The translations under genes and the position numbers were made by a program. Positions 1 through 64,000 of a stretch of 64,000 bases of DNA are shown here, piece by piece; positions within the stretch are counted from its first letter, which is position 1, and each line of letters starts with the position of its first letter. The notes under the pieces were generated by a model, which saw nothing but the letters and a program-made list of their open reading frames with translations, did not search any database and was not told the origin of the DNA. The DNA is taken from sequence record PV730302.1. One strand, 5' to 3'. This DNA is from a phage.

Positions 1-636
1 GAAGAGCAAAAACAAATTTTAGATGAGTTACTGGAAGAATACTTCGGTGGATATCCTATGTCATGGCGCCCGTATATGTTCATTGAACTTTACACATCAT
101 CACTCGGCAAGACCAAAATTCCTATCCGATACACTTGCAGTAAGTGTGAAAAGGATAGACAAGTCTTATTCAATTTGAAACAGGCCAAGTTAGATAACCC
201 TACAATTGAAGTGGCAGGCTTGAAGCTAACATTCAAATTTCCGGAAATAGAATATCACGATAAATCTGAATTGATTTTGAACACCCTCCAAACCGTAGAA
301 GATGAAAATGGAAAATATAATTGGTCAGACCTTTCTGAAGAGGACCAATTAGCCGTAATAGATGCTATAGACTTATCCACTTTAGAGGATATAGTTAAAC
401 AAACTAGCCCTATTCATTTCGAACTCAAATACGGATGCTGTAATCGTAGAACAATTACGTATACCGATATTTTAGAGGTGTTTAAGCTTATAGTCAATCC
501 GGATGAGATATTTTTATTTTACCAAATAAACCATTTATTGGTAAAGAACAATTATTCATTAGAAAGCATTATGCAGATGATTCCAATCGAACGCGGTATT
601 GCTTTGTCTTTGGTTGAAAAGGACCTTAAGAAATGA
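1..636 (+). CDS. 51: baseplate hub assembly protein, gp51-like (5' end outside window)
   Basis: Reading frame is open from nt 1; lies immediately upstream of the gp27-like gene as in T4 order 51-27-28-29-48-54; Cys-containing small protein. Identity by synteny only. Confidence 0.4.
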
Positions 637-1802
637 GTTCAAAAACTATGCAACGTGAAGGCTTTCCTAATATTAGTATACGCCTTTACGAAGATTATGA
701 CGCCTGGTTAGAGCATCGTTTTGTTGAACTAGGCGCGACATTTACTACTCTAACAATGCGAGATGGACTTTACGGTAGTAATGAAGGATTGCTCCAGTTT
801 TATGATGCAAAGAACCTTCATACTAAAATGGACGGCGAACAGATTATTCAAGTTTCCGTTAAGAACGCCAACTCTGAGCGTACCCAATCAAGAATTTATG
901 GAAGTAAGCACTTTGCTGTAGGAGTGGATTCGAAGGGTGATAATATCATAACAATACAACTCGCCCCAATCCACTTTTTAGAAAATCTTAAATTCGGACG
1001 TATGTTCTTCCCAAGTGTTCAAGAAACATTAACCGAAATGATTGGTGTTATTTATCAAGACCGCCCACTTCTTGCACCTCCATTGAACGGGATAAACGTT
1101 TACGTTCCTAATGTTCCTTGGTGTGATTCAATGGACCGTTATATGGAATTTGTACGAGAAGTAGGTATGGCTGTTGAATCTGATAAATTTGTATTTGTCT
1201 GGGAAGATATAGATGGTATTTCTATTATGGACTACGAATTTATGGTTAATCAAGAGCCAATTAATTTTGTGGTAGGTGAGCCGCGTTTAATAGGCCAATA
1301 CGTTCAAGATATGGATACTCCTATCGCATTTGATTTTGAATGGTTAACTAAAGCCAACCAGCATTCCAGAAAGCCATATGAAAACGCTACTATATACGCC
1401 CACTCTTTCTTAGACAAAAACGCCACACGAATTACTTTTGGCGATGGGCAAAACAGTATATTGGTTTCTCGCTCTGGCGGATATTCCGATTATACCTATC
1501 GAAATGGATATGAAGAAGCTGATAGATTAGTTACAATGGCCCAATACGACGGCTACGCGCATTGTAAGGTATACGGTAACTTTGAACTAACTCCAGGTGA
1601 TAAGATTAATTTCTACGACCCTAAAAACCAATTCCAATACGATTTTTATGTAGACGAAGTTATTCATGAAGTGAGTAACAATACATCAATTACAAACCTT
1701 TATATGTTTACTAATGGTAAGCCTATTAAGATTGAAGAACCACCGAAGGTTAAAAATGAACTTAAAACTGATACTCCCGATCAAGAAAATAACGCTGGGT
1801 GA
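633..1802 (+). CDS. 27: baseplate hub subunit gp27
   Basis: 389 aa (T4 gp27 is 391 aa); position in hub cluster; start overlaps upstream stop (ATGA). Confidence 0.65.
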
Positions 1803-2283
1803 TAAAGAGATTTCTATTCCTAAATTGGGTCTTAAACACCAGAAATTGGTTAAAGATGAAAAAGACCCTTACAAGGCTCTTCACATATTAATGAATTCCA
1901 TTTATAAAGATTTATCCGCGGCAGAGACTGATTTTGCCGCTCTTCACCTTTTAGAATTCAATGGAAGATTAAAAAGTAAAGTAACCAAAGACGGGTTTAC
2001 TTATAACTTAAATGACCTTTATATTTGCCAACGACTTGAATTCCAATTCCAAGGTAAAACATTTAAATTTAAATCACATGAACCATTTCAAACATTTGGG
2101 CCTGTTGATAGTGTATTACAGTCCCTTTACCTTGGTGATGATGTACCAGATTTTCTGGATATGCCTGCCTTTGTTGCTACATGGGCCGACGATATAACTT
2201 CTACTATAGCTATCCCTGGTCCTAATGGTCCTATCAAAGGATTGCTTAAAATCATGGATATCTTAAATGAAGAACGAATCTAA
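1756..2283 (+). CDS. 28: baseplate hub distal subunit gp28
   Basis: Track ORF 1714..2283; first ATG at 1756 (MNLKLIL...) gives 175 aa, close to T4 gp28 (177 aa); overlaps 3' end of gene 27. Confidence 0.55.
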
Positions 2284-4003
2284 TCAGAATAGTTTTCGTC
2301 GCAATAAACTGATTGAAGAAATGGCTCCTCAGCGTCGTGCTGAGGCGCTAGCCCAAACTCAGAACGACGAATTAGGAAATATATCAGATGTTTTATCCGA
2401 TTCCCAGGCGGCGTCTGAATTGCTCTCTGAAGTGGTTGAGACAAAGTCTAATCAGATTATTAGTTCTGTAGACCGAGTAGATAAAAGCGTCCAAGATGTT
2501 GTTGCCGGGACAGAATTAACGGCTGAAGCTATATCAGAACAAACTCAACAATCTAAAGCTCTTTCGGATGCACTAAACGAAAAGATTAATAAGCTTTCTA
2601 ATATGTTAGAGGCTAAATTTTCTGGTATTTCTATTCCACCGGAAGGGAGCTCATTAAAGGTTATTGAAGACTCTATTCCGGAAGAACCTAAGGCCGAAAC
2701 TCCTAAAGTTCCTGCTGTTGTTGAAGATATTCTTCCACCTGAAGATAATAAACCTGACGCTGAATTTATGCCTGAGCCTCCTAAAAATTCAGATGAAGGT
2801 AAAGAAGGTGATAAGACTTCTCTTTCCGAGAAAATAGAAGCCCTTACTAAAATAACTGAAAAGGGATTTAAAGCTTCTATAGGCGTCGCTGATAGAATTT
2901 CAGGCATGCTTTTTAAGTATACCATTACCGCTGCCGCTGAAGCTGCTAAACTCGCCGCAGGTTTAGTCCTTTTAATATTTGGTATAGATGCCATTCGTGT
3001 GTACTTCCAATATTTCATGGACCAATTTGAGGCAGGATGGAAAGAATTTAACGATAAGTTTAAAGAGTGGGGACCATTACTTGAAGGGCTAATGACATGG
3101 GCCAAGAATGCTGAAGCCATGTTTAGTGAAGGGAACTGGTTAGGTCTGGCTGAAGCCATTATTCGTGGTATGGTTAATCTTACTAAAAATATGGCCCAGC
3201 TTTTAATGCTCGGTATTTCTAAGTTGATTTCTGCCATTTTAAGCAAAATACCTGGTATGGGTGAGTTAGCTGAAAACGTGGAGGCTTCCGCTTTAATGTC
3301 GTATCAGCAAAATACAGGAGCCACTTTGGATGATGAAGACCAAACTAAAGTAGCCAAGTACCACGATAGACGTTCTGCCGAGGCTTTAGAAACAGCCGAG
3401 AAAATGAATAAGAAGTATAAGGATAAACCCGAGCTTATAAACCAAGCAGAGAAATACGGTAATCTTACTAAAGAACAAGCTGACCAATTACGTGCAGGTG
3501 GAATTGACACAAGCTTCCGTGACCTCCCTGAAGAAGAACGATTAGAGTATTTCAAGAAGCGGGATAAAGCCCAAGCCGATATTATTCGTTTGACTCAAAC
3601 TGCTGATAATATAATGAAGCCTGATTCTAAAGATATCGAAAATGCTAAAGCATTTAAAGCTGATATCGAGAAACAATTGGCCGACCCTATTATGGCTAAA
3701 GGCGGAGCACCGAAGGACCTTAATATCCAGCAATTACTTGATAAGATGAATAAATCTTTAGAGAAATTTAATGAAGCTGAAAAGCCTAAACCTGCTTCTG
3801 TAGCGGAATCTCCTGAAAATACCCAGGTTAAAAAGGTGGATGAGCAAATGAGAGCAAAGGAAAATGCTAAATATAGTCAGCAGGCTCCAACTCAAATAAA
3901 TCAGCAAACGAATATCAAGAAAACGAGTAAGACTAGTTATAATTTACCTCCACAGTCCTCTACTCCTGCTCCTGGTATGCGTCAAGCTACTAAAGTTAAT
4001 TAG
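2267..4003 (+). CDS. 29: baseplate hub / tail length determining protein gp29
   Basis: 578 aa (T4 gp29 590 aa); extended, low-complexity, coiled-coil-like sequence typical of tape-measure-like proteins; synteny. Confidence 0.65.
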   Translation: MKNESNQNSFRRNKLIEEMAPQRRAEALAQTQNDELGNISDVLSDSQAASELLSEVVETKSNQIISSVDRVDKSVQDVVAGTELTAEAISEQTQQSKALSDALNEKINKLSNMLEAKFSGISIPPEGSSLKVIEDSIPEEPKAETPKVPAVVEDILPPEDNKPDAEFMPEPPKNSDEGKEGDKTSLSEKIEALTKITEKGFKASIGVADRISGMLFKYTITAAAEAAKLAAGLVLLIFGIDAIRVYFQYFMDQFEAGWKEFNDKFKEWGPLLEGLMTWAKNAEAMFSEGNWLGLAEAIIRGMVNLTKNMAQLLMLGISKLISAILSKIPGMGELAENVEASALMSYQQNTGATLDDEDQTKVAKYHDRRSAEALETAEKMNKKYKDKPELINQAEKYGNLTKEQADQLRAGGIDTSFRDLPEEERLEYFKKRDKAQADIIRLTQTADNIMKPDSKDIENAKAFKADIEKQLADPIMAKGGAPKDLNIQQLLDKMNKSLEKFNEAEKPKPASVAESPENTQVKKVDEQMRAKENAKYSQQAPTQINQQTNIKKTSKTSYNLPPQSSTPAPGMRQATKVN

Positions 4004-4011
4004 GATTAATA

Positions 4012-5100
4012 ATGAAAGCAAAAGAAATTGACATTAATGTAGCCTCCTTGTTTAAAGGAGGCTCAAAGACCTCCGCCGGCCAGTCTAAAGCTAAACCGGC
4101 CCAAACTACAGTAATGGCCCAATACCCGGCAGAAAGGGTCTCCGGTAATGATACCTCCACAGATATGGTGTTAAGCGATTTATATAAAAACGGCTTACTT
4201 TTTACAGCGTATAATTTTAGCTCTCGTGTATCACCTGATTTGCGTAATGACCGATCAAGTCAAATGTCTAAAAAGTTTTCAAAAGCTGCTAGTAAGCTTA
4301 CCGGCAATACCGGAGGATTCAGCGCGGTTAAAAACTTGTTCAGTAATAACTCTAAGGGAGTTAAATTTGACAACCAAGCTTTGGCGAATATTTTACTCCC
4401 ACGTTCTAAATCTGACGTAGATTCGGTGTCGCATAAATTTAATGATGTCGGTGAATCATTAATTACTAAAGGCGGAGGTACTGCTACAGGTATTTTAAGT
4501 AACGTTGCAAGTACTGCAGTATTTGGTGCGTTGGAATCTGTGACTAATGGCGTAATGGCCGATTCAGGCGAGCAGATATACACCACAGCCCGTAGTATGT
4601 ATGCAGGGCCTGATAACCGTACTAAGGTATTCACTTGGGAAATGACTCCACGAAACGCCCAAGACCTTATCCAGATTATTAAAATATACGAAATCTTTAA
4701 TTACTATTCTTATGGTGAAACCGGCAACTCAGCCTTCGCTGGTGAATTAAAAGAGAAGATTGATACCTGGTATCGTTCTACGTTTAAAAAAGAAGCTATT
4801 GACAAGTTTGACGGTAAGCTATTAGGGGAAAGTATTACAAGCTTCCTTTCTAATGTTATTGTGGTAAGTAATCCGACCATTTGGTATATCCGAAACTTTG
4901 GTGATAGCAGTTCATATGATGGTCGTGAAGATATTTTTGGTCCATGCCAAATCCAGAGTATCCGTTTTGATAAAACTCCGGACGGCCATTTTAACGGATT
5001 GGCTATTGCTCCTAACTTACCATCTACGTTTAGTTTAGAAGTTACTTTCCGTGAAATCATTACTTTGAACCGTGGCTCACTTTATACGGAAGGATTCTAA
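4012..5100 (+). CDS. 48: baseplate tail-tube junction protein gp48
   Basis: 362 aa (T4 gp48 364 aa); synteny after gene 29. Confidence 0.65.
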   Translation: MKAKEIDINVASLFKGGSKTSAGQSKAKPAQTTVMAQYPAERVSGNDTSTDMVLSDLYKNGLLFTAYNFSSRVSPDLRNDRSSQMSKKFSKAASKLTGNTGGFSAVKNLFSNNSKGVKFDNQALANILLPRSKSDVDSVSHKFNDVGESLITKGGGTATGILSNVASTAVFGALESVTNGVMADSGEQIYTTARSMYAGPDNRTKVFTWEMTPRNAQDLIQIIKIYEIFNYYSYGETGNSAFAGELKEKIDTWYRSTFKKEAIDKFDGKLLGESITSFLSNVIVVSNPTIWYIRNFGDSSSYDGREDIFGPCQIQSIRFDKTPDGHFNGLAIAPNLPSTFSLEVTFREIITLNRGSLYTEGF

Positions 5101-6029
5101 TGTATACTTTACAAGAATTTCAGAACCAGGCAATTAATATTGACCTACAGAGGAATAACCTGTTTAGTGTAGTATTTGCAACGGTTCCTTCTTCTAAATC
5201 TCAAGCGCTCCTCGACCAGTTCGGTGGAGCTTTATTTAACAATATCCCATTGAATAGCGATTTGTTTGGTATTACACAAGGAGAGTTGACCCAAGGTGTT
5301 ACGACATTAGTGACAGCGGGCACTCAGAAGTTGATTCGTAAGTCAGGCATAAGTAAATATTTGATTGGAGCTATGTCATCCAGGGTTGTGCAGAGCTTAC
5401 TAGGAGAGTTTGAAGTAGGTACATATCTGATGGATTTTTTCAATATGGCCTATCCTACGGCAGGTCTTTTAGTCCACGCCGTTAAAATCCCGGATAATAC
5501 TTTGAACTATGAAATGGATTTGAACCACAACTCACCTAACATCAAAATTACCGGAAGAGAATATTCTCCATTAGTATTAAGCTTCCGTATGGATTCTGAA
5601 GCTGCTAACTACCGTGCTTTTAATGATTGGGTCAATAGTGTTCAAGACCCTATTACACAATTAAGAGCATTACCGGAGGATGTTGAAGCTGACATTCAAG
5701 TCAACCTTCATTCCCGTAATGGATTACCACATACGGTAGTAATGCTTAATGGTTGCGTTCCAATGAGCGTATCTTCCCCGGAATTATCTTACGACGGTGA
5801 TAACCAAATTGCTTCATTTGATGTTACATTTGCTTATAGAAGTGTACAGACTGGTGCAGTTGGCAAACAAGCTGCTTATGAATGGTTAGAAGATAAAGTC
5901 CTTAAAGGCGTGGCGGGTATAAGTGAGAGCAATTCCCTGAGTTCTTCAGTAGCTAAATTAAGCCGACTTTCAGGAGCTTCTAGTGGATTAACAGGATTGG
6001 TTAATAGTGGAATATCGAGGTTGTTATAA
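5100..6029 (+). CDS. 54: baseplate tail-tube initiator gp54
   Basis: 309 aa (T4 gp54 320 aa); start overlaps gp48 stop; last late gene before the strand switch. Confidence 0.65.
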   Translation: MYTLQEFQNQAINIDLQRNNLFSVVFATVPSSKSQALLDQFGGALFNNIPLNSDLFGITQGELTQGVTTLVTAGTQKLIRKSGISKYLIGAMSSRVVQSLLGEFEVGTYLMDFFNMAYPTAGLLVHAVKIPDNTLNYEMDLNHNSPNIKITGREYSPLVLSFRMDSEAANYRAFNDWVNSVQDPITQLRALPEDVEADIQVNLHSRNGLPHTVVMLNGCVPMSVSSPELSYDGDNQIASFDVTFAYRSVQTGAVGKQAAYEWLEDKVLKGVAGISESNSLSSSVAKLSRLSGASSGLTGLVNSGISRLL

Positions 6030-6034
6030 CAAAA

Positions 6035-6056
6035 AAGGAGAGCATATGCTCTCCTT
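6035..6056. terminator. perfect 22-bp palindrome between convergent genes (putative bidirectional terminator)
   Basis: aaggagagcat/atgctctcctt located 5 nt after the gene 54 stop and 8 nt before the stop of the minus-strand ORF 6064..6354. Confidence 0.5.
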
Positions 6057-6063
6057 TAGGGGT

Positions 6064-6354
6064 TTATTTACGGAACGAAATGAAACCTGCTGTGGTCATT
6101 AGTGGTTGCTTTTTAACAAACACCGTAACCGAAATAGGAGCTTCGGATTCGAGTTGTCCTGTCACTACACCGTTAAAAATGTTTTCGGTTTGTTCTGGAT
6201 AAGAAAAATTCTCAACAGGTCGGATATCAAACTGTTTGTCTTCACCGAAAACTCGACGTAATTCATTACCCACTGCACTGTCAAACTCTTCAGAAGCAGG
6301 GATAACGTTTTCAACTACCAGTTCTTGACCATTAAAACGGAATGTAGATTTCAT
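6064..6354 (-). CDS. hypothetical protein (position of T4 alt.-1/-2/-3 small ORFs)
   Basis: 96-aa ORF downstream of the alt-like genes on the minus strand. Confidence 0.4.
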   Translation of the reverse strand: MKSTFRFNGQELVVENVIPASEEFDSAVGNELRRVFGEDKQFDIRPVENFSYPEQTENIFNGVVTGQLESEAPISVTVFVKKQPLMTTAGFISFRK

Positions 6355-6411
6355 AATGTTCTCCTCATGTTTGTGTAAGGTAATAGTACCACATCCTTGT
6401 GGTAATGTAAA

Positions 6412-8538
6412 CTACATTTTGAATTTATTTGATAAAGAAGAGATATCCAAAGATGCAGCAAGGATTTCCATAGCCTCGTTACTTTCAGAAATGGATTCAC
6501 TAACCAAGAACTGTTTAAAGCCGTCCATCAGGCGAACTTCACCAGTTTCCATCAAATGGTCACCATCGTAAACAGATTCACTGAGCTCTGAAGGAGGTGT
6601 TACGGTAGCTTCCATAAGGTATTTGTGAGATACTCTATCATTCATGGCAAAAGCCGCTACTTTATCAACCTTCAACAATAATCCACGCGGAAGGATAATT
6701 TCTGCTTCTTCGGCATATTCTGTAAGGTCACCAGGAGCGATAACTTTAACTGCTTCAGCACCTCGAATAACCATACCAATTTCAGCAATTCTATCCGCAG
6801 GACCTTCAGGTGCAATTGGATTACCGAACTCGTCTTCTTCCCATTCTACCTCTTCGTCATCGACTTCACCCACATCAGATGAACTACCGCTAGCCAATTT
6901 AAACAACTCATCAGCGGAGGATAAAGAACCTTCGCCGCCAACAAAAACGGCTTGGTTGTCGAGGGCCATATAATTTTTACCAAATTCACCAAAGATGTTA
7001 GGCTTTAATGAGGCTGACACAAAGTTCTTAAAGTAAAATGTTTTGTTATCGATATTATGGCGCAGAATTTTGTATGGCAAATCCTGACCACGATACAAAA
7101 TAGTACCCTTAGGAAGTTTAATACCCTTAGTAAATGCTGAGTCTAAATCCTTAATCAATTTAATAGCCGTTGTATTGTTTTCGGATTCAGGTTTACCTAA
7201 AAGGAATAAGTTCATAGGAGCATATTCAGCTGCGCAATATTCAATAATAGCATTGCTTTCGTCTTTGGTTAGGTCCTTAGGTTTAATGAGCTCGCCTGAA
7301 TAAGCATATGCATCACTAATAGAATCGTTAACCAGTTTATAAACGGCTTCCATAGCGAAAGCAATTCGAGAGGCCTTTTCTGAAGGAGAACCCTTAAAAC
7401 GAGCACTCAAGTTATTAACAATTTTCTTAATAATATCCAGACTATTGGTTGTATTGATTTGCGAAAGACCACTTAAAAGTCTATCGACTTCTGTATTAAA
7501 AAATGCCATATTATTAGAGTAAATTTCAAACCCTTGTTTATCTCTATTAGCATAATTTAGTTTAAATTTACTATCAGTCATTAAAGCGTGCGTGAGGGCA
7601 ATAGTGTATCTAAAGTTGGCAAGGTCCTCGCTCTTAGATTTAAACTGAGAAGCCTGGCGCATTTTAGTAATAGCACCTTTTTTAAAGTTCTGACTAATCT
7701 GTTCAATACCTTCATTCTCAGGGCCTTCAGCCGTGTGAACCGGTACAGAAGCTTCAAACTCGTTATAAACCTGCAATTCTTTAGGGGACAAAGTTTCAGG
7801 CTCAGCAGTAGAATACTGTGCGGCTGCTGCCATACGACGGGAAATCTTAGTACGGGTAATGACAGCCTTATCAGTACGTTTCTCTTCAACTTGTGCAATA
7901 GATGCCGCTACTGCTTCGACCTTACTTACGGCCTGGCCGGTTTTCTTAGAAACATACACTTCGCCAACTTTAGACTCAACTTTAGTATAAAGATCGGCAT
8001 TAATTTCAGGCATACCCTTGATATCTTCAATATTAGCACCGCGACGTACTAAAAGAACGTAGGTATGTTTTCCGCTGAATTGGAACATGTCGTCAACAAC
8101 TTTAAACTTACCACCGGTACGGGCCATAGCCAAACGAGCTAATACGCGCTGAACGGTAGGGCCTTTACCTTTCATTTTCTTAGTAGGGAAACGGAATAAA
8201 ACCGCGTCCATTTTAAGTTTGTTTATTTGTTCGTATATGGTATCGAAAATGGTGTTCAGTGTACCGAGTGGATCGGTACCCAACCCACCCTTGAGTTCTG
8301 CCGGAGCGCCTTTAGCAGACAAACTCATCAAAATAACATGAACATATTTGTCGCCCGGCTTAACCATTTTAATAGCGTCTCCTTGAGACGCATAAGATAC
8401 CATACGAGCAACCAGATTATCGTTACCTGGGGCTTGGATAGAGAAAATCTGTGGAATACCGGAACCTGGTTTAAGATTTGTTACTGGATAGTTTTTAGCG
8501 GAATCACTATCAAAAACCTCATTTAAATTTTCCATCAT
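6412..8538 (-). CDS. alt: Alt-like ADP-ribosyltransferase, paralog B
   Basis: 708 aa; shares blocks ARMVSYAS.GDAIK, HVILMSLSAKG.PAELKGGLG, RFPTKKMKG with the upstream paralog; C-terminal ART-like motifs YRGQ, FVSASL, EAEIILPRG (R-S-E). Confidence 0.7.
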   Translation of the reverse strand: MMENLNEVFDSDSAKNYPVTNLKPGSGIPQIFSIQAPGNDNLVARMVSYASQGDAIKMVKPGDKYVHVILMSLSAKGAPAELKGGLGTDPLGTLNTIFDTIYEQINKLKMDAVLFRFPTKKMKGKGPTVQRVLARLAMARTGGKFKVVDDMFQFSGKHTYVLLVRRGANIEDIKGMPEINADLYTKVESKVGEVYVSKKTGQAVSKVEAVAASIAQVEEKRTDKAVITRTKISRRMAAAAQYSTAEPETLSPKELQVYNEFEASVPVHTAEGPENEGIEQISQNFKKGAITKMRQASQFKSKSEDLANFRYTIALTHALMTDSKFKLNYANRDKQGFEIYSNNMAFFNTEVDRLLSGLSQINTTNSLDIIKKIVNNLSARFKGSPSEKASRIAFAMEAVYKLVNDSISDAYAYSGELIKPKDLTKDESNAIIEYCAAEYAPMNLFLLGKPESENNTTAIKLIKDLDSAFTKGIKLPKGTILYRGQDLPYKILRHNIDNKTFYFKNFVSASLKPNIFGEFGKNYMALDNQAVFVGGEGSLSSADELFKLASGSSSDVGEVDDEEVEWEEDEFGNPIAPEGPADRIAEIGMVIRGAEAVKVIAPGDLTEYAEEAEIILPRGLLLKVDKVAAFAMNDRVSHKYLMEATVTPPSELSESVYDGDHLMETGEVRLMDGFKQFLVSESISESNEAMEILAASLDISSLSNKFKM

Positions 8539-10623
8539 TTACCCTTGGATGAATTTTTCTGGGATGTCATAGAGGTCTATGCATGAAGCCAAAAGAGGCA
8601 ATACATCAAACCGTGTAGATTTAACAAATGAATCAAAAGATACAGGGCTTTCGGAAGTATCGAAGTCATCTTGATATACGACCAACTCGCCGGTTTCCAT
8701 TAGTACGTCACCATCATATACCACAGATTCTTGAAGCTCATCTGTTGTCATAACTTCAGCTTGGATGAGTTTTGTATTACTAGATGTTGTTCCATCATTA
8801 TTAGAAGCATCTGTTATTTTATTAACTTTGACCATTAATCCACGCGGTAGAATAACTTCAGCTTCAGTTGCTATTCCGAGATTTCCTGGATATACGACAT
8901 TAACTTTATGAGCTCCATCAATCGCCCATCCTATTTGAACTTTAACATAATCAGGATTTTCTTTATATGCTCTTATTTCATTAGGATTAATAGTTATTCC
9001 TTCTTCATTTTTATCGACTGTCAATTCATTACGAACTTCCGGTTCTAAAAGACCAATACCTGCGTGCGTAACACCAAAACGTCCAAAAATGATAGGAGTT
9101 AAAGAAGTAGATACAAAATTTCTGAAATAGAACACTTTATTTTTAACTAGTGCTTCGTATATAGGAGCAGTCATACTCTGGGCACGATAAACTGTAATGC
9201 CTTCTGGTATACGGTCACCATTTTCAAAAGCAGAATCCAAATTATTAACTGCGGATTCGATATCTTTTTCGCTCATAACCTCATAGTTCTGAGGATTATA
9301 ACGTCCTAAAAGAAGATTATTTATGTCTGTATATCCTGAACCACAATATTCTCTGATGCCGCGCTTTTGTGATGGGGTATATTTAGAGCCCTCACGAGCA
9401 ATAGTAATATCGACCATAATACCGCCACCCACACCAGCAAAACTATATACACGTTTTTTAATGAACTTGGTCTTGGTGGCTTTCCACTTCGCATCGGTCA
9501 ATTCATTCCAGAGGTCGTCAGGTTGGCCTTTACGAGTTTTGTTATGCCGGGCCAGCCATTCACCTTTGTATTCTTCGAAAACGGTATTAATAGCAGAGGC
9601 ATATTTTTCTAGAGCTTTAACAGATGTCAAAGGTTCGTTTTTGATGGCCGTAAGAATTTTATCTTTAATTTTCTCTTGGATTTCGCCAATACCGTGAAGT
9701 GGGAACAATTTATAGTCGTAATGCAATTCTTCAGCAGTGCCTTCAGCTACTATATTAGCAACCCTATTTTTAGCCGCAGGAGAATTGTTATTAATGACCA
9801 TTTCCTGGGCCTCAGGGATTAATGGAACTGTTGCCGGTTTATTAAAATCCGCTGCAGTAGCTTCATATTTCTTAAACAATTCACTTTCATTACGATAAGA
9901 TTCCAATGATTGGCTTGCTGCAATGGCGCGCCTAGAAATCTTAGTCTTGGTTATAACCATTTTATCAGTGCGACGTTCTTCAACCTTAGCAATACTGCCG
10001 GCAATAGCAGTTTCTTTAGTAACCTGCACACCTTCTTTTTTGGAAATATAAACTTCACCGACATCAGAATCTACCTTAGTATACAATTCAGCATTAATTC
10101 CAGGCATACCTTTGATATCTTCGATATCAGCTTGTTTACGAACTACTAAGATGTAAGTATGTTTACCGGTAAATTGGTACATAGCCGGAACCACTTTAAA
10201 ACGTCCACCGGTTTTCTGTGCTACCAAACGTTGGATAATACGTTGAACGATAGGGCCTTGACCTTTCATTTTCTTGGTAGGAAAACGGAACATCACGGCA
10301 TCCATACGAAGCTTTTTAACTTGGTCATAAACCACATCAAAAATAGTATTAATCGCATCTACAGGAGTAGGGCCAAGGCCACCTTTAAGTTCGGCTGGAG
10401 TACCTTTAGCTGAAAGGCTCATAAGGATAACGTGGGCATATTTATCACCCATTTTAACTTGTTTAATAGCATCACCTTCAGAAGCGTAGGATACCATACG
10501 AGCAACTAATTGGGATTCTGCGTCGCCGATCTTCCAAATCTGGGGTACTTTAAGTTTAGGGTTCAAGTTTACTGTAGGCAGTGTGCCTTCGGACTCAAAC
10601 ACTTCATTTAATTGTTCGGTCAT
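8539..10623 (-). CDS. alt: Alt-like ADP-ribosyltransferase, paralog A
   Basis: 694 aa (T4 Alt 682 aa); N-terminal LNEVFESEG..PKLKVPQIW resembles the Alt capsid-targeting region; C-terminal YRAQ, FVSTSL, EAEVILPRG motifs; stop abuts start of paralog B (TAAATG). Confidence 0.75.
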   Translation of the reverse strand: MTEQLNEVFESEGTLPTVNLNPKLKVPQIWKIGDAESQLVARMVSYASEGDAIKQVKMGDKYAHVILMSLSAKGTPAELKGGLGPTPVDAINTIFDVVYDQVKKLRMDAVMFRFPTKKMKGQGPIVQRIIQRLVAQKTGGRFKVVPAMYQFTGKHTYILVVRKQADIEDIKGMPGINAELYTKVDSDVGEVYISKKEGVQVTKETAIAGSIAKVEERRTDKMVITKTKISRRAIAASQSLESYRNESELFKKYEATAADFNKPATVPLIPEAQEMVINNNSPAAKNRVANIVAEGTAEELHYDYKLFPLHGIGEIQEKIKDKILTAIKNEPLTSVKALEKYASAINTVFEEYKGEWLARHNKTRKGQPDDLWNELTDAKWKATKTKFIKKRVYSFAGVGGGIMVDITIAREGSKYTPSQKRGIREYCGSGYTDINNLLLGRYNPQNYEVMSEKDIESAVNNLDSAFENGDRIPEGITVYRAQSMTAPIYEALVKNKVFYFRNFVSTSLTPIIFGRFGVTHAGIGLLEPEVRNELTVDKNEEGITINPNEIRAYKENPDYVKVQIGWAIDGAHKVNVVYPGNLGIATEAEVILPRGLMVKVNKITDASNNDGTTSSNTKLIQAEVMTTDELQESVVYDGDVLMETGELVVYQDDFDTSESPVSFDSFVKSTRFDVLPLLASCIDLYDIPEKFIQG

Positions 10624-10658
10624 AATAATTCCTCTTTAATAACCTTATTTATGCCAGA

Positions 10659-10676
10659 AAAGGCCCTAAGGCCTTT
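10659..10676 (-). other. GC-rich stem-loop between small ORF and alt start
   Basis: aaaggcc-ctaa-ggccttt inverted repeat; minus-strand RNA hairpin followed by a short U tract; possible weak terminator or RNA stability element. Confidence 0.35.
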
Positions 10677-10677
10677 A

Positions 10678-10860
10678 TTAAAGTACTAACAGCGTACGGT
10701 ACACTTCAAATTTAGGACCCTTTTCATAGCGGTCGAAATTATCTTTAAAATCGGCGAACGCGATTTCATTTTCAAATTCAAGGACAATTTGGGACACTGC
10801 AGTGGAGACATCCCCACCTTCTTTATATCCAATAACCACGGTTTCTAAATAAGCTTTCAT
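10678..10860 (-). CDS. hypothetical protein
   Basis: Track ORF 10678..10902 overlaps the ligase 3' end; internal ATG at 10858-10860 (MKAYLETVV...) sits just after the ligase stop. Confidence 0.35.
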   Translation of the reverse strand: MKAYLETVVIGYKEGGDVSTAVSQIVLEFENEIAFADFKDNFDRYEKGPKFEVYRTLLVL

Positions 10861-10861
10861 A

Positions 10862-12385
10862 TTATAGTCCAGTTTGAGACCAATCACCAAATACATCTTC
10901 AAATGTATCAGCTTCTGTTTTATCGAAACGCCAACCTTTAATAATTGGAAGGAAAATACCTACGGTATCAGTACGTCCTTTAGAGTGAACCCAACCATTA
11001 CATTCACAGTCGGCAATACGGCCAATCAATTTACCTTCACGAGCTTGTTTCATAAGAAGTTCACGGTCTAAATCAGGACGGTCTTCCAGTGGAATCAATA
11101 CCTTTTTACCTGATTTATCTTTCTTATGGGTAGTATCTTTAAAGCCTGAGCCACAGTCACTTGTAATTCGACGGCAATGTGATACTAATTCAACACCACC
11201 AAGTTTGTTAGGGTCCTTCGAGTGTTCATAATAACCTACCACTTCTAAAGCGATATCTATTACTTCTTTGAACTTGATAAGATTCTTAGAACGGCGATTT
11301 TCCCAGTAGGAGTCCATGTTCTTAAGGATAATACCTTCCAGACCTTGGTCGACATATTTTTTATAAACGACTTTAGCTTCTTCAAGATTATTAACCCACT
11401 GGTTTTCGATAGCTTCAACACGCGTTGTGCCATGCAATACGACATTATGAGCAACCATAAGTTCTAAGGCTGTAAAGCGTACATCATACTTATCGCCTTT
11501 AATTTTACCTTCGGAATATACGACATCCAATGGGACATAATCCCATGCCTGTAATACCATACCAGCGGCTTCAGTAGCCGAAATAGTTCCTTGAAGAGCT
11601 TTGTTAGCCAAGCCATTTGACGTAGAACGATCGGCGACAGTTTGGAATTCCTTAGCCTTACTTAATTCAGGAAGTTCCTCGTCAAACATACTAAACAAAT
11701 CATTAGATGCTTTAGGTTCTACCTTAGGAGTATGGTAAACTAATTCGCCATCAATCATAACGCCATTAGGATGGCGTTGTCGAGCTTCTTCGGTCATGGC
11801 CATTAATTCAGCAGCCAAAAGATTAAGCCCTTGATATTCATTACCACCACGAGTAAGGAATGTCACACCATCGTTACGAACTTCGGCAAAACAACGAGCA
11901 CCATCAGCTTTTAATTGAGCAAACGCTGGCCATTTAATATTTTTCTTAATCAAAGCTTCATCATAAGAACTCGCCAACATCTGCGGTTGTTCAGGGATTA
12001 AACCTTTCCAAACCTTGTTAGCAATAGAAATCGATGCACCACATTCAAGGTCGCGCATCATTACACGACGTAATACCTCGGCATCCGGGGCCTTAGCATC
12101 AGCAATGATTTGAGCCAGTTCTTCAATAGCCGCATTACCCGTAATCTTACGTGTGGCTAATGTGAATTCAGCGAAATCAAGAAGGTCTTCAAGAGTAATC
12201 ATACCAAAGGATTGAGATGTAAATCCAGGTTCTGGCCACTTTTTAATACCGTAGTTCAGACGACGGGTATAAGCCATACGATAAACACGTTTCAGAAGCT
12301 CATTGTCCTTTTCACGAGCAATAATGGCTTCTTTAGCTTTAGTAGAATCAATAGCAGCAATTTCGTTTAAAATATCTAAAATCAT
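10862..12385 (-). CDS. 30: ATP-dependent DNA ligase
   Basis: Track ORF to 12424; start set at M14 (MILDILNEIAAI...), which matches the T4 ligase N-terminus as recalled; KADGARC adenylation motif (KxDG); C-terminal ...FEDVFGDW..TGL. Confidence 0.9.
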   Translation of the reverse strand: MILDILNEIAAIDSTKAKEAIIAREKDNELLKRVYRMAYTRRLNYGIKKWPEPGFTSQSFGMITLEDLLDFAEFTLATRKITGNAAIEELAQIIADAKAPDAEVLRRVMMRDLECGASISIANKVWKGLIPEQPQMLASSYDEALIKKNIKWPAFAQLKADGARCFAEVRNDGVTFLTRGGNEYQGLNLLAAELMAMTEEARQRHPNGVMIDGELVYHTPKVEPKASNDLFSMFDEELPELSKAKEFQTVADRSTSNGLANKALQGTISATEAAGMVLQAWDYVPLDVVYSEGKIKGDKYDVRFTALELMVAHNVVLHGTTRVEAIENQWVNNLEEAKVVYKKYVDQGLEGIILKNMDSYWENRRSKNLIKFKEVIDIALEVVGYYEHSKDPNKLGGVELVSHCRRITSDCGSGFKDTTHKKDKSGKKVLIPLEDRPDLDRELLMKQAREGKLIGRIADCECNGWVHSKGRTDTVGIFLPIIKGWRFDKTEADTFEDVFGDWSQTGL

Positions 12386-12395
12386 AATCACCTCA

Positions 12396-12674
12396 TTAGT
12401 CATGGATTCTATTATAAGCCACATCAGCCAAAAGCAAGTCTAATCGCTTATGATAAGAGAACACAAATCTCATTCGCCCATCAGATTTGAACTTGGACAT
12501 AAAGTGGACATAAATGAATCCCTGTTCGACGCATTCGCGCCAAACAGGATGGTCTTTAGCCGGATTTACATCAAATGAGTAATCATGATTCACATGACGA
12601 ATAAACTGGTTTACATGACCATAATCCATTGTAGTGGTAGGACCATAGTCTGAAATTGTATGAACTACAAACAT
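12396..12674 (-). CDS. hypothetical protein (T4 30.1 position)
   Basis: Track ORF 12396..12707; probable start at internal ATG 12672-12674 just after the upstream stop. Confidence 0.35.
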   Translation of the reverse strand: MFVVHTISDYGPTTTMDYGHVNQFIRHVNHDYSFDVNPAKDHPVWRECVEQGFIYVHFMSKFKSDGRMRFVFSYHKRLDLLLADVAYNRIHD

Positions 12675-12675
12675 A

Positions 12676-13314
12676 TTAACCTCGAGCAATCCATTCAACT
12701 GCGGCATTATTACGAAGGGATTCGATGGCTGCGATATCGTCCCATGAATTAACCTTTACGGCTAAATTAGGTTTAAAGTCACGTTCACCACGAGCTAACC
12801 AATAAACTTGGATATCCATGAGAACATTAGATGCAGCATCACAGTGGTGAGCCAAATCATCAACATAAAACTTAATACGTTTACCGTACGTATTTTTAGC
12901 TCTTATGAAGAGGTCTTCTTTTGATTCTGAATGACCACACATCAGAATCTCCTTGAATGCGCCAGGGAACAAAGCATTCAAATTGAATTGTCTATTCAGC
13001 AGGGCATCAATTGAGTCGCCTAGCGCAGTCACGGCTACAAAATCGAAGTCTTTTTTGAGCTTGTTGATATGTTTTAATGCGTCCATGTAAGGAGACAGAT
13101 AACGAATAAAATCTGACTGATTGTACTTCTCGATTAAACGAGCGCCTAATTCATTATCACAATTAAACAGCTCGCCTGGAGATAAGAAACGTTCGTCCTG
13201 AATCATATTCAAAATATGTTCTAAAGGCAAATTATATTTCTGTGCGAAATAAGGCAAGCCGGACTGCCAACTTAAACATACTCCATCGATATCTGTTAAG
13301 ATAACTGGTTTCAT
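12676..13314 (-). CDS. HAD-superfamily hydrolase-like protein (T4 30.2 position)
   Basis: N-terminal ILTDIDGV (HAD motif I DxDG), later VTALG, RAK and YVDDL motifs in HAD order. Confidence 0.5.
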   Translation of the reverse strand: MKPVILTDIDGVCLSWQSGLPYFAQKYNLPLEHILNMIQDERFLSPGELFNCDNELGARLIEKYNQSDFIRYLSPYMDALKHINKLKKDFDFVAVTALGDSIDALLNRQFNLNALFPGAFKEILMCGHSESKEDLFIRAKNTYGKRIKFYVDDLAHHCDAASNVLMDIQVYWLARGERDFKPNLAVKVNSWDDIAAIESLRNNAAVEWIARG

Positions 13315-13778
13315 AATAAATCTCTCAATTTGTTTAGGATGTCGATAAACTCTTTTTCAGTTAGTATTGTATCACATTCTGTAAGGTGGCTTGCCATAGA
13401 ATGCTTTAAAACTTTGCCCTTTGTAGCTTGTAACGCATCGCGAAATCCTGGGTTTTGGATCGCTGCTTCAAAATAAGCATTTTCGTACAACTCTTTCCAT
13501 GCTGTAGAGTATCTTGAAATGGGAGTTCCAAGCCAGAACAGCGTCCCGCGGTCCGCAGCTCTAGCATAAGCTCTTCCAGTTTGTTGTGCGGCCAGACCGG
13601 ACATCCCAAATATACGTTTTTGTTGTTCAACATTTTTCACCTTACACCCTTGGAGGAATCCTTCGAGTCCTCCAAATTGGATACCATCCATAACGAAAGG
13701 CCATTTAGCAAAGTTACTTAATGCGCATGATGGCCATGGGAAGTTGCTTCTAATTTCTAATTCAGACATCTTTGACAC
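13311..13778 (-). CDS. NADAR/YbiA-like protein (T4 30.3 position)
   Basis: 155 aa; FPW..ALSNF...PF..DG..F...E.F.Q..K pattern resembles NADAR (DUF1768) N-terminal signature. Recognition from memory, not searched. Confidence 0.4.
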   Translation of the reverse strand: MSKMSELEIRSNFPWPSCALSNFAKWPFVMDGIQFGGLEGFLQGCKVKNVEQQKRIFGMSGLAAQQTGRAYARAADRGTLFWLGTPISRYSTAWKELYENAYFEAAIQNPGFRDALQATKGKVLKHSMASHLTECDTILTEKEFIDILNKLRDLL

Positions 13779-13977
13779 TTATAATTTCAACATCAGCCCA
13801 ATGCCCATAACCCGGCAGACGGTCTTCAATAGATAATCCGCCATCAGATTTCAGCATTTTAATTGTCATGATATAAGGGTCTAAATGGTCTGCCGTATGA
13901 GGAGAAACATCAGTCACACGATAAGTCACTTCGACCATTTCCGTACCTAATAATTTCTGAATCAATTTCTTAAACAT
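13762..13977 (-). CDS. hypothetical protein
   Basis: 71-aa ORF in a tightly packed same-strand array. Confidence 0.35.
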   Translation of the reverse strand: MFKKLIQKLLGTEMVEVTYRVTDVSPHTADHLDPYIMTIKMLKSDGGLSIEDRLPGYGHWADVEIISVKDV

Positions 13978-13978
13978 A

Positions 13979-14173
13979 TTATCCTCGCTTTAAACATTTG
14001 ATTACAGACAGTTCACCACCCATGCGAACGTCTTCAGTTCCATCGACCCATAAGACGGTGTAGGCTTCTTTAATAGTATCATTACCTAATTTAAAAGCAG
14101 GTAGAACCTTGGAAATCATTCCGGGAATACCTACACCTTTTAACTGAACCGTTTGCGATAAGAATAATTTCAT
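13979..14173 (-). CDS. hypothetical protein
   Basis: 64-aa ORF, same strand, abutting neighbours. Confidence 0.3.
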   Translation of the reverse strand: MKLFLSQTVQLKGVGIPGMISKVLPAFKLGNDTIKEAYTVLWVDGTEDVRMGGELSVIKCLKRG

Positions 14174-14174
14174 G

Positions 14175-14483
14175 TTAGCCTCGGTATTTCATTTGGAAGC
14201 AATGCTGCTCGTTACATTCAATAAAGAACTTGCGGTCTGCAGCAGAAATAATAATTCGTTCGTCTTGACGGGCGTCCGTTTTGATAGATTTCATATCATA
14301 AGACACTTTATCATACGGTATATAGATTTTATACACGTCGCCATTCTGGGCGAAATCAACACGGAATAGCTCTAGACCTATTAAATCAGTTACAAGACTG
14401 TTTATAGCATAGAACCCGTCAAGCTGACTAGTAGGCAAACAGTACCATTTACCTTCAATAAACTCTAACATAATTAACCTCAA
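14175..14483 (-). CDS. hypothetical protein
   Basis: 102-aa ORF; stop/start overlap with neighbours. Confidence 0.4.
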   Translation of the reverse strand: MRLIMLEFIEGKWYCLPTSQLDGFYAINSLVTDLIGLELFRVDFAQNGDVYKIYIPYDKVSYDMKSIKTDARQDERIIISAADRKFFIECNEQHCFQMKYRG

Positions 14484-14767
14484 TATCTCATCTGAAAGCC
14501 GTGTGATTTAACATTACCACCATAGATGTCAGAGGTATTGACTTCACGGGCGACACTTGGGTCGATATTGATATCATGGTTGAGCTTAGTGATTGCTAGG
14601 GTATCACGACCATTAACAGTACGGAATTCTACAGGGCATACAACATCGGCATAAGCCTTAATAGATTCACGAGTAGGTTGTTTGTCGGCAGGAACGTCTT
14701 TACCTGCTTTAGAGAAAACAACTTCACAGAAATTTTTACGAGTATCAAAATAAGTGGTCATAAACAT
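14480..14767 (-). CDS. hypothetical protein
   Basis: Track ORF to 14800; the first 11 codons are encoded by a GGAGGC-UUCG-GCCUCC hairpin (14783..14798); likely start is ATG 14765-14767 preceded by GAGGAAA. Confidence 0.4.
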   Translation of the reverse strand: MFMTTYFDTRKNFCEVVFSKAGKDVPADKQPTRESIKAYADVVCPVEFRTVNGRDTLAITKLNHDINIDPSVAREVNTSDIYGGNVKSHGFQMRY

Positions 14768-14808
14768 AATATTTTCCTCAAAGGAGGCCGAAGCCTCCAT
14801 TTTTAAGA

Positions 14809-15174
14809 TTAGATATCGAATTCGTTCAGAACTACATCAAAGATTGCTTCCAGGTGTTCAGGTTTAGCTCGGTTGCTCAGGATGTGACGAATCCAAGTTT
14901 TAACCAGAAGCTTACGATTAACACCGTTCCAGCAAGGATGGGTACCTAAATCACGTTGACGGAAATCGTCATCTAAAGCGATTTTAAAAGTAGAACCTTC
15001 CATTGTGATTGAAACCGTAATACCATTTTCAAAGCGCATATAAACGTAGTTAGGAGTCATGCACTGTTCGATTTCGCACACGGTGCCGTTGTTGTGTTTC
15101 CACAGGCAAATAACTTCAGAAGAACCAGCGATACCGTTAGAAACATATTTACGTTCGAAGTTGATGTAGTTCAT
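14809..15174 (-). CDS. hypothetical protein
   Basis: 121-aa ORF with its own upstream promoter-like cassette. Confidence 0.4.
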   Translation of the reverse strand: MNYINFERKYVSNGIAGSSEVICLWKHNNGTVCEIEQCMTPNYVYMRFENGITVSITMEGSTFKIALDDDFRQRDLGTHPCWNGVNRKLLVKTWIRHILSNRAKPEHLEAIFDVVLNEFDI

Positions 15175-15215
15175 TTTATTCTCCAGTTTGTTTTCGTATT
15201 ATTTGGTACAGGTCT

Positions 15216-15244
15216 ATAATAACACAACCTGTACCAAAGTAAAC
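15216..15244 (-). promoter_or_regulatory. early sigma70-like promoter (GTTTAC-N17-TATTAT) with -10 in loop of a 9-bp-stem hairpin
   Basis: Minus strand: GTTTAC, 17-nt spacer, TATTAT; flanked by ggtacaggt/acctgtacc inverted repeat (15205..15235); upstream of ORF starting at 15174. Confidence 0.5.
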
Positions 15245-15248
15245 TGTT

Positions 15249-15617
15249 TTATGCAACTTTAATCCAATTATCTAAATTTAATTCACCTTTAGCTTTCATT
15301 TTTTCAATCAACTCATCAGCAGTAGTGCGACCATTTTGATACCATGTAACATCTTCAGAATAACCAGTTTCTTCATCTTCATAAGTCTTACAACGAATCT
15401 TACCAAGAATCAAAGTTTTCAGTTCGTAGGTATCACCGGTAAAAAAGTTTGTTACTATAATTTTCCAAGAGAAGTCATCAGAAGGACCTTCCGGAGTCAT
15501 GCAACCTACAAATTCAAATTGTTCTTTGTACAAGTGCCATTGCATTTCTTTGGTTTCGATAGCTTTATAACCGTCGTGGTCTTTACCTTTGATGTATGAG
15601 TTAAGATTGATTTTCAT
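15249..15617 (-). CDS. hypothetical protein
   Basis: 122-aa ORF; its 5' leader is a near-identical copy of the leader of ORF 14809..15174. Confidence 0.4.
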   Translation of the reverse strand: MKINLNSYIKGKDHDGYKAIETKEMQWHLYKEQFEFVGCMTPEGPSDDFSWKIIVTNFFTGDTYELKTLILGKIRCKTYEDEETGYSEDVTWYQNGRTTADELIEKMKAKGELNLDNWIKVA

Positions 15618-15658
15618 TTTATTCTCCAGTTTGTTTTCGTATTATTTGGTACATGTCT

Positions 15659-15687
15659 ATAGTATCATGCCTACCGGAGATGTACAC
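15659..15687 (-). promoter_or_regulatory. early promoter-like element (GTGTAC-N17-TACTAT)
   Basis: Minus-strand -35/-10 hexamers with 17-nt spacing, directly downstream of a terminator hairpin and upstream of ORF start 15617. Confidence 0.45.
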
Positions 15688-15704
15688 CCTTTTTTTAAAG
15701 ATTT

Positions 15705-15734
15705 AGAAACAAAAATGGGACTCCGAAGAGTCCC
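15705..15734 (-). terminator. Rho-independent terminator (GGGACUC-UUCG-GAGUCCC + U-rich tail)
   Basis: 7-bp GC-rich stem with UUCG tetraloop on the minus-strand transcript followed by AUUUUUGUUUCU; begins 5 nt after the stop of the small ORF 15740..15901. Confidence 0.6.
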
Positions 15735-15739
15735 ATAAC

Positions 15740-15901
15740 TTATGCCTGAGGCTTACCAAAGCAAGCAGCATCTGCACGCAATACTGCACGAGCACGAGCT
15801 TGAAGCTTATCAACTACCTGATTGATACGCTTGTTGGACGCACGCTTGTAACCAGCGCGTTTAGAGGTACCGTCAACTACTTTAACTTCTTTCTTAGCCA
15901 T
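15740..15901 (-). CDS. small basic protein, 53 aa (absent from ORF track, under 60 aa)
   Basis: Hand translation: MAKKEVKVVDGTSKRAGYKRASNKRINQVVDKLQARARAVLRADAACFGKPQA; clean ATG..TAA ORF with a dedicated terminator immediately downstream; RBS weak (GAGA). Confidence 0.4.
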   Translation of the reverse strand: MAKKEVKVVDGTSKRAGYKRASNKRINQVVDKLQARARAVLRADAACFGKPQA

Positions 15902-16164
15902 TTTTAAATCTCTTAAATTAGGATGCAGGACTTATTGGCGTTGCCTGCGCAAGCCCTCAAGGGGAACATAGGTTTCGGATATTTAACGACAGGATAACCA
16001 TAAACCTCGTCATCATACCAACCACGACTTAGACAGATAACCTTTTTCTGACGCGTGATAGTACAAAATACATTCAAGAGGTACACCGTAAAACTGTTGG
16101 GGTCTTAAAACTATAATGATTCGCAAATCATTAATCAAACAGTTCGACGGCTCCTCGATTTAAC

Positions 16165-16413
16165 TTACTTCAGGGTAATAATAAAATGACGTACTGCTTT
16201 ACGAGCTGCTGAAGCCAAAGGCTTAGCAAATTTCAGTTCATCTTTAGCTTCCAGTTCAGCAGCCAGAGTAGCCTGAGCTGGGTTCAGATGTTTGAAATAA
16301 CGCAGGATTTCCAGTGCTTCGGCTTCAACATCAATAGATGCGCCGTAGTTTTCGTGACCGTTGTTCCAAGCGTTGCGTTGCAGTTCAAGAGCGTGATTCA
16401 GATGTTTGTTCAT
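16165..16413 (-). CDS. rIII: rIII-like protein (by size and position)
   Basis: 82 aa, same length as T4 rIII, located immediately downstream of gene 31 as in T4. Sequence identity not verified. Confidence 0.4.
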   Translation of the reverse strand: MNKHLNHALELQRNAWNNGHENYGASIDVEAEALEILRYFKHLNPAQATLAAELEAKDELKFAKPLASAARKAVRHFIITLK

Positions 16414-16559
16414 TTTAAATTCTCAATTCGAGATAAAGATTGGTGGACACGTTCTTCTGAATTTCACTTCCTTTCGGCAAGTCTCTCAGTTGTAGTCCAC
16501 CGCTTAGGATTCTCCGGTTAACTAACTAGTCCGGCAGCCAATCCATATTATTATTTATA

Positions 16560-16883
16560 TCACTTATAAAGACACGGAATAGCTTTATAGTGACAGGTAA
16601 CGAATTTTTGTTTAATTTCTTTAGGTTGTTTAATACCTAATGCAACCAACGGATGAGGCACGTTAGCAATCTTACCAACAGGAAGTGGAGTCAAATCACC
16701 TACTTCACAAAAATCTTCAGGGACATCAGGTCCTACAGAATAAATTTCACAAAGTTCAGGGATTTCACCTTGATGAAGTTTGCCAATAACGATACCAGAT
16801 GCAGTAGTTTCTTCATCACCAGCTTGTTTTGGTTCGGAAACGAGAATAACATATTCTCCGACCGCTTTAATAGGAAGTTCCAT
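16560..16883 (-). CDS. 31: co-chaperonin GroES homolog gp31
   Basis: 107 aa; [38 protein letters not shown] and C-terminal [23 protein letters not shown] match T4 gp31 as recalled. Confidence 0.9.
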
Positions 16884-16941
16884 ATTTAATCCATATTGTT
16901 TTGTTGATAGATTAATAATAACACGCTATTCTTAAAGCATA

Positions 16942-17241
16942 TTACAGGACAAGCAGAGTTTCAGTCTGAAGGCCGTTAATGGAAATCAGCTTATCGAAAC
17001 GGAATGAGCGCCAATCACTGGCCTTAGTATCAAATACTCTGATATAATTAACAGGTTCTTTATTGGCTTCTGGTCCAGGGGCCTGGACTTCTTTATACGG
17101 AAGCAGGTCTAAGTCACGTGTACAAGTCATACGACGGGCACTACCATCAGCCTTTTCAAACAGGACTTCATGAGTACCGACAGACAAAATAGTCTTGACT
17201 TTTTCACGGAGACGAATTGTTTCTTGTTCAGTTAAAATCAT
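16942..17241 (-). CDS. hypothetical protein (T4 31.1 position)
   Basis: 99-aa ORF downstream of gene 31. Confidence 0.4.
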   Translation of the reverse strand: MILTEQETIRLREKVKTILSVGTHEVLFEKADGSARRMTCTRDLDLLPYKEVQAPGPEANKEPVNYIRVFDTKASDWRSFRFDKLISINGLQTETLLVL

Positions 17242-17243
17242 AA

Positions 17244-17477
17244 TTACCCCAGAATAGTTTTTATAGTGGTTGCATTACGCTCTTTTAGAGCATTTAAGAG
17301 CCTATGGCAATTATCAAGAATAGGTACTGTTTTGTAATTCATGTTGGCATAAACCCACTCAGATTTATAGTACGATTTCCATCGAGAGAAAAAGTACTTT
17401 TTGTATTCTACTGAATAGGCTACTAAGCTTTCGCCTTTTGAGTTCAGACCTGAAAACTTAACTAGACGAAATTTCAT
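17244..17477 (-). CDS. hypothetical protein
   Basis: 77-aa ORF; start abuts stop of cd. Confidence 0.35.
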   Translation of the reverse strand: MKFRLVKFSGLNSKGESLVAYSVEYKKYFFSRWKSYYKSEWVYANMNYKTVPILDNCHRLLNALKERNATTIKTILG

Positions 17478-18022
17478 TATTCACCACAATAGTTTTGAAT
17501 TGATTCCCAGTTCAAAGAACGGAGACCTGTACGGTTATACTGGATAACTTCGATGCCTGATTCACGGAGGATATCGTCCCACCCTTCAGGATTTCGGTCA
17601 TAGAGCTCAGCATAAACCAATGTTTTAATTCCAGACTGCGCAATAGACTTAGCACAATCCGCGCAAGGAGATAACGTCACGTACATCGTAGCGCCATCAA
17701 TAGAACTTCCGGTACGAGCTGCAAACAAAATAGCATTCAGTTCAGCATGGATTTCATTTTTGGATGACCATGCAGCGTGAGCCATACGGTGTTCTTTAAG
17801 AAGAACAGATTTATGCGACATCCGCGTCGGGTCGTACACGACACGAGTCCAGTCCTGTTCCACTGCGTGGTCACAACAGTTCACACCACCGGACGGTGAA
17901 CCGTTATACCCTGTAGAAATAATGCGGCCATTCTTTTCAATAACCGCACCCACTTTCCATGAACAACATTTTGATTCCTGAGAAATCAGATAGGCAATCT
18001 GAAGATATGTACTTGCTTTCAT
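17477..18022 (-). CDS. cd: dCMP deaminase
   Basis: 181 aa; HAELNAI ... SPCADCA zinc-binding cytidine/deoxycytidylate deaminase signature; T4 position after pseT. Confidence 0.85.
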   Translation of the reverse strand: MKASTYLQIAYLISQESKCCSWKVGAVIEKNGRIISTGYNGSPSGGVNCCDHAVEQDWTRVVYDPTRMSHKSVLLKEHRMAHAAWSSKNEIHAELNAILFAARTGSSIDGATMYVTLSPCADCAKSIAQSGIKTLVYAELYDRNPEGWDDILRESGIEVIQYNRTGLRSLNWESIQNYCGE

Positions 18023-18393
18023 TACATCACCATGATATAGGCAGATTTAGCAGTTTCAACACGATATAATTCATGTCGCAATTTCGTGATTGATTTTACA
18101 CGTGAGGTTAATATACCATAACCATCTTTAAAGCGTTTTTTCTTATCGAAAAATACTACACCCGCTAATGAACTACCAATTTCAACTGGTAACATAGTCA
18201 GCAGCACACCATCATAATCAGCTGGGTTAATGCTTTTGAACAGGGTATCATTCATCAACAAAGATCGGATAAATTGTATAGCGCCATCAGAGAGACCGCG
18301 ATGGTCTCCATCCTTATCTTCTTGTAATGCGGTGGTAATAGCTTCTACTAAACTAATCATTAATATACACCCTCTGCGCTTCGACCAAACCAT
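18022..18393 (-). CDS. hypothetical protein
   Basis: 123-aa ORF, same-strand array. Confidence 0.4.
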   Translation of the reverse strand: MVWSKRRGCILMISLVEAITTALQEDKDGDHRGLSDGAIQFIRSLLMNDTLFKSINPADYDGVLLTMLPVEIGSSLAGVVFFDKKKRFKDGYGILTSRVKSITKLRHELYRVETAKSAYIMVM

Positions 18394-18589
18394 CTGAACC
18401 GAGTTTCAACTGGGTAATTTGGTCGCCATTTTTAGGATTAACGATAACCAATACCGCGCGCGGTGATTCCTGGATTACTCGCAGAGTTGCGTCAGGAAAA
18501 CGTACAGAAACCTTATTAATCAGGGCTTGAGCAAATTCTTTAACTTTAACGTGGAACTGCTCTACAGTAATAGGTTGTTCGCTCAGCAT
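18353..18589 (-). CDS. hypothetical protein
   Basis: 78-aa ORF; overlaps downstream neighbour by 41 nt, so true start may be internal. Confidence 0.3.
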   Translation of the reverse strand: MLSEQPITVEQFHVKVKEFAQALINKVSVRFPDATLRVIQESPRAVLVIVNPKNGDQITQLKLGSDGLVEAQRVYIND

Positions 18590-19143
18590 TAGATGGTCTC
18601 CAACTTAAGTTGTTTGGTAGTGGTAGCTTGGGTAACATCGCCTTTAACAATATAACACACTTGTTGGAACGAGCTGGTCAAAAGCTCTTCGGCCTGACGA
18701 TCGGCTTGTTCCTTTGTGTTATGGCGAGAATGAACTTCAATCTTACCATTTTTAACAATAAGCACTTTCCAATCGGCTGTAGCTTTTACTGGCTTAGGTT
18801 CCGGCTTTACAGCAATACTCGTAGTAGCCAGTGGACGTACTACTTCAATAAAGTATTCGAATTCATGGGCAAAGGCGCCTACTGAATTAAAAAGAACACT
18901 AGTTGCATCGTCGGGATTACCTGTGATTTTGCTCAGGTCAACAAACATCAACTCATCGTATACACGAATTCGGCTTACACGTGGCTTCCCGTTATGGTAA
19001 TCAATTTCAACTTCAAACGGGTTCATACCTACATACTTGGCAAAAGCTGTATTGAGGCCGTAAGCACCGTTATTAGTGAATTTGTTTTTAGTGTATTCAC
19101 CGACGAACTTATAAAACTTACGCTCTTCAAAGAACTGGCTCAT
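18589..19143 (-). CDS. hypothetical protein
   Basis: 184-aa ORF. Confidence 0.4.
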   Translation of the reverse strand: MSQFFEERKFYKFVGEYTKNKFTNNGAYGLNTAFAKYVGMNPFEVEIDYHNGKPRVSRIRVYDELMFVDLSKITGNPDDATSVLFNSVGAFAHEFEYFIEVVRPLATTSIAVKPEPKPVKATADWKVLIVKNGKIEVHSRHNTKEQADRQAEELLTSSFQQVCYIVKGDVTQATTTKQLKLETI

Positions 19144-19205
19144 TTCGATTTCCTCATTTGTTTCGGTAGGGTCATCATATCACCGTCCTTGGTGAAAGTA
19201 AACAC

Positions 19206-19484
19206 TTAAATTGCTTCGACAACTACCGTTTGTTTCTGGAAGTCCATTTTGCATGAAATAGCCAAAATGTGATTATCAATTTTAAATGGAACAATTGCAA
19301 ATGCTGCCCCAGGCGTGAGTTGAACAGTGATTGCATCAACCGCATCCGGGAACATGATTTCCAGAATAGCAGACAAACGACCGTGCACTTTTAGTTCAGT
19401 CGACGTGTCGACGGGTTCGTATAGGTAATCAGATACAATCTGACTAAAAACGGTTTTAACAATTTCAGAATAAGTAGGGAACAT
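19206..19484 (-). CDS. hypothetical protein
   Basis: 92-aa ORF. Confidence 0.35.
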   Translation of the reverse strand: MFPTYSEIVKTVFSQIVSDYLYEPVDTSTELKVHGRLSAILEIMFPDAVDAITVQLTPGAAFAIVPFKIDNHILAISCKMDFQKQTVVVEAI

Positions 19485-19491
19485 AATAACC

Positions 19492-19707
19492 TCAGTGTAC
19501 TGTATGGACCTTCACGTTAACAATAAACCTGTCAACGACTTCAGTCAGAGGAACGAACTCAACATAGTACTCGCCTTTGTAACGTTCATTGAGGTCATTA
19601 CGAAGGGCTGCTAGTGAGTTAATGAGGGCAGGAGACATATTCAGACCTACCAGTTTCTGAAGCTCTTTATAAGCTTCTTCTTCAACTTCATGGTGTTTGT
19701 TATACAT
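19492..19707 (-). CDS. hypothetical protein
   Basis: Track ORF 19492..19812 overlaps neighbour; ATG at 19705-19707 (MYNKHHEVEEE...) lies 2 nt after the upstream stop. Confidence 0.35.
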   Translation of the reverse strand: MYNKHHEVEEEAYKELQKLVGLNMSPALINSLAALRNDLNERYKGEYYVEFVPLTEVVDRFIVNVKVHTVH

Positions 19708-19896
19708 AATGTTCTTCCAAGAAGGCAAGGAGTTCAGGAGCGGATTTAAAAATACCACCATCGACCTTGTCTTCATCTTTATAGTCCATAACATCCAGGC
19801 CAATGCGTCCATCAGTTAAAGGCCACACGCCGAAGAAAAAGCATTTACGTTTTTCAATTTCTTCGATTGTACGAAAAATCTTTTCGATATTATTCA

Positions 19897-19897
<1 letters not shown>
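19700..19897 (-). CDS. hypothetical protein
   Basis: Track ORF 19700..19927; ATG at 19895-19897 (MNNIEKIF...) overlaps the pseT stop (TTAATGA arrangement). Confidence 0.4.
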
Positions 19898-21134
<1,237 letters not shown>

Positions 21135-21265
21135 TATACTCTGCTCCCAAGAGTTTGTAAACTACTTTCCAAAAAGACCATGCATACACATGCTGAACAC
21201 AATCCCAAAACAAAAGAATGCAGCGCCAAATCTAACGGCATCCCAACCACAAACACATGTCTCAA

Positions 21266-21556
21266 TCATTTGCACTTCTCCTCTTTTAGTCCGGAACGAT
21301 AATAACATAACATAGATTTCTGGTCTTGTACATATCTTTTTACGTCATTCAACCAAATACGATGTTCTTGAGAATCTTCAAATGGCATTCCAACCCAAGC
21401 TTTACCATCGATTACCTTAACCTGCCATTTAACATTATGTTCGGCGATAGGTTGTGGCCATGAAGGATGCAGTTGTTGCTTAGGCACTACAGGGATGTCC
21501 TGGGCACATCCAACTAACAAGCCAATAGATAATACTACCACAGATAATTTAATCAT
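21266..21556 (-). CDS. outer-membrane spanin (o-spanin) lipoprotein
   Basis: 96 aa; signal peptide with lipobox LLVGC; 4-nt overlap with upstream i-spanin; position matches T4 pseT.2. Confidence 0.6.
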   Translation of the reverse strand: MIKLSVVVLSIGLLVGCAQDIPVVPKQQLHPSWPQPIAEHNVKWQVKVIDGKAWVGMPFEDSQEHRIWLNDVKRYVQDQKSMLCYYRSGLKEEKCK

Positions 21557-21906
21557 TCTGTAATGCTCCTGAAGTCTTCTGTAAAGGAATCGAAGGACTT
21601 GTTGATTTGTTTTTCGACCAGTCCTGGCTTACTTGCCACCACGTGCGCCTTCTTCGAATCTTTACGGAGCTTTTCATTTTCTACCTTAATTTTATCCATT
21701 CGGGCATTCATTTCAGTAGTACGGAATTCAATATCCGAGTATTGGCCACGAAGGTCATCCACTGCTTCGGCATTCTGTTTGGCCGTTTGCTGGGTTGTTT
21801 TCAGTTCTTCGGTAAGGGTATCAATACGGCTTGATTGATACGAAATAAAACCGTAAGCCCCTACTGCAATGGCCCCAGCTAAAAGGTAAATACTTAATTT
21901 AGACAT
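21553..21906 (-). CDS. inner-membrane spanin (i-spanin)
   Basis: 117 aa; N-terminal TMD (LSIYLLAGAIAVGAYGFISY) followed by a charged, coiled-coil-like segment; position matches T4 pseT.3. Confidence 0.6.
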   Translation of the reverse strand: MSKLSIYLLAGAIAVGAYGFISYQSSRIDTLTEELKTTQQTAKQNAEAVDDLRGQYSDIEFRTTEMNARMDKIKVENEKLRKDSKKAHVVASKPGLVEKQINKSFDSFTEDFRSITE

Positions 21907-22394
21907 TTGGTAATAATCTCGATGATGTCATCACGTGACAGGGAATTGATAAGAACCGTTTTAGGGTTTTCACACTGGATTTTATACGTTTCGAACATAA
22001 AACATAATTCTTCAGCGGTGTGGTAAGGACTTGAAATGCCAAGGCGATTAAACTTGTCGCTTAATGGGTCGCAAATCAAATAGAACGTGATGCCTGAGAT
22101 TTTAACATTAGGCTGGCTGATGTTAATGAATACCTCGGCATCGTACTTGGAAAGGTTGTTTTGGAGAAACTCAACCATAGAGTTGACAGCTTCAGGCATG
22201 GCTTCACGCTTTTCTTCAGCATAACGGGTAGAGTATTCTTTTTGCTTGATTTTCTTTTTAGCATTTTTGGCTAAAGTAACACGAAGATCGGTCAGGTAAC
22301 CTACTGCACGAGAACCTTTAAAAACTTGGATACCGTCAGTAGAGTCACCAAAAGCCTTAACAACCATTTCGTTAGTAATCATTTGCATATTCAT
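21894..22394 (-). CDS. alc: Alc-like protein (by position and size)
   Basis: Track ORF to 22409 begins ATGAGGAGA..., which looks like the SD for the ATG at 22392-22394; about 166 aa, similar to T4 Alc (167 aa); located upstream of spanins as in T4. Sequence identity not verified. Confidence 0.35.
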   Translation of the reverse strand: MNMQMITNEMVVKAFGDSTDGIQVFKGSRAVGYLTDLRVTLAKNAKKKIKQKEYSTRYAEEKREAMPEAVNSMVEFLQNNLSKYDAEVFINISQPNVKISGITFYLICDPLSDKFNRLGISSPYHTAEELCFMFETYKIQCENPKTVLINSLSRDDIIEIITKCLN

Positions 22395-22423
22395 TTGTTT
22401 TCTCCTCATTAGTTGGTAAGTCT

Positions 22424-22452
22424 ATACTAACACAACATGAGGAGATGTAAAC
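22424..22452 (-). promoter_or_regulatory. early promoter-like element (GTTTAC-N17-TAGTAT) embedded in SD-sequestering inverted repeat
   Basis: 8-bp arms ctcctcat (22402..22409, covering the SD) and atgaggag (22437..22444, in the promoter spacer). Confidence 0.45.
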
Positions 22453-23600
22453 TACTCTACCATAATTTCTTTCAAATATTTTTCAGGGATTTGGGCTTTA
22501 TGGTTTTTCAAGAACACAGAGTTAATCTGGTCTACAACCGTATCATAATTAATGCCACCTACGTACGCCTGCATAAGAATAGAGAACAACCCTGGGAAGT
22601 CCTTAAGGATTAATTGACCTGTAACAGCGTAGTCCTTACGGTCGCGGCCCTTAAGTTGGGAGTACGCTGCTTCTAACAAGGCCAATGATTGTTCTAAGTA
22701 ATCTAAATGGATGCGTTCAAAGGCATCGATTTTCTCGATAGCAAACGAATCCGTACTGAACAGGCCACGAAGGTCGTCGGTTCCGCCAGCCACTACAACT
22801 TCAAACAAACGTTCGTTATTGTTAATGGAATCTTTGGTATGATGCAGTGCACTGTACCAGGCAGTTTTGAGTTTAAAGAACGTACCATCTTTAAGTACAA
22901 AGATGAAACCTTCAATACCCTCTTGTTTACGGATGTTTTCTACGAAATCACCTTCAGTGAGGTCATAGCTTTCAACCAAATGCTTACGCAGGGCCCCATC
23001 TTTAAACAATTCGGCATACGGAATATATTCACCTGTTTCATTATTACGAACGTTCAACAGGATGAGATTTGTTTCTTGGTAAGCCAGCACGATACGGTTG
23101 GTAGGTGCAACATATTCAAGGTTGCAGGTATACCCAGCTTTGGTGATTTCTTCCAGACGGGCAGCAAAAGCCTCGTTCTCAGGGAGACGAAGGAACCGTA
23201 AAGAATCATGCACCATTGATGAATGGATAGAGCCTTTAGATTTAACAGAAAGATACTGCCGGTCCATGAATGTAGAAATCAGAGAACCATCTTCCTTAGC
23301 CATTACGAGGTCAATATTTTCTGGTGACAAATCCAGACCGATAGTCAGTGGGTTTTCGTCGAGGTTAAAGAACTTTTGCATAGGACGAGCAGCAATACGT
23401 ACAGGACCGTTCTCGTCCATTTCAAACATAATGCCTCGGCACTCTAGTGCGCCGTCTTCCAACCAATCACTGTACGATGCATAGTTATAACTAAAGATGC
23501 GATAGTTGACTCCTAGCGCACTCTGAAAGTCTTTAAAGAAGAACTTAGATTTAGTCGAGTTTTTAACCAGGGCCATCAAGTTATCATATAATTCAATCAT
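22452..23600 (-). CDS. rnlA: RNA ligase 1
   Basis: 382 aa; YRIFSYNYASYSDW, ALECRGIMFEMD and KEDGSL (lysine adenylation motif) match T4 Rnl1 as recalled. Confidence 0.85.
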   Translation of the reverse strand: MIELYDNLMALVKNSTKSKFFFKDFQSALGVNYRIFSYNYASYSDWLEDGALECRGIMFEMDENGPVRIAARPMQKFFNLDENPLTIGLDLSPENIDLVMAKEDGSLISTFMDRQYLSVKSKGSIHSSMVHDSLRFLRLPENEAFAARLEEITKAGYTCNLEYVAPTNRIVLAYQETNLILLNVRNNETGEYIPYAELFKDGALRKHLVESYDLTEGDFVENIRKQEGIEGFIFVLKDGTFFKLKTAWYSALHHTKDSINNNERLFEVVVAGGTDDLRGLFSTDSFAIEKIDAFERIHLDYLEQSLALLEAAYSQLKGRDRKDYAVTGQLILKDFPGLFSILMQAYVGGINYDTVVDQINSVFLKNHKAQIPEKYLKEIMVE

Positions 23601-24034
23601 TGCTTTATCCTATGTTGGGTATTCCAAGGTGGATTAAATTTTTTTATGAACATTGGCTCTTCAAGAGACATGGTCTCAACTGACATAGTTCCAAGTTCGT
23701 TAGTCATCGACAGATTAAAGCACTGCCGTGCATAGAACTCTACCTTTTTACCTGCCATTAATGCTTCATGAATCAGAATGGACTTAGTCGAATCTGACGT
23801 TTGGTCCTTACGATTAATGGCTGTTCGGTAGTAGTTGATGCGCTTACGAAGATTTTTAGTCTTCCCGATGTAGACTAGTATATCATCAACCGCTATAGCA
23901 TATATGACATTTTGTTTATTTGGTACCGTAAGTGGAGCTATGGTGGCGTCATCTTGGAGTTCTAGGGTGACGTACTTGATAAAGCTAAATTCGTCTGCGA
24001 TTTCTTTCATAGCAATAAGGGGCCGAAGCCCCAT
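23597..24034 (-). CDS. denA: endonuclease II (GIY-YIG-like)
   Basis: GIY-YIG-like segment IYAIAVDDILVYIGKTKNLRKRINYYR; position between rnlA and nrdB. The first 8 codons are encoded by a GGGGC-UUCG-GCCCC hairpin, so the true start may be ATG 24008-24010 (137 aa). Confidence 0.65.
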   Translation of the reverse strand: MGLRPLIAMKEIADEFSFIKYVTLELQDDATIAPLTVPNKQNVIYAIAVDDILVYIGKTKNLRKRINYYRTAINRKDQTSDSTKSILIHEALMAGKKVEFYARQCFNLSMTNELGTMSVETMSLEEPMFIKKFNPPWNTQHRIKQ

Positions 24035-24037
24035 TCC

Positions 24038-25177
24038 TTAAAAATATTTCTTATACGATGCCATTACTTTTTCATCAACATCGTTATCAATTTGTGCTAC
24101 AAGGTAAGAACTGATTTCCACTTCCTGAGGAGCAGCCTGTACAGCATCAGAGTTCAGGTATTCGCGAATCCAAGGATATGGATGGCGGGCAGGGGCATCA
24201 GTAATAGGACATGGTAAGCCACATTGCTTCATACGAGAAACTGTCAGGTAATCGACAAAAGCACCCATGTTCTGAGTATTTAATCCAGGGCAAGTACCAT
24301 CTTTGAACAGGTGAGCGGCCCATTCTTTTTCTTGACGGTTAACTTCCATGAAAATATCAACTGCTTCTTGTTCACACTCTTGAGCAATTTTAACCCATTC
24401 AGCACCATCAGTACCAAGTTGGAGTTGACGAATAATGTACTGGGTACCTTTAAGGTGAAGCTGTTCATCACGTGCAATGAACTTCATAATCTTAGCATTA
24501 CCTTCCATGATTTCCATGTTTTTATGGAAGTTAAAGGTGCATGCGAAAGATACGTAAAAACGAATAGCTTCCAGGGCGTTGATTACGTGCAGACAGAGGT
24601 AAAGAGAACGCATTAGTTCGTATTTAGCCTGTTTTACGCCTTCGCTAAACTCATGATATTCTTCTAAAGCATTCTGATAAAGGCGAGTTTTCTCGATAAC
24701 GTCATCATAATAACGACCAATGGATTCGGCACGTTTCATGATAGCATCATCTAACAGAATTTCATCAAATACCTTAGATGGGTCTGTATAGAGGTTACGC
24801 ATGATATGGGTATATGAACGAGAGTGAATGGTCTCACTAAAGGTCCATGTAGCCACCCAAGTATCAAGGCTAGGGTCGGAAATCAAGGCTTGGAGTGCTG
24901 CAGAAGGAGCACGACCTTGGATACTATCCAGAAGTGATTGATACTTCAGGTTATTGGTAAAAATATTTTGTTGGAATTGTGGAAGCTTATTAAATTGAGC
25001 AGCATCCATCATCAAGTTGACTTCTTCTGGACGCCAGAAAAAACTCAACTGCTTTTCACAAAGCTCTTCGAATACTTTATGACGTTGGATATCATAACGG
25101 GCAATACCCAATCCTGAACCAAAGAACATCGGCTCGACTAAAACATCAACTGGGGTAGTATTAAAAACTGTAGACAT
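24038..25177 (-). CDS. nrdB: ribonucleotide reductase small subunit
   Basis: 379 aa continuous ORF (no intron interruption); ferritin-like di-iron helices with conserved E/H residues; synteny with nrdA. Confidence 0.85.
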   Translation of the reverse strand: MSTVFNTTPVDVLVEPMFFGSGLGIARYDIQRHKVFEELCEKQLSFFWRPEEVNLMMDAAQFNKLPQFQQNIFTNNLKYQSLLDSIQGRAPSAALQALISDPSLDTWVATWTFSETIHSRSYTHIMRNLYTDPSKVFDEILLDDAIMKRAESIGRYYDDVIEKTRLYQNALEEYHEFSEGVKQAKYELMRSLYLCLHVINALEAIRFYVSFACTFNFHKNMEIMEGNAKIMKFIARDEQLHLKGTQYIIRQLQLGTDGAEWVKIAQECEQEAVDIFMEVNRQEKEWAAHLFKDGTCPGLNTQNMGAFVDYLTVSRMKQCGLPCPITDAPARHPYPWIREYLNSDAVQAAPQEVEISSYLVAQIDNDVDEKVMASYKKYF

Positions 25178-25212
25178 ATTATTCTCATTTATTATGGGTT
25201 TAAATTATTTTA

Positions 25213-26016
25213 TCACATATTATGTATAAGCACTTCAGTCTGGAATGACACACCTTTTGATACTTTTTGATATCTAGTTTCAAAATATTCAATTTTGAAA
25301 TTGTTGGATAGGGCCCAATCTTTTAGAATGTTGTTATTAGTAACATCTGATAAATTATTAGTTATAATAAATTTAGACTTTGACTGTTTAATTTTATCTA
25401 ACAATTCTAATTCATCCTTTTCTTCCCATCCTGAATATTTAAATTTGGTAGAAAGATATGGTGGGTCGATGAATAAGTTCTTGTTTTCAAAATCTAAATC
25501 TCTGAATGATTTATTTGAAAAACTTAACAGATGTTGTCTATTTTTAAAAGCGGCGAATTTATCCTGTTGCGATTTATTAAAAGAAGTTCTAGAGTATTTG
25601 GCTCTATCCGCAAAAGAAGCTATATACTTATCATCTTTAGAAAATTTTAACATTGAACTGAATGCAAATAAATGTAGAACATACAAATACAGTCCGTTTT
25701 TAGTTTTATCGTATTCCTTTGCCAGAGAGTAAAACGGTTTAGGGTCCACATCATTTAAGCCGAAATCATCAATGATTTGGACAACATCGTTCATTGATGA
25801 AGTTTTCATCGCGTTGTACATATTGATGACATGATAATTAATATCATTACACTCAACTCGTCGCCCACAATTCATAGAAAATCCGAGGCCACCACAAAAG
25901 GCATCTAAAACTGTATTATCATCAAAGCCCAATACAAATCTATTAATAAAATCCATGTATTTGTGTTTTGAACCCGGGTAAGTTATTGCCGAACAGTATT
26001 TCATATTACTCCTCAT
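25213..26016 (-). CDS. Dam-like N6-adenine DNA methyltransferase
   Basis: 267 aa; YPGSK (Dam N-terminal motif), DAFCGGLGFS (FxGxG AdoMet motif) and IDPPYL (DPPY catalytic motif) in alpha-class order; resembles T4 Dam as recalled; AT-rich relative to flanks. Confidence 0.7.
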   Translation of the reverse strand: MRSNMKYCSAITYPGSKHKYMDFINRFVLGFDDNTVLDAFCGGLGFSMNCGRRVECNDINYHVINMYNAMKTSSMNDVVQIIDDFGLNDVDPKPFYSLAKEYDKTKNGLYLYVLHLFAFSSMLKFSKDDKYIASFADRAKYSRTSFNKSQQDKFAAFKNRQHLLSFSNKSFRDLDFENKNLFIDPPYLSTKFKYSGWEEKDELELLDKIKQSKSKFIITNNLSDVTNNNILKDWALSNNFKIEYFETRYQKVSKGVSFQTEVLIHNM

Positions 26017-26058
26017 TTGTTAGTGACTCGTCCGTGAGTCAATTATAATCAGATTTTA

Positions 26059-28314
26059 TTAAAGCTTACATGCTGCACAATCGTCGGCTTTAGGAGTTTC
26101 GATTTCATAGTCATCAGTACCAGAGCCATCACGGGTATTATGGTAATAAAGGTTCTTACCACCGTAGTACCAGAAATACAACAGGTCATCAAGCATTACT
26201 GACATCGGAACTTTTCCTTTTGGGAAAATCTGCGGGTCATAATATGTATTAGCTGATGCCGATTGACACACCCATTTCAACGCTATTGCCACTTGGGTAA
26301 GATAAGGTTTATTACCTTTCTTAGCAAGGGTCCAAGCGTAATCGTAGAGTCCTTGGTTATGTTCTACATTAGGAACTACCTGACGGAAGTTACCTTCTTT
26401 AGATTCTTTAATACTTACCGGACCGCGTGGAGGTTCGATACCGTTTGTAGAGTTGGAAACCTGGCTGCTTGATTCACACGGCATAAGTGCTGATAATGTG
26501 CTATTACGGATGCCATGTTTAGCCAAGTCTTCCCGCAACGACGTCCAGTCACAAACATAGTTAGGGGCTGCGATTTGGTCAATCTTTTTATTGTACCAGT
26601 CGATAGGTAATTCGCCTCGAGACCATTTAGTGTCTGAATAATACTCGCAAGGTCCTTTTTCTTCGGCCAACTTGATTGATGCTCGGATAAGTCCATATTG
26701 TAATCTCTCAAACAGTTCATGAGTTAAATCATTAGCGTCTTCATAAGAAGCAAAGTTGCTTGCCAACCAAGCGGCGTAGTTAGTAACACCAACACCCAGA
26801 TTACGACGTTTCTTGGCCTTCAGAGCTTCAGGAACAGGATAATCTTGGTAGTCCAATAGGTTATCAAGTGCACGTACCTGGACTTCAGCGAGCTCGTTGA
26901 TTTTGTCTTGGTCCTGCCAATCGAAGTTATCCAATACGAATGCAGACAACGTACACAAACCAATTTCAGCGTCCGGACTATTCACGTCAGTAGTAGGGAT
27001 AGCAATTTCACAACACAAGTTGCTCTGTCGAATAGGAGCTTTTTCACGAATAAATGGTGTGAAGTTGTTAGTGTTATCAACGAACTGAGGATAAATTCGT
27101 GCAGTGCCTGAGCGTTCGGTCATGAACAATTCGAAAAGGTCGCGTGCTTTAATACGTTTCTTACGAATACTAGGGTCTTTTTCTGCGGCTTCATACAATT
27201 CACGGAAACGGTCTTGGTCTTCGAAATAAGAATAATAAAGCTCACCACCCATTTCGTGAGGACTAAACAACGTGATGTAATCATTTTTACCGAAACGTTC
27301 CATCATAAGGTCGTTCATCTGGATTCCGTAGTCCATATGGCGAATACGGTTCTCATCGACACCTTTGTTGTTTTTCAGAACGAGCAGATTTTCAACTTCC
27401 AAATGCCAAATAGGATAATAAGCAGTAGCAGCGCCGCCACGGATTCCACCTTGTGAACATGATTTAACAGCAGTCTGGAAATGTTTCCAGAATGGAATAA
27501 CGCCAGTATGTTTGACTTCACCCATGCCAATACGAGAACCTTCAGCACGAATCATACCAACGTTGATACCAATACCTGCACGTTTAGAAATGTATTCAAT
27601 TATTGAGTTAGCAGTTTTGTTAATAGATTTCAGCGAGTCGCCTGCTTCAATAACCACACAAGAACTAAATTGACGAGTCGGTGTACGTGCTCCAGCCATA
27701 ATAGGAGTTGGTAATGAAACCTGACGGGTACTTACAGCATCATAAAAACGAATAATATGTGCCAAACGATTACCTGGCTCTTCTTGGTGTAAGGCCATGC
27801 CAATACACATGATAGCGAACTGAGGGGTTTCGTAGATTTTACCCGTGGTCTTATCTTTAACCAGATATTTCTCTTTCAGCTGCATCGCACCTGCATAGGT
27901 CAATTCAAAGTCACGTTCATGCTTGATATGAGATTCTAAGAAAGTAATTTCTTCTGCAGAATATCGAGACAGCAATTCAGGGTCATATTTACCTTCGTTA
28001 ACACAATAGGAAATATGGTCGATAAAGCTACGTGGTTCGAACTGGCCATAAACTTCTTTACGCAGTGCAAACATCAATTGCTTTGCAGCAACATATTGGT
28101 AATCAGGTTCCTCAACCGAAATAAGGTTGGCTGCGACCTTAACAGTCAGATTCTGGATATCTTTGGTAGTCATACCATCACGAAGATGAGATTTGATTTC
28201 TTCGTATAATTCATAGGGGTCGATTTGGGTTCCTTCACAGCCCCAAGTCAGAACTTTAATAATTTTTTGTGCGTCAAAATCTTGGGATACACCACTACTT
28301 TTTTGTACTTGCAT
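26059..28314 (-). CDS. nrdA: ribonucleotide reductase large subunit
   Basis: 751 aa (T4 NrdA 754 aa); class Ia RNR active-site region ...NLCCEI.../...MPCESS...; C-terminal Cys pair. Confidence 0.9.
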   Translation of the reverse strand: MQVQKSSGVSQDFDAQKIIKVLTWGCEGTQIDPYELYEEIKSHLRDGMTTKDIQNLTVKVAANLISVEEPDYQYVAAKQLMFALRKEVYGQFEPRSFIDHISYCVNEGKYDPELLSRYSAEEITFLESHIKHERDFELTYAGAMQLKEKYLVKDKTTGKIYETPQFAIMCIGMALHQEEPGNRLAHIIRFYDAVSTRQVSLPTPIMAGARTPTRQFSSCVVIEAGDSLKSINKTANSIIEYISKRAGIGINVGMIRAEGSRIGMGEVKHTGVIPFWKHFQTAVKSCSQGGIRGGAATAYYPIWHLEVENLLVLKNNKGVDENRIRHMDYGIQMNDLMMERFGKNDYITLFSPHEMGGELYYSYFEDQDRFRELYEAAEKDPSIRKKRIKARDLFELFMTERSGTARIYPQFVDNTNNFTPFIREKAPIRQSNLCCEIAIPTTDVNSPDAEIGLCTLSAFVLDNFDWQDQDKINELAEVQVRALDNLLDYQDYPVPEALKAKKRRNLGVGVTNYAAWLASNFASYEDANDLTHELFERLQYGLIRASIKLAEEKGPCEYYSDTKWSRGELPIDWYNKKIDQIAAPNYVCDWTSLREDLAKHGIRNSTLSALMPCESSSQVSNSTNGIEPPRGPVSIKESKEGNFRQVVPNVEHNQGLYDYAWTLAKKGNKPYLTQVAIALKWVCQSASANTYYDPQIFPKGKVPMSVMLDDLLYFWYYGGKNLYYHNTRDGSGTDDYEIETPKADDCAACKL

Positions 28315-28380
28315 AATTTCCTCAATATGTTAGGTTCTACAATTATTCTATCATAGAACCTGTTAAGCATGGACTGATAT

Positions 28381-28674
28381 TTATAGGTCTTCTAATGAGA
28401 ACGTGTCTTTGAAAAGTTTGTTAACAATCAAGGCTATCACATCCCCATGACAGTCCTTAGGTTTACAGGTACACGCTATTCGCATACCTCTAAGGGTTTC
28501 AAGATGTTCTCTTTTAATTTCACCTGATTTTATTTTAGCAATAAAGTATTCTTTAAAGTTCTTGATGTTTTCCTCACGGGTCCCATCTTTAAATGGATTA
28601 CCCCACATGGTTCCACGTTGGATGTTGACATCAAAATCTTCTTTATACTTGTTAACAACTCTACAGACTCTCAT
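28381..28674 (-). CDS. small Cys/His-motif protein, possibly DUF4326-like
   Basis: 97 aa; WGNPF ... ACTCKPKDCHGD pattern; position of T4 nrdA.1/nrdA.2. Family assignment from memory only. Confidence 0.3.
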   Translation of the reverse strand: MRVCRVVNKYKEDFDVNIQRGTMWGNPFKDGTREENIKNFKEYFIAKIKSGEIKREHLETLRGMRIACTCKPKDCHGDVIALIVNKLFKDTFSLEDL

Positions 28675-28735
28675 TATAGCACCAAATTAAGTCCGACCAT
28701 AATAACCAAAAACAGAGTACAGATTATTTGAATTT

Positions 28736-30512
<1,777 letters not shown>

Positions 30513-30522
30513 TATATTTTCC

Positions 30523-30762
30523 TCACGCTTTCTTAGCGATTTTCCAGTCAGCTTTAAATTGGTCAACGTCTGAGTGGTGAATCCAGAAACCCGATGAGCT
30601 ACCGTCTTCGTAAAGAGGACAACCATCACACTCATCTTTCCACCCCATTGCACACAAAGCTTGTTCAGCTTTTTCCAGAGCTTCCGGGTTATTACCTTGG
30701 ATTGTGAAGTACCATTTGCCTTTAACTTCAGAATCGTTGATTGATTCACGTTGTAATTTCAT
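30523..30762 (-). CDS. hypothetical acidic protein with Cys cluster
   Basis: 79 aa; CAMGWKDECDGC motif; composition typical of phage early proteins. Confidence 0.4.
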   Translation of the reverse strand: MKLQRESINDSEVKGKWYFTIQGNNPEALEKAEQALCAMGWKDECDGCPLYEDGSSSGFWIHHSDVDQFKADWKIAKKA

Positions 30763-30838
30763 TTTATTCTCCGGTGTTTAGTTGTTATCTCAGTATGGGG
30801 CCATTATATCATAGCCCCATTTGGCTGTACACCACTTT

Positions 30839-31216
30839 TTACTGAATATCAAAAGTCGCTTTAATCAGGGCAATGACTTCAGCGGCATTTTTGTGATTGA
30901 CTTGTACATGAATGGTTTGGGTATCAATATCAGGGGCATCGCTATCAACTTCTAGGAAGTGACAGAATTCCCATTCACCGAGTTCAAAGTACTCATCAGG
31001 CCCACCCATACTATTCAGGATGGTGCCATCTTTCATTTCAACTTTTTCAACAAAATAATCACCTTCAATATAACTCATATCCAGGACTTTGAAGGAATTG
31101 CCATGTCGTTCCATCAACCTGACCATGCACGAATTATAATTATCATCAGGACTACCAGCGATGAATTGTTTTTTAGCAGCAGGGTCTAATACGTAAAATT
31201 TACCAGTTTCCATCAT
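30839..31216 (-). CDS. hypothetical protein, paralog family X (member 1)
   Basis: Track ORF starts with TTG at 31285; ATGATG at 31211-31216 preceded by GAGGAAA; shares YFEL..EF..F and IH..V........I.L.K.TF C-terminal pattern with ORF 31828..32211. Confidence 0.45.
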   Translation of the reverse strand: MMETGKFYVLDPAAKKQFIAGSPDDNYNSCMVRLMERHGNSFKVLDMSYIEGDYFVEKVEMKDGTILNSMGGPDEYFELGEWEFCHFLEVDSDAPDIDTQTIHVQVNHKNAAEVIALIKATFDIQ

Positions 31217-31274
31217 TTTAATTTCCTCATTTTTGTTGAGGGAACATATTATCATGTTCCCGTCGGTTTGTATA

Positions 31275-31502
31275 CTAAGCTTCAATCAAATTCATATAAA
31301 ATTCAGCGTCTTCCGGGTGCATCCCTTCGCAATATTCATTTTGCATAAAGCGGGTAAGGTCTTCAAGAGGACCTTGGACTTCAATTTGAATACTAAAGAA
31401 TTGGGTATCTTTAATGTAAGTCATACACAAAGAAGGATAACGATTACGGATAACTTCGTAAGTGTATTCAAAATCAACGATATCAATATTAACCTTAGCC
31501 AT
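31275..31502 (-). CDS. hypothetical protein
   Basis: Track ORF to 31520 begins ATGAGTGAGGAAAAT (likely the SD); probable start at ATG 31500-31502 (MAKVNIDIV...). Confidence 0.4.
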
Positions 31503-31534
31503 TTTATTTTCCTCACTCATTAGTTGATAGGTCT

Positions 31535-31563
31535 ATAGTATCATGTTTAAAGCAGATGTAAAC
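31535..31563 (-). promoter_or_regulatory. early promoter-like element (GTTTAC-N17-TACTAT)
   Basis: Part of a roughly 40-bp cassette (ttgataggtctatagtatcatgtttaaag...) repeated near 32230, 49094 and 49421. Confidence 0.45.
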
Positions 31564-31565
31564 AC

Positions 31566-31826
31566 TTATTTTTGAATTTTATCGAGCCATTTACCAAGTT
31601 TAATCATTTCTTTGGTAGCTTTTTCCATACTTCTGAATTTAACCAGTAAAGGTTGAGCATCAACACCCATAACTAAAGTGGTTACAAGACTATGTTCACC
31701 TACAAGCCATAACGAATACGTTTGGATATCGAGCCCATAATTTCGGTCTTTATGAACTCGTACACCCATCACTTCAAACTGTTCGCTGGCTTTTTCTACT
31801 GCATCCAGGAAATCATCTTTAGTCAT
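31566..31826 (-). CDS. hypothetical protein
   Basis: Track ORF to 31889; ATG 31824-31826 (MTKDDFLDAV...) lies 1 nt from the upstream stop. Confidence 0.4.
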   Translation of the reverse strand: MTKDDFLDAVEKASEQFEVMGVRVHKDRNYGLDIQTYSLWLVGEHSLVTTLVMGVDAQPLLVKFRSMEKATKEMIKLGKWLDKIQK

Positions 31827-31827
31827 G

Positions 31828-32211
31828 TTAGGCCTTAAAAGTTTTTTGCAAAAGTTCAATGATTTGGTCAACGTTCTGTTCGGTAACAATGCAATGGATT
31901 TGAGTCACACCTGCTTTAGTAACAGGTCCGTCAACTTCATCTTGTTCGGCATATTCACGGAAGCAATAGAACTCGTCTTCATGCAATTCAAAATATTCCT
32001 CTAGTGTCCCGTCTGCACTAAAAATCTCGCCATTTGCACATTTGATTTTAGTTACAAATTTATCCCCATCCGTAGTCATTGTATCCTTTACTTCAAACCA
32101 TCCGCCATTGTCTTGGATAATATCCACCATATCGTTATTATTGATAGGGGTGATATTAATAAAAGATTTGATACGCTCAGGACGAAGTTCGTATTTTTTA
32201 CCGATTTCCAT
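31828..32211 (-). CDS. hypothetical protein, paralog family X (member 2)
   Basis: 127 aa; N-terminal MEIGKKYEL and C-terminal block shared with ORF 30839..31216. Confidence 0.45.
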   Translation of the reverse strand: MEIGKKYELRPERIKSFINITPINNNDMVDIIQDNGGWFEVKDTMTTDGDKFVTKIKCANGEIFSADGTLEEYFELHEDEFYCFREYAEQDEVDGPVTKAGVTQIHCIVTEQNVDQIIELLQKTFKA

Positions 32212-32240
32212 TTTTATTTCCTCATGTAGTTGATAAGTCT

Positions 32241-32269
32241 ATAGTATCATGTTTAAAGGCATTGTAAAC
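32241..32269 (-). promoter_or_regulatory. early promoter-like element (GTTTAC-N17-TACTAT)
   Basis: Immediately downstream of the gene 32 terminator hairpin; stem-loop plus promoter arrangement. Confidence 0.5.
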
Positions 32270-32280
32270 CATTAAATGCC

Positions 32281-32304
32281 AAAAAGGGAAGACCGAAGTC
32301 TTCC
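32281..32304 (-). terminator. Rho-independent terminator downstream of gene 32
   Basis: GGGAAGAC-UUCG-GUCUUCCC hairpin followed by UUUU on the minus-strand transcript, 18 nt after the gene 32 stop. Confidence 0.6.
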
Positions 32305-32321
32305 CATTATGAATCAATAAC

Positions 32322-33227
32322 TTATAGACCAGCTAACAGGTCGTCCAGACCATCGTCATCAGAAGGACTTACTGACGGCTCAGGAGTAGTGGAACGAGTC
32401 GGTGTAGACGGTTTGGAATCATATGCATCAAGGTCTGCACTGAATGCGTCCAGGTCATCACCAATCTTATCAGCGGCTGCAGAAGCTTTAGCGGCAGCAC
32501 CACCAAGAGCAGCTGTACCAACAACTTTCTTAAACTTGGCTTCGTTAGTTTCGAATGATTTGAAATCGAGCAGTTTAGAAAGGTCGTGCATTTCTTCCAT
32601 CAATTTAGCTTGGTAAGCTTCATCATTGATGTTAGGAATTTCAGACTGACCCATGAATTTGGAATCGTCGTAGTTCTTGAAGTCGCCAACTTTCTTAGAT
32701 TTCAGTACGAAGTTCGCACCATCAAACGGACATGTTACGTCAATCGGAACTTCACCGATATCGGTATCAACTTCAACCATCTGGTTGATTTTATCCATAA
32801 TTTTCTGACCGAAACGGAATTTAAACACTTTACCTTCGTTAGCAGGCACTGCACTATCCTTAATAACAAGGATGTTAGCCCAGAAGGAAGTTTTACGTTT
32901 CATCAGTTTGTATTCGGCATTATTAGTATTAAAGGTATCATTCTGGTTCATGTATTTACATACAGGACATGAATCGAAATCACCGTGAGTAGACGTACAG
33001 TTTTCAATATACCATTGACCATTTTTCTTAAAGCCGTGGTTAACGAGCTTAATGAATGGAGATGGATTTTCTTCGTTTTTCGAAGGTAGGAAACGAATTA
33101 CCGCAGTACCAACGCCATTGTCATCTTTCAATTTCCATTCAGCTTTATCATCGGAAGAGAAAGAAGAACCACCTTTCATTGCAGACAGTTGAGCAGCCAG
33201 TTGGGAAGGGTCTTTACGTTTAAACAT
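32322..33227 (-). CDS. 32: single-stranded DNA-binding protein gp32
   Basis: 301 aa (same as T4 gp32); MFKRK..., [35 protein letters not shown] zinc motif, acidic C-terminus. Confidence 0.95.
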
Positions 33228-33317
33228 TTTATTTACCTTAGCAGATTTTAGCAGTTGTATTTTATTAACAGTTTTTAACAGATTGAGTTAGTATATTAAC
33301 ACAGTTGGTTTGAAGCA

Positions 33318-33971
33318 TTAAAACTTACAAGATTTGATAGTTTCAATGAACAATTTACGAGCTTCTAAATTATCGATTATAAGAATTTTCTTATAAGCAT
33401 TTAATTTAGTCGAATACTTAGACCACACTAAATCGTTGGTCTGTTCATCATGTTTATTTATTATATCCATAAATGAATCAAGCAAAATAAACGTTTCGAA
33501 TGAAATAACATTCGATTGAAGGAGCTTAAAAATATAGCTCGAGTTAACTTTTTTATTATAATCAAAAATTTCAGAAAGCGCTTTAACTTCCACTTTCTTA
33601 CTAAAATAATAAATGTTTTTGATATCATCCTCAAAAACTTGTTTTATTCTTTTAAGTCTACCGATATATTCTCGGTAAAAGACTAAGGCGTCAGCATCAC
33701 TGATGTCGCCAATCCACGCGTCTTGGTTAGCCACCAAGTTACTCATGAAGATAAGAGCAAGCTCTTTCAAAGTGTATTTATCACTCAATTTCTCAAAGAA
33801 ATATTTGTCACGACGTTTTTGATAAGCCGTATCAGAGATTCGCATGACCCAGTTATATTTGATAACATCGTATTTGGCATTGAAGTGATGTTTGAGCATT
33901 AAGTATAGTGAATATACGCTCTTACCATTCACCATACGGTTATTGTTTGGTGGCATGCGAATCTTAATCAT
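33318..33971 (-). CDS. 59: helicase loader gp59
   Basis: 217 aa (same as T4 gp59); MIK.RMP, GKSVY.LYLM.K.H.N.KYDVIKYNW.MR.SD.AYQKRRDKYFF, AWIGDISDADALVFYREYIGRLK match T4 as recalled. Confidence 0.9.
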   Translation of the reverse strand: MIKIRMPPNNNRMVNGKSVYSLYLMLKHHFNAKYDVIKYNWVMRISDTAYQKRRDKYFFEKLSDKYTLKELALIFMSNLVANQDAWIGDISDADALVFYREYIGRLKRIKQVFEDDIKNIYYFSKKVEVKALSEIFDYNKKVNSSYIFKLLQSNVISFETFILLDSFMDIINKHDEQTNDLVWSKYSTKLNAYKKILIIDNLEARKLFIETIKSCKF

Positions 33972-34270
33972 AACAAGAAATCCAGAGTATTAGTTTTTTG
34001 CGTTCGGGCCATTGAAGGTCGAAGCAAGTTATCATCAATGGCTTCGTTCATAATTTTATCAATAATTCCTGCAGGCAAATAACGAGCAAAGTTACCTTCA
34101 GGGATGCTGTTCTCTTCCAACCATGCGGTAGCCGCTTCGAGGTAACTACAACCTTCAGCCTCAACAAAGGCCTCAATATCAAGGCCATTCTGTTGTTTGT
34201 TTACCAATACATGGACAGGTTCGGAAGCGGTATTAACCGCTCCATCAAAATCATTCAAAGATTGTGTCAT
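33968..34270 (-). CDS. 33: late transcription accessory protein gp33 (by position)
   Basis: 100 aa (T4 gp33 112 aa); located between 59 and dsbA as in T4. Confidence 0.5.
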   Translation of the reverse strand: MTQSLNDFDGAVNTASEPVHVLVNKQQNGLDIEAFVEAEGCSYLEAATAWLEENSIPEGNFARYLPAGIIDKIMNEAIDDNLLRPSMARTQKTNTLDFLL

Positions 34271-34529
34271 ACAGTTCTACCACTTCAGTTTTTTCGTCTT
34301 CGAAACGTTCACGAGTGCCTTTATGGTACAGGGAGAACAGTTGGTTAAACATTTTACCGTCCACACCAAGTTCAGTCTTAGCACGGTCTTTGATATCTTT
34401 AATTTCGTCGCCATAAGCTTCCATTTTTAATTTAGTATCGGAAGCAGACTTAATCAGTTGTGCCAATGTGTTACCATGTTCTTCTTGATTGAATTCAACT
34501 TTCACTTTTTCTTTAGCCATTATATTCAC
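34251..34529 (-). CDS. dsbA: dsDNA-binding protein DsbA (by position)
   Basis: 92 aa (T4 DsbA 89 aa); between 33 and rnh. Confidence 0.5.
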   Translation of the reverse strand: MNIMAKEKVKVEFNQEEHGNTLAQLIKSASDTKLKMEAYGDEIKDIKDRAKTELGVDGKMFNQLFSLYHKGTRERFEDEKTEVVELYDTIFE

Positions 34530-34530
34530 C

Positions 34531-35478
34531 TTAATAAAAATCAGCTACTGTAGCAGTTAGTTTAGACAAACCAGATTTAACGAAATAAGGATAGACTTTA
34601 GATTTCGAAGGTTTGTTATACGTATTATATCTTTCAGTAATTAAAGCAACAATATCATCTGGAATATAGTCCATATCAATTAAGATTTGGTTTTCACAGA
34701 AACGTTCATATTGTTCTTCAGTAAGAAGTGTTTTAATTATATCACGGTCGTAATAATTCAGAGCAATCGCTTCAAGTTCCCTGGCACGAGTGCTAGGAGT
34801 ACGTTCGCCTTCAACCATTGTCAACCAGTAGTCACCACGAACTTTAATACTCGCAACGTTATCCTTGCGGTCGCCTTTAACAACCTTAGTTACACAATCA
34901 AGCAATGCATCGCCGGATTTTGTTTTGACGAATTTTTTCTGCATTGGAGACCATTGTTTTACCCCAGGGAATTTATGAAGTTGGGTAAAGTCACCATCAG
35001 AAGAACCAATCATAACAGGGTGACCTAAAGCCGTAAGGATGCGAGTCAATACAGCAATATGGTCATCAGCTTCGATTGTATCGATATTCATAACAATATA
35101 AGGCATGTTTTGTTCCAGTTCATCAACAATAATATGCATTGCTGTGAATAAACCTTCCCAATCAAATGGTGATTCGTCACGTGCCTTAGCACGGTTTTTC
35201 TTATAATAGGAAGAATAACGACGACGCCAATAACCTGATTTGGAGTTATCAACACAAATAACCAGTTGGTTGTAACCTTGTTTTTTAAAGTCTTTAATAT
35301 TTTTCTTAATTGAATTCAACACGAGGTGTCGAAGCATTGCTGTAGTTACTTTAGGAAATCCAGCATTTTCGCCAAATTCTTGGAATGCTGCCGCCATAAT
35401 GATTTGGCTGAAATCTAAGAGTAAAAATCCATCTTTTTGTTGGTCTTCTTCAGGAAGTAAAAAATCTAAATCGTTCAT
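34531..35478 (-). CDS. rnh: RNase H (5'-3' exonuclease, FEN-like)
   Basis: 315 aa; LLDFSQI, SGYWRR..YYKKNR, EADDHIAVL, SSDGDFTQLHK..VKQWSPM.KK, KGD.KDNVAS.KVR match T4 Rnh as recalled. Confidence 0.9.
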   Translation of the reverse strand: MNDLDFLLPEEDQQKDGFLLLDFSQIIMAAAFQEFGENAGFPKVTTAMLRHLVLNSIKKNIKDFKKQGYNQLVICVDNSKSGYWRRRYSSYYKKNRAKARDESPFDWEGLFTAMHIIVDELEQNMPYIVMNIDTIEADDHIAVLTRILTALGHPVMIGSSDGDFTQLHKFPGVKQWSPMQKKFVKTKSGDALLDCVTKVVKGDRKDNVASIKVRGDYWLTMVEGERTPSTRARELEAIALNYYDRDIIKTLLTEEQYERFCENQILIDMDYIPDDIVALITERYNTYNKPSKSKVYPYFVKSGLSKLTATVADFY

Positions 35479-35545
35479 ATGAACCTCTGTTCAAGTAGTT
35501 GAGAGGTCCATTATATCATGGCCTTAGGATAAGTAAACACTTTGC

Positions 35546-35553
35546 TATAAATA
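35546..35553 (+). promoter_or_regulatory. T4-type late promoter -10 box TATAAATA
   Basis: Exact TATAAATA 32 nt upstream of the gene 34 ATG. Confidence 0.65.
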
Positions 35554-35585
35554 GTTCTATACCCTGAAAACGAAAAGGAAATAAA

Positions 35586-38500
35586 ATGGCTGATATTTTA
35601 AAACCTGCATTCCGTGCTACATCCGGACTCGATGCTGCGGGCGAGAAAGTTATCAATGTTGCCAAAGCCGATTACAATGTATTAGATGATGGCGTCAACG
35701 TTGAATTCTTTATAGATGAGAACACCATCCAGGCGTACGACGAGACGCGCGGATATAAGAATGGGTTTGCCGTAATCCATGACCAACGTATCTGGGTTGC
35801 TCAACGCGATATCAATGCTCCTGCAGGAACTTTTACTCCAGGCTATTGGACTGCTACCCGTACTGACCCTAAATGGATTACCGTAGCGTCTCCTACACGC
35901 CAGCTGGCTTCCGGTGAATATATTGCGGTGGATTCCGCTGCTAGCTTTACTACATTTACCCTGCCTCCGAACCCTACTGATGGCGATACCGTTGTAATTA
36001 AAGATATCGGTGGACGTGTTGGGTATAACGAAATAAAGGTCCAATCTAGTTCTGCTCCTGGTGGCGGTAACCAGAAAATTGTTCGTTTTGGTAATCAGTT
36101 TACTGAGACCTTAATTACGAAGCCTTTTTCTTATAACATGCTTATCTTTGCTAACCGTCTTTGGCATTTCTGGGAAGCTGGTAACGAAGAACGCGGTATT
36201 CGTGTAGAACCGAACATGGCCCAGTTCCAATCACAAGCAGGTGATAACGTTCTCCGTCGTTATACTTCAGGTGCAGTGATTAAGTTTACTCTTCCTAAGT
36301 ATGCAAACCAAGGCGATATGATTAAAACCGTTGATATTGATGGTTTAGGAAGTAAATTCCACTTAATCGTTGAAACGTTTGATGCTTCATCTTCATTAGG
36401 TAAGCTTGGTCAGCATAGCATGGAATTCCGTACCTCTGGTGATGGATTCTTTGTTTATAACTCTACCGAAAAATTATGGTATGTTTGGGACGGGGACCGT
36501 CAAACTCGTTTACGAGTAATTCGTGACGATGTTGAGCTCTTGGCTAATGAAAGTGTTATTGTTTTCGGCCCTAATAATACAACACCTCAGACGATTAATA
36601 TCACATTACCTACAGGCGTAGCCCAGGGCGATGTCGTTAAAATCGCATTAAACTATCTTCGTAAAGCTCAGACGGTAAATATTAAGGCCGCTGTAGGAGA
36701 TAAAATAGCTTCTTCAGTTCAATTGCTCCAGTTCCCTAAACGTTCTGAATATCCGCCGGATACCGAATGGGTTCTGAATGATGTATTGACCTTCAATGGT
36801 AACTTAAGTTATACTCCTGTTATTGAACTGAGTTATATCGAAGACACCACTACAGGTGGCAAATATTGGGTTGTTGCTCAGAACGTTCCTACTGTAGAAC
36901 GTGTGGATTCTAAGGATGATTTAACCCGTGCTCGTCTTGGTGTTATTGCTCTGGCGTCACAGACCCAAGCAAACGTTGACCATGAAAATAATCCTGAAAA
37001 AGAACTGGCTATCACCCCACAGACTTTAGCTAATCGTGTAGCGACTGAATCACGTCGTGGTATTGCTCGTATTGCTACAACGGCTCAGGTAAACCAGAAT
37101 ACCGGATTTGCATTCCAGGACGATTTGATTATTTCTCCTAAGAAATTAAACGAACGTACTGCTACCGAAACCCGTCGTGGTGTGGCTGAAATTGCTACGC
37201 AACAGGAAACTGATGCAGGCGTTGATGATACAACCATTATCACTCCTAAGAAGCTACAGACGCGCCAGGGAACTGAAAGCCTGTCAGGTATAGTAAAATA
37301 CGTATCCACCACTGGAACCACTCCTGCGACTTCTAGAGCAACTGTAGGTACTAACGTTTATAATAAGAACACAACTACTTTAGTTATTTCTCCTAAAGCT
37401 TTGGACCAATATAAAGCTAACTATGAGAACCAAGGTGCTGTATATCTTGCTACGCAAGCCGAAGTTAATGCGGGTGCTACTAACCCTGGTTTTAGTAACT
37501 CGGTTGTTACACCTGAAACATTAGGTGCTCGTCGTGCTTCTGATACTAATCACGGTTTAATTGAAATTGCTACGCAAGCAGAGACTGATACTGGAACTGA
37601 TTATACTCGTGCGGTAACGCCTAAGACGTTAAATGACAGGAATGCTACTCAAACACTTACTGGTATTGCTCGTATTGGTACTCAAGTAGAATTTGATGCA
37701 GGTGTATTAGATAATGTTATTTCAACTCCGTTGAAAATTAAAACACGTTTTAATAATACTGCTAGAACTTCTGTCTCAGCAGCCAGTGGTTTGATTGAAT
37801 CAGGAACCTTATGGAACCATTATACACTAGATATCCGTGAAGCAAGTAATACTCAACGTGGTACGGCTCGTTTGGCTACCCAAACTGAAGTTAATACTGG
37901 TACTGATGACAAAACAATCATCACTCCACTTAAGCTTCAAGCTAAAAAGGCTACCGAAAACGCTGAAGGTATTATCCAACTCGCTACTCAGGCTGAAGTT
38001 ATTGCTGGTACGGTAAGTAATAAAGCGTTTAGTCCTAAGCATTACAAATATATCGTCCAACAGGAAAAATCCTGGGAAGCTACTTCTGCTCGTAGAGGAT
38101 ATGTTAAATTAACCACAGGTACAGCCACTTGGGAAGGTGATGATACTAATGGTTCTGTTGCTAACCTGGCTAAATTTGAAGATAATGGCTTTGCTATTTC
38201 CCCTCTTCAAATGAATACGGCATTAACTCACTATCTTCCGATTAAAGGTAAGGCTTTTGACTCTGATAAATTGGACGGATTTGATTCTGCTCAGTTTATT
38301 CGTCGTGATATAGCACAAGATATTAATGCTAATATGACATTCAAACAACCTGTTAGAATTGAAAGTACTTTAGCGGTTACCGGTGCGGTTAATTTGAGTG
38401 GCTCTGTTATTTCAAATAATACTACATTAACCGGTTCTACTACAGTCAATAGCAATTCTACTGTAGGCGCTTTGAATTACATTGAGTTCACTTCACTTTC

Positions 38501-39461
38501 GCAAGGCTCGGGTACTTGGACCTCTCAACATGATAGCAATGTTAAAGCTCCTGTATTTTTAAATATAACTACTCTAGCTGGCGCATCTAGATACGTTCCT
38601 TTAATTAAGCAACGTTATAAAGATGGAACATTTACCTTTGGTACATTGACAAATGAACCTACTTCAAATGATGAAGGTGCTTTTGTTATTCATTATATAG
38701 ATGCGGTAAAAACCCAGCGTAAATGGACCTTTAGACGGAATGGTGATTTAGAAATAACTGCAGGTAATTTCGTTCTTGGTAATGGGTCTGCTGTAATTAA
38801 TGGTGGTCTTAATGTTACTAAAGCTTCTGGTATTACAACCACTGGGCTAGTTGCCAATAGTGAATCCAGATTCGAAGGTGCTGTTACTATTAACAACTTC
38901 CTTACGGTAAGCAACAAAGCTACACTTAACAACGGCTTAGCTGTTCAGAAATATGCAAGGGTTACAGGAGATAAGACTTCTGACATCTATAGCAGAAAAC
39001 CTACAATGGATAATGTTGGTTTTTGGTCTATAGACATCAACGATTCAGCTACTTATAACCAGTTCCCAGGTTATTTTAAAATGGTTGAAAAGACCAACGA
39101 AGTAACCGGACTGCCGTATCTGGTCCGCGGTGAAGAAGTTAAATCTCCTGGTACGTTAACTCAGTTCGGTAACACTCTGAATTCGCTTTACCAAGATTGG
39201 ATTACCTATCCAAATACTGCAGACGGAAGCACCACTCGTTGGACTCGTACTTGGCAGCAAAATAAAAATGCTTGGTCTGGATTTGTTCAGGTATTTGATG
39301 GCGGTAACCCACCACAACCATCTGATATCGGTGCTTTGCCTTCAGACAACGCTTCAATGAGTAACTTGACCATTCGTGATTGGTTAAGAATCGGTAACGT
39401 ACGCGTTGTTCCGGACCCGGTAACTCGTTCTGTTAAATTCGAATGGATTGATACACCATAA
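35586..39461 (+). CDS. 34: long tail fibre proximal subunit gp34
   Basis: 1291 aa (T4 gp34 1289 aa); repetitive beta-rich sequence; heads the 34-35-36-37 cluster. Confidence 0.85.
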   Translation: MADILKPAFRATSGLDAAGEKVINVAKADYNVLDDGVNVEFFIDENTIQAYDETRGYKNGFAVIHDQRIWVAQRDINAPAGTFTPGYWTATRTDPKWITVASPTRQLASGEYIAVDSAASFTTFTLPPNPTDGDTVVIKDIGGRVGYNEIKVQSSSAPGGGNQKIVRFGNQFTETLITKPFSYNMLIFANRLWHFWEAGNEERGIRVEPNMAQFQSQAGDNVLRRYTSGAVIKFTLPKYANQGDMIKTVDIDGLGSKFHLIVETFDASSSLGKLGQHSMEFRTSGDGFFVYNSTEKLWYVWDGDRQTRLRVIRDDVELLANESVIVFGPNNTTPQTINITLPTGVAQGDVVKIALNYLRKAQTVNIKAAVGDKIASSVQLLQFPKRSEYPPDTEWVLNDVLTFNGNLSYTPVIELSYIEDTTTGGKYWVVAQNVPTVERVDSKDDLTRARLGVIALASQTQANVDHENNPEKELAITPQTLANRVATESRRGIARIATTAQVNQNTGFAFQDDLIISPKKLNERTATETRRGVAEIATQQETDAGVDDTTIITPKKLQTRQGTESLSGIVKYVSTTGTTPATSRATVGTNVYNKNTTTLVISPKALDQYKANYENQGAVYLATQAEVNAGATNPGFSNSVVTPETLGARRASDTNHGLIEIATQAETDTGTDYTRAVTPKTLNDRNATQTLTGIARIGTQVEFDAGVLDNVISTPLKIKTRFNNTARTSVSAASGLIESGTLWNHYTLDIREASNTQRGTARLATQTEVNTGTDDKTIITPLKLQAKKATENAEGIIQLATQAEVIAGTVSNKAFSPKHYKYIVQQEKSWEATSARRGYVKLTTGTATWEGDDTNGSVANLAKFEDNGFAISPLQMNTALTHYLPIKGKAFDSDKLDGFDSAQFIRRDIAQDINANMTFKQPVRIESTLAVTGAVNLSGSVISNNTTLTGSTTVNSNSTVGALNYIEFTSLSQGSGTWTSQHDSNVKAPVFLNITTLAGASRYVPLIKQRYKDGTFTFGTLTNEPTSNDEGAFVIHYIDAVKTQRKWTFRRNGDLEITAGNFVLGNGSAVINGGLNVTKASGITTTGLVANSESRFEGAVTINNFLTVSNKATLNNGLAVQKYARVTGDKTSDIYSRKPTMDNVGFWSIDINDSATYNQFPGYFKMVEKTNEVTGLPYLVRGEEVKSPGTLTQFGNTLNSLYQDWITYPNTADGSTTRWTRTWQQNKNAWSGFVQVFDGGNPPQPSDIGALPSDNASMSNLTIRDWLRIGNVRVVPDPVTRSVKFEWIDTP

Positions 39462-39469
39462 GAGGTAAT

Positions 39470-40594
39470 ATGGAAAGATTTATGGCTGAATTTGGACAAG
39501 ACTACGTTCAAATTCCTGTACTATCTGAAAATAATGCCGTTAGTTATAAACTTAGTATAGCAGGGAGCTGTACTAAGTCCACTAAAAAGGCTTATATCAA
39601 ATTTCAAGATGAGGACTTCGGTCCTCAGAATTTCCAATCCGGGTTAAATTTGGTTGAAATAGACCCAACAAATAACACAATAGTAACTACAAAATCATAC
39701 GCATTTACCAAAGACCATGATGTTATTTCCCAAGCGTTTATAACTTATATTTCATCTATACCCGCCGGTAGAATTGTTTGCTTTATTTCTTCTGGTAAAT
39801 TAAACGCCTCGCAAGTATTAATTGATTGGTTTAGGGCTTCCGGTTCTACGGCGTTCCCCGATAAGTGGCTCATCGATAAAGTGGATACTTCTTATTCAGC
39901 TTTTTATGTTTCAGGAAGAAATGCTATAGTAATGGAACACGTGCTTTATAACGACGGCGTTTTGGTAGAAGACGTTTCCACCCCATTAGAAGTCGTTTAT
40001 GACAACTTTAATGATGTAGGAGGAACTGGGTTCCCTGTTAGAGTCATTGAAGATGAAAACACTTATTATAGCGGAGCTACTCAAGAAATTAAAAGGTTTC
40101 CTACCGAATCCGCCATAACTCCTTGTGCCGGTTATAATATGGTTCCTGGAGATTTCTTTTATCTCAAATTCCAAATGACCTATGACCAGGCTTTAAAAGA
40201 TTTAGGGACGACCCAGATGTCTGTACGATTTTTTAATGGCCAGGAAATGCTTCAATCCACTGATATCAATATTCCTGTAGGAGCGGGCTCTCCACCGGCA
40301 GGCGCATGGATGTCTTTTGAGCGCGTAATAGAAGTTCCGCCGAATGCCAATGGTTTTACATTATATTGTAGAAAAACTGTCTCAGGCGGAGTAGGAGGTG
40401 TTAGGAATGTTATGTTTGGCGAAATAGCTAGACCTGAAGATACCCCTAAATCCGCTGAAATTGGTGTTAATGGTATTCGTATGAGCTACGGTACTGAAAC
40501 CCGTTCAATGGGTAATGTTATTGCACAATTGAATGACAAATCATCTGGTAATGCAGGTAAGGTGTTTGTTCAAGAGTTTAAAGAAAAATATTAA
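39470..40594 (+). CDS. 35: long tail fibre hinge protein gp35
   Basis: 374 aa (T4 gp35 372 aa); synteny. Confidence 0.7.
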   Translation: MERFMAEFGQDYVQIPVLSENNAVSYKLSIAGSCTKSTKKAYIKFQDEDFGPQNFQSGLNLVEIDPTNNTIVTTKSYAFTKDHDVISQAFITYISSIPAGRIVCFISSGKLNASQVLIDWFRASGSTAFPDKWLIDKVDTSYSAFYVSGRNAIVMEHVLYNDGVLVEDVSTPLEVVYDNFNDVGGTGFPVRVIEDENTYYSGATQEIKRFPTESAITPCAGYNMVPGDFFYLKFQMTYDQALKDLGTTQMSVRFFNGQEMLQSTDINIPVGAGSPPAGAWMSFERVIEVPPNANGFTLYCRKTVSGGVGGVRNVMFGEIARPEDTPKSAEIGVNGIRMSYGTETRSMGNVIAQLNDKSSGNAGKVFVQEFKEKY

Positions 40595-40615
40595 GGGACC
40601 GTAAGGTCCCTTTTT
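40595..40615 (+). terminator. Rho-independent terminator after gene 35
   Basis: gggacc-gtaa-ggtccc hairpin followed by TTTTT, starting right after the gene 35 stop. Confidence 0.65.
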
Positions 40616-40617
40616 GC

Positions 40618-40625
40618 TATAAATA
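40618..40625 (+). promoter_or_regulatory. T4-type late promoter -10 box TATAAATA
   Basis: Exact TATAAATA 25 nt upstream of the gene 36 ATG, directly after the terminator. Confidence 0.65.
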
Positions 40626-40650
40626 CGTTATCTAATAAAGAGGAATAACT

Positions 40651-41298
40651 ATGGCTGATTTAAAATTAGGCTCAACCGCTGGAGGTTCCGTTATATGGCA
40701 CCAAGGCAATTTTCCGCTGACGCCGGTATCAAATGATATTTTATATAAGACCTACAAAATCTATACTGAATTTAATAAGCCTCAAGCCGCAGATAACGAC
40801 TTTGTTTCTAAAGCCGCCGGAGGCACATATAAAGGTACTGTTAATTTTGAAAAAGGTATAACTTTTAATGATTCCGCTGGGTATGCTATTAAATTGGGTG
40901 CCAGAGAAGGTGGACAACCTTTTACCGCTTCATTTAAGATTAAAGGGGCTTTTGGCCTTGAAACTGAAACAGGAACTCCGTTTGTAATCTTTAACCCTAC
41001 CACTACAGTAGGAGCTAACCGACTTACTGTAATGGGCGATATCCTGGGTCGACATATTAAAGATGAATCTGGAAGAGTGTTTTCTCCAGGGAATGCTCCG
41101 ACAAAAGCACAAGTTGGATTAAGCGATGTAGATAACGCAAAACAGGTCCAAATAAATAATAGTAACATACAATCTATGGCTGGTGTTCTTTCAGCCCCGA
41201 ATTTCATATCTAGGAACCCAGGTACATTGAACGAACACGTTCCTCGTATCGACCAGGTTGTTCTTAGAGGTACATCTGAAGATTTTGGATATTATTAA
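40651..41298 (+). CDS. 36: long tail fibre distal connector gp36
   Basis: 215 aa (T4 gp36 221 aa); synteny. Confidence 0.7.
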
Positions 41299-41306
41299 GA
41301 GGCATT

Positions 41307-44300
41307 ATGGCTACTTTAAAATCGATACAATTTAAAAGAAGTAAAACACCAGGAGCCAAGCCTACTGCAGCTCAGTTAGATGAAGGCGAACTGGCTATTA
41401 ACTTGCGTGACCGCACTATTTTTACTAAGTCAGACCAGGGACAGATTATCGATTTGGGCTTTGCAAAAGGCGGACAAGTTGATGGCGATGTTAATATTAA
41501 CGGGACCCTGAATTTAAATGGTCCTGAAATTGTTGCCTCCGGTGGTTATATAGAATTTAACTATCGTACGACAGGTAGTGGCTCTTGGGCAGGTCAGCAC
41601 AATGCCAAAGCTCCTATTTTTGCTGATTTAAGTGCGGCTGCATCTACTTCAGAATACAACCCACTGATTAAACAACGCTTTAAAGATGGAACATTTTCAG
41701 CAGGTACACTAGTAAGCGAAGGCAGTTTTAAATTCCATTATATTAATGAAGCCGGTGATTCGAAATATTGGACCTTTAATCGTAATGGTAATTTTCAAGT
41801 TGATACTGGTGGCTTGACAGTTACAGGCGGTAGTATTTCCACTTCAGGAAACGTAGCTGCTTCCGGCTTTTTATCAGCACCACAGGTTAATAGTAAAAAT
41901 ATTATTCTTGATTCGAAAAATTTCGGACAGTATGACATCCAATCTTTAGTTAACTATGCTTACCCTGGAACAGGCGAAGAAAATGGTATAAACTATCTTC
42001 GTAAAGTTCGAGCTAAATTGGGTGGAACTATTTACCACGAAATTGCTTCTGCACAAACCGGTAAGAATGATGAAATTTCTTGGTGGACTGGGAATACTAT
42101 TAATACTAAGTTGATGGGGCTTCGCAATGATGGGGCTATGGTATTACGTCGTTCACTTGCTATTGGCACAATTACTACCGATGAAAATACTAACAACTAC
42201 GGTTCTCCTACTCCAATGGGGGAAAGATATATTGCTCTAGGCGACCCTGCCACCGGTTTAAAATATATTAAGCAAGGTGTTTACGATTTAGTAGGTAATT
42301 GGAATTCCGTTGCTTCTATTACTCCTGATAGCTTCCGTAGTACTCGTAAAGGTTTATTTGGTCGTTCAGAAGACCAAGGCGGAACATGGATTATGCCTGG
42401 AACCAATGCGGCCTTTTTATCAGCTCAAACTCAGGCTGACGGGAACCACGCTGGCGATGGTCAGACGCATATTGGTTATAACTCCGGTGGAAAAATGTCG
42501 CACTATTTCCGCGGTAGAGGTCAAACCAATATTAACACCCAAGAAGGCATGGAACTTAACCCGGGTATTCTTAAACTGGTAACCGGTGCAAATAATGTGC
42601 AGTTTTATGCTGATGGGACTATTTCTTCTATTCAACCTATTAAATTGGATAATGAGATATTTTTAAATAAATCCAATAATACTGCAGGTCTTAAATTTGG
42701 CGCCCCTAGCGGAGTTAATGAAACAAGAGCTATCCAGTGGAACGGTGGTACTCGTGAAGGACAGAATAAAAACTATGTGATTGTTAAAGCATGGGGTAAC
42801 TCATTTAATGCCGCCGGTGATAAATCTCGCGAAACGGTTTTCCAAGTATCAGATAGTCAAGGATATTATTTTTATGCCCATCGTAAAGCTCCAACCGGCG
42901 ACGAAACTATTGGACGTATTGAAGCTCAGTTTGCTGGAGCTCTTAATGCTAAAAGTATTAATGCCATCGAAAATTTTAAAGTTAATGGATTAAGCACTTT
43001 AGTCGGCGGAGTTACAATGAGCAATGGGCTTAATTTAACTGGTGGCGCCACTTTTAACGGTCAAGTTAAAATGGGTGGTACCGCTGACACATTAAGAATT
43101 TGGAATGCCGAATATGGTATGATTTTCCGACGTTCGGAATCCGGTTCTTCTGCTTCATTCCATCTTATTCCTACCCTCCAGAATGCCGGCGAAAACGGTG
43201 GAATAAGTGACCTTCGCCCGCTTTCCATTAATTTGGCCAATGGCACGGTTATAATGGGTAATAAAAGTGCTGGGTATGGTCCACTTTTTACAGTAGACAA
43301 CGTAAGTAAATTTGTCCAGACCGACTGTAGACTGCGTGTTAATATGGATTCCGACGCCATTGTGGTAAATGCTTCTTCTCAGGCGTCATCTAACTTTATC
43401 CAAGGACGTAAAGCCGATGTTACAAAATGGTATCTCGGTATTGGCGACGGTGGTAACGTTGTTCGTTTACATAACTATACTTATTCGCATGGTATTGCAT
43501 TAAACTCTGATACTGTTGATATAACCAAGGCACTTAAAATTGGTTCCGATGTTCGTATTGGTCCTGACGGTAATATTACAGGCAGCACTGCATTAGATAA
43601 CTTTAAAAACCTGAACACAACGTTAGACCGTAAAGTTAACACAGGCGGCTGGTCTGGCGGCGCTACTACAGGTTGGTATAAATTTGCTACTGTAGAAATT
43701 CCACAATCGACAGGTACAGCATCCTTTAAAATATCAGGCGGGTCTGGATTTAGTTTTAAAAGTTATGGTCAGGCTTCAATAGCCGAAATAGTCCTTAGAA
43801 CCGGCAATAATAACCCTAAAGGCCTTAATGCTACGCTGTGGAATAGAACTTCTGAAGCTATTTCTCAGATTGCTTCTGTTAATACAAGCGAAGATATCTA
43901 TGATATTTACGTTTACTTAGGTGGGTATTCTAATTCTTTGGTAGTAGAATATACATGCAGTAGCAATAGTAAAGTAACCGTAGTGGGTATTAATAGCGGT
44001 GTCCAGCCTTTGGTAGAAACATTACCTGAAGGTCATGTTGTAGGTAAATCTGTAAGAATGCTGAACAATATTGACGGAATGTTCGCTGCCGGCGAATCGG
44101 ATATTGTTACACGTGGTGAATACGTTACCAATAACCAAAAAGGTATGCGTATCAAATCCAGCGGTAATGATATAGGTTCTAATGCCGCTTTGATTAGAAA
44201 CGACGGTGGAAGTTTTTATATTTTAGTTACAGATAAAAACACGGCAGAAAACCCGAATGCAACTGACGGGTTGTGGAATGGCTTAAGACCTTTCACTATC

Positions 44301-45236
44301 AACATGGCTGACGGTCGTGTTGGTATGAACCATGGGTTAAATATTACTGGTGGTGGTCTGAACGTGGCGGGTGGCCTTAATGTCACCAGTGGTAATACTA
44401 GTTTAGGCAATATCTCGTCTCGTGTGGTTTCATACGCTAGCGCCGGCGCTGTTTGGACTGATGCCGCGGATGCAATGAAATCTAAAATCACCTTTATGGC
44501 AGACCATGGCGATTTATCTAATTCAGGTGGTTATTATCCTATTGTCGGTGCATGGAGTAACTATGGTTCAGCGGGTTATCGTCAAACCTTTGAATTTGGA
44601 TGGGTCGGCACTGGTACCACAGTTGGTTGGCGCGATGGCATTATTCGTATTCGCGGAGATAACGCTAGTGGCCAACAAGCAAGATGGCGCTTTACAATGG
44701 ACGGCCTTTTAGATTGCCCTGGTAAAGTACAGATGCCACAAACAAGTGCCTTTGGTGTTAATACAACTAACTCACTCGGTGGAAGTAGTATAACATTTGG
44801 CGATAGTGATACCGGTATTAAGCAAAACGGTGATGGATTATTAGACATATATGCGAACAATATACAAGTATTCCGTTTCCAAAATGGTGATTTGTACTCG
44901 TATAAAAATATAAATGCTCCTAACGTTTATATTCGTTCTGATATTCGTTTGAAATCAAACTTCAGGCCTATTGAAAATGCTCTTGAAAAGGTTGAACAGC
45001 TCGATGGTTTAATCTATGATAAAGCAGAGTATATTGGTGGTGAAGCGGTTCAAACTGAAGCAGGTGTTATTGCTCAGAAACTTAAAGAAGTATTACCTGA
45101 AGCTGTGCATGAATCTAAAGATTCACAGGAAAATACAGTTCTGGGTGTTTCGACACAGGCACAAGTTGCTCTGTTAATTGAAGCGGTTAAAACCCTGTCG
45201 GCTAAAGTTAGAGAACTTGAAGCTAAATTAAATTAA
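41307..45236 (+). CDS. 37: long tail fibre distal subunit gp37 with C-terminal intramolecular-chaperone-like domain
   Basis: 1309 aa; C-terminal ...[32 protein letters not shown]...[15 protein letters not shown] resembles auto-cleaving intramolecular chaperone (S74-like) domains; longer than T4 gp37 (1026 aa), as in T2-type fibres. Confidence 0.8.
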
Positions 45237-45240
45237 GAAA

Positions 45241-45256
45241 AGGGCCTTCGGGCCCT
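45241..45256 (+). other. intercistronic RNA hairpin AGGGCC-UUCG-GGCCCU
   Basis: Between the gene 37 stop and the gene 38 RBS; no U tract, so more likely a stabilising or processing hairpin than a terminator. Confidence 0.4.
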
Positions 45257-45267
45257 AAGGATTTATT

Positions 45268-46056
45268 ATGGCAATCGTAGGATTACCTGGTTGGGTCGGC
45301 CAATCTGCAGTTGATGAAACTGGCCAGCGATGGATGGATGCAGCGATGCGAGATGTTCGTGTAGCTGTTCCAGGTTGGATGGGTTCGATGGCTAACCAAT
45401 CAAAAGAAATTTACTTATCTATAGGGGCCAATCATAACTATGATAGGAATACCCTTATAAACTGGATGAGAGCACAAGGTGGAGCGCCTGTGGTTATTAC
45501 AATCACTGGTGACTTAGTATCTAACAGCAGAGGAAACCCGTGTCTGGAATTCCCTAGCAACTTACCTAATGCATATATTCAACTTACTATTAATAGTGGT
45601 GTAACTGTTTATGGGCGAGGAGGTAATGGTTCTACTAATGGTTCTGCAGGCCAAGCAGGTGGTACAGCAATCCATAACGCTGCTGGAACCAAATTGCGTA
45701 TTCGAAACAATGGTGCTATCGCTGGCGGTGGCGGCGGTGGCGGTGCTGTATCGTTACAGAACAGCTATCCGACTAACGGTACCTGTGGCGGCGGTGGTGG
45801 TAGACCATTCGGCGTCGGTGGGAAAATAGGGTCTGATGCCATATTGTCCGGTGCAAACGCATCTCTAACTGCCGCTGGCTCAGGTGGTACCACGGTCCAA
45901 TACGGCGCAGGTAACGGCGGTAATGTTGGTGCTGGCGGTGGACGAGGATGGGGCAAAAACGTTTATACCTCTGCAGGCGGTTCAGCTGGTGCAGCCGTTA
46001 CAGGCAATGCTCCTTCTTGGCAGAACGTAGGAACCATCTACGGAAGCCGTGTGTAA
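45268..46056 (+). CDS. 38: receptor-recognising adhesin gp38 (T2-type, glycine-rich motifs)
   Basis: 262 aa; conserved N-terminus MAIVGLPGW.G.SAVDETGQRWM; C-terminal half made of poly-Gly motifs (GGGGGGG, GGGGGRPFGVGG, GAGNGGNVGAGGGRG) separating short variable segments. Confidence 0.8.
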   Translation: MAIVGLPGWVGQSAVDETGQRWMDAAMRDVRVAVPGWMGSMANQSKEIYLSIGANHNYDRNTLINWMRAQGGAPVVITITGDLVSNSRGNPCLEFPSNLPNAYIQLTINSGVTVYGRGGNGSTNGSAGQAGGTAIHNAAGTKLRIRNNGAIAGGGGGGGAVSLQNSYPTNGTCGGGGGRPFGVGGKIGSDAILSGANASLTAAGSGGTTVQYGAGNGGNVGAGGGRGWGKNVYTSAGGSAGAAVTGNAPSWQNVGTIYGSRV

Positions 46057-46067
46057 TACTTCTGTAT

Positions 46068-46075
46068 TATAAATA
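46068..46075 (+). promoter_or_regulatory. T4-type late promoter -10 box TATAAATA
   Basis: Exact TATAAATA 18 nt upstream of the holin ATG (RBS AAAGGAGAAA). Confidence 0.6.
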
Positions 46076-46093
46076 TCTTTAAAGGAGAAAAGT

Positions 46094-46747
46094 ATGGAAC
46101 CAAAAGTAGGATTTTCATTATCAGACCTACTTTTTGGACTTCTTGATAGAATTTTTAAAGATACTTCTTCCGGGAAAGTAGTTTTTTCCCGGGTCCTAGT
46201 CGTGATATTATTGTTCTTTATGGCACTGGTTTGGTATAAAGGCGAGTATATTCTAAACTTTTACAAAGAGACAACTTATGCCTCTTATACTGAAATGATT
46301 AGACAAGACCAGGACAATAGATTTAAAATTGCGGCTATCGAGCAGCTCCGAATAGTGCATTCTTCTTCAGGCGCGGACTTCACAGCAATATATTCTTTTA
46401 GGCCGACAAACATGAATTATTTTGTGGATATGGTGGCCTACGAGGGTAAATTACCGGAAACGGTAGACGCAAAAAATACGGGAGGGTTTCCAATTGACAA
46501 AACGTCAGTAGAATATATGGCTGGAGTTAACGGGAACTATTTTGAATCAAGTACTGAATCAGTGTTTCTCCCTACAAAGAAGAAAACACAATTCACGTAT
46601 ATGTTTTCATGCCCGTTTTTTAATTTGGATAACGTCTACGCCGGCTCGATATCGTTGTACTGGTATGATATCAAACCGGATTTAGGATTTCCTAGACTTT
46701 CGTCTATGTGTGGTCAAGCCGGGAGGACATTAGGTCGAACACGTTAG
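46094..46747 (+). CDS. t: holin T
   Basis: 217 aa (T4 T 218 aa); DRLFKD, SRV.VVILLF.MA.VWY TMD, IVH.SS.ADF.A.YSFRP.N.NYFVD..AYEGKLP, C-terminal Q.A.R.LGR match T4 holin as recalled. Confidence 0.9.
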   Translation: MEPKVGFSLSDLLFGLLDRIFKDTSSGKVVFSRVLVVILLFFMALVWYKGEYILNFYKETTYASYTEMIRQDQDNRFKIAAIEQLRIVHSSSGADFTAIYSFRPTNMNYFVDMVAYEGKLPETVDAKNTGGFPIDKTSVEYMAGVNGNYFESSTESVFLPTKKKTQFTYMFSCPFFNLDNVYAGSISLYWYDIKPDLGFPRLSSMCGQAGRTLGRTR

Positions 46748-47019
46748 AAATTGGAGGTATACATCATTAAATAACGGTGTATATCTTCATACCCTTCATT
46801 AAATTGCTCAATAAGAGTTTCACGCTCATCTTCAGTTAAAGACTTAAATAATTTGTTATAAGACAAACCATTAAGTTCCTTTCCATGTTCATTACGAATA
46901 CCTAACTCATTCAAAAAGGCAATAAACTCATCACGACGTTGCATGATGTCTTCACAATCCGTTTTAATCAAAATGGAAACAATAGTGGCAATTTCGGAAA
47001 CGATTTCAATTTTAGTCAT
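46744..47019 (-). CDS. asiA: anti-sigma70 protein AsiA
   Basis: 91 aa (T4 AsiA 90 aa); IVSILIK, FIAFLNE.G, LI..FNEG.E...RYL.MYT match T4 AsiA as recalled. Confidence 0.85.
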   Translation of the reverse strand: MTKIEIVSEIATIVSILIKTDCEDIMQRRDEFIAFLNELGIRNEHGKELNGLSYNKLFKSLTEDERETLIEQFNEGYEDIHRYLMMYTSNF

Positions 47020-47060
47020 AATATTCTCTTCAATTCAGTACGACATTATCTGATAGGGCT

Positions 47061-47089
47061 ATACTAACATATCCTTAGGGATTGTAAAC
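47061..47089 (-). promoter_or_regulatory. early promoter-like element (GTTTAC-N17-TAGTAT) upstream of asiA
   Basis: Minus-strand -35/-10 with 17-nt spacer about 40 nt upstream of the asiA ATG; overlaps the 3' end of a small ORF. Confidence 0.4.
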
Positions 47090-47233
47090 ATGTTCTTCGT
47101 TCTTTTTAACATATTCCTGATACATCTCTTCTATTGGTTCCTGGAACTTAAAATCAGCTCCCAGGAATTCCTCAAAGCACTCCTGCTCACGTGTACGCAT
47201 GCCTGTTACTGTATTCTCTAAGTTATGACTCAT
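47075..47233 (-). CDS. small acidic protein, 52 aa (absent from ORF track)
   Basis: Hand translation MSHNLENTVTGMRTREQECFEEFLGADFKFQEPIEEMYQEYVKKNEEHVYNP; weak SD (AAAGG). Confidence 0.3.
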   Translation of the reverse strand: MSHNLENTVTGMRTREQECFEEFLGADFKFQEPIEEMYQEYVKKNEEHVYNP

Positions 47234-47322
47234 AGCCTTTACCCTTATGTTTCTGTTTACGTTTAGACTCTTTAAGATTTTTCTTCTTGTCCTTATGGAC
47301 GGAAGCCTTATTGAAATCGTGC

Positions 47323-47604
47323 TTAGCTACCAGATTGTTCACGTAATTTCCTTAATTGATATTCAAGAGAGCTGATAATTTCTTTATTAGTTGCAATATA
47401 CATATCACGTAGGAATGGCTTCAACCCTTCCATATTCCCATGGATTGTCTTAGAACTAATATTCTTTATATATTCATGGTCTAAAGCATCCCAAGCCGGT
47501 TGGTTGACATAAGTTCCCCAGTTGTCTTCCAGCATGACATTCAGTCGTTTAACATGATTAATATGGGTTTCGATTGCATCGATTTGAAGTTGTTTAAGAT
47601 TCAT
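47323..47604 (-). CDS. hypothetical protein (T4 arn position)
   Basis: 93 aa (T4 Arn 92 aa); between asiA and motA. Positional guess only. Confidence 0.3.
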   Translation of the reverse strand: MNLKQLQIDAIETHINHVKRLNVMLEDNWGTYVNQPAWDALDHEYIKNISSKTIHGNMEGLKPFLRDMYIATNKEIISSLEYQLRKLREQSGS

Positions 47605-48101
47605 TAGTAAAGGTCCTCAGAGTAAAGTTCTTTTTCACTACCACCACGTTCAATACGAACCTGATTAGCATATGTTGCAATTATCATTGCTTCTTCACGA
47701 GTCCAATAATTACCATATTGGTCGACAAAGCCTTGGTCATCATCACAGACAAATCGTGTTACCAATTTATCTTCAACTGCCTTGATAACCGCACCCATAT
47801 CTTTAGAGTAATGACGTGTCGCAGGAATAACCAGAGTTCCACCATCTTTTAACTTAAAACGGTTTGCAGCACACACAATTCGACGCTGGAATTTTTGGTC
47901 TTCACACCAATGGGCCACTTGCCAACAGATTTCAGGAACCTCTTCTAAAACATCCTCTTCTGTATATTCGGTGTAATCACCATAGGCCTGTAATTTAGCT
48001 GCTAGACTTTCAGGCGTCTCACGAGAAAGAGCTTTATCTAATAAAGCCAAACGGTGTTTAAAGGATAATTCTTTACCTTTTAATGGATTCATTTGAACCA
48101 T
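47604..48101 (-). CDS. hypothetical protein
   Basis: 165-aa ORF; start abuts neighbour's stop. Confidence 0.4.
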
Positions 48102-48418
48102 CCTTTAACACGTTGCCAGAGGCTTTTCTGTTGAGCTTTATTAACACCAATTGAGCGAATAACAGGTTGTGATTCCTGGTATTCTTTATAGTCCGCTTTA
48201 TAAACTTCATAAGCCGCCGGAACAAAGGTGCTGATTGCTGCCATAAAGTTTTTGCGAATACCCATAGAAGCTTCAGAACCACCACGGATGATTAAGTATT
48301 TACCTGCTTTAATCTTAACAATAGTGCCGAGGTAAGCACCGTGGTACCAAATATCCCAACCTTCTTGAGTAGGTTCTGCACAACGACGAAGTTCATTAAC
48401 AATATTCAGCTTGTTCAT
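48089..48418 (-). CDS. hypothetical protein
   Basis: 109-aa ORF downstream of motA. Confidence 0.4.
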
Positions 48419-48432
48419 AATAATTTCCTCAG

Positions 48433-49068
48433 TCAGATAATTGCGTTGGTTACGGTTTTGATAACTTCAGATGATACGTTTTGGAAGTCGATATAAGTAT
48501 TCTTACCACCAGTCTTAATCTTAACATCAAGATTCAAGGAAGTAAACACTTGTTTTTCTTTATCAGTCATATTATAACCGAAGATGCGCATCATGCCATC
48601 ACGACGGACTTCAATTTGACGGATACCGTTGGTACGTTTAGCGAATCGAACTTCAAGGTTGCTACGGTTTTCAGCAATTTCACGAATCTCGATACGGTCT
48701 TCTAATAAAGCTTTAACTTCATCAGCCAGTGTTACCATTTCAGGAGTAACACCACGTGAACTACGCGTTTTACGTTTTTCCAACATCTCTGGAGCATTTT
48801 CAGAAGCGAACAGGTCGGCAGCTTTTTGAACGAGGTCCATTGCTTCACCTGTAGCCACTAAACCGTCACCAGATTTTTCGATGAATCCTTTCTTAATCAA
48901 TACACCGATGTTAGAGTTAACCACTGCTGCACTAAATTGCTCACTCAGGGCTTCACGGACTTCGCCTGAAGTGATGAAGTTATGCTTGATGATATGTACT
49001 AAGATCGAAGCAGTTTTTTCATTCAGGGTGTCTTCAGAAGCTTTGATGATATAAGTAATTTTAGACAT
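48433..49068 (-). CDS. motA: middle transcription activator MotA
   Basis: 211 aa (same as T4 MotA); MSK.TYIIKAS.D.LNEKTA, AEVRE, AVVNSNIGVLIKKG..EKSGDGL, EKRTNGIR, MRIFGY match T4 as recalled. Confidence 0.9.
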   Translation of the reverse strand: MSKITYIIKASEDTLNEKTASILVHIIKHNFITSGEVREALSEQFSAAVVNSNIGVLIKKGFIEKSGDGLVATGEAMDLVQKAADLFASENAPEMLEKRKTRSSRGVTPEMVTLADEVKALLEDRIEIREIAENRSNLEVRFAKRTNGIRQIEVRRDGMMRIFGYNMTDKEKQVFTSLNLDVKIKTGGKNTYIDFQNVSSEVIKTVTNAII

Positions 49069-49102
49069 TTTAATCTCCGATAACCATTTATTTGATAGGT
49101 CT

Positions 49103-49131
49103 ATAGTATCATGTTTAAAGCGAAAGTAAAC
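49103..49131 (-). promoter_or_regulatory. early promoter-like element (GTTTAC-N17-TACTAT) upstream of motA
   Basis: Copy of the repeated 40-bp cassette; about 35 nt upstream of the motA ATG. Confidence 0.5.
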
Positions 49132-49172
49132 TTTATTTTGAGCTCTTTTTCAAGAGCTCCGGTAAAAATTAC

Positions 49173-49388
49173 TTAGATTGAAAGTTCTTTAATCTCTGTG
49201 ATTAAAGCAGCTTTCCCTTCACGAAGTTTTTCCAGTTCACGACCATTAGAGCCGCGAACTACTAAGGAATTTATCTCCACTTCTAACCAATTCAGTTTTT
49301 CAACTAGTTCTTTACGTTTAGCATTCATGCCAGGTTTAACTTTACCGAAACGGATGGTAGCGTTTTGGGTATTTTTCATCTTATTCAT
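49173..49388 (-). CDS. hypothetical small basic protein
   Basis: Track ORF begins with GTG at 49406; ATG at 49386-49388 (MNKMKNTQ...) preceded by GGAGAT. Confidence 0.35.
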   Translation of the reverse strand: MNKMKNTQNATIRFGKVKPGMNAKRKELVEKLNWLEVEINSLVVRGSNGRELEKLREGKAALITEIKELSI

Positions 49389-49426
49389 TTTGTATCTCCA
49401 TTTCACTCTGTTGTTTTGATAGGTCT

Positions 49427-49455
49427 ATAATAACACGTTTAAAGCAGATGTATAC
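49427..49455 (-). promoter_or_regulatory. early promoter-like element (GTATAC-N17-TATTAT)
   Basis: Directly downstream of the terminator hairpin at 49475..49496. Confidence 0.4.
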
Positions 49456-49474
49456 CTTTATTTTCACTAAACCC

Positions 49475-49496
49475 AAAAAAGGAGCCCGAAGGCTCC
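49475..49496 (-). terminator. Rho-independent terminator (GGAGCC-UUCG-GGCUCC + U6)
   Basis: Hairpin begins right at the stop of the 34-aa peptide ORF downstream of gene 52; followed by UUUUUU on the minus transcript. Confidence 0.65.
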
Positions 49497-49601
49497 TTAC
49501 TTTTTAAAGTGGGCTGCTATTAAACCTATAGCTAAGCCTGTCGCCAGGCCTAGGATAACAGCAAAGATACAGAGTAACAAGAACTCGACTCCAAGGCTCA
49601 T
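49497..49601 (-). CDS. small hydrophobic peptide, 34 aa (absent from ORF track)
   Basis: MSLGVEFLLLCIFAVILGLATGLAIGLIAAHFKK; ATG overlaps the gene 52 stop (ATGA), suggesting translational coupling; single predicted TM helix. Confidence 0.4.
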   Translation of the reverse strand: MSLGVEFLLLCIFAVILGLATGLAIGLIAAHFKK

Positions 49602-50926
49602 AGAGCCTCCAAATCTTTAATATACTCAGTTACAACATCAGTGGTTTTCCAATATTGATGCTCTTCTTTCTTAGCCTTGGCTTCGAGGGCCAGTTTCTTA
49701 GCTTCATCAGAAGTGATATGGAAAATGTTCATGGCCACTAGTTTATCGGCATATTCGCCATAGACTTTATTACCAGCCAATTCTTCGGTTAAAACCTTAC
49801 GAGTCTTACCTTGGATAACCACAGTTCCATCAATAACATCTTTGATGAATGTGGCTTTAGCCAATGCCAGTTTGAAAGCTTCTTCGGTTTCGATGATTTT
49901 ACCATCAATACGTTTCTGTACAAAGGTCTTACGGACCTCAACGAAATCACGAATCAGTTCAACTGCATCTTCGTAAACCTTAAGTTTACCTTTTTCATTA
50001 ATGACGGTCAGGTTTTGTGAACGACGTTCGATTAATCCGAAATCCTTCATGAGTTTTTCGTGTTTCTTATCTTCATCAGTAGGCAATTCGTATTCTTTAC
50101 GAATCTTAACCTTGAAGCCGAAACCGTTCTCGTCACAGTCATCGTCATATGTGATATACCCTTTTTCTTCCAGAGGGTCTAATACCTTAGCCACATATGT
50201 TTCACGGTCATATTTGTACGGGATTTCCGTGATATGCATTTGGGTTCGGGATGTGAACTTATACGTTCCACGAATCTCATAACTACCTGGTTCAATCTCA
50301 ACAACATCACCGCGGAATTCAGGATAAGCCACTTTAGGTTTGGTTACTCGTTTTTCCTGAAGAACTTGCAATACAGCTTTCTTAACAGAATCAAAACTAT
50401 GAGGAAGAATATTAGTTGCATAACCAGTTGCAATACCGGAAACGCCATTAAGAAGAACAGTAGGAATAATAGGCAGATAAAAAGCCGGTGGCTTATGTTC
50501 GACATCCGCATGAACCGGAGCATATTCTGTGTCCTTATAAACTTTGGCAAAGTTACTTCCAATACGTGCAAAGATATAACGAGAGGCTGCAGCCTTTTGA
50601 ACCAGTCGAGAACCGAAGTTACCCTGACCATCTAACAGTGGATAGTTGTTATTCCACGTGTTAGCCATCAAAGCGCCAGCTTCCTGAGCAGAACCTTCAC
50701 CGTGGTGATATCCAAGGTCGGCCACGCCACCTGCAATAGAAGCTAGTTTGTGGAATTTTTCTTTATTACCACGAGCCATATCAAGACAACGAGCAACTAC
50801 AAAACGTTGTACAGGTTTAAAGCCATCAATCATATTTGGAATGGCTCGGTTTTCGACAGTATACATTGCATAAGCCAATGCTTCGTTGTCGATAATACTT
50901 TTTAAACCACGAGATGTTAATTCCAT
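49598..50926 (-). CDS. 52: DNA topoisomerase II medium subunit gp52
   Basis: 442 aa (same as T4 gp52); GyrA-like N-terminus (ALAYAMYTVENRAIPNMIDGFKPVQR) with active-site Tyr region. Confidence 0.9.
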   Translation of the reverse strand: MELTSRGLKSIIDNEALAYAMYTVENRAIPNMIDGFKPVQRFVVARCLDMARGNKEKFHKLASIAGGVADLGYHHGEGSAQEAGALMANTWNNNYPLLDGQGNFGSRLVQKAAASRYIFARIGSNFAKVYKDTEYAPVHADVEHKPPAFYLPIIPTVLLNGVSGIATGYATNILPHSFDSVKKAVLQVLQEKRVTKPKVAYPEFRGDVVEIEPGSYEIRGTYKFTSRTQMHITEIPYKYDRETYVAKVLDPLEEKGYITYDDDCDENGFGFKVKIRKEYELPTDEDKKHEKLMKDFGLIERRSQNLTVINEKGKLKVYEDAVELIRDFVEVRKTFVQKRIDGKIIETEEAFKLALAKATFIKDVIDGTVVIQGKTRKVLTEELAGNKVYGEYADKLVAMNIFHITSDEAKKLALEAKAKKEEHQYWKTTDVVTEYIKDLEAL

Positions 50927-50930
50927 AATT

Positions 50931-51071
50931 TTACCATACTAGTGAATGAATAGCCATAATGACATCGGAAATAAAAAGCACAACTTGGATAAGTCCGAAC
51001 ATTACTCCATAATACAGCGCTACTAATAAAGCAGCAAGGGCTACCGAGCAGCCCAAGATTTTATTAATCAT
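50931..51071 (-). CDS. small hydrophobic membrane protein, 46 aa
   Basis: Track ORF starts with TTG at 51119; ATG 51069-51071 (MINKILGCSVALAALLVALYYGVMFGLIQVVLFISDV...) overlaps the upstream stop. Confidence 0.35.
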   Translation of the reverse strand: MINKILGCSVALAALLVALYYGVMFGLIQVVLFISDVIMAIHSLVW

Positions 51072-51225
51072 TTTTAATAGTCTTAAGTAAACCGACAAAA
51101 GTAGAAAGAACCCAGCCAATAAGCAGAAAACTTAAGAATATTGGACCAGGGGTCCACACACCTAAAAAGAAGCAAACTGAACAGACTATAGCCATAATAA
51201 GTTCAATAAAAACTACGATAATCAT
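51064..51225 (-). CDS. small hydrophobic membrane protein, 53 aa (absent from ORF track)
   Basis: MIIVVFIELIMAIVCSVCFFLGVWTPGPIFLSFLLIGWVLSTFVGLLKTIKND; two predicted TM segments; preceded by GAGGAAA. Confidence 0.4.
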   Translation of the reverse strand: MIIVVFIELIMAIVCSVCFFLGVWTPGPIFLSFLLIGWVLSTFVGLLKTIKND

Positions 51226-51312
51226 ATTTTCCTCATTAGCGTCCGAAGACGCCTTTAGTTTTAAGATTGTTACGATAGAACTGCATCACATGTTCGTTAT
51301 GGAAATTGCTCA

Positions 51313-51762
51313 TTAGTAATCCTGCAGAATGAATTTAAAGTTATCAGCCAACATACGGTTCATTTCTTCCAGTGTCTGGAGGTCGGAACTATGATTGCGA
51401 GTGAAAGCCATTGCAATTTGACCCTTACCAAAGCCTGTAGTCAGAGGTTTCATCTTAGAAGCCGGTACATAAAGAACTTCATACACAACACCGTTCACTG
51501 CCATGGTGCGAGCTGATTGAGAACGTTTCTTACGAATGTTAGCCACGATACCATCAAGACCTTGAGCCGAACGTTGATTACCGACATAAAAACGAGCCGC
51601 TACGACACGGGAATCAGCTCCGCCTTTAACAAAGAAGTAGAAGCCTGGCTGAGCAGAGATTTCTTTAGAAGGTTTACCATTTTGGTATTCACCATTCTTA
51701 ACATAAGCAACAGTAGTAGCACCAGCAGACAGAACGTTACGGCGAGTCATATAAGTATTCAT
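51313..51762 (-). CDS. ndd: nucleoid disruption protein Ndd
   Basis: 149 aa (T4 Ndd 151 aa); [55 protein letters not shown] match T4 Ndd as recalled. Confidence 0.85.
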
Positions 51763-51811
51763 ATCAATTTCCTCAGTAGATTAATGTTTTGTTATCCAGT
51801 CAACGAGAACC

Positions 51812-51840
51812 ATTATAACATGATTCTCGAGGTTGTAAAC
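51812..51840 (-). promoter_or_regulatory. early promoter (GTTTAC-N17-TATAAT) upstream of ndd
   Basis: Consensus -35/-10 hexamers with 17-nt spacer; -10 flanked by cgagaa/ttctcg inverted repeat. Confidence 0.55.
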
Positions 51841-52208
51841 TATTTTTGTAGCTGTTCTAAAATAAATCCGCTCGTATAAAAGGAAGCGTTATAAACCTTG
51901 TTCAGCGGGTTCAAAGCCTGTCCGTAAGTATCACATAGTTCTTTGATAACATTTTCATAGCTTACATAATAACCACTATGATAATACGGGTCCATACTCA
52001 TACGAAATTTAATGAACCGATAAAAACCTGTTTCTGGGTCTTGAACGAAAACGAAATCAGCACTCATCATAATTTTTGAATCTACGCCAGGAATCATACT
52101 TTGATTGAATGCCACCGATGCATCTTGGAGGCTGAGTTGTTTAAAGAACATTACCTTAGCATTACCAAAAAAGATTTTAGACATGATAATTTCCTTATTC
52201 AGCGTCAA
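51840..52208 (-). CDS. hypothetical protein
   Basis: 122-aa ORF upstream of ndd. Confidence 0.4.
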   Translation of the reverse strand: MTLNKEIIMSKIFFGNAKVMFFKQLSLQDASVAFNQSMIPGVDSKIMMSADFVFVQDPETGFYRFIKFRMSMDPYYHSGYYVSYENVIKELCDTYGQALNPLNKVYNASFYTSGFILEQLQK

Positions 52209-52407
52209 CAGAAATAGCCATCAGTTCATCAACAGTAAGACACTGTACACTGGGTCCTACACAAAAGCGCTTAGTTGAATCATAAAGGTCTGTGGCATTA
52301 ACAGGTTGCAATTCAGTACCAACTTGCAAAGGAGAAATACGAATTAATTGTTGTCCATTATGTAATACAAAGCTCTCACCAACTGCAACATCTTTAAAAA
52401 GTTTCAT
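52195..52407 (-). CDS. hypothetical protein
   Basis: Track ORF begins with TTG at 52449; ATG 52405-52407 (MKLFKDVAV...) preceded by GAGGAAA. An alternative start at ATG 52441-52443 would overlap the peptide ORF. Confidence 0.35.
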   Translation of the reverse strand: MKLFKDVAVGESFVLHNGQQLIRISPLQVGTELQPVNATDLYDSTKRFCVGPSVQCLTVDELMAISVDAE

Positions 52408-52417
52408 AATATTTTCC

Positions 52418-52528
52418 TCAGAAGTTAAAGAATACACGTACATGGTCAATCATAAAAACGATTGGGAAAATGCTCAATACCAAAAATAACACAAACATGT
52501 TCCAAATTGCTTTAAGTAAGTTTTTCAT
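52418..52528 (-). CDS. small hydrophobic peptide, 36 aa (absent from ORF track)
   Basis: MKNLLKAIWNMFVLFLVLSIFPIVFMIDHVRVFFNF; SD GGAG lies inside an 11-bp inverted-repeat arm. Confidence 0.35.
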   Translation of the reverse strand: MKNLLKAIWNMFVLFLVLSIFPIVFMIDHVRVFFNF

Positions 52529-52554
52529 AATCATCTCCATTAGTTGATATGTCT

Positions 52555-52583
52555 ATAATATCATGATTAATGGAGATGTACAC
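52555..52583 (-). promoter_or_regulatory. early promoter-like element (GTGTAC-N17-TATTAT) inside SD-sequestering inverted repeat
   Basis: Arms catctccatta (52532..52542, contains SD) and taatggagatg (52568..52578, in promoter spacer). Confidence 0.45.
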
Positions 52584-52673
52584 TGTTTTATGCCAATTTC
52601 CACAACAATAAACTAAAACATACACAAATCACTGGGATACAGGTCAACCAAATAAGGCACCACATTTTGCTAC

Positions 52674-52940
52674 TCAAAATACTACCTCTTTAATTTCAAT
52701 CAATCCCCTGTACAATGCAGTGCGGAGGTCATAAAGAATATCTATACCGTCGACATTATCCAGTTTACCGTCGATAAGTTTTTGTAAATCTTCCTTTGAT
52801 GCGATTAAGGGACGGAGAAATTTACATTCAGAAAGAGATAACTCTGTAGTAATATCATCACCTTCACCTGATGCATCGTACATAGCGGCAACAACCGTAC
52901 CTGTAACTTTGTGTTTAGCGTAATATAATTTGATATCCAT
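52674..52940 (-). CDS. hypothetical protein
   Basis: Track ORF begins with TTG at 53000; ATG 52938-52940 (MDIKLYYAKHK...) preceded by GAGGAAA. Confidence 0.4.
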   Translation of the reverse strand: MDIKLYYAKHKVTGTVVAAMYDASGEGDDITTELSLSECKFLRPLIASKEDLQKLIDGKLDNVDGIDILYDLRTALYRGLIEIKEVVF

Positions 52941-53012
52941 TTTGTTTTCCTCATTAGTTGATAGGAAGATAGTAACACCATCCTTGGTGTATGTAAACAA
53001 CTTTATTAAAAA

Positions 53013-53582
53013 TTATAAGGCGAGATACCAGCCGTTGTAATTGCTCTTGCGGACTAGTTTTTTGATGGCTTCTCTGTCACCAGAGAACTTAGGAGTGAAC
53101 AGGACGTCGCCTGCCTCATTTACTGAAGTGTCGAATATGATTATACAGTCTGCAACTTTATGATTCAAGAGCGGTCCCAGGTTAATCCCTGTTCCATAAG
53201 GGAAGTCACCCGAGTATCCTGTAGTGCAGGAAATCCACTTAGAATCTGATTGATGGGTCTTGACCTCTACACGTAGTCCACAATACATAGGATGAGCTAA
53301 AACATCCCATGCATAGGTATAAGGGTCGTCATGGTCTTCCAGACCACTGTTAACGTATCCTTTCAACCAATCAGCAACCATGTACTCGGCATACGTTGCA
53401 ATGACACACCGAGTCAATACTTCTTTCTTATCTTGGGACGGGTCTTGGCTTAAGGAATACAGTACAGTATCCTTAATCTTAACCTTCATTTCGCCTGTTA
53501 AATCAGATGTCTTCAGGGTAAATGTCGGCATCTTCGACAGCCGAACCAGTCCCGGATTTGACAGATTCATAATCGCCACCAA
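53013..53582 (-). CDS. hypothetical protein; possible endonuclease IV (denB) by position and size
   Basis: 189 aa (T4 DenB 185 aa), two small genes upstream of rIIB; no sequence confirmation; the 5' 80 nt overlap the neighbouring ORF so the start may be internal. Confidence 0.3.
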   Translation of the reverse strand: MVAIMNLSNPGLVRLSKMPTFTLKTSDLTGEMKVKIKDTVLYSLSQDPSQDKKEVLTRCVIATYAEYMVADWLKGYVNSGLEDHDDPYTYAWDVLAHPMYCGLRVEVKTHQSDSKWISCTTGYSGDFPYGTGINLGPLLNHKVADCIIIFDTSVNEAGDVLFTPKFSGDREAIKKLVRKSNYNGWYLAL

Positions 53583-53829
53583 TATACAATTCTTCTACAT
53601 GGACATTACCAAAATAGATACGAGAGTTTTCACTCAATTTGCTATGGTCCAATTTTTTAAGGTTTTCAACTGAATCGAAAATCACATCTGTTGCAAAAAG
53701 ATGGCCTGTAGCTTTATCAGATGTGATTACATCCACACAATAAACCTTATCGGCCACATGGTTACCTTGGAGATAAGAATCTTTGATATCTTCGTCGCCG
53801 ACGTTCATGAAATTAATCATTTTACTCAC
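53503..53829 (-). CDS. hypothetical protein
   Basis: 108-aa acidic ORF. Confidence 0.35.
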   Translation of the reverse strand: MSKMINFMNVGDEDIKDSYLQGNHVADKVYCVDVITSDKATGHLFATDVIFDSVENLKKLDHSKLSENSRIYFGNVHVEELYIGGDYESVKSGTGSAVEDADIYPEDI

Positions 53830-54019
53830 CGAAATAAGAAATACGAACCTCTAAACAATGAGCATATGCACCCATCGCATCCAGTTGGGCAATCAGTAAC
53901 CCTTGTTGACGGATATCAAGAGTTTCAAAAACACCGCCTTTAATAAACTCTTCAAGAGCATTAATTTTCAGGACCAGTTGGTCATATTCTTCAATTACAC
54001 GTGCTTGGAAACCTAACAT
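53822..54019 (-). CDS. hypothetical protein
   Basis: 65-aa ORF downstream of rIIB; preceded by a GGAGGC-UUCG-GCCUCC hairpin (54032..54047). Confidence 0.35.
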   Translation of the reverse strand: MLGFQARVIEEYDQLVLKINALEEFIKGGVFETLDIRQQGLLIAQLDAMGAYAHCLEVRISYFGE

Positions 54020-54056
54020 AATTCCTCATTAGGAGGCCGAAGCCTCCGTTATTGAT

Positions 54057-55091
54057 TTAGTATTTGTATTCGTTTGCGAACTGTTCAGTGACGTCTTCCA
54101 GAACTTCATAATAACATACACGCATTTTAGCATCACCGTAATCGACCGGAATACTAACAACATCACGTGGGTTAACTTTACACGAAACTACTTTACAGCT
54201 TGAGTTACCAAAATGACCAATATAGCTACGAGAGCAAACGTGCAGACCACTTGAACAAGTTACTTCATCATCGTCATTTACACGAGAACGTGGCATTTTA
54301 ACAGGTTTGCCTGGTGAGTTATCAAACGTACCGGTACGACAGTCGGTGTAATCGGAGTTAACTACCTTCCACGTAATAAAGTGACCATCTTCAGTGATTT
54401 TGATATCGTTTGCAACCAGGAAGTCGAACAAACGTTGTACAGCTTTTTCGCTTGGGTTTTCTAACAGGTTCTCAAGGAACGGCAGGTAGAATTCGAAGTC
54501 TTCGCCATTTTCCATTGAGGTAATAATACGGTCAATCAACCCTGATCGCAATTCAATGCCTTGATAAACCAGACGTCCACCTTCAATACGAACGTTGCCT
54601 TTAACAAATGCCTTAACAGCCTCTTTAATGGAAATCAGTTTAATCGCGTCGTCAAAACGAGACTCTTTAAGAGCCTGTACGATGGCATCAAAATGTTTGT
54701 TCTTATTAGTGGTGTTCCATACTGTTCGGCCTTCGGTGATGGACACGAATTTAGAACTAGCATTCCAAATAATTTCCGGACGAGAACCACCAATAGTAGC
54801 TTCAACAGGAACTACACAAGGCTCGTTAGGAACTGTTACTTTGATATTTCCGGTAATAACCACTTCTGTTGGGGCATTAAGAGGCACAGTAGGCGCTTTT
54901 TTAAGCGATTTGGCCAATTCTTTAGCTACTTGAGAACGTTTAGCTTCTTCAGCATTTTTCAGGACTTTACGAATGGTATCAACCGAAACACCATACCAGT
55001 CAGCTAGTTCTTGCTGAGTATAATTACCAGATTTATAGAGGGAAACTACTTTCTCTTGTTCAGATTTAGCCAGACACTTAATATTGTACAT
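54057..55091 (-). CDS. rIIB: rIIB protein
   Basis: 344 aa; MYNIKCL.K.EQ, SGNYTQQELADW.GVSVDTIR.VLKNAEEAKR, VRIEGG.L.YQ.IELRSGL.DRI, FEFY.PFLENLLENPS.KAV.RLFDFLVANDI.ITEDG match T4 rIIB as recalled. Confidence 0.9.
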   Translation of the reverse strand: MYNIKCLAKSEQEKVVSLYKSGNYTQQELADWYGVSVDTIRKVLKNAEEAKRSQVAKELAKSLKKAPTVPLNAPTEVVITGNIKVTVPNEPCVVPVEATIGGSRPEIIWNASSKFVSITEGRTVWNTTNKNKHFDAIVQALKESRFDDAIKLISIKEAVKAFVKGNVRIEGGRLVYQGIELRSGLIDRIITSMENGEDFEFYLPFLENLLENPSEKAVQRLFDFLVANDIKITEDGHFITWKVVNSDYTDCRTGTFDNSPGKPVKMPRSRVNDDDEVTCSSGLHVCSRSYIGHFGNSSCKVVSCKVNPRDVVSIPVDYGDAKMRVCYYEVLEDVTEQFANEYKY

Positions 55092-55105
55092 AATATTTCC
55101 TTAGA

Positions 55106-57316
55106 TTAAGCCGCTTCCACGGCTTTCATGAATTTAACGATTTGAGCTACAGAAGCCTCGGTAATGGATGTTCCACGACGATACATGTAGTCCGAAACTA
55201 AATGGTAATCGGATTCAAACTGTACAGTCATTTTATCATTGTTGCTTGAAGCATTATTGGTTAACGTATTAAACGTTGTGTTACAGATTTTCTTGATAAC
55301 GGAAAGCTTGTCATCAGTGATATAGCCATGGAAATTCATATAACGGAATATATCATAGAAATTACTCAGACGAGTATATGCTTCAGTTACCGGCTTGTCA
55401 CTGAAATACTTGGTCATGAAATTAAGCTGAGGGAACTTAGCAATGATTTCAAGGTAATACCGAGCTCTAGTATTGCTACCAAGGTAGTCGTCAATATCTA
55501 CCGCATCCAATGCTTCAGCATAAGCTTCTAATGTAGCTTCCATCAGGCATTCACACTGGCCTAACTTTTTAATCTTTTTAGCAATCTGAGGGCGAATGAT
55601 ATGGAATTCGGTAGCACCAATCAAATTAGCCATACGGCACATGGTAGTGGTATTGATGTCAAAGATACCATAAGCTTCATCCATTCCCATGATATCAGAA
55701 CGGCTGCCAAACAGAACATAACCGGTAATTTCTTCTGCTTCAGCTGCGGTCAAATACATGGTCTCTGTTTGCCAACGCCCATCTTTAATGAACCAACGAT
55801 AAGCACTTGGTGTTTTAGGACGAGGTTCTGACGAACGAACCGTAACCGGAATCCATGGCTTAACAATTTTATTCAGTTCAGAGACTTTATAAAAATGAAT
55901 TGTGTCACCTTTAAAAAGTTCTTTAACTTTTTCGAGTTGTTGCATTTGCAGCATTGAATTCGGGTCGACTAAAATAAGGTCGGTCCCGTATTTAGGAATA
56001 TTGTGCTCTTTAACAATTTTCTTAGCCGAAGCACTGTTGTCCATTGCCAAGGCCCAAAGTCCTCGAACTAGCGGCACACGACCCTTTTCATCATCATAAA
56101 CAACATGGATTTCTTTCTTATTAATGCCTAATAAACTACTAAGTCCTGCCACCGAAGAAGTATTACCACTCGGCTTAATTCGTTTCAAACGTGGGTCTGA
56201 AACGATTTCGTAAACAACGCCTAAATTAAGAAGGTCGTTTTGAAGGGTATAACGCTGGTATAATTTCTCATATGTCAATTTTTCTGTAGTAAACAGGCTA
56301 GTTCCACCTTTTTTGGTAAGATAGTCACGAGCACTGTAACCAAGGTTAGAAAGGTCACGATAAACATGGCGCGGATTATCAGATTCAACCCATTCCTTTG
56401 TATCATTTTTAAAGACCACTGCATCCAGTGCTTCAATACGGGTTGCGATATTTTCCATCGTACGTTTATCAAGAGACAACACTTCACGAGACGGAGCAAT
56501 ATCCAGTGAACCCATAGGGAACTTAATATAAACTACATCATGGCGAGTACGCATCCATGTGCCTTTATTATAAGCAGAATCCAATGGATAGACAATACCA
56601 CCGTAAACAGCATAAAGTCCTGAACGTTCGAAGTTGCCATAATTTGTAGTGGTTACAGGATAGTAATCATCAAATTCAGGGAAATAATCAACTTCAACAC
56701 CGTCAACATCGCCAAGACCAATGAAAGGCCTCATGATATAACGAACTTCAGTTTCGAACTTACGGAAGTCTTCTTCGTCCACAGGAACCGTGATTTCGAT
56801 ACCTGTTTTATCACCCGGCTGCATAGGTTCTACGAAAGTAGGTTTAATCTGTGGTCCATCACCGTCCATATATGCTACATAACCACGAACTTCACCATTA
56901 TGCCATGACGTGATATTAAACGTTTCGGTATAACTGAACGGAGATTTTGAACCAAGGCCAAAACCACCGATGAAATCGTTAGAAGCGGTTTTGGACGACG
57001 CGAAATAAGAGTTATACAAACCTGTTTCGTTTTCATCACCACGAATTTGGAAATCACTCATGCCCGGCCCGAAATCACGGCATACAAAACGAGGGTCCAG
57101 TTTACCAGGAACCTGTACTTTCCAACGTTCTTTATTACCATTCAGAATATGGGCATCAATCATGTTGGTAATTAGTTCACGTACTACAGCACGTACCTTA
57201 TTACTATAAAGGTCTGATGACAGAATTTTAAAGACCTTAGGCGATGCCTGGATAGTAAAGCCTGTGGACTTAGCACCATTACCAATGATTTGTTCTTTTT
57301 CGGTTTCAATAATCAT
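55106..57316 (-). CDS. rIIA: rIIA protein
   Basis: 736 aa (T4 rIIA 725 aa); N-terminal GHKL/Bergerat-type ATPase-like region (VRELITNMIDAH...); adjacent to rIIB. Confidence 0.9.
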   Translation of the reverse strand: MIIETEKEQIIGNGAKSTGFTIQASPKVFKILSSDLYSNKVRAVVRELITNMIDAHILNGNKERWKVQVPGKLDPRFVCRDFGPGMSDFQIRGDENETGLYNSYFASSKTASNDFIGGFGLGSKSPFSYTETFNITSWHNGEVRGYVAYMDGDGPQIKPTFVEPMQPGDKTGIEITVPVDEEDFRKFETEVRYIMRPFIGLGDVDGVEVDYFPEFDDYYPVTTTNYGNFERSGLYAVYGGIVYPLDSAYNKGTWMRTRHDVVYIKFPMGSLDIAPSREVLSLDKRTMENIATRIEALDAVVFKNDTKEWVESDNPRHVYRDLSNLGYSARDYLTKKGGTSLFTTEKLTYEKLYQRYTLQNDLLNLGVVYEIVSDPRLKRIKPSGNTSSVAGLSSLLGINKKEIHVVYDDEKGRVPLVRGLWALAMDNSASAKKIVKEHNIPKYGTDLILVDPNSMLQMQQLEKVKELFKGDTIHFYKVSELNKIVKPWIPVTVRSSEPRPKTPSAYRWFIKDGRWQTETMYLTAAEAEEITGYVLFGSRSDIMGMDEAYGIFDINTTTMCRMANLIGATEFHIIRPQIAKKIKKLGQCECLMEATLEAYAEALDAVDIDDYLGSNTRARYYLEIIAKFPQLNFMTKYFSDKPVTEAYTRLSNFYDIFRYMNFHGYITDDKLSVIKKICNTTFNTLTNNASSNNDKMTVQFESDYHLVSDYMYRRGTSITEASVAQIVKFMKAVEAA

Positions 57317-57323
57317 ATTTTTC

Positions 57324-57527
57324 TCAATTCAGGTTACGTTTAAAAAGGTCTGCCACTTCAAGGAGCTCGTCCTTAGTAGCGATGTCGTTGAGTATTTTAT
57401 ATCTGATTTCTTTAAAGCGTTCTTTAAAATCCTCAGCTGCATTGATATCAAAAAATCGTTGGATTAACCGGAATTCTTTATGGACGGCTTTATCGAACAA
57501 ATCGATATTCACTTTAAAGTTTGTCAT
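57324..57527 (-). CDS. hypothetical protein (T4 rIIA.1 position)
   Basis: 67-aa ORF; SD GAGGTAG. Confidence 0.4.
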   Translation of the reverse strand: MTNFKVNIDLFDKAVHKEFRLIQRFFDINAAEDFKERFKEIRYKILNDIATKDELLEVADLFKRNLN

Positions 57528-57837
57528 TTTTAACTACCTCATGTTGAACATATTCTCTGGTAGAACCGAGTTCAGCCAGAATTCTTCTCATAGAACCCAT
57601 TGTACTTTTGTGCTCTCTGTGGCGATACATTATCTCTAAAACCTTTTCCTGGACAACAGGAGAGAGCGCCTGGTTATCTTTAATCTTTAAGGCAATAGAT
57701 TTTACAGCCTTTAAGTATTCGAGCCCCTTGCCGCTTGTAGTCACTACTCCTTCATCTTTACAGTTACGAATAGCCGTTTCCATAAAGGATAAAGCTAGGT
57801 TGTCAGTGTTCACTATACTGTTATCTTGCATAATCAT
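57514..57837 (-). CDS. hypothetical protein
   Basis: Track ORF begins with GTG at 57864; ATG 57835-57837 (MIMQDNSIV...) preceded by GAGGTGA. Confidence 0.4.
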   Translation of the reverse strand: MIMQDNSIVNTDNLALSFMETAIRNCKDEGVVTTSGKGLEYLKAVKSIALKIKDNQALSPVVQEKVLEIMYRHREHKSTMGSMRRILAELGSTREYVQHEVVKNDKL

Positions 57838-57910
57838 ATTCTCACCTCTAAATAATCCTATCACAGTTTTCTTATGTTGTAAACCCCGAAAAGGGCCCTA
57901 AGGCCCTTAA

Positions 57911-58063
57911 TTATTCAATTTTGTAGACTTGTCCTCGAACTTGATAAAATTCGCCTTCCCAGGTTTCTACCATAATGGTCACGTACTCTGCGAACAAAGG
58001 TCTCTTCTCAGCCCAGAGATATCCAAATTCACCGGTGGCTAGCGTTATCCAGTACTTTCTCAT
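57911..58063 (-). CDS. hypothetical small protein
   Basis: Track ORF to 58198 overlaps the topoisomerase 3' end; ATG 58061-58063 (MRKYWITLATGEF...) has a strong SD (AGGAGA); alternative start ATG 58088-58090. Confidence 0.35.
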   Translation of the reverse strand: MRKYWITLATGEFGYLWAEKRPLFAEYVTIMVETWEGEFYQVRGQVYKIE

Positions 58064-58106
58064 AAAGTCTCCTAATTGTATGGCACTCATGTACCATACA
58101 TATTTA

Positions 58107-59924
58107 TTACGACATCCAGGCCTTACGGAGTTGAGGGTCGTTTCCGAGGAGCATTTCGAACTGTTCTTTCCAATCTTCAGGCAATTGAACCACATCAAAT
58201 TTAGGGTCTTGAATCATTCGACGATATTCAGCTTTCTCAAGAGAACCTAGTCCTTTGATATAACGAATAGAATGTTTTGGTAGAGAGTCCTTAGCTTTGG
58301 TATAACTAGGAACATCATAGAACCATTCTTGTTCTTTACCAACCTGGGCAATAATCACCGGAGTTTTACAGAATCGTACTCGACCCTGTTCGAACAATTC
58401 AGGCCATTGACTAAAGAAGGCCAGCAATGATGGGTAAATCGAACCAGTACCATCCACATCAGCATCAGTCATGATAGCGATATTACGATAGTTAGTTTTC
58501 TCTGCAGGTTCGCCAATAACCAGTCCAGTGATTGCACAGATATCAAATAGTTCCTTGTTCTTCATGATATCTGTTGCCGACATTCCCCAGGTATTCATAA
58601 CCTTACCACGTAATGGATAACCACCTTGAAGGTCTTTATTACGGACTTCAATGAAAGGACCCATAGCGGAATCACCTTCGGTTAGGAACAAGGTTGTATC
58701 GGCGTCTTTGCCGTATAGGTTAGCTTTAATATGCTTATGGACCTTGGCTTTAGAAGCTTTCTTAGCGGCTTTAGTTTCGGCGGCTTTTTCAGCTGCTAAT
58801 TTACGTGCTAAAGCCGCTTCAACGATAGGCATAATCAACCCTTCGTCTTTAAGAATATACTGTGAGATTTTCTTTGCATCAATTTGAATATGGTTACGAA
58901 TTTCACCGAATGGTGACGTCAAACGTTCTTTAGTCTGGGAATCAAAACGCATATTACTCATATCGCGAATGAACATCACCATCGTAAGGCATTCTTTAAC
59001 TCGTGCCTTACTTACTTCAATGCCTTTATATTTCTTCTTGATGCCTGGCAAGAGATGTTCGCAGATATCATCAAACACACATTCAACATGATGACCACCA
59101 TTCTTAGTATGAATATTGTTCACATAAGTTAGGTGGCGGAATCCATCCGGAGATGTAGTAAATGCCATTGAGACATTATCGGTTTCTTGAATTACTACAT
59201 CTTTACCAAATTGATTAGCATACTTTTTAAAGTTACCATCTACTTTTTTACCATTAAAAGTAAATTGGATACTAGGATAAATTACAGCTAGAGTTTTAAG
59301 ACGATCTAGAGTAATATCCAGATAAATTTGTGATAGAGAGTTCTCTTCAAAATGATTAAAGTCTGGAGTGAATATAACCGAAGTACCCTTACCTTTAGAT
59401 TTCTTAGTAGACCAACCTTTGTTTTCCATTCCATTGGAACAGTTAACTGTAATTTCATTCTCGCCATCAGAGGTGATGCCTGTGAACAAAACGGAGAAGA
59501 TATTAGTTAAACTACTACCGACACCATTCATGCCGCCTGTCTTACGCTCAGCGTCATCTCCAAAGTTACCACCCGCCTTTGGAATAGTCCATGCTGCTAC
59601 AGGACCTGGAATCTGTTCACCATTTTGGTCGGTGACCATTGCTTGTGGAATACCACGACCATTATCAGAAACTGAAACCTGGTTATTCTTAATTTGAACA
59701 TCAATTTTATTTGCGAATTTAAAATTGGTACGAATAGCTTCATCGACAGAGTTATCAATGATTTCGTCAATTAATTTAACCAGTCCAGGAACATAGTTTA
59801 CCTGTGTAAAATTACCAAACAGGAATCGACCGTGAGCTTCATTAGCACTGGAGCCAATATACATCCCACTACGTTTTTTGATATGTTCAATGTCGGACAG
59901 TACTTTAATTTCATTCTTAATCAT
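58107..59924 (-). CDS. 39: DNA topoisomerase II large subunit (fused gp39/gp60-type, GyrB-like)
   Basis: 605 aa single ORF; N-terminal GHKL ATPase (GLVKLIDEIIDNSVDEA), TOPRIM-like region (LFLTEGDSA...DADVDG); longer than T4 gp39 (516 aa), consistent with inclusion of the gene 60 portion without a bypass element. Confidence 0.85.
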   Translation of the reverse strand: MIKNEIKVLSDIEHIKKRSGMYIGSSANEAHGRFLFGNFTQVNYVPGLVKLIDEIIDNSVDEAIRTNFKFANKIDVQIKNNQVSVSDNGRGIPQAMVTDQNGEQIPGPVAAWTIPKAGGNFGDDAERKTGGMNGVGSSLTNIFSVLFTGITSDGENEITVNCSNGMENKGWSTKKSKGKGTSVIFTPDFNHFEENSLSQIYLDITLDRLKTLAVIYPSIQFTFNGKKVDGNFKKYANQFGKDVVIQETDNVSMAFTTSPDGFRHLTYVNNIHTKNGGHHVECVFDDICEHLLPGIKKKYKGIEVSKARVKECLTMVMFIRDMSNMRFDSQTKERLTSPFGEIRNHIQIDAKKISQYILKDEGLIMPIVEAALARKLAAEKAAETKAAKKASKAKVHKHIKANLYGKDADTTLFLTEGDSAMGPFIEVRNKDLQGGYPLRGKVMNTWGMSATDIMKNKELFDICAITGLVIGEPAEKTNYRNIAIMTDADVDGTGSIYPSLLAFFSQWPELFEQGRVRFCKTPVIIAQVGKEQEWFYDVPSYTKAKDSLPKHSIRYIKGLGSLEKAEYRRMIQDPKFDVVQLPEDWKEQFEMLLGNDPQLRKAWMS

Positions 59925-59976
59925 GTTATTTCCTCATGTAGTAGGAGAATATTATCCCATTTCACTTAAAGCATAA

Positions 59977-59992
59977 AAGGGCCGAAGCCCTT
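59977..59992 (-). other. RNA hairpin AAGGGC-UUCG-GCCCUU overlapping the lipoprotein gene stop
   Basis: Inverted repeat with UUCG tetraloop on the minus transcript, followed by a U-rich stretch; terminator-like, upstream of the gene 39 start. Confidence 0.4.
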
Positions 59993-60251
59993 AATCAAAT
60001 CTAATGGTCGACTTTTTAAAGAATAATCCAGAACAAACAGTTCCTTCAACCCTTTTACCTGTCGGACCCACAGCAATAAAGCCTGTACGTTGGAAATCAT
60101 CTTCAGAACAGCCAAATAGGTTATATCCTGTGATTTGGATTTGTTCGTAGCCATTTGCATCCAATACACGGGTGGCATTATCGGCATCAGTACAACCAAC
60201 CAACGAAACGGCTAGTACAAGAGCTGCAATAGAACGATTAATATATTTCAT
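59991..60251 (-). CDS. putative lipoprotein
   Basis: 86 aa; signal peptide with lipobox LVGC (MKYINRSIAALVLAVSLVGC); four additional Cys in the mature part. Confidence 0.5.
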   Translation of the reverse strand: MKYINRSIAALVLAVSLVGCTDADNATRVLDANGYEQIQITGYNLFGCSEDDFQRTGFIAVGPTGKRVEGTVCSGLFFKKSTIRFD

Positions 60252-60257
60252 AATTTC

Positions 60258-60434
60258 TCACTTAGTCAGAAGGTCGTAAAAACCGCCATTAACATGTTTA
60301 GGAGCCGAGACTAACCGAACAGCCAGCCGATGGCAATCAGGACAAACATCATTATCTCTTTCAGAGATTTTCTTGATTTTTTCATATTCTTTCGCACAGT
60401 CTTCAGATTGGCATTTGTAATCATAAAGTGGCAT
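60258..60434 (-). CDS. zinc-ribbon protein (CxxC...CxxC), 58 aa
   Basis: Track ORF to 60527; ATG 60432-60434 (MPLYDYKCQSEDC...CPDCH...) with strong SD AAGGAG; FmdB-like zinc-ribbon pattern. Confidence 0.45.
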   Translation of the reverse strand: MPLYDYKCQSEDCAKEYEKIKKISERDNDVCPDCHRLAVRLVSAPKHVNGGFYDLLTK

Positions 60435-60645
60435 TATAAGTCTCCTTCCAGAATTCAGTGCCTTCAGCAGTGATTTCACGGAACACTGCATAGATAGGGG
60501 TTTTATCGCCTTGATTTTCGTATACATAAACCGACGATAAACGAGAAAACGTATCAGAATGTTCCTTTTGAACCACGATTAAATCCGGGTTGAACAGAAC
60601 ATCTTCAAATTCTTCACGAGTCGAGTTCATCGTAACTTTAGCCAT
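60421..60645 (-). CDS. hypothetical protein
   Basis: 74-aa ORF. Confidence 0.35.
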   Translation of the reverse strand: MAKVTMNSTREEFEDVLFNPDLIVVQKEHSDTFSRLSSVYVYENQGDKTPIYAVFREITAEGTEFWKETYNATL

Positions 60646-60719
60646 TTTATTTTCCTCTCATTTGTTGATAGGGTAATCTTATCACTACCCTACCATATTG
60701 TATACTGTTTTTTTAAACT

Positions 60720-61271
60720 TTATGCAAAATGAATATCAGCATACTCAACTATAAAGCTCTCAGGAACAACCTTAAAGGTTCCAAGGAACACGATGTTATA
60801 GAGCTTAACGCCTTCTTCAACCCACTGGTCAGTGATGTAACCGGACATACTAGTGGTTTCATAAGTCGGACCGTACTTGCACTTGTATTCAAACGGTTTA
60901 GGTGAAACGAAAAAGACACCTTTACCTAATTTCCATTTGAAATCAACACCAACATGAGATTGGTCGATAGTTTCGACGTCTTGAGCTACTACGCCACGGA
61001 TATCATTGCTTTCACATACATACCCATCGTGGGATTCGACTTCTTCAACTACAGGAGCGATGTATCCAGTAAATTCAGTTGATTCCAGGAATTTAGGATG
61101 TACATAAGCCAATTGAGTTTCAGCATGACCATGTTTAGGAATAATACGCACTTTAACTTCTTTAATTCCACCCACTAAATTAGTACGAAGACCCACAACC
61201 TCAACAAAACGACCCGCGGCTTTTGAGCGAGATTCTTTGGATACACGAACAATTTCACCGATAGTAATCAT
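60720..61271 (-). CDS. hypothetical protein, paralog family Y (member 1)
   Basis: 183 aa; C-terminal YITDQWVEEGVKLYNIVFLGTFKVVPESFIV closely parallels the neighbour's GWVTDQWVEDGVELLNVVHAGDFSVVPRSAVV. Confidence 0.45.
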   Translation of the reverse strand: MITIGEIVRVSKESRSKAAGRFVEVVGLRTNLVGGIKEVKVRIIPKHGHAETQLAYVHPKFLESTEFTGYIAPVVEEVESHDGYVCESNDIRGVVAQDVETIDQSHVGVDFKWKLGKGVFFVSPKPFEYKCKYGPTYETTSMSGYITDQWVEEGVKLYNIVFLGTFKVVPESFIVEYADIHFA

Positions 61272-61313
61272 AATTTTCTCTCTTGGTTAATAAGTTTATT
61301 CTCCATGAGAGCC

Positions 61314-61342
61314 ATTATAACATGGCTCTCGATAAAGTAAAC
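61314..61342 (-). promoter_or_regulatory. early promoter (GTTTAC-N17-TATAAT) with -10 in loop of a perfect 9-bp-stem hairpin
   Basis: gagagccat-tataac-atggctctc (61307..61330); -35 gtaaac 17 nt away; upstream of ORF start 61271. Confidence 0.5.
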
Positions 61343-61344
61343 TA

Positions 61345-61893
61345 CTAATTCAATACATTAACCACTGCACTACGAGGTACTACGCTGAAATCACCCGCAT
61401 GGACAACGTTCAGAAGCTCAACACCGTCTTCAACCCACTGGTCTGTTACCCATCCACAGATAGGATTATCAAAAGGACGACGGATAGACACAGCAGCACA
61501 CAGAAGGTCAGTAGGGTCTTGTTCTTCAACTTCTTGGAACAGGATTAACTCTGCTTCATAAACCAGGTTTTTCTCTACTTTGTTATTATCTAACCGGCGA
61601 CCGTGGATGACGTAAGATTTGGCAAACCAGTCGCTTTTGGTAAATTCTTCAATAATAAATTCGCCTTCGCCAAAAACATCAGTCAGAGTTTTATAACCGG
61701 AAACCAAGGCCCTGGTTTTAATTTCAGGTTCAACCAGTTTGTAGGTTTTGCCGATTTCGATAGTCTTAGTAGTCATAGTGGTTTCCTTAATTTCCATTGG
61801 TTTAATAAGAGTGCCGTACATACTTGCAATGTCAAAATCAATCAGTTTAGCTGCCGGATTCGGGGTGTATTTAGGGTTATAATTAAATTTCAT
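61345..61893 (-). CDS. hypothetical protein, paralog family Y (member 2)
   Basis: 182 aa; shares C-terminal motif with ORF 60720..61271. Confidence 0.45.
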   Translation of the reverse strand: MKFNYNPKYTPNPAAKLIDFDIASMYGTLIKPMEIKETTMTTKTIEIGKTYKLVEPEIKTRALVSGYKTLTDVFGEGEFIIEEFTKSDWFAKSYVIHGRRLDNNKVEKNLVYEAELILFQEVEEQDPTDLLCAAVSIRRPFDNPICGWVTDQWVEDGVELLNVVHAGDFSVVPRSAVVNVLN

Positions 61894-62399
61894 ATTGTTC
61901 TCAATTCAATAAAATCTACGAGTTCAGCATGGGATTTGCGGAACATTACTTGGCGGTCACCGATGACAACCTCATCTTCTGGTATTTCGTAAACAGCAAG
62001 ATAGAATCCTTTAGAAGATAATTCGGCACGCTCTTCACGAGTGAACCAGCGCATCATATCATACTCGCTGGCAAAAGCAAAATGGTAGAGGTTAACAAAC
62101 CAACTAGGGATATAGTTATCTACACCTTTATAATCTTCATGTTCGAATTTGGTTTTAATTACCATATTAGAATTTTTAACCAACAATTCGTCTTGACTTG
62201 GTAGTGGAATATTTTTATTATTGGTATGATGGTGTCTAAAATTAGGTCTGTCGAAACCGACTTCCAATAACCAACCTTCACTCCATTCGTCAAATGAGCC
62301 TCTATACGGGGTTAATTGGCGACATTGTTGACGAGTGATTGCGATAACATCGCTGTTGTCTAAGATACTGAACGATGACTCCACTCGATAAATTTTCAT
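61890..62399 (-). CDS. hypothetical protein (possibly motB position)
   Basis: 169 aa; SD GAGGAG lies in an inverted-repeat arm; T4 MotB is of similar size and sits upstream of dexA, but identity is unverified. Confidence 0.35.
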   Translation of the reverse strand: MKIYRVESSFSILDNSDVIAITRQQCRQLTPYRGSFDEWSEGWLLEVGFDRPNFRHHHTNNKNIPLPSQDELLVKNSNMVIKTKFEHEDYKGVDNYIPSWFVNLYHFAFASEYDMMRWFTREERAELSSKGFYLAVYEIPEDEVVIGDRQVMFRKSHAELVDFIELRTI

Positions 62400-62426
62400 T
62401 TTGTTCTCCTCATGTTGATAGGGTAG

Positions 62427-62455
62427 ATAATATCATGCCATGAGGAGAAGTAAAC
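62427..62455 (-). promoter_or_regulatory. early promoter-like element (GTTTAC-N17-TATTAT) inside SD-sequestering inverted repeat
   Basis: 9-bp arms ctcctcatg (62406..62414, SD/start region) and catgaggag (62439..62447, promoter spacer). Confidence 0.45.
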
Positions 62456-62459
62456 ACTT

Positions 62460-63134
62460 TTATCGATTTTTTATACTTAATGGGTCGGGATTCTCAGGGA
62501 CATCTTCCAGGCCCAAGGCGTATCGTTGGGCATATTTAAGCATCAAGATATCCTTAGCACAGTCATGGATGGAGTCATGAGCAACAAAGCCGTTCAATGT
62601 TCCGTTAGGCAGAGGACACATGCTCAATCCACGAGTCAATGAATAGGCTTCGATAGCCGTACGGATGTCACGTTGGTTCCAGAATTTAACTGGTTCTAAT
62701 TTACTGGTATCAATTTCATTCTCAGGAACACCTTCAGAACGATAAGCATCGCGAATAAGGTCGACTAAGATTGGAAAGTCAAAGGACATTCCACGGCACC
62801 ACATCTGAGATTTCCATTGGTCTACTTCGTTTTTACGGCAGTATTCCAAGAAATTACCAAGGCCGATAGAAGTGGACACATCAATTTCGGATGGCGCCAG
62901 GTTTTTACGTGCTTCAGGCCCTTGCTCTTTCCACCACTGTAACGTGCTTTTAGAAAACAGACGTCTATCACGCTGAGAAGCGAGGTCAAATTTAATACGA
63001 AGGCCACGTTGAGTAAGCTCTTCAAACGTTTCTACAACCTCTGGATTGGGGTCATAAGCAATTACGGCGAGGTCGATAACCGCTGCGTTTTGGGTAGTGG
63101 CAAAGGTTTCGAAGTCAATAATTATATCTTTCAT
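62460..63134 (-). CDS. dexA: exonuclease A (DEDD 3'-5' exonuclease)
   Basis: 224 aa (T4 DexA 227 aa); N-terminal IIIDFETF (Exo I motif) and later H..HD motif; position upstream of dda. Confidence 0.8.
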   Translation of the reverse strand: MKDIIIDFETFATTQNAAVIDLAVIAYDPNPEVVETFEELTQRGLRIKFDLASQRDRRLFSKSTLQWWKEQGPEARKNLAPSEIDVSTSIGLGNFLEYCRKNEVDQWKSQMWCRGMSFDFPILVDLIRDAYRSEGVPENEIDTSKLEPVKFWNQRDIRTAIEAYSLTRGLSMCPLPNGTLNGFVAHDSIHDCAKDILMLKYAQRYALGLEDVPENPDPLSIKNR

Positions 63135-63370
63135 TTAACATACCTCATAAGGTCTCGGATTTGGCCGACGGTGTAGTCTTCAATATAAACCGAAGAGATA
63201 TTGTCGTCCAATAGACGCTGTACCGCAATAAAATCGTATTCAATCTCTTTAAGAGAATGCAAGACCTTATGTGCCTTGCCACTGATATTGGTATCGTCTT
63301 GGTTGACCTTAATAATATATTCGGTTTCAAATTTCAACTTATAAAATTGGTCTTTAGTTACTTTAATCAT
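63131..63370 (-). CDS. hypothetical protein
   Basis: Track ORF to 63421 overlaps the dda 3' end; ATG 63368-63370 (MIKVTKDQFYKLKF...) preceded by GAGGAAAA. Confidence 0.35.
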   Translation of the reverse strand: MIKVTKDQFYKLKFETEYIIKVNQDDTNISGKAHKVLHSLKEIEYDFIAVQRLLDDNISSVYIEDYTVGQIRDLMRYVK

Positions 63371-63377
63371 ATTTTCC

Positions 63378-64000
63378 TCAAACGTAATAAGCATCGGTAC
63401 GAGCACGAGTAATACTAACATAAGCCAGCTGTGAAGCTAAACTCACATCAGCCATATGCATACACGGTGTATAGATGAAACTGTTCTGGACTGTGAGACC
63501 CTGTGATTTATGGACAGTGCTCACAGGAAGAGCTCGAACCTTAGTAAACATTCTCTTAGCTTTCCAAAAATCGGCCCACTTAGGTTTCTTACCCGTTCCA
63601 CGCATGGCTTTGTACTCGGTAGCAACCTTAGCCAAGAAATAATGGAACTTCTCGACTGAAGCCTCGTCAATAACCTTTAAATGCTCTACGTAATACTCAT
63701 CGTCTTCATCGATAGATTCTACTTGCAGGTCCCAGTAATTAATCATTTGTCGAGTGCCTACATCCTTGGCAGACAAGAACAATGAGGTGTGGTTCACATC
63801 CAGAATACGAACCATTTGTCCGTTATTAAAAATAGTTTCAGAGAATTTCTTACCGTCGTATTCAAGTTCCTTCATAAAAGGCTCTTGCATTACCAGGATT
63901 TCACCCTTGATATAAGGTGCATCTGTTTCGTAAAGCTTTTTACGAATAATGCTATTCAGCTTTTCAACCGATTTATTTGTATAAGCAAACATCCTATTTT
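63378..64000 (-). CDS. dda: Dda DNA helicase (3' portion; N-terminus beyond window end)
   Basis: C-terminal SF1 helicase motifs: VHKSQGLTV (motif V/VI region), YTPCMHMADV, AYVSITRAR; matches T4 Dda C-terminus as recalled; frame is open to nt 64000. Confidence 0.8.
   Translation of the reverse strand, partial: NRMFAYTNKSVEKLNSIIRKKLYETDAPYIKGEILVMQEPFMKELEYDGKKFSETIFNNGQMVRILDVNHTSLFLSAKDVGTRQMINYWDLQVESIDEDDEYYVEHLKVIDEASVEKFHYFLAKVATEYKAMRGTGKKPKWADFWKAKRMFTKVRALPVSTVHKSQGLTVQNSFIYTPCMHMADVSLASQLAYVSITRARTDAYYV

Follow-up and report, generated by a model that had tools for sequence, protein, structure and literature searches.

Conserved accessory genes 39.2 and 39.1 of a T4-type Dhakavirus, predicted to encode a zinc ribbon and an independent periplasmic lipoprotein

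Known systems resembling the lipoprotein treated here include Llp of phage T5 and Cor of phages phi80 and N15, outer-membrane lipoproteins that block receptors. As predicted for gp39.1, they are small, phage-encoded lipoproteins oriented towards the periplasm and produced ahead of lysis, and T5 Llp contains a functionally important disulfide. Llp and Cor are, however, bound to one receptor, FhuA, whereas the 39.1 family occurs in phages of several bacterial phyla. In addition, no relation of Llp and Cor to 39.1 was found by sequence or profile (Pfam, PHROG), and 39.1 differs from them in that its fold matches are proteins of the cystatin, PepSY and VirB8 types. In T4, the early and non-essential proteins Sp (spackle) and Imm mediate superinfection exclusion at the envelope of the infected cell; their sequences are unrelated to 39.1 and neither is a lipoprotein. 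The direct counterpart is T4 gp39.1 itself (NP_049622; PHROG 902), an orthologue encoded at the same place between 39.2 and gene 39, while the corresponding proteins of JS98, IME08, KP185 and other phages are annotated as "hypothetical protein" or "lipoprotein". In the literature library searched, no paper addressing 39.1 or 39.2 was found. The sequence studied here, referred to as the window, is the whole stretch of 64,000 nucleotides of phage DNA that was analysed (record PV730302.1). Within this window the finding is an ordinary one, namely known and annotated non-essential accessory genes of T4-type phages. The family to which 39.1 belongs, comprising about 2200 clusters and more than 1000 sequenced phages and lacking a Pfam model, is nevertheless a reasonable target for work on the manipulation of the Gram-negative envelope by phages.

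Gene order and expression signals around 39.2 and 39.1

The source phage is a T4-type Dhakavirus similar to JS98 and IME08. An 801-bp query (59900-60700) showed 95-97% DNA identity to the Dhakavirus phages ABTNLsp5, IME08, MX01 and JS98. A previous interpretation made from the letters of the DNA only, the sequence-only reading, had proposed two ORFs for proteins of 86 and 58 aa, and both are indeed present at the proposed positions on the minus strand (Table 1). It had also placed them downstream of gene 39, which does not hold. According to the ORF list, every gene of the locus resides on the minus strand; the zinc-ribbon gene thus precedes the lipoprotein gene and the two lie upstream of gene 39 in the direction of transcription. 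The order is dda, dexA.1, dexA, motB.2, a motB.1-like gene, motB, cef, 39.2, 39.1, a hairpin, a putative MotA-type middle promoter, gene 39 and rIIA. Position 59977, given as the start of the proposed stretch, is not coding and instead forms the foot of the terminator-like hairpin.

The two small genes bear the names 39.2 and 39.1 in the annotated genomes of IME08 and T4, the layout in T4 is the same, and 39.1 sits directly upstream of gene 39 not only in IME08 and T4 but also in Klebsiella phage 311F. The view that neither protein is assignable to T4 therefore has to be corrected insofar as identity and synteny identify them as orthologues of T4 39.1 and 39.2. The two ORFs are real, conserved accessory genes that were already annotated in databases, and as a pair they represent synteny only.

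Table 1 Features of the cef-39.2-39.1 locus and its surroundings, in order of transcription
Feature	Position in the window	Strand	Basis or remark
motB	60720-61271	minus	
cef	60421-60645	minus	Pfam T4_Cef, E=4e-32; neighbour upstream of 39.2
Shine-Dalgarno sequence AAGGAG of 39.2	60442-60447	minus	7 nt before the 39.2 ATG
39.2, 58-aa zinc ribbon	60258-60434	minus	ORF; PF09723 and TIGR02605 matches
39.1, 86-aa lipoprotein precursor	59991-60251	minus	ORF; phrog_902; stop codon 59991-59993
Predicted signal peptide of 39.1, codons 1-19	60195-60251	minus	PS51257 rule
Lipobox LVGC (L17-V18-G19-C20)	60192-60203 (Cys20 at 60192-60194)	minus	PS51257
Predicted mature 39.1 domain, 67 aa, pI 4.9	59994-60194	minus	
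Terminator-like hairpin AAGGGC-UUCG-GCCCUU, then UUAU	59977-59992	minus	Fold; directly after the 39.1 stop codon
Putative middle promoter, MotA box TGCTTTA-N12-TAATAT (-10 element)	59949-59973	minus	25-49 nt upstream of the gene 39 ATG
Gene 39, topoisomerase II large subunit, unsplit 605-aa form	58107-59924	minus	IME08 and T4 annotation

The strong Shine-Dalgarno sequence claimed for the zinc-ribbon gene is present. Alignment with IME08 revealed that this AAGGAG originally belonged to goF. While IME08 retains goF, the gene has been deleted in the source phage exactly from its own ATG to that of 39.2, such that the Shine-Dalgarno sequence and ATG of goF are now fused to the 39.2 ORF. The stop region of cef overlaps the start of 39.2 by 14 nt, and the two genes are translationally coupled. 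Only 6 nt separate the 39.2 stop codon from the ATG of 39.1. An 89-aa ORF that begins at 60527 and overlaps cef was considered as an alternative start for 39.2 and rejected, the homologues being 58 aa in length.

The hairpin behind 39.1 is the sole terminator-like site within 59800-61500 and closes the cef-39.2-39.1 transcription unit. A hairpin is found at the same place in T4, where the stem is altered yet still paired. An Rfam scan of 59000-61500 yielded sub-threshold noise only. The arrangement of MotA box and -10 element located between the hairpin and gene 39 is middle-promoter-like and would fit a middle promoter for gene 39; it occurs at 10 sites in the window, compared with 1.7 expected. 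Taken together, the signals are compatible with co-transcription of cef, 39.2 and 39.1 from early promoters farther upstream, with the transcript probably stopping at the hairpin ahead of the middle promoter of gene 39.

Signal peptide, cysteines, fold and distribution of gp39.1

The gp39.1 precursor begins with MKYINRSIAALVLAVSLVGC, followed by TDADN. Its n-region carries positive charges at K2 and R6, and residues 7-19 (SIAALVLAVSLVG) are hydrophobic and free of charge. The precursor passes the strict PROSITE rule PS51257, which asks for K or R in the first seven residues and a lipobox of the type [LVI..][ASTVI..][GAS]-C with the cysteine at positions 15-35; in 39.1 this cysteine is residue 20. 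The classical lipobox LVGC noticed earlier is thus borne out, and conservation points in the same direction: Cys20 is invariant in 46 aligned homologues (alignment A1), and the lipobox cysteine is kept in 97% of 221 collected family members. A recognisable lipobox is found in 181 of these 221 proteins, and a minority of the family has an uncleaved hydrophobic N-terminal membrane anchor in its place. These observations support the classification of the 86-aa protein as a genuine lipoprotein precursor.

In E. coli, the residue at position +2 decides Lol sorting, the distinction being between aspartate and other residues. At this position 39.1 has threonine rather than aspartate, so that, judged solely by the E. 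coli +2 rule, Lol most probably delivers the protein to the outer membrane, where it would be anchored in the inner leaflet. Threonine or serine occupies the +2 position in 157 of the 181 lipobox-bearing members and aspartate in none. The membrane-anchored variants of the family would be predicted to reside in the inner membrane instead.

The extra cysteines ascribed to the protein are two, C48 and C73. Besides Cys20, both are invariant in the 46 homologues, as are L30, G42, D52, T56, F58, A60, G70, K79, T82 and R84. Of the 221 sequences, 211 contain C48 together with C73 and 3 have lost the two jointly; the single losses amount to two, one of which is an alignment shift and the other a shortened sequence. 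This co-variation leads us to expect a C48-C73 disulfide in mature gp39.1 and hence an oxidising, periplasmic location.

Residues 1-85 of 39.1 match phrog_902 (E=6.1e-35), labelled "function unknown" in PHROG. Pfam, NCBIfam and PADLOC scans assigned 39.1 to no family and returned noise at the level of the signal peptide only, and none of 50 distant family members scanned against Pfam could be placed in a family either. The protein is 99-100% identical to those of the JS98 group and 80% identical to the intact T4 protein. The number of homologues gathered rose from 72 to 553, and an exhaustive profile search yielded 2231 clusters at 50% identity (E<1e-3), the best 150 of which are nearly all 80-120 aa in length. 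In a source-named profile search, relatives were designated "hypothetical protein" or "lipoprotein" only.

By tblastn, 39.1 was detected in 1065 of 50,697 phage records. Most carriers belong to the Straboviridae and infect Escherichia, Klebsiella, Shigella, Enterobacter, Yersinia, Serratia, Citrobacter or Cronobacter, and Aeromonas phages contribute 16 records. Proteins with 45-53% identity are encoded by Vibrio phage SRILMA, the jumbo phages RVTF4 of Pseudomonas and XacN1 of Xanthomonas, Sinorhizobium phage phiM7 and one Microcystis phage. When the mature domain is considered, identity amounts to 45-57% across phages of Enterobacteria, Vibrio, Xanthomonas, Sinorhizobium, Microcystis and Bacteroidota. 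With the patterns used, only two 39.1 loci were found in 185,579 species genomes, one of them (L009, Flagellimonas) in a phage-like context, and a search of E. coli genomes for a prophage-borne homologue gave no match. Distant homologues are located among small early ORFs, beside homologues of rIIA and rIIB or near genes for a ligase and a glycosyltransferase, and one resides in the early region of a prophage of the HK97/lambdoid type; no constant neighbour gene was apparent in the distant loci examined. The ratio dN/dS of 39.1 relative to the re-sequenced T4 gene is 0.08 (dS about 2). Purifying selection on the family is strong, although the hosts of the phages concerned differ widely.

In the structural model of mature gp39.1, one helix is followed by four antiparallel strands, forming a compact domain (pLDDT 84.9). 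A helix packed on a four-stranded antiparallel sheet is the cystatin-like topology. The fold matches of the model were VirB8 (6.0), a designed cystatin fold (5.9), the PepSY protein YpmB (5.8), Tarocystatin (5.5) and the colicin M immunity protein (4.6), followed by the N-terminal domains of DsbC and of an amine oxidase. All of these belong to the cystatin-like class of SCOP, and we assign the modelled mature domain to this fold class. The likeness exists at the level of the fold only, identities to cystatin-, PepSY- and immunity-type proteins being 7-14%; comparison with the colicin M immunity protein Cmi (PDB 2xgl) and with cystatin and PepSY inhibitor domains identified no common motifs. 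A Foldseek search of the PDB with the full-length model gave no significant match, the sequences of the PDB searched with a profile yielded 0 matches at E<=10, and the viral structure library BFVD contained uncharacterised 39.1 relatives only.

Data from T4 and the legacy reference sequence

Classical viable T4 deletions of the del(39-56) type also cover the region of 39.1 and 39.2. In the genome-wide dCas13d knock-down of T4 by CRISPRi-ART, supplementary file 15 classifies both genes as "Not Fit" (PMC11879866). The guides listed there for 39.1 were placed at 5565-5615 (PMC11879866), on a faulty start, so that the negative result carries little weight; the true start lies about 65 nt upstream of the ATG annotated in the reference. 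Supplementary files 4 and 6 of another study class the T4 RNAs of 39.1 and 39.2 both as early, and report gp39.1 as detected during infection and accumulating late, while gp39.2 went undetected (PMC9697503). As far as these files go, the early expression implied by the sequence-only reading is in agreement with the behaviour of the T4 orthologues at the RNA level, and the gp39.1 protein itself was seen.

The faulty start originates from the T4 reference. Positions 5560-5740 of NC_000866/AF158101 are only 93.4% identical to re-sequenced T4, with about 12 mismatches or gaps, and comprise 181 nt as opposed to 179 nt. The comparison included eleven independently re-sequenced genomes (T4T, KJ477684-6, MT984581, OL964735/45, OZ035787, OZ209023/57 and MZ375356), and the same deviant stretch is present in the legacy entries X06220 and M89919. 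In the reference, 39.1 reads MKYISRSIAALVLAVSLINSTDAD and then stops, with the cysteine replaced by serine and a +1 frameshift. These legacy sequence errors explain why T4 39.1 (NP_049622) is annotated as a 65-aa protein that starts at an internal ATG and lacks the signal peptide. Reference 39.2 also carries a frameshift and comprises 45 aa instead of 58 aa. In re-sequenced T4, on the other hand, the lipoprotein is intact at 86 aa, with LIGC as its lipobox, and the ribbon comprises 58 aa. For three T4 sublines, about 172 differences from AF158101 have been described and reference artefacts have been suspected (Subedi and Barr, PMC8573959).

If NC_000866 is taken at face value, the frameshift and the cysteine-to-serine exchange in 39.1 and the frameshift in 39.2 suggest that the two genes are decaying or functionless passengers, and the lack of a fitness effect listed for the T4 knock-down (PMC11879866) is in line with this. 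We nevertheless consider the idea barely credible. The defects are confined to legacy entries, the eleven re-sequenced T4 genomes are intact, dN/dS is 0.08 for 39.1 and 0.02 for 39.2, more than 1000 intact copies of 39.1 exist and its protein was detected in T4 infection. Pseudogene decay was therefore rejected, the apparent decay in T4 being a property of the legacy reference sequence only. Note that most functional-genomics work uses this faulty reference, so that negative results, whether from knock-down guides or from proteomics databases, need to be treated with care.

Proposed roles of gp39.1 and gp39.2

On balance, and with moderate confidence, we favour a picture in which the orthologues of T4 39.2 and 39.1 are independent, non-essential early genes, one for a separate zinc-ribbon protein and the other for an exported protein that would bind a component of the envelope. 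A reading of gp39.1 as a small periplasmic domain that is made early, exported and predicted to carry a lipid anchor and a disulfide is well supported. According to our proposal, the precursor would be exported by the Sec system, receive its lipid at Cys20 and be processed by signal peptidase II, after which the Lol system would transfer it to the outer membrane, most probably into the inner leaflet. With almost no linker, the 67-residue mature protein would be held against the membrane as a cystatin-like module stabilised by its disulfide. This module may bind or inhibit an envelope component that is conserved across Gram-negative bacteria, candidates being a periplasmic protease, a peptidoglycan-remodelling enzyme or a trans-envelope machine. 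As a consequence, the envelope of the infected cell might be conditioned or protected, perhaps including resistance to secondary attack; gp39.1 would not serve as a plug for one particular phage receptor. The suggestion that gp39.1 binds or inhibits a component of the envelope shared by many hosts is derived from about 50% identity across host phyla, the very short tether and a fold resembling those of cystatins, PepSY domains and immunity proteins, and we put it forward tentatively, at well below even chance. General protection against secondary attack is possible.

A different function, receptor masking or superinfection exclusion, was raised by the sequence-only reading. It fits the general type of protein and would place gp39.1 with Llp and Cor, but is unlikely in our estimation. 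The same low probability applies to its mechanistic form, according to which gp39.1 binds the phage's own outer-membrane receptor on the periplasmic side and locks it, preventing infected cells and debris from adsorbing or admitting phage. A small lipoprotein of the outer-membrane type with a probable disulfide would suit such a task, as would the early transcription in T4 listed in the files of PMC9697503 and the dispensability in the laboratory listed in that of PMC11879866. However, a mature domain that retains 45-57% identity in phages attacking different phyla via different receptors is not what would be expected of such a protein, and the broad host range of the family renders receptor-specific masking unlikely. 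Instead of being restricted to users of one receptor, 39.1 occurs in phages of Enterobacteria, Vibrio, Pseudomonas, Xanthomonas, Sinorhizobium, Microcystis and Bacteroidota. Pfam, PHROG, structure comparison and BFVD did not reveal homology to any characterised exclusion lipoprotein.

As o-spanins are small lipoproteins of the outer-membrane type as well, participation of gp39.1 in lysis, either as the outer-membrane spanin subunit or as a lysis-timing factor, also had to be weighed. T4-type phages carry the spanin pair pseT.3/pseT.2 elsewhere. At the locus described here, an adjacent or embedded gene for an inner-membrane spanin is lacking, the neighbours being 39.2, cef and gene 39, and the model shows a compact folded domain (pLDDT 84.9) rather than a short, proline-rich and largely unstructured chain. 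Furthermore, phrog_902 is the sole PHROG match, Pfam gives none, and the RNA is listed as early in T4 (PMC9697503). With the wrong neighbours, early RNA and a compact domain, spanin identity was rejected, and we attach next to no probability to a role in lysis.

Returning to the proposed envelope-binding module, gp39.1 might even represent an unrecognised class of periplasmic effector in phages of multiple host phyla, tightly tethered, disulfide-locked and cystatin-like. Its target for neutralisation would be an enzyme or machine of the envelope with universal conservation, such as a periplasmic protease or a peptidoglycan hydrolase. This is a speculative step, for which we see a rather small chance. 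If true, T4 itself would encode such an effector, which would have escaped notice for decades through the loss of its signal peptide to errors in the reference.

The sequence-only reading had treated the lipoprotein and the zinc ribbon as a pair. They do not form a functional pair, since each occurs without the other in many phages. A two-component system consisting of a cytoplasmic zinc-ribbon regulator or partner and an envelope effector would be suggested by the adjacency of the genes, which in Tequatrovirus and Dhakavirus share a transcript and are separated by 6 nt, but we deem it highly improbable. No 39.2 was found near 39.1 in the loci of Vibrio, Xanthomonas and Sinorhizobium phages, which have 39.1 without 39.2. 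The ribbon gene occurs in 849 phage records, nearly all from Escherichia, Shigella, Yersinia and Citrobacter and essentially none from Klebsiella, although 249 Klebsiella phage records contain 39.1; in Klebsiella phage 311F, the reading frame of 39.2 is broken. Conversely, among Escherichia phages 605 records have 39.2 and 422 have 39.1. The lack of a constant neighbour for distant 39.1 homologues and the different compartments predicted for the two proteins, cytoplasm for gp39.2 and periplasm for gp39.1, also argue against a joint system.

The gp39.2 protein starts with MPLYDYKCQSEDCAKEYEKIKKISERDNDVCPDCHRLAV and contains four cysteines, C8 and C13 in a Cx4C and C31 and C34 in a CxxC arrangement. 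It exceeds the curated cut-offs of both Pfam PF09723 Zn_ribbon_8 (E=2.3e-11; 43.9 bits, cut-off 34.4) and TIGR02605 for the FmdB family, CxxC_CxxC_SSSS (45.4 bits, cut-off 31.3). The earlier description as a CxxC...CxxC zinc ribbon is accordingly right as to the FmdB-type ribbon and the second knuckle, but not as to the first, which is Cx4C. With the FmdB family ribbons, 39.2 shares the four cysteines and two knuckles; it differs from them by the Cx4C instead of CxxC in the first knuckle and by the absence of a serine-rich tail. A profile search of PDB sequences with 39.2 alone produced noise only. The protein is 96% identical to re-sequenced T4 39.2, and dN/dS is as low as 0.02. The classification of gp39.2 as an FmdB-type zinc ribbon with four cysteines, extremely conserved, predicted to be cytoplasmic and unrelated to gp39.1, is well supported. 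The neighbouring genes cef, goF and motB act on RNA or transcription. This provides a weak hint that gp39.2, as a separate cytoplasmic ribbon, probably binds a host or phage macromolecule of gene expression. As a side note, the label "transcriptional regulator" attached to the FmdB family is historical, and for the phage members it is putative.

Sequences of 39.1 and 39.2 in T4 and Klebsiella phage vB_KpnM_311F

Across the stretch holding the lipoprotein gene 39.1 and the zinc-ribbon gene 39.2, the T4 reference (NC_000866) shares only 93.4% identity with eleven re-sequenced T4 genomes, which amounts to about 12 mismatches or gaps, and measures 181 nt versus 179 nt in re-sequenced T4. The same divergence is found in the legacy entries X06220 and M89919. 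As a consequence, 39.1 lacks its signal peptide and lipobox cysteine in the T4 reference, and 39.2 is truncated. For the CRISPRi-ART knock-down of 39.1 (PMC11879866), guide design relied on the faulty start given by this reference. In vB_KpnM_311F, the 39.2 frame is in two pieces, MPMYDYKCEVCGKR followed by MRKISHRDYTVNCFNPKCEG..., and the adjoining 39.1 gene is intact; either 39.2 is a pseudogene in this phage, or the assembly is in error.

Coordinates of the features discussed
Feature	Sequence	Position	Remark
39.1/39.2 stretch	T4 reference, NC_000866 (L002)	5560-5740
Comparison stretch	re-sequenced T4, OZ209057 (L003)	415-900
39.2 frame	vB_KpnM_311F (L007)	1692-1912
39.1 homologue	metagenome contig of 232,767 bp (L011)	6001-6249	upstream CP76, HTH_36, DUF1064, YbcO; downstream HNH, terminase, portal
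Lipoprotein, large ORF, rIIB homologue	unrelated metagenomic phage (L014)	1478-5249
goF deletion junction	window	60434-60448
Region compared with junction	IME08 (L001)	3537-4100
Gene 39	window	58107-59924	605 aa
ORF overlapping gene 39 3' end	window	57911-58198	95 aa
motB.1-like gene	window	61345-61893
MotA-box + -10 motif matches, examples	window	59949-59973; 55230-55253; 51009-51033; 34624-34648	all 10 sites: mostly minus strand

Variants and contexts of the 39.1 family

Some homologues (P0127, P0143, P0147, P0155, P0163, P0164 and P0135) carry an uncleaved N-terminal hydrophobic anchor instead of the lipobox, or serine or phenylalanine in place of the cysteine. Another family member, P0113, contains the domain twice in tandem, the second copy being devoid of either disulfide cysteine. 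One homologue lies in the early region of a prophage-like stretch of a metagenome contig, the surroundings of which look like an HK97/lambdoid-type prophage, and the family thus extends beyond large virulent myoviruses. A search for this homologue in E. coli genomes gave no match. In the unrelated metagenomic phage, a large ORF and an rIIB homologue directly precede the lipoprotein gene. The resemblance to T4-type phages, in which 39.1 is close to rIIA, may be a coincidence.

Loss of goF and further features of the window

Upstream of 39.2, goF is precisely deleted from its ATG to that of 39.2, so that the goF Shine-Dalgarno sequence serves 39.2, which now overlaps cef. The related Dhakaviruses IME08 and JS98 have kept goF; MX01, ABTNLsp5 and KIT01 are without it.

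The motif TGCTTYA-N11-13-TANNNT, i.e., a MotA box with a -10 element, occurs 10 times versus 1.7 times expected by chance, consistent with T4-type middle promoters across the window.

Gene 39 is one single ORF, in contrast to T4, where gene 60 is split off and a translational-bypass region and the mobA insertion are present. The ORF overlapping its 3' end matches a phage family (phrog_4369) in its last 50 residues only, and its true start is probably an internal codon. Adjoining motB, a gene called motB.1 in relatives encodes a protein that looks like a MotB paralogue, as judged from the match of its C-terminal segment to the MotB family (PF17613, E=8e-9).

What the first reader, a model, noticed from the sequence alone, without database searches (positions are those of the whole stretch)
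60720..61893. Tandem paralogs sharing a conserved C-terminal TDQWVE[ED]GV.L.N.V..G.F.VVP motif
Two adjacent 182/183-aa ORFs have divergent N-terminal halves but a closely similar roughly 35-aa C-terminal block, each with its own promoter-like element. The N-termini are Lys/Glu/Val-rich and beta-strand-like. The function is unknown; the pattern suggests a duplicated domain with diversifying N-terminal specificity.
Basis: seen in the sequence. Interest (0 to 1): 0.45.

Follow-up and report, generated by a model that had tools for sequence, protein, structure and literature searches.

The report
T4-like phage motB and motB.1 genes
The two adjacent genes are the known phage T4 early genes motB, which encodes a DNA-binding protein that acts on host H-NS, and motB.1; their shared C-terminal domain was described in print in 2021, so the finding is real but ordinary.

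Summary
Two minus-strand ORFs, 60720-61271 (183 aa) and 61345-61893 (182 aa), share a C-terminal block: 19 of 34 residues identical, BLASTP E 3e-11, and a local alignment score 15.9 sd above 2000 shuffles. Their N-terminal parts show no similarity.

The window comes from a JS98/Bp7-like (Dhakavirus) T4-type phage. ORF1 is MotB (Pfam PF17613, E 4e-51). ORF2 is MotB.1 (phrog_2333, E 8e-84). The gene order is the T4 order: dexA, motB.2, motB.1, motB, cef.

Hinton and co-workers (PMC7827196, 2021) already reported that MotB and MotB.1 share a conserved C-terminal domain (CTD), have different N-terminal domains (NTDs), and probably arose by duplication.

- The homology covers a whole small beta-barrel, MotB 115-177 and MotB.1 131-180 (hhalign 98%).
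- The models look SH3/Tudor/KOW-like rather than OB-fold.
- The N-terminal parts are different modules: KOW-like in MotB, LSm-like in MotB.1.
- The family is very small and appears confined to T4-like phages.
- Only motB has its own promoter. motB.1 is coupled to motB.2.
- The reference T4 motB.1 (119 aa) is cut short by one extra G. Re-sequenced T4 genomes encode 143 aa.

Novelty: already known. Interest: low.

The parts
60720..61271 (-). motB, 183 aa: orthologue of the T4 MotB DNA-binding early protein
   Evidence: Pfam PF17613 E 3.9e-51 (173.5 bits, cut-off 25) and phrog_1671 E 3.9e-69. Lies between cef and motB.1 as in T4 and JS98. 96% identical to proteins annotated as MotB in LHE83 and E33.
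61083..61271 (-). MotB N-terminal KOW/SH3-like barrel (residues 1-63), basic (net +5, pI 10.1)
60960..61082 (-). MotB acidic linker (residues 64-104, net -9), predicted disordered. Longer here than in T4 MotB, which has a 27-column gap at this point in the alignment.
   Evidence: pLDDT below 50 for residues 66-104. Gap in T4 MotB in alignment A1. Charge.
60723..60959 (-). MotB C-terminal small beta-barrel (residues 105-183) with a Lys-rich beta1-beta2 hairpin (111-141, net +4)
   Evidence: AF2 pLDDT about 85-96. Strands 118-130, 136-152, 155-162 and 165-170, then a 3-residue helix, then 174-177. Charge.
60747..60848 (-). Shared block in MotB (residues 142-175: MSGYITDQWVEEGVKLYNIVFLGTFKVVPESFIV)
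   Evidence: Most conserved well-sampled segment of the MotB family: 78% mean pairwise identity against 52-63% for the KOW domain, the whole CTD and the beta1-beta2 hairpin. The linker figure of 80% was computed on the 79-sequence alignment, but many of those sequences (e.g. the 163-aa forms) lack part of this linker.
61307..61341 (-). motB early-type promoter (TTTACT 61341-61336, TG-extended TATAAT 61319-61314) overlapped by a conserved hairpin (GAGAGCCAT/ATGGCTCTC, 61307-61330)
   Evidence: Best promoter match in the region, 10 of 12 with TG. Sequence. The hairpin is kept in T4 and JS98, with 4 of 9 pairs changed on both sides (three sequences only).
61345..61893 (-). motB.1, 182 aa: long form of T4 MotB.1
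   Evidence: phrog_2333 E 8.1e-84 over the full length. Pfam motB 36 bits on residues 141-177 only. Annotated motB.1 in JS98, IME08 and Bp7. 68% identical to intact T4 MotB.1 over residues 104-182.
61360..61461 (-). Shared block in MotB.1 (residues 145-178: ICGWVTDQWVEDGVELLNVVHAGDFSVVPRSAVV), acidic (net -4)
   Evidence: 97% mean pairwise identity among MotB.1 orthologues, against 76-80% for the N-terminal parts. Charge.
61348..61518 (-). MotB.1 C-terminal small beta-barrel (residues 126-182), the minimal version without the MotB hairpin insertion
   Evidence: AF2 strands 134-137, 145-155, 158-165 and 168-173, then a 3-residue helix, then 177-179, with pLDDT 76-85. hhalign.
61519..61770 (-). 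MotB.1 alpha+beta N-terminal domain (residues 42-125), counterpart of the LSm-like NTD described for T4 MotB.1
   Evidence: AF2 elements E50-53, H61-74, E78-86, E93-100, E105-112, H113-118 and E119-121, with pLDDT about 80. Foldseek aligns the model with T4 MotB.1 (P39415) over 118 columns, E 1.4e-7. The LSm-like assignment comes from PMC12152347.
61771..61893 (-). MotB.1 N-terminal extension (residues 1-41), predicted disordered. Carries a short conserved motif DFDIASMY (residues 19-26, 61816-61839).
   Evidence: pLDDT below 50. The extension is conserved in orthologues. D.D[VILT]..[MTA]Y recurs at different positions in other architectures of the family: between KOW and CTD, and between LSm-like domain and CTD.
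61890..62399 (-). motB.2 (169 aa). Its stop overlaps the motB.1 start (ATGA). Unrelated in sequence to MotB and MotB.1.
   Evidence: phrog_1106 E 4.7e-52. JS98 and T4 annotation. No similarity above shuffles. Sequence.
62404..62454 (-). Promoter-like site upstream of motB.2 (TTTACT-16-TATTAT with TG, 62454-62427), set inside an 11-bp hairpin (62404-62449) whose 3' arm contains the motB.2 Shine-Dalgarno sequence GAGGAG
   Evidence: 9 of 12. Sequence. RNA fold -19.5 kcal/mol, z = -5.3, 0 of 200 shuffles fold as well.

Best explanation
The locus is the motB.2-motB.1-motB early-gene cluster of a Dhakavirus-type T4-like phage.

MotB and MotB.1 are old paralogues that share only a C-terminal small beta-barrel of about 50-65 residues.

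MotB combines this barrel with a basic KOW-like N-terminal barrel, an acidic disordered linker and a Lys-rich beta1-beta2 hairpin inserted in the barrel. By orthology with T4 MotB, it is an early, sequence-non-specific DNA-binding, nucleoid-associated-type protein. That protein changes how host H-NS and StpA sit on DNA and raises burst size.

MotB.1 carries the minimal barrel behind an LSm-like alpha+beta domain and a disordered N-terminal extension with a DxDxxSMY peptide.

My inference is that the shared barrel is not itself the DNA-contacting surface. It is acidic and is the most conserved well-sampled part of both proteins. I think it acts as a common scaffold or partner-binding module (the same host or phage partner, or homo- or hetero-association). 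The exchangeable N-terminal modules then supply different nucleic-acid contacts: KOW plus the basic hairpin for DNA in MotB, and the LSm-like domain, possibly for RNA, in MotB.1.

What is shown here: identity of the genes, extent of the homology, domain layout and expression signals. What comes from the literature: MotB biochemistry. What is inferred: the role of the shared barrel and any activity of MotB.1.
For: Homology is limited to the C-terminal barrel: BLASTP E 3e-11, z = 15.9 against shuffles, hhalign 98.3% for MotB 115-177 against MotB.1 131-180 with a 12-residue insertion in MotB.

The duplication is old, not recent gene conversion. The block is only 58% identical in DNA, and third codon positions match at 10 of 34.

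The N-terminal modules differ: a KOW HMM matches only ORF1 and an LSm-like HMM matches only ORF2. Foldseek aligns the ORF2 model with T4 MotB.1.

The same CTD is found behind at least five N-terminal arrangements.

The shared block is the most conserved well-sampled segment of both families. It is acidic (net -2 in MotB, -4 in MotB.1), whereas MotB's positive charge lies in the KOW domain (+5) and the hairpin insertion (+4). MotB.1 as a whole has pI 4.9.

MotB biochemistry is reported in PMC6070864 and PMC7827196. The shared CTD and a probable duplication are stated in PMC7827196, section 3.2.
Against: - No experiment assigns DNA binding to either MotB domain. The published view is that either the KOW domain or the CTD could bind DNA, and it calls the CTD an OB-fold (PMC7827196).
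- The fold-search tools did not report which residues of my two-domain models were aligned, so the SH3/Tudor-like call for the CTD rests on strand topology and on the hits the two models share.
- The MotB.1 model is of moderate confidence (mean pLDDT 69) and comes from a shallow alignment in which most sequences are at least 68% identical to the query.
- T4 motB.1 deletion and amber mutants showed no phenotype, and the 119-aa MotB.1 had no effect in an RNA reporter assay (PMC12152347). That construct lacked the conserved C-terminus.
- Net charge is a crude guide to nucleic-acid binding.
Confidence: 0.55

Rival explanations
1. Both proteins are DNA-binding, nucleoid-associated-type proteins, and the shared C-terminal domain is the DNA-binding OB-fold, as proposed in the literature. 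MotB.1 would then be a second DNA binder with a different N-terminal accessory domain.
For: HHpred-based assignment of the MotB CTD to the cold-shock OB-fold, with eIF5A as the closest hit (PMC7827196). The CTD is the only element common to all family members. Its conservation is strongest there.
Confidence: 0.25
2. The C-terminal similarity is kept up by ongoing recombination or gene conversion between the adjacent genes, or by modular exchange among phages, rather than by an old duplication under selection.
For: A 17-nt identical run (GACCAGTGGGTTGAAGA) lies inside the block. tblastn shows phages that match only residues 126-182 of MotB.1 at 84-87% identity while their N-terminal parts do not match, which indicates module shuffling between phages. 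Many architectures exist.
Against: The block is only 58% identical in DNA, and third codon positions match at 10 of 34, which is about random. Only 9 of the 19 identical residues use the same codon. MotB-type and MotB.1-type CTDs form distinct, internally conserved groups.
Confidence: 0.1
3. The similarity is a chance or low-complexity motif match, comparable to the short SGYATEQWVxDK repeat of tail-fibre-like proteins that also hits the profile.
For: The exhaustive profile search returned 500-860-aa repeat proteins that match profile positions of about 20-43, at E 1e-6 to 1e-3.
Against: z = 15.9 against shuffles. hhalign 98.3% over 49 columns spanning a whole domain. The predicted secondary structure is the same in both. 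Pfam scores ORF2 above the motB gathering threshold. The tail-fibre matches cover about 20 residues only.
Confidence: 0.01

Closest known systems
Bacteriophage T4 MotB (NP_049626; Pfam PF17613; PHROG 1671)
   Same: ORF1 is its orthologue. It has the same genome position between cef and motB.1, the same KOW-like NTD plus CTD layout, and a full-length Pfam match at E 4e-51. A close relative of T4 MotB (P0196, 162 aa) is 48% identical to it.
   Different: ORF1 is 183 aa against 162 aa. The extra length is in the acidic disordered linker, where T4 MotB has a 27-column gap in the alignment. Some other Dhakavirus relatives have 163-aa forms. No biochemistry exists for this orthologue.
[quoted passage not shown]
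   Same: ORF2 occupies the same slot between motB.2 and motB. It is 68% identical to intact T4 MotB.1 over the last 80 residues. Foldseek aligns the models over 118 columns. It has the same order of an alpha+beta LSm-like domain followed by the CTD.
   Different: ORF2 is 182 aa. It has a 41-aa N-terminal extension with a DFDIASMY motif that T4 lacks. Its LSm-like domain is too divergent for BLAST or an HMM to link it to T4's. The reference T4 protein (119 aa) lacks the last 27 conserved residues because of one extra G.
SH3-like small beta-barrels: Tudor (53BP1, PHF19), KOW (NusG, Spt5, RfaH), chromo (MRG15), PsaE, NdhS
   Different: Sequence identity is only 10-20%, and no sequence-profile link to any solved structure was found. 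There is no evidence for a methyl-lysine cage or for NusG-type partners. This is a fold-level resemblance only.
OB-fold cold-shock/eIF5A C-terminal domain (the published HHpred prediction for the MotB CTD)
   Same: A small five-stranded beta-barrel with roles in nucleic-acid binding, proposed for T4 MotB residues 69-149 (PMC7827196).

Membership tests
MotB family (Pfam PF17613 / PHROG 1671) | Full-length match to the family HMM above the curated threshold | tested here: met
   ORF1: 173.5 bits against a cut-off of 25, E 3.9e-51, profile positions 65-161 in the best stretch and 2 stretches in all. phrog_1671 matches residues 1-183, E 3.9e-69. ORF2 passes the Pfam threshold (36 bits), but only on profile positions 117-153, so it carries the domain without being a MotB orthologue.
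MotB family (Pfam PF17613 / PHROG 1671) | N-terminal KOW-like barrel | tested here: met
MotB family (Pfam PF17613 / PHROG 1671) | Position between cef and motB.1 in the dexA-39 early region | tested here: met
   The gene order dda, dexA, motB.2, motB.1, motB, cef, 39.2, 39.1, 39 in the window matches T4 and JS98.
MotB family (Pfam PF17613 / PHROG 1671) | Non-specific DNA binding, co-purification with H-NS/StpA, toxicity in E. coli | not testable with these tools
   Known only for T4 MotB (PMC6070864, PMC7827196). Inferred here by orthology.
MotB.1 (PHROG 2333) | Full-length match to the family profile and position between motB.2 and motB | tested here: met
   ORF2: phrog_2333 matches residues 1-182, E 8.1e-84. 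The gene is annotated motB.1 in JS98, IME08 and Bp7.
MotB.1 (PHROG 2333) | MotB.1-type minimal CTD (PF..CGWVTDQW[IV]EDGVELLNVVH.G.[FY]SVVPRS) | tested here: met
   C146, G147, W148, V149, T150, D151, Q152, W153, E155, D156 and further positions are invariant in 55 sequences.
Tevenvirinae LSm-like fold family (GoF / MotB.1 / Frd.2; PMC12152347) | N-terminal bent five-stranded antiparallel sheet resembling Hfq/LSm | tested here: inconclusive
OB-fold, cold-shock DNA-binding type (published prediction for the CTD) | Five-stranded Greek-key barrel with a helix between beta3 and beta4; structural neighbours are OB proteins | tested here: not met

The most novel reading that the evidence does not exclude
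The acidic, near-invariant C-terminal barrel would be a dedicated targeting or association module. It would bring differently armed early proteins to one common partner: MotB with KOW plus a basic hairpin for DNA, and MotB.1 with an LSm-like domain, possibly for RNA. Candidate partners are the basic DNA-binding domain of H-NS/StpA, or each other as a MotB-MotB.1 hetero-oligomer. The recurring DxDxxSMY peptide would be a second docking motif. If so, published negative results for T4 MotB.1 would need repeating, because they used a 119-aa product that lacks this module.
Probability: 0.15. Interest if true: 0.5.

Novelty: already known. Interest (0 to 1): 0.15.

Why it matters
As a discovery it matters little. 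The paralogy, the differing N-terminal domains and the duplication hypothesis are already published, and Pfam already places both proteins under the motB model.

Three by-products have some practical value for people who work on T4 early genes:
1. The annotated reference T4 MotB.1 (119 aa, 13.8 kDa) is truncated by a one-base difference that is absent from the 13 other T4-type records examined here. Experiments done with that synthetic ORF tested a protein without the family's most conserved element.
2. The shared domain models as an SH3/Tudor-like barrel and is acidic. This points DNA binding in MotB towards the KOW domain and the Lys-rich hairpin rather than the shared block.
3. The family is tiny, with about 27 clusters among 1.84 billion representatives, and it is modular. 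That makes it a tractable case of domain swapping on a fixed C-terminal module.

Tried and rejected
- Sequence searches against solved structures found no credible relative. ORF1 gave nothing, ORF2 gave only weak, implausible matches (a kinase, TIP60), and the CTD profile gave nothing.
- Pfam scans of the separated domains at E up to 10 returned only the motB model plus noise: DUF1221, DUF7632, Rrp44_CSD1 and PAX, all below threshold.
- The third word-indexed homologue search, using the 63-aa CTD alone, returned only 5 proteins and added little.
- MotB.2 was tested as a possible third paralogue and rejected. Its scores were at or below the shuffle means.
- I looked for a separate promoter for motB.1 inside the 3' end of motB.2. 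Only weak 9-of-12 matches lie in coding sequence, and the total number of promoter-like hits in the region (12) is no more than shuffles give (10.2 +/- 3.5).
- I considered the long repeat proteins hit by the CTD profile as distant relatives and rejected them. They are tail-fibre-type repeats that match only about 20 profile positions.

Full report
**1. Observation**

The region holds two minus-strand ORFs, 60720-61271 (183 aa) and 61345-61893 (182 aa), separated by 73 nt.
- BLASTP aligns ORF1 residues 142-175 with ORF2 residues 145-178: 19/34 identical, no gaps, E 3e-11.
- In my own shuffle test the local alignment score is 109, against 30.5 +/- 4.9 for 2000 shuffles. That is z = 15.9, with none reaching it and a Gumbel p of about 7e-10.
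- The N-terminal 135-138 residues score exactly at the shuffle mean.
The similarity is real and confined to the C-terminus.
- A six-frame HMM scan finds no third copy in the window.

**2. Identity**

Megablast places the window among JS98/Bp7/IME08-like phages (Dhakavirus, Straboviridae) at about 89-93% identity. The gene order is dda, dexA, motB.2, motB.1, motB, cef, 39.2, 39.1, 39, as annotated in T4 and JS98.
- ORF1 is MotB: Pfam PF17613 at 173.5 bits, E 3.9e-51, and phrog_1671 at E 3.9e-69.
- ORF2 is MotB.1: phrog_2333 over the full length at E 8.1e-84. The Pfam motB model matches only its residues 141-177, at 36 bits.
- The upstream 169-aa ORF is MotB.2. It is unrelated to either protein.

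**3. Prior knowledge**

- PMC6070864 shows that T4 MotB is an early protein that is toxic in E. coli. It binds unmodified and glucosyl-hydroxymethylcytosine DNA without sequence specificity, co-purifies with H-NS and StpA, and doubles burst size.
[quoted passage not shown] It also says that CTD-containing proteins fall into four categories with different NTDs, and that 40 other phages carry both genes.
- The same paper predicts KOW for the MotB NTD and an OB-fold for the CTD by HHpred.
- PMC12152347 assigns the T4 MotB.1 NTD (residues 1-82) to an LSm-like fold family with GoF and Frd.2. It finds no phenotype for motB.1 mutants.

**4. Extent and age of the homology**

- A profile-profile comparison of 79 MotB and 55 MotB.1 sequences gives 98.3% probability and E 1.5e-14. 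It aligns MotB 115-177 with MotB.1 131-180, with a 12-residue insertion in MotB. The homologous unit is therefore a whole small domain, not only the 34-residue block.
- At the DNA level the block is 58% identical. Third codon positions agree at 10 of 34, and only 9 of the 19 conserved residues use the same codon. The duplication is old, and the block is kept by selection on the protein rather than by recent gene conversion.

**5. Structure**

*MotB.* AF2 with a 79-sequence alignment gave mean pLDDT 73.
- A beta-barrel in residues 7-57.
- A disordered acidic linker in residues 66-104.
- A confident CTD (pLDDT 85-96) with strands 118-130, 136-152, 155-162 and 165-170, a 3-residue helix, then strand 174-177.

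*MotB.1.* AF2 with 55 sequences gave mean pLDDT 69.
- A disordered region in residues 1-41.
- An alpha+beta domain in residues 42-121.
- A CTD with strands 134-137, 145-155, 158-165 and 168-173, a 3-residue helix, then strand 177-179.

The two CTDs have the same strand order. MotB has a much longer beta1-beta2 hairpin.

*Fold searches.*
- Together with the short helix before the last strand, this favours an SH3/Tudor-like barrel over the published OB-fold.
- Caveat: the tool does not report which residues were aligned, and the N-terminal domains are small barrels too.
- Foldseek against viral models aligns the MotB.1 model with T4 MotB.1 (P39415) over 118 columns, E 1.4e-7. The window's residues from about 41 onward therefore correspond to the whole T4 protein, LSm-like NTD included, although BLAST sees only the last 80 residues.

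**6. Family census**

A profile of the CTD was searched without a word index against 1.84 billion representative proteins. It found 37 hits at E up to 1e-3.
- About 27 are small proteins (100-250 aa) that carry the CTD and resemble T4-like-phage MotB/MotB.1 proteins. The representative library holds no names or genomic context, so their phage origin is inferred from the sequences.
- The rest are 500-860-aa tail-fibre-type repeat proteins. Their SGYATEQWVxDK repeat matches about 20 profile positions, and I regard them as unrelated.

Domain HMMs built here show the CTD behind several arrangements:
- KOW then CTD (MotB).
- KOW then a DxDxxSMY peptide then CTD.
- Extension then LSm-like domain then CTD (the window's MotB.1).
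- T4-type LSm-like domain then CTD.
- T4-type LSm-like domain then peptide then CTD.
- Two LSm-like domains then CTD.
- A further 80-aa N-terminal domain in front of the MotB.1 layout (245-250-aa forms).

The pattern is a fixed C-terminal module with swapped N-terminal modules. It is not gradual diversification of one N-terminal region.

**7. What the shared block probably does**

- Within each family the block is the most conserved well-sampled segment. In MotB.1 it shows 97% mean pairwise identity, against 76-80% for the extension and the LSm-like domain. In MotB it shows 78%, against 52-63% for the KOW domain, the whole CTD and the beta1-beta2 hairpin. The MotB linker figure of 80% was computed on the 79-sequence alignment, but many of those sequences lack part of this linker.
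- The block is acidic: net -2 in MotB and -4 in MotB.1. The MotB.1 CTD has pI 4.2 and the whole protein pI 4.9.
- MotB's positive charge sits in the KOW domain (+5, pI 10.1) and in the MotB-specific hairpin, residues 111-141 (+4, pI 9.5).
- I infer, with moderate confidence, that the block is the structural core plus a conserved acidic surface used for a common partner or for self- or hetero-association. On this reading, DNA contact in MotB comes from the KOW domain and the basic hairpin.
- The published alternative, that the CTD is the DNA-binding OB-fold, is not excluded and is kept as the main rival.

**8. Expression signals**

- A T4-early-type promoter lies in the motB.1-motB spacer: TTTACT, 16 nt, TG-extended TATAAT, 10 of 12, at 61341-61314.
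- It is overlapped by a 9-bp hairpin (61307-61330). T4 and JS98 preserve this hairpin, with four pairs changed on both sides (three sequences only).
- motB.1 has no spacer. Its ATG overlaps the motB.2 stop as ATGA.
- The nearest promoter-like site (62454-62427) is upstream of motB.2. It lies inside an 11-bp hairpin whose 3' arm contains the motB.2 Shine-Dalgarno sequence (z = -5.3).
- This resembles the known T4 arrangement, cited from my own knowledge for genes such as e, soc and 49. In it, read-through transcripts hide the ribosome-binding site, and transcripts that start inside the hairpin expose it.
- 'Each with its own promoter' therefore holds for motB only.

**9. By-product: the T4 reference motB.1**

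- In NC_000866.4/AF158101.6 the ORF ends ...GGWVTDQWIGRWR*, inside the conserved motif. The +1 frame continues EDGVELLNVVHAGEYSVVPRSAVVAILN*.
- The reference reads TGGATTGGAAGATGGC, where the T4 assembly OZ035787.1 reads TGGATTGAAGATGGC. The latter gives an intact 143-aa protein.
- In a megablast of the 80-nt stretch, only the two copies of the reference are 80/80. Thirteen other records (eleven T4 or T4T records plus RB55 and RB59) align over 79 nt.
- T4T (HM137666) and T4 MT984581 annotate a 432-nt motB.1.
- The 13.8-kDa, 119-aa MotB.1 used in PMC12152347 was made by gene synthesis, and the paper's T4 coordinates refer to NC_000866.4. It therefore lacked the family's most conserved 27 residues.

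**10. Verdict**

The feature is a known gene pair with a published description of exactly this relationship, so novelty is 'already known' and interest is low. The modest additions are the SH3-like reading of the domain, the charge argument, the architecture census, and the correction to the T4 reference.

Noticed in passing
L001 (NC_000866.4) 3700-3800, minus strand; L003 (OZ035787.1) about 930-1000; L004, L005: The reference T4 motB.1 (119 aa) is truncated by one extra G inside the TDQW[IV]E codons. Thirteen other records (eleven T4/T4T plus RB55 and RB59) lack that G and encode an intact 143-aa MotB.1 with the full conserved C-terminus. The 2025 functional study of MotB.1 used the 119-aa form.
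   Followed up: yes
window 60421-60527 (junction of cef and 39.2): goF is absent from this phage. cef (60421-60645) runs directly into the 39.2-like zinc-ribbon ORF (60258-60527, whose real start is probably Met32 at 60434). JS98, IME08 and most relatives have a 430-bp goF gene here. Bp7, 04086, C6 and AnYang match the window in one piece, so they share the deletion. GoF is reported as conserved throughout Tevenvirinae (PMC12152347).
   Followed up: partly
window 61307-61330, minus strand: A 9-bp hairpin (GAGAGCCAT/ATGGCTCTC) encloses the -10 box of the motB promoter. T4 has a different sequence (GGGACCA/TGGTCCC) at the same place, with compensatory changes in 4 of 9 pairs. Its function is unknown. 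It could be an RNA 3'-end or processing element in read-through transcripts, or a promoter-DNA feature.
   Followed up: partly
window 62404-62449, minus strand: An 11-bp hairpin (UUCUCCUCAUG/CAUGAGGAGAA) pairs the motB.2 Shine-Dalgarno sequence with sequence upstream of the promoter's -10 box, which lies in the loop. The fold is -19.5 kcal/mol, z = -5.3. It looks like T4-style discrimination between read-through transcripts and promoter-proximal transcripts.
   Followed up: partly
window 61816-61839 (MotB.1 residues 19-26, DFDIASMY); P0254, P0256, P0257, P0258, P0260, P0263, P0264: A short peptide motif, D.D[VILT]..[MTA]Y followed by T/P-rich residues, recurs in predicted disordered segments of many CTD-containing proteins, but at different places: before the LSm-like domain, or between KOW or LSm-like domain and the CTD. 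It may be a docking motif. I did not find it mentioned in the parts of the three papers I read.
   Followed up: partly
P0013, P0035, P0071, P0073, P0077, P0086-P0088, P0259 (245-250 aa): Some MotB.1 orthologues carry a further conserved N-terminal domain of about 80 aa (MNTFDPNAKYIVTPFAELK...IRLAP) in front of the DFD motif. P0248 has two LSm-like domains in tandem.
   Followed up: no
P0265-P0268, P0270, P0271, P0273-P0275: Long tail-fibre-like repeat proteins (532-862 aa) with the repeat SLSGYATEQWVxDKxYIT weakly match the centre of the CTD profile (GYITDQWVEDG). This is probably a coincidental short-motif resemblance.
   Followed up: partly
window 60960-61082 (MotB residues 64-104): This MotB has a longer acidic, predicted-disordered linker (APVVEEVESHDGYVCESNDIRGVVAQ...) than T4 MotB and than the 163-aa Dhakavirus MotB variants. 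A similar EEVESxDGYVCES segment occurs in more distant MotB proteins (P0187, P0191, P0193).
   Followed up: no
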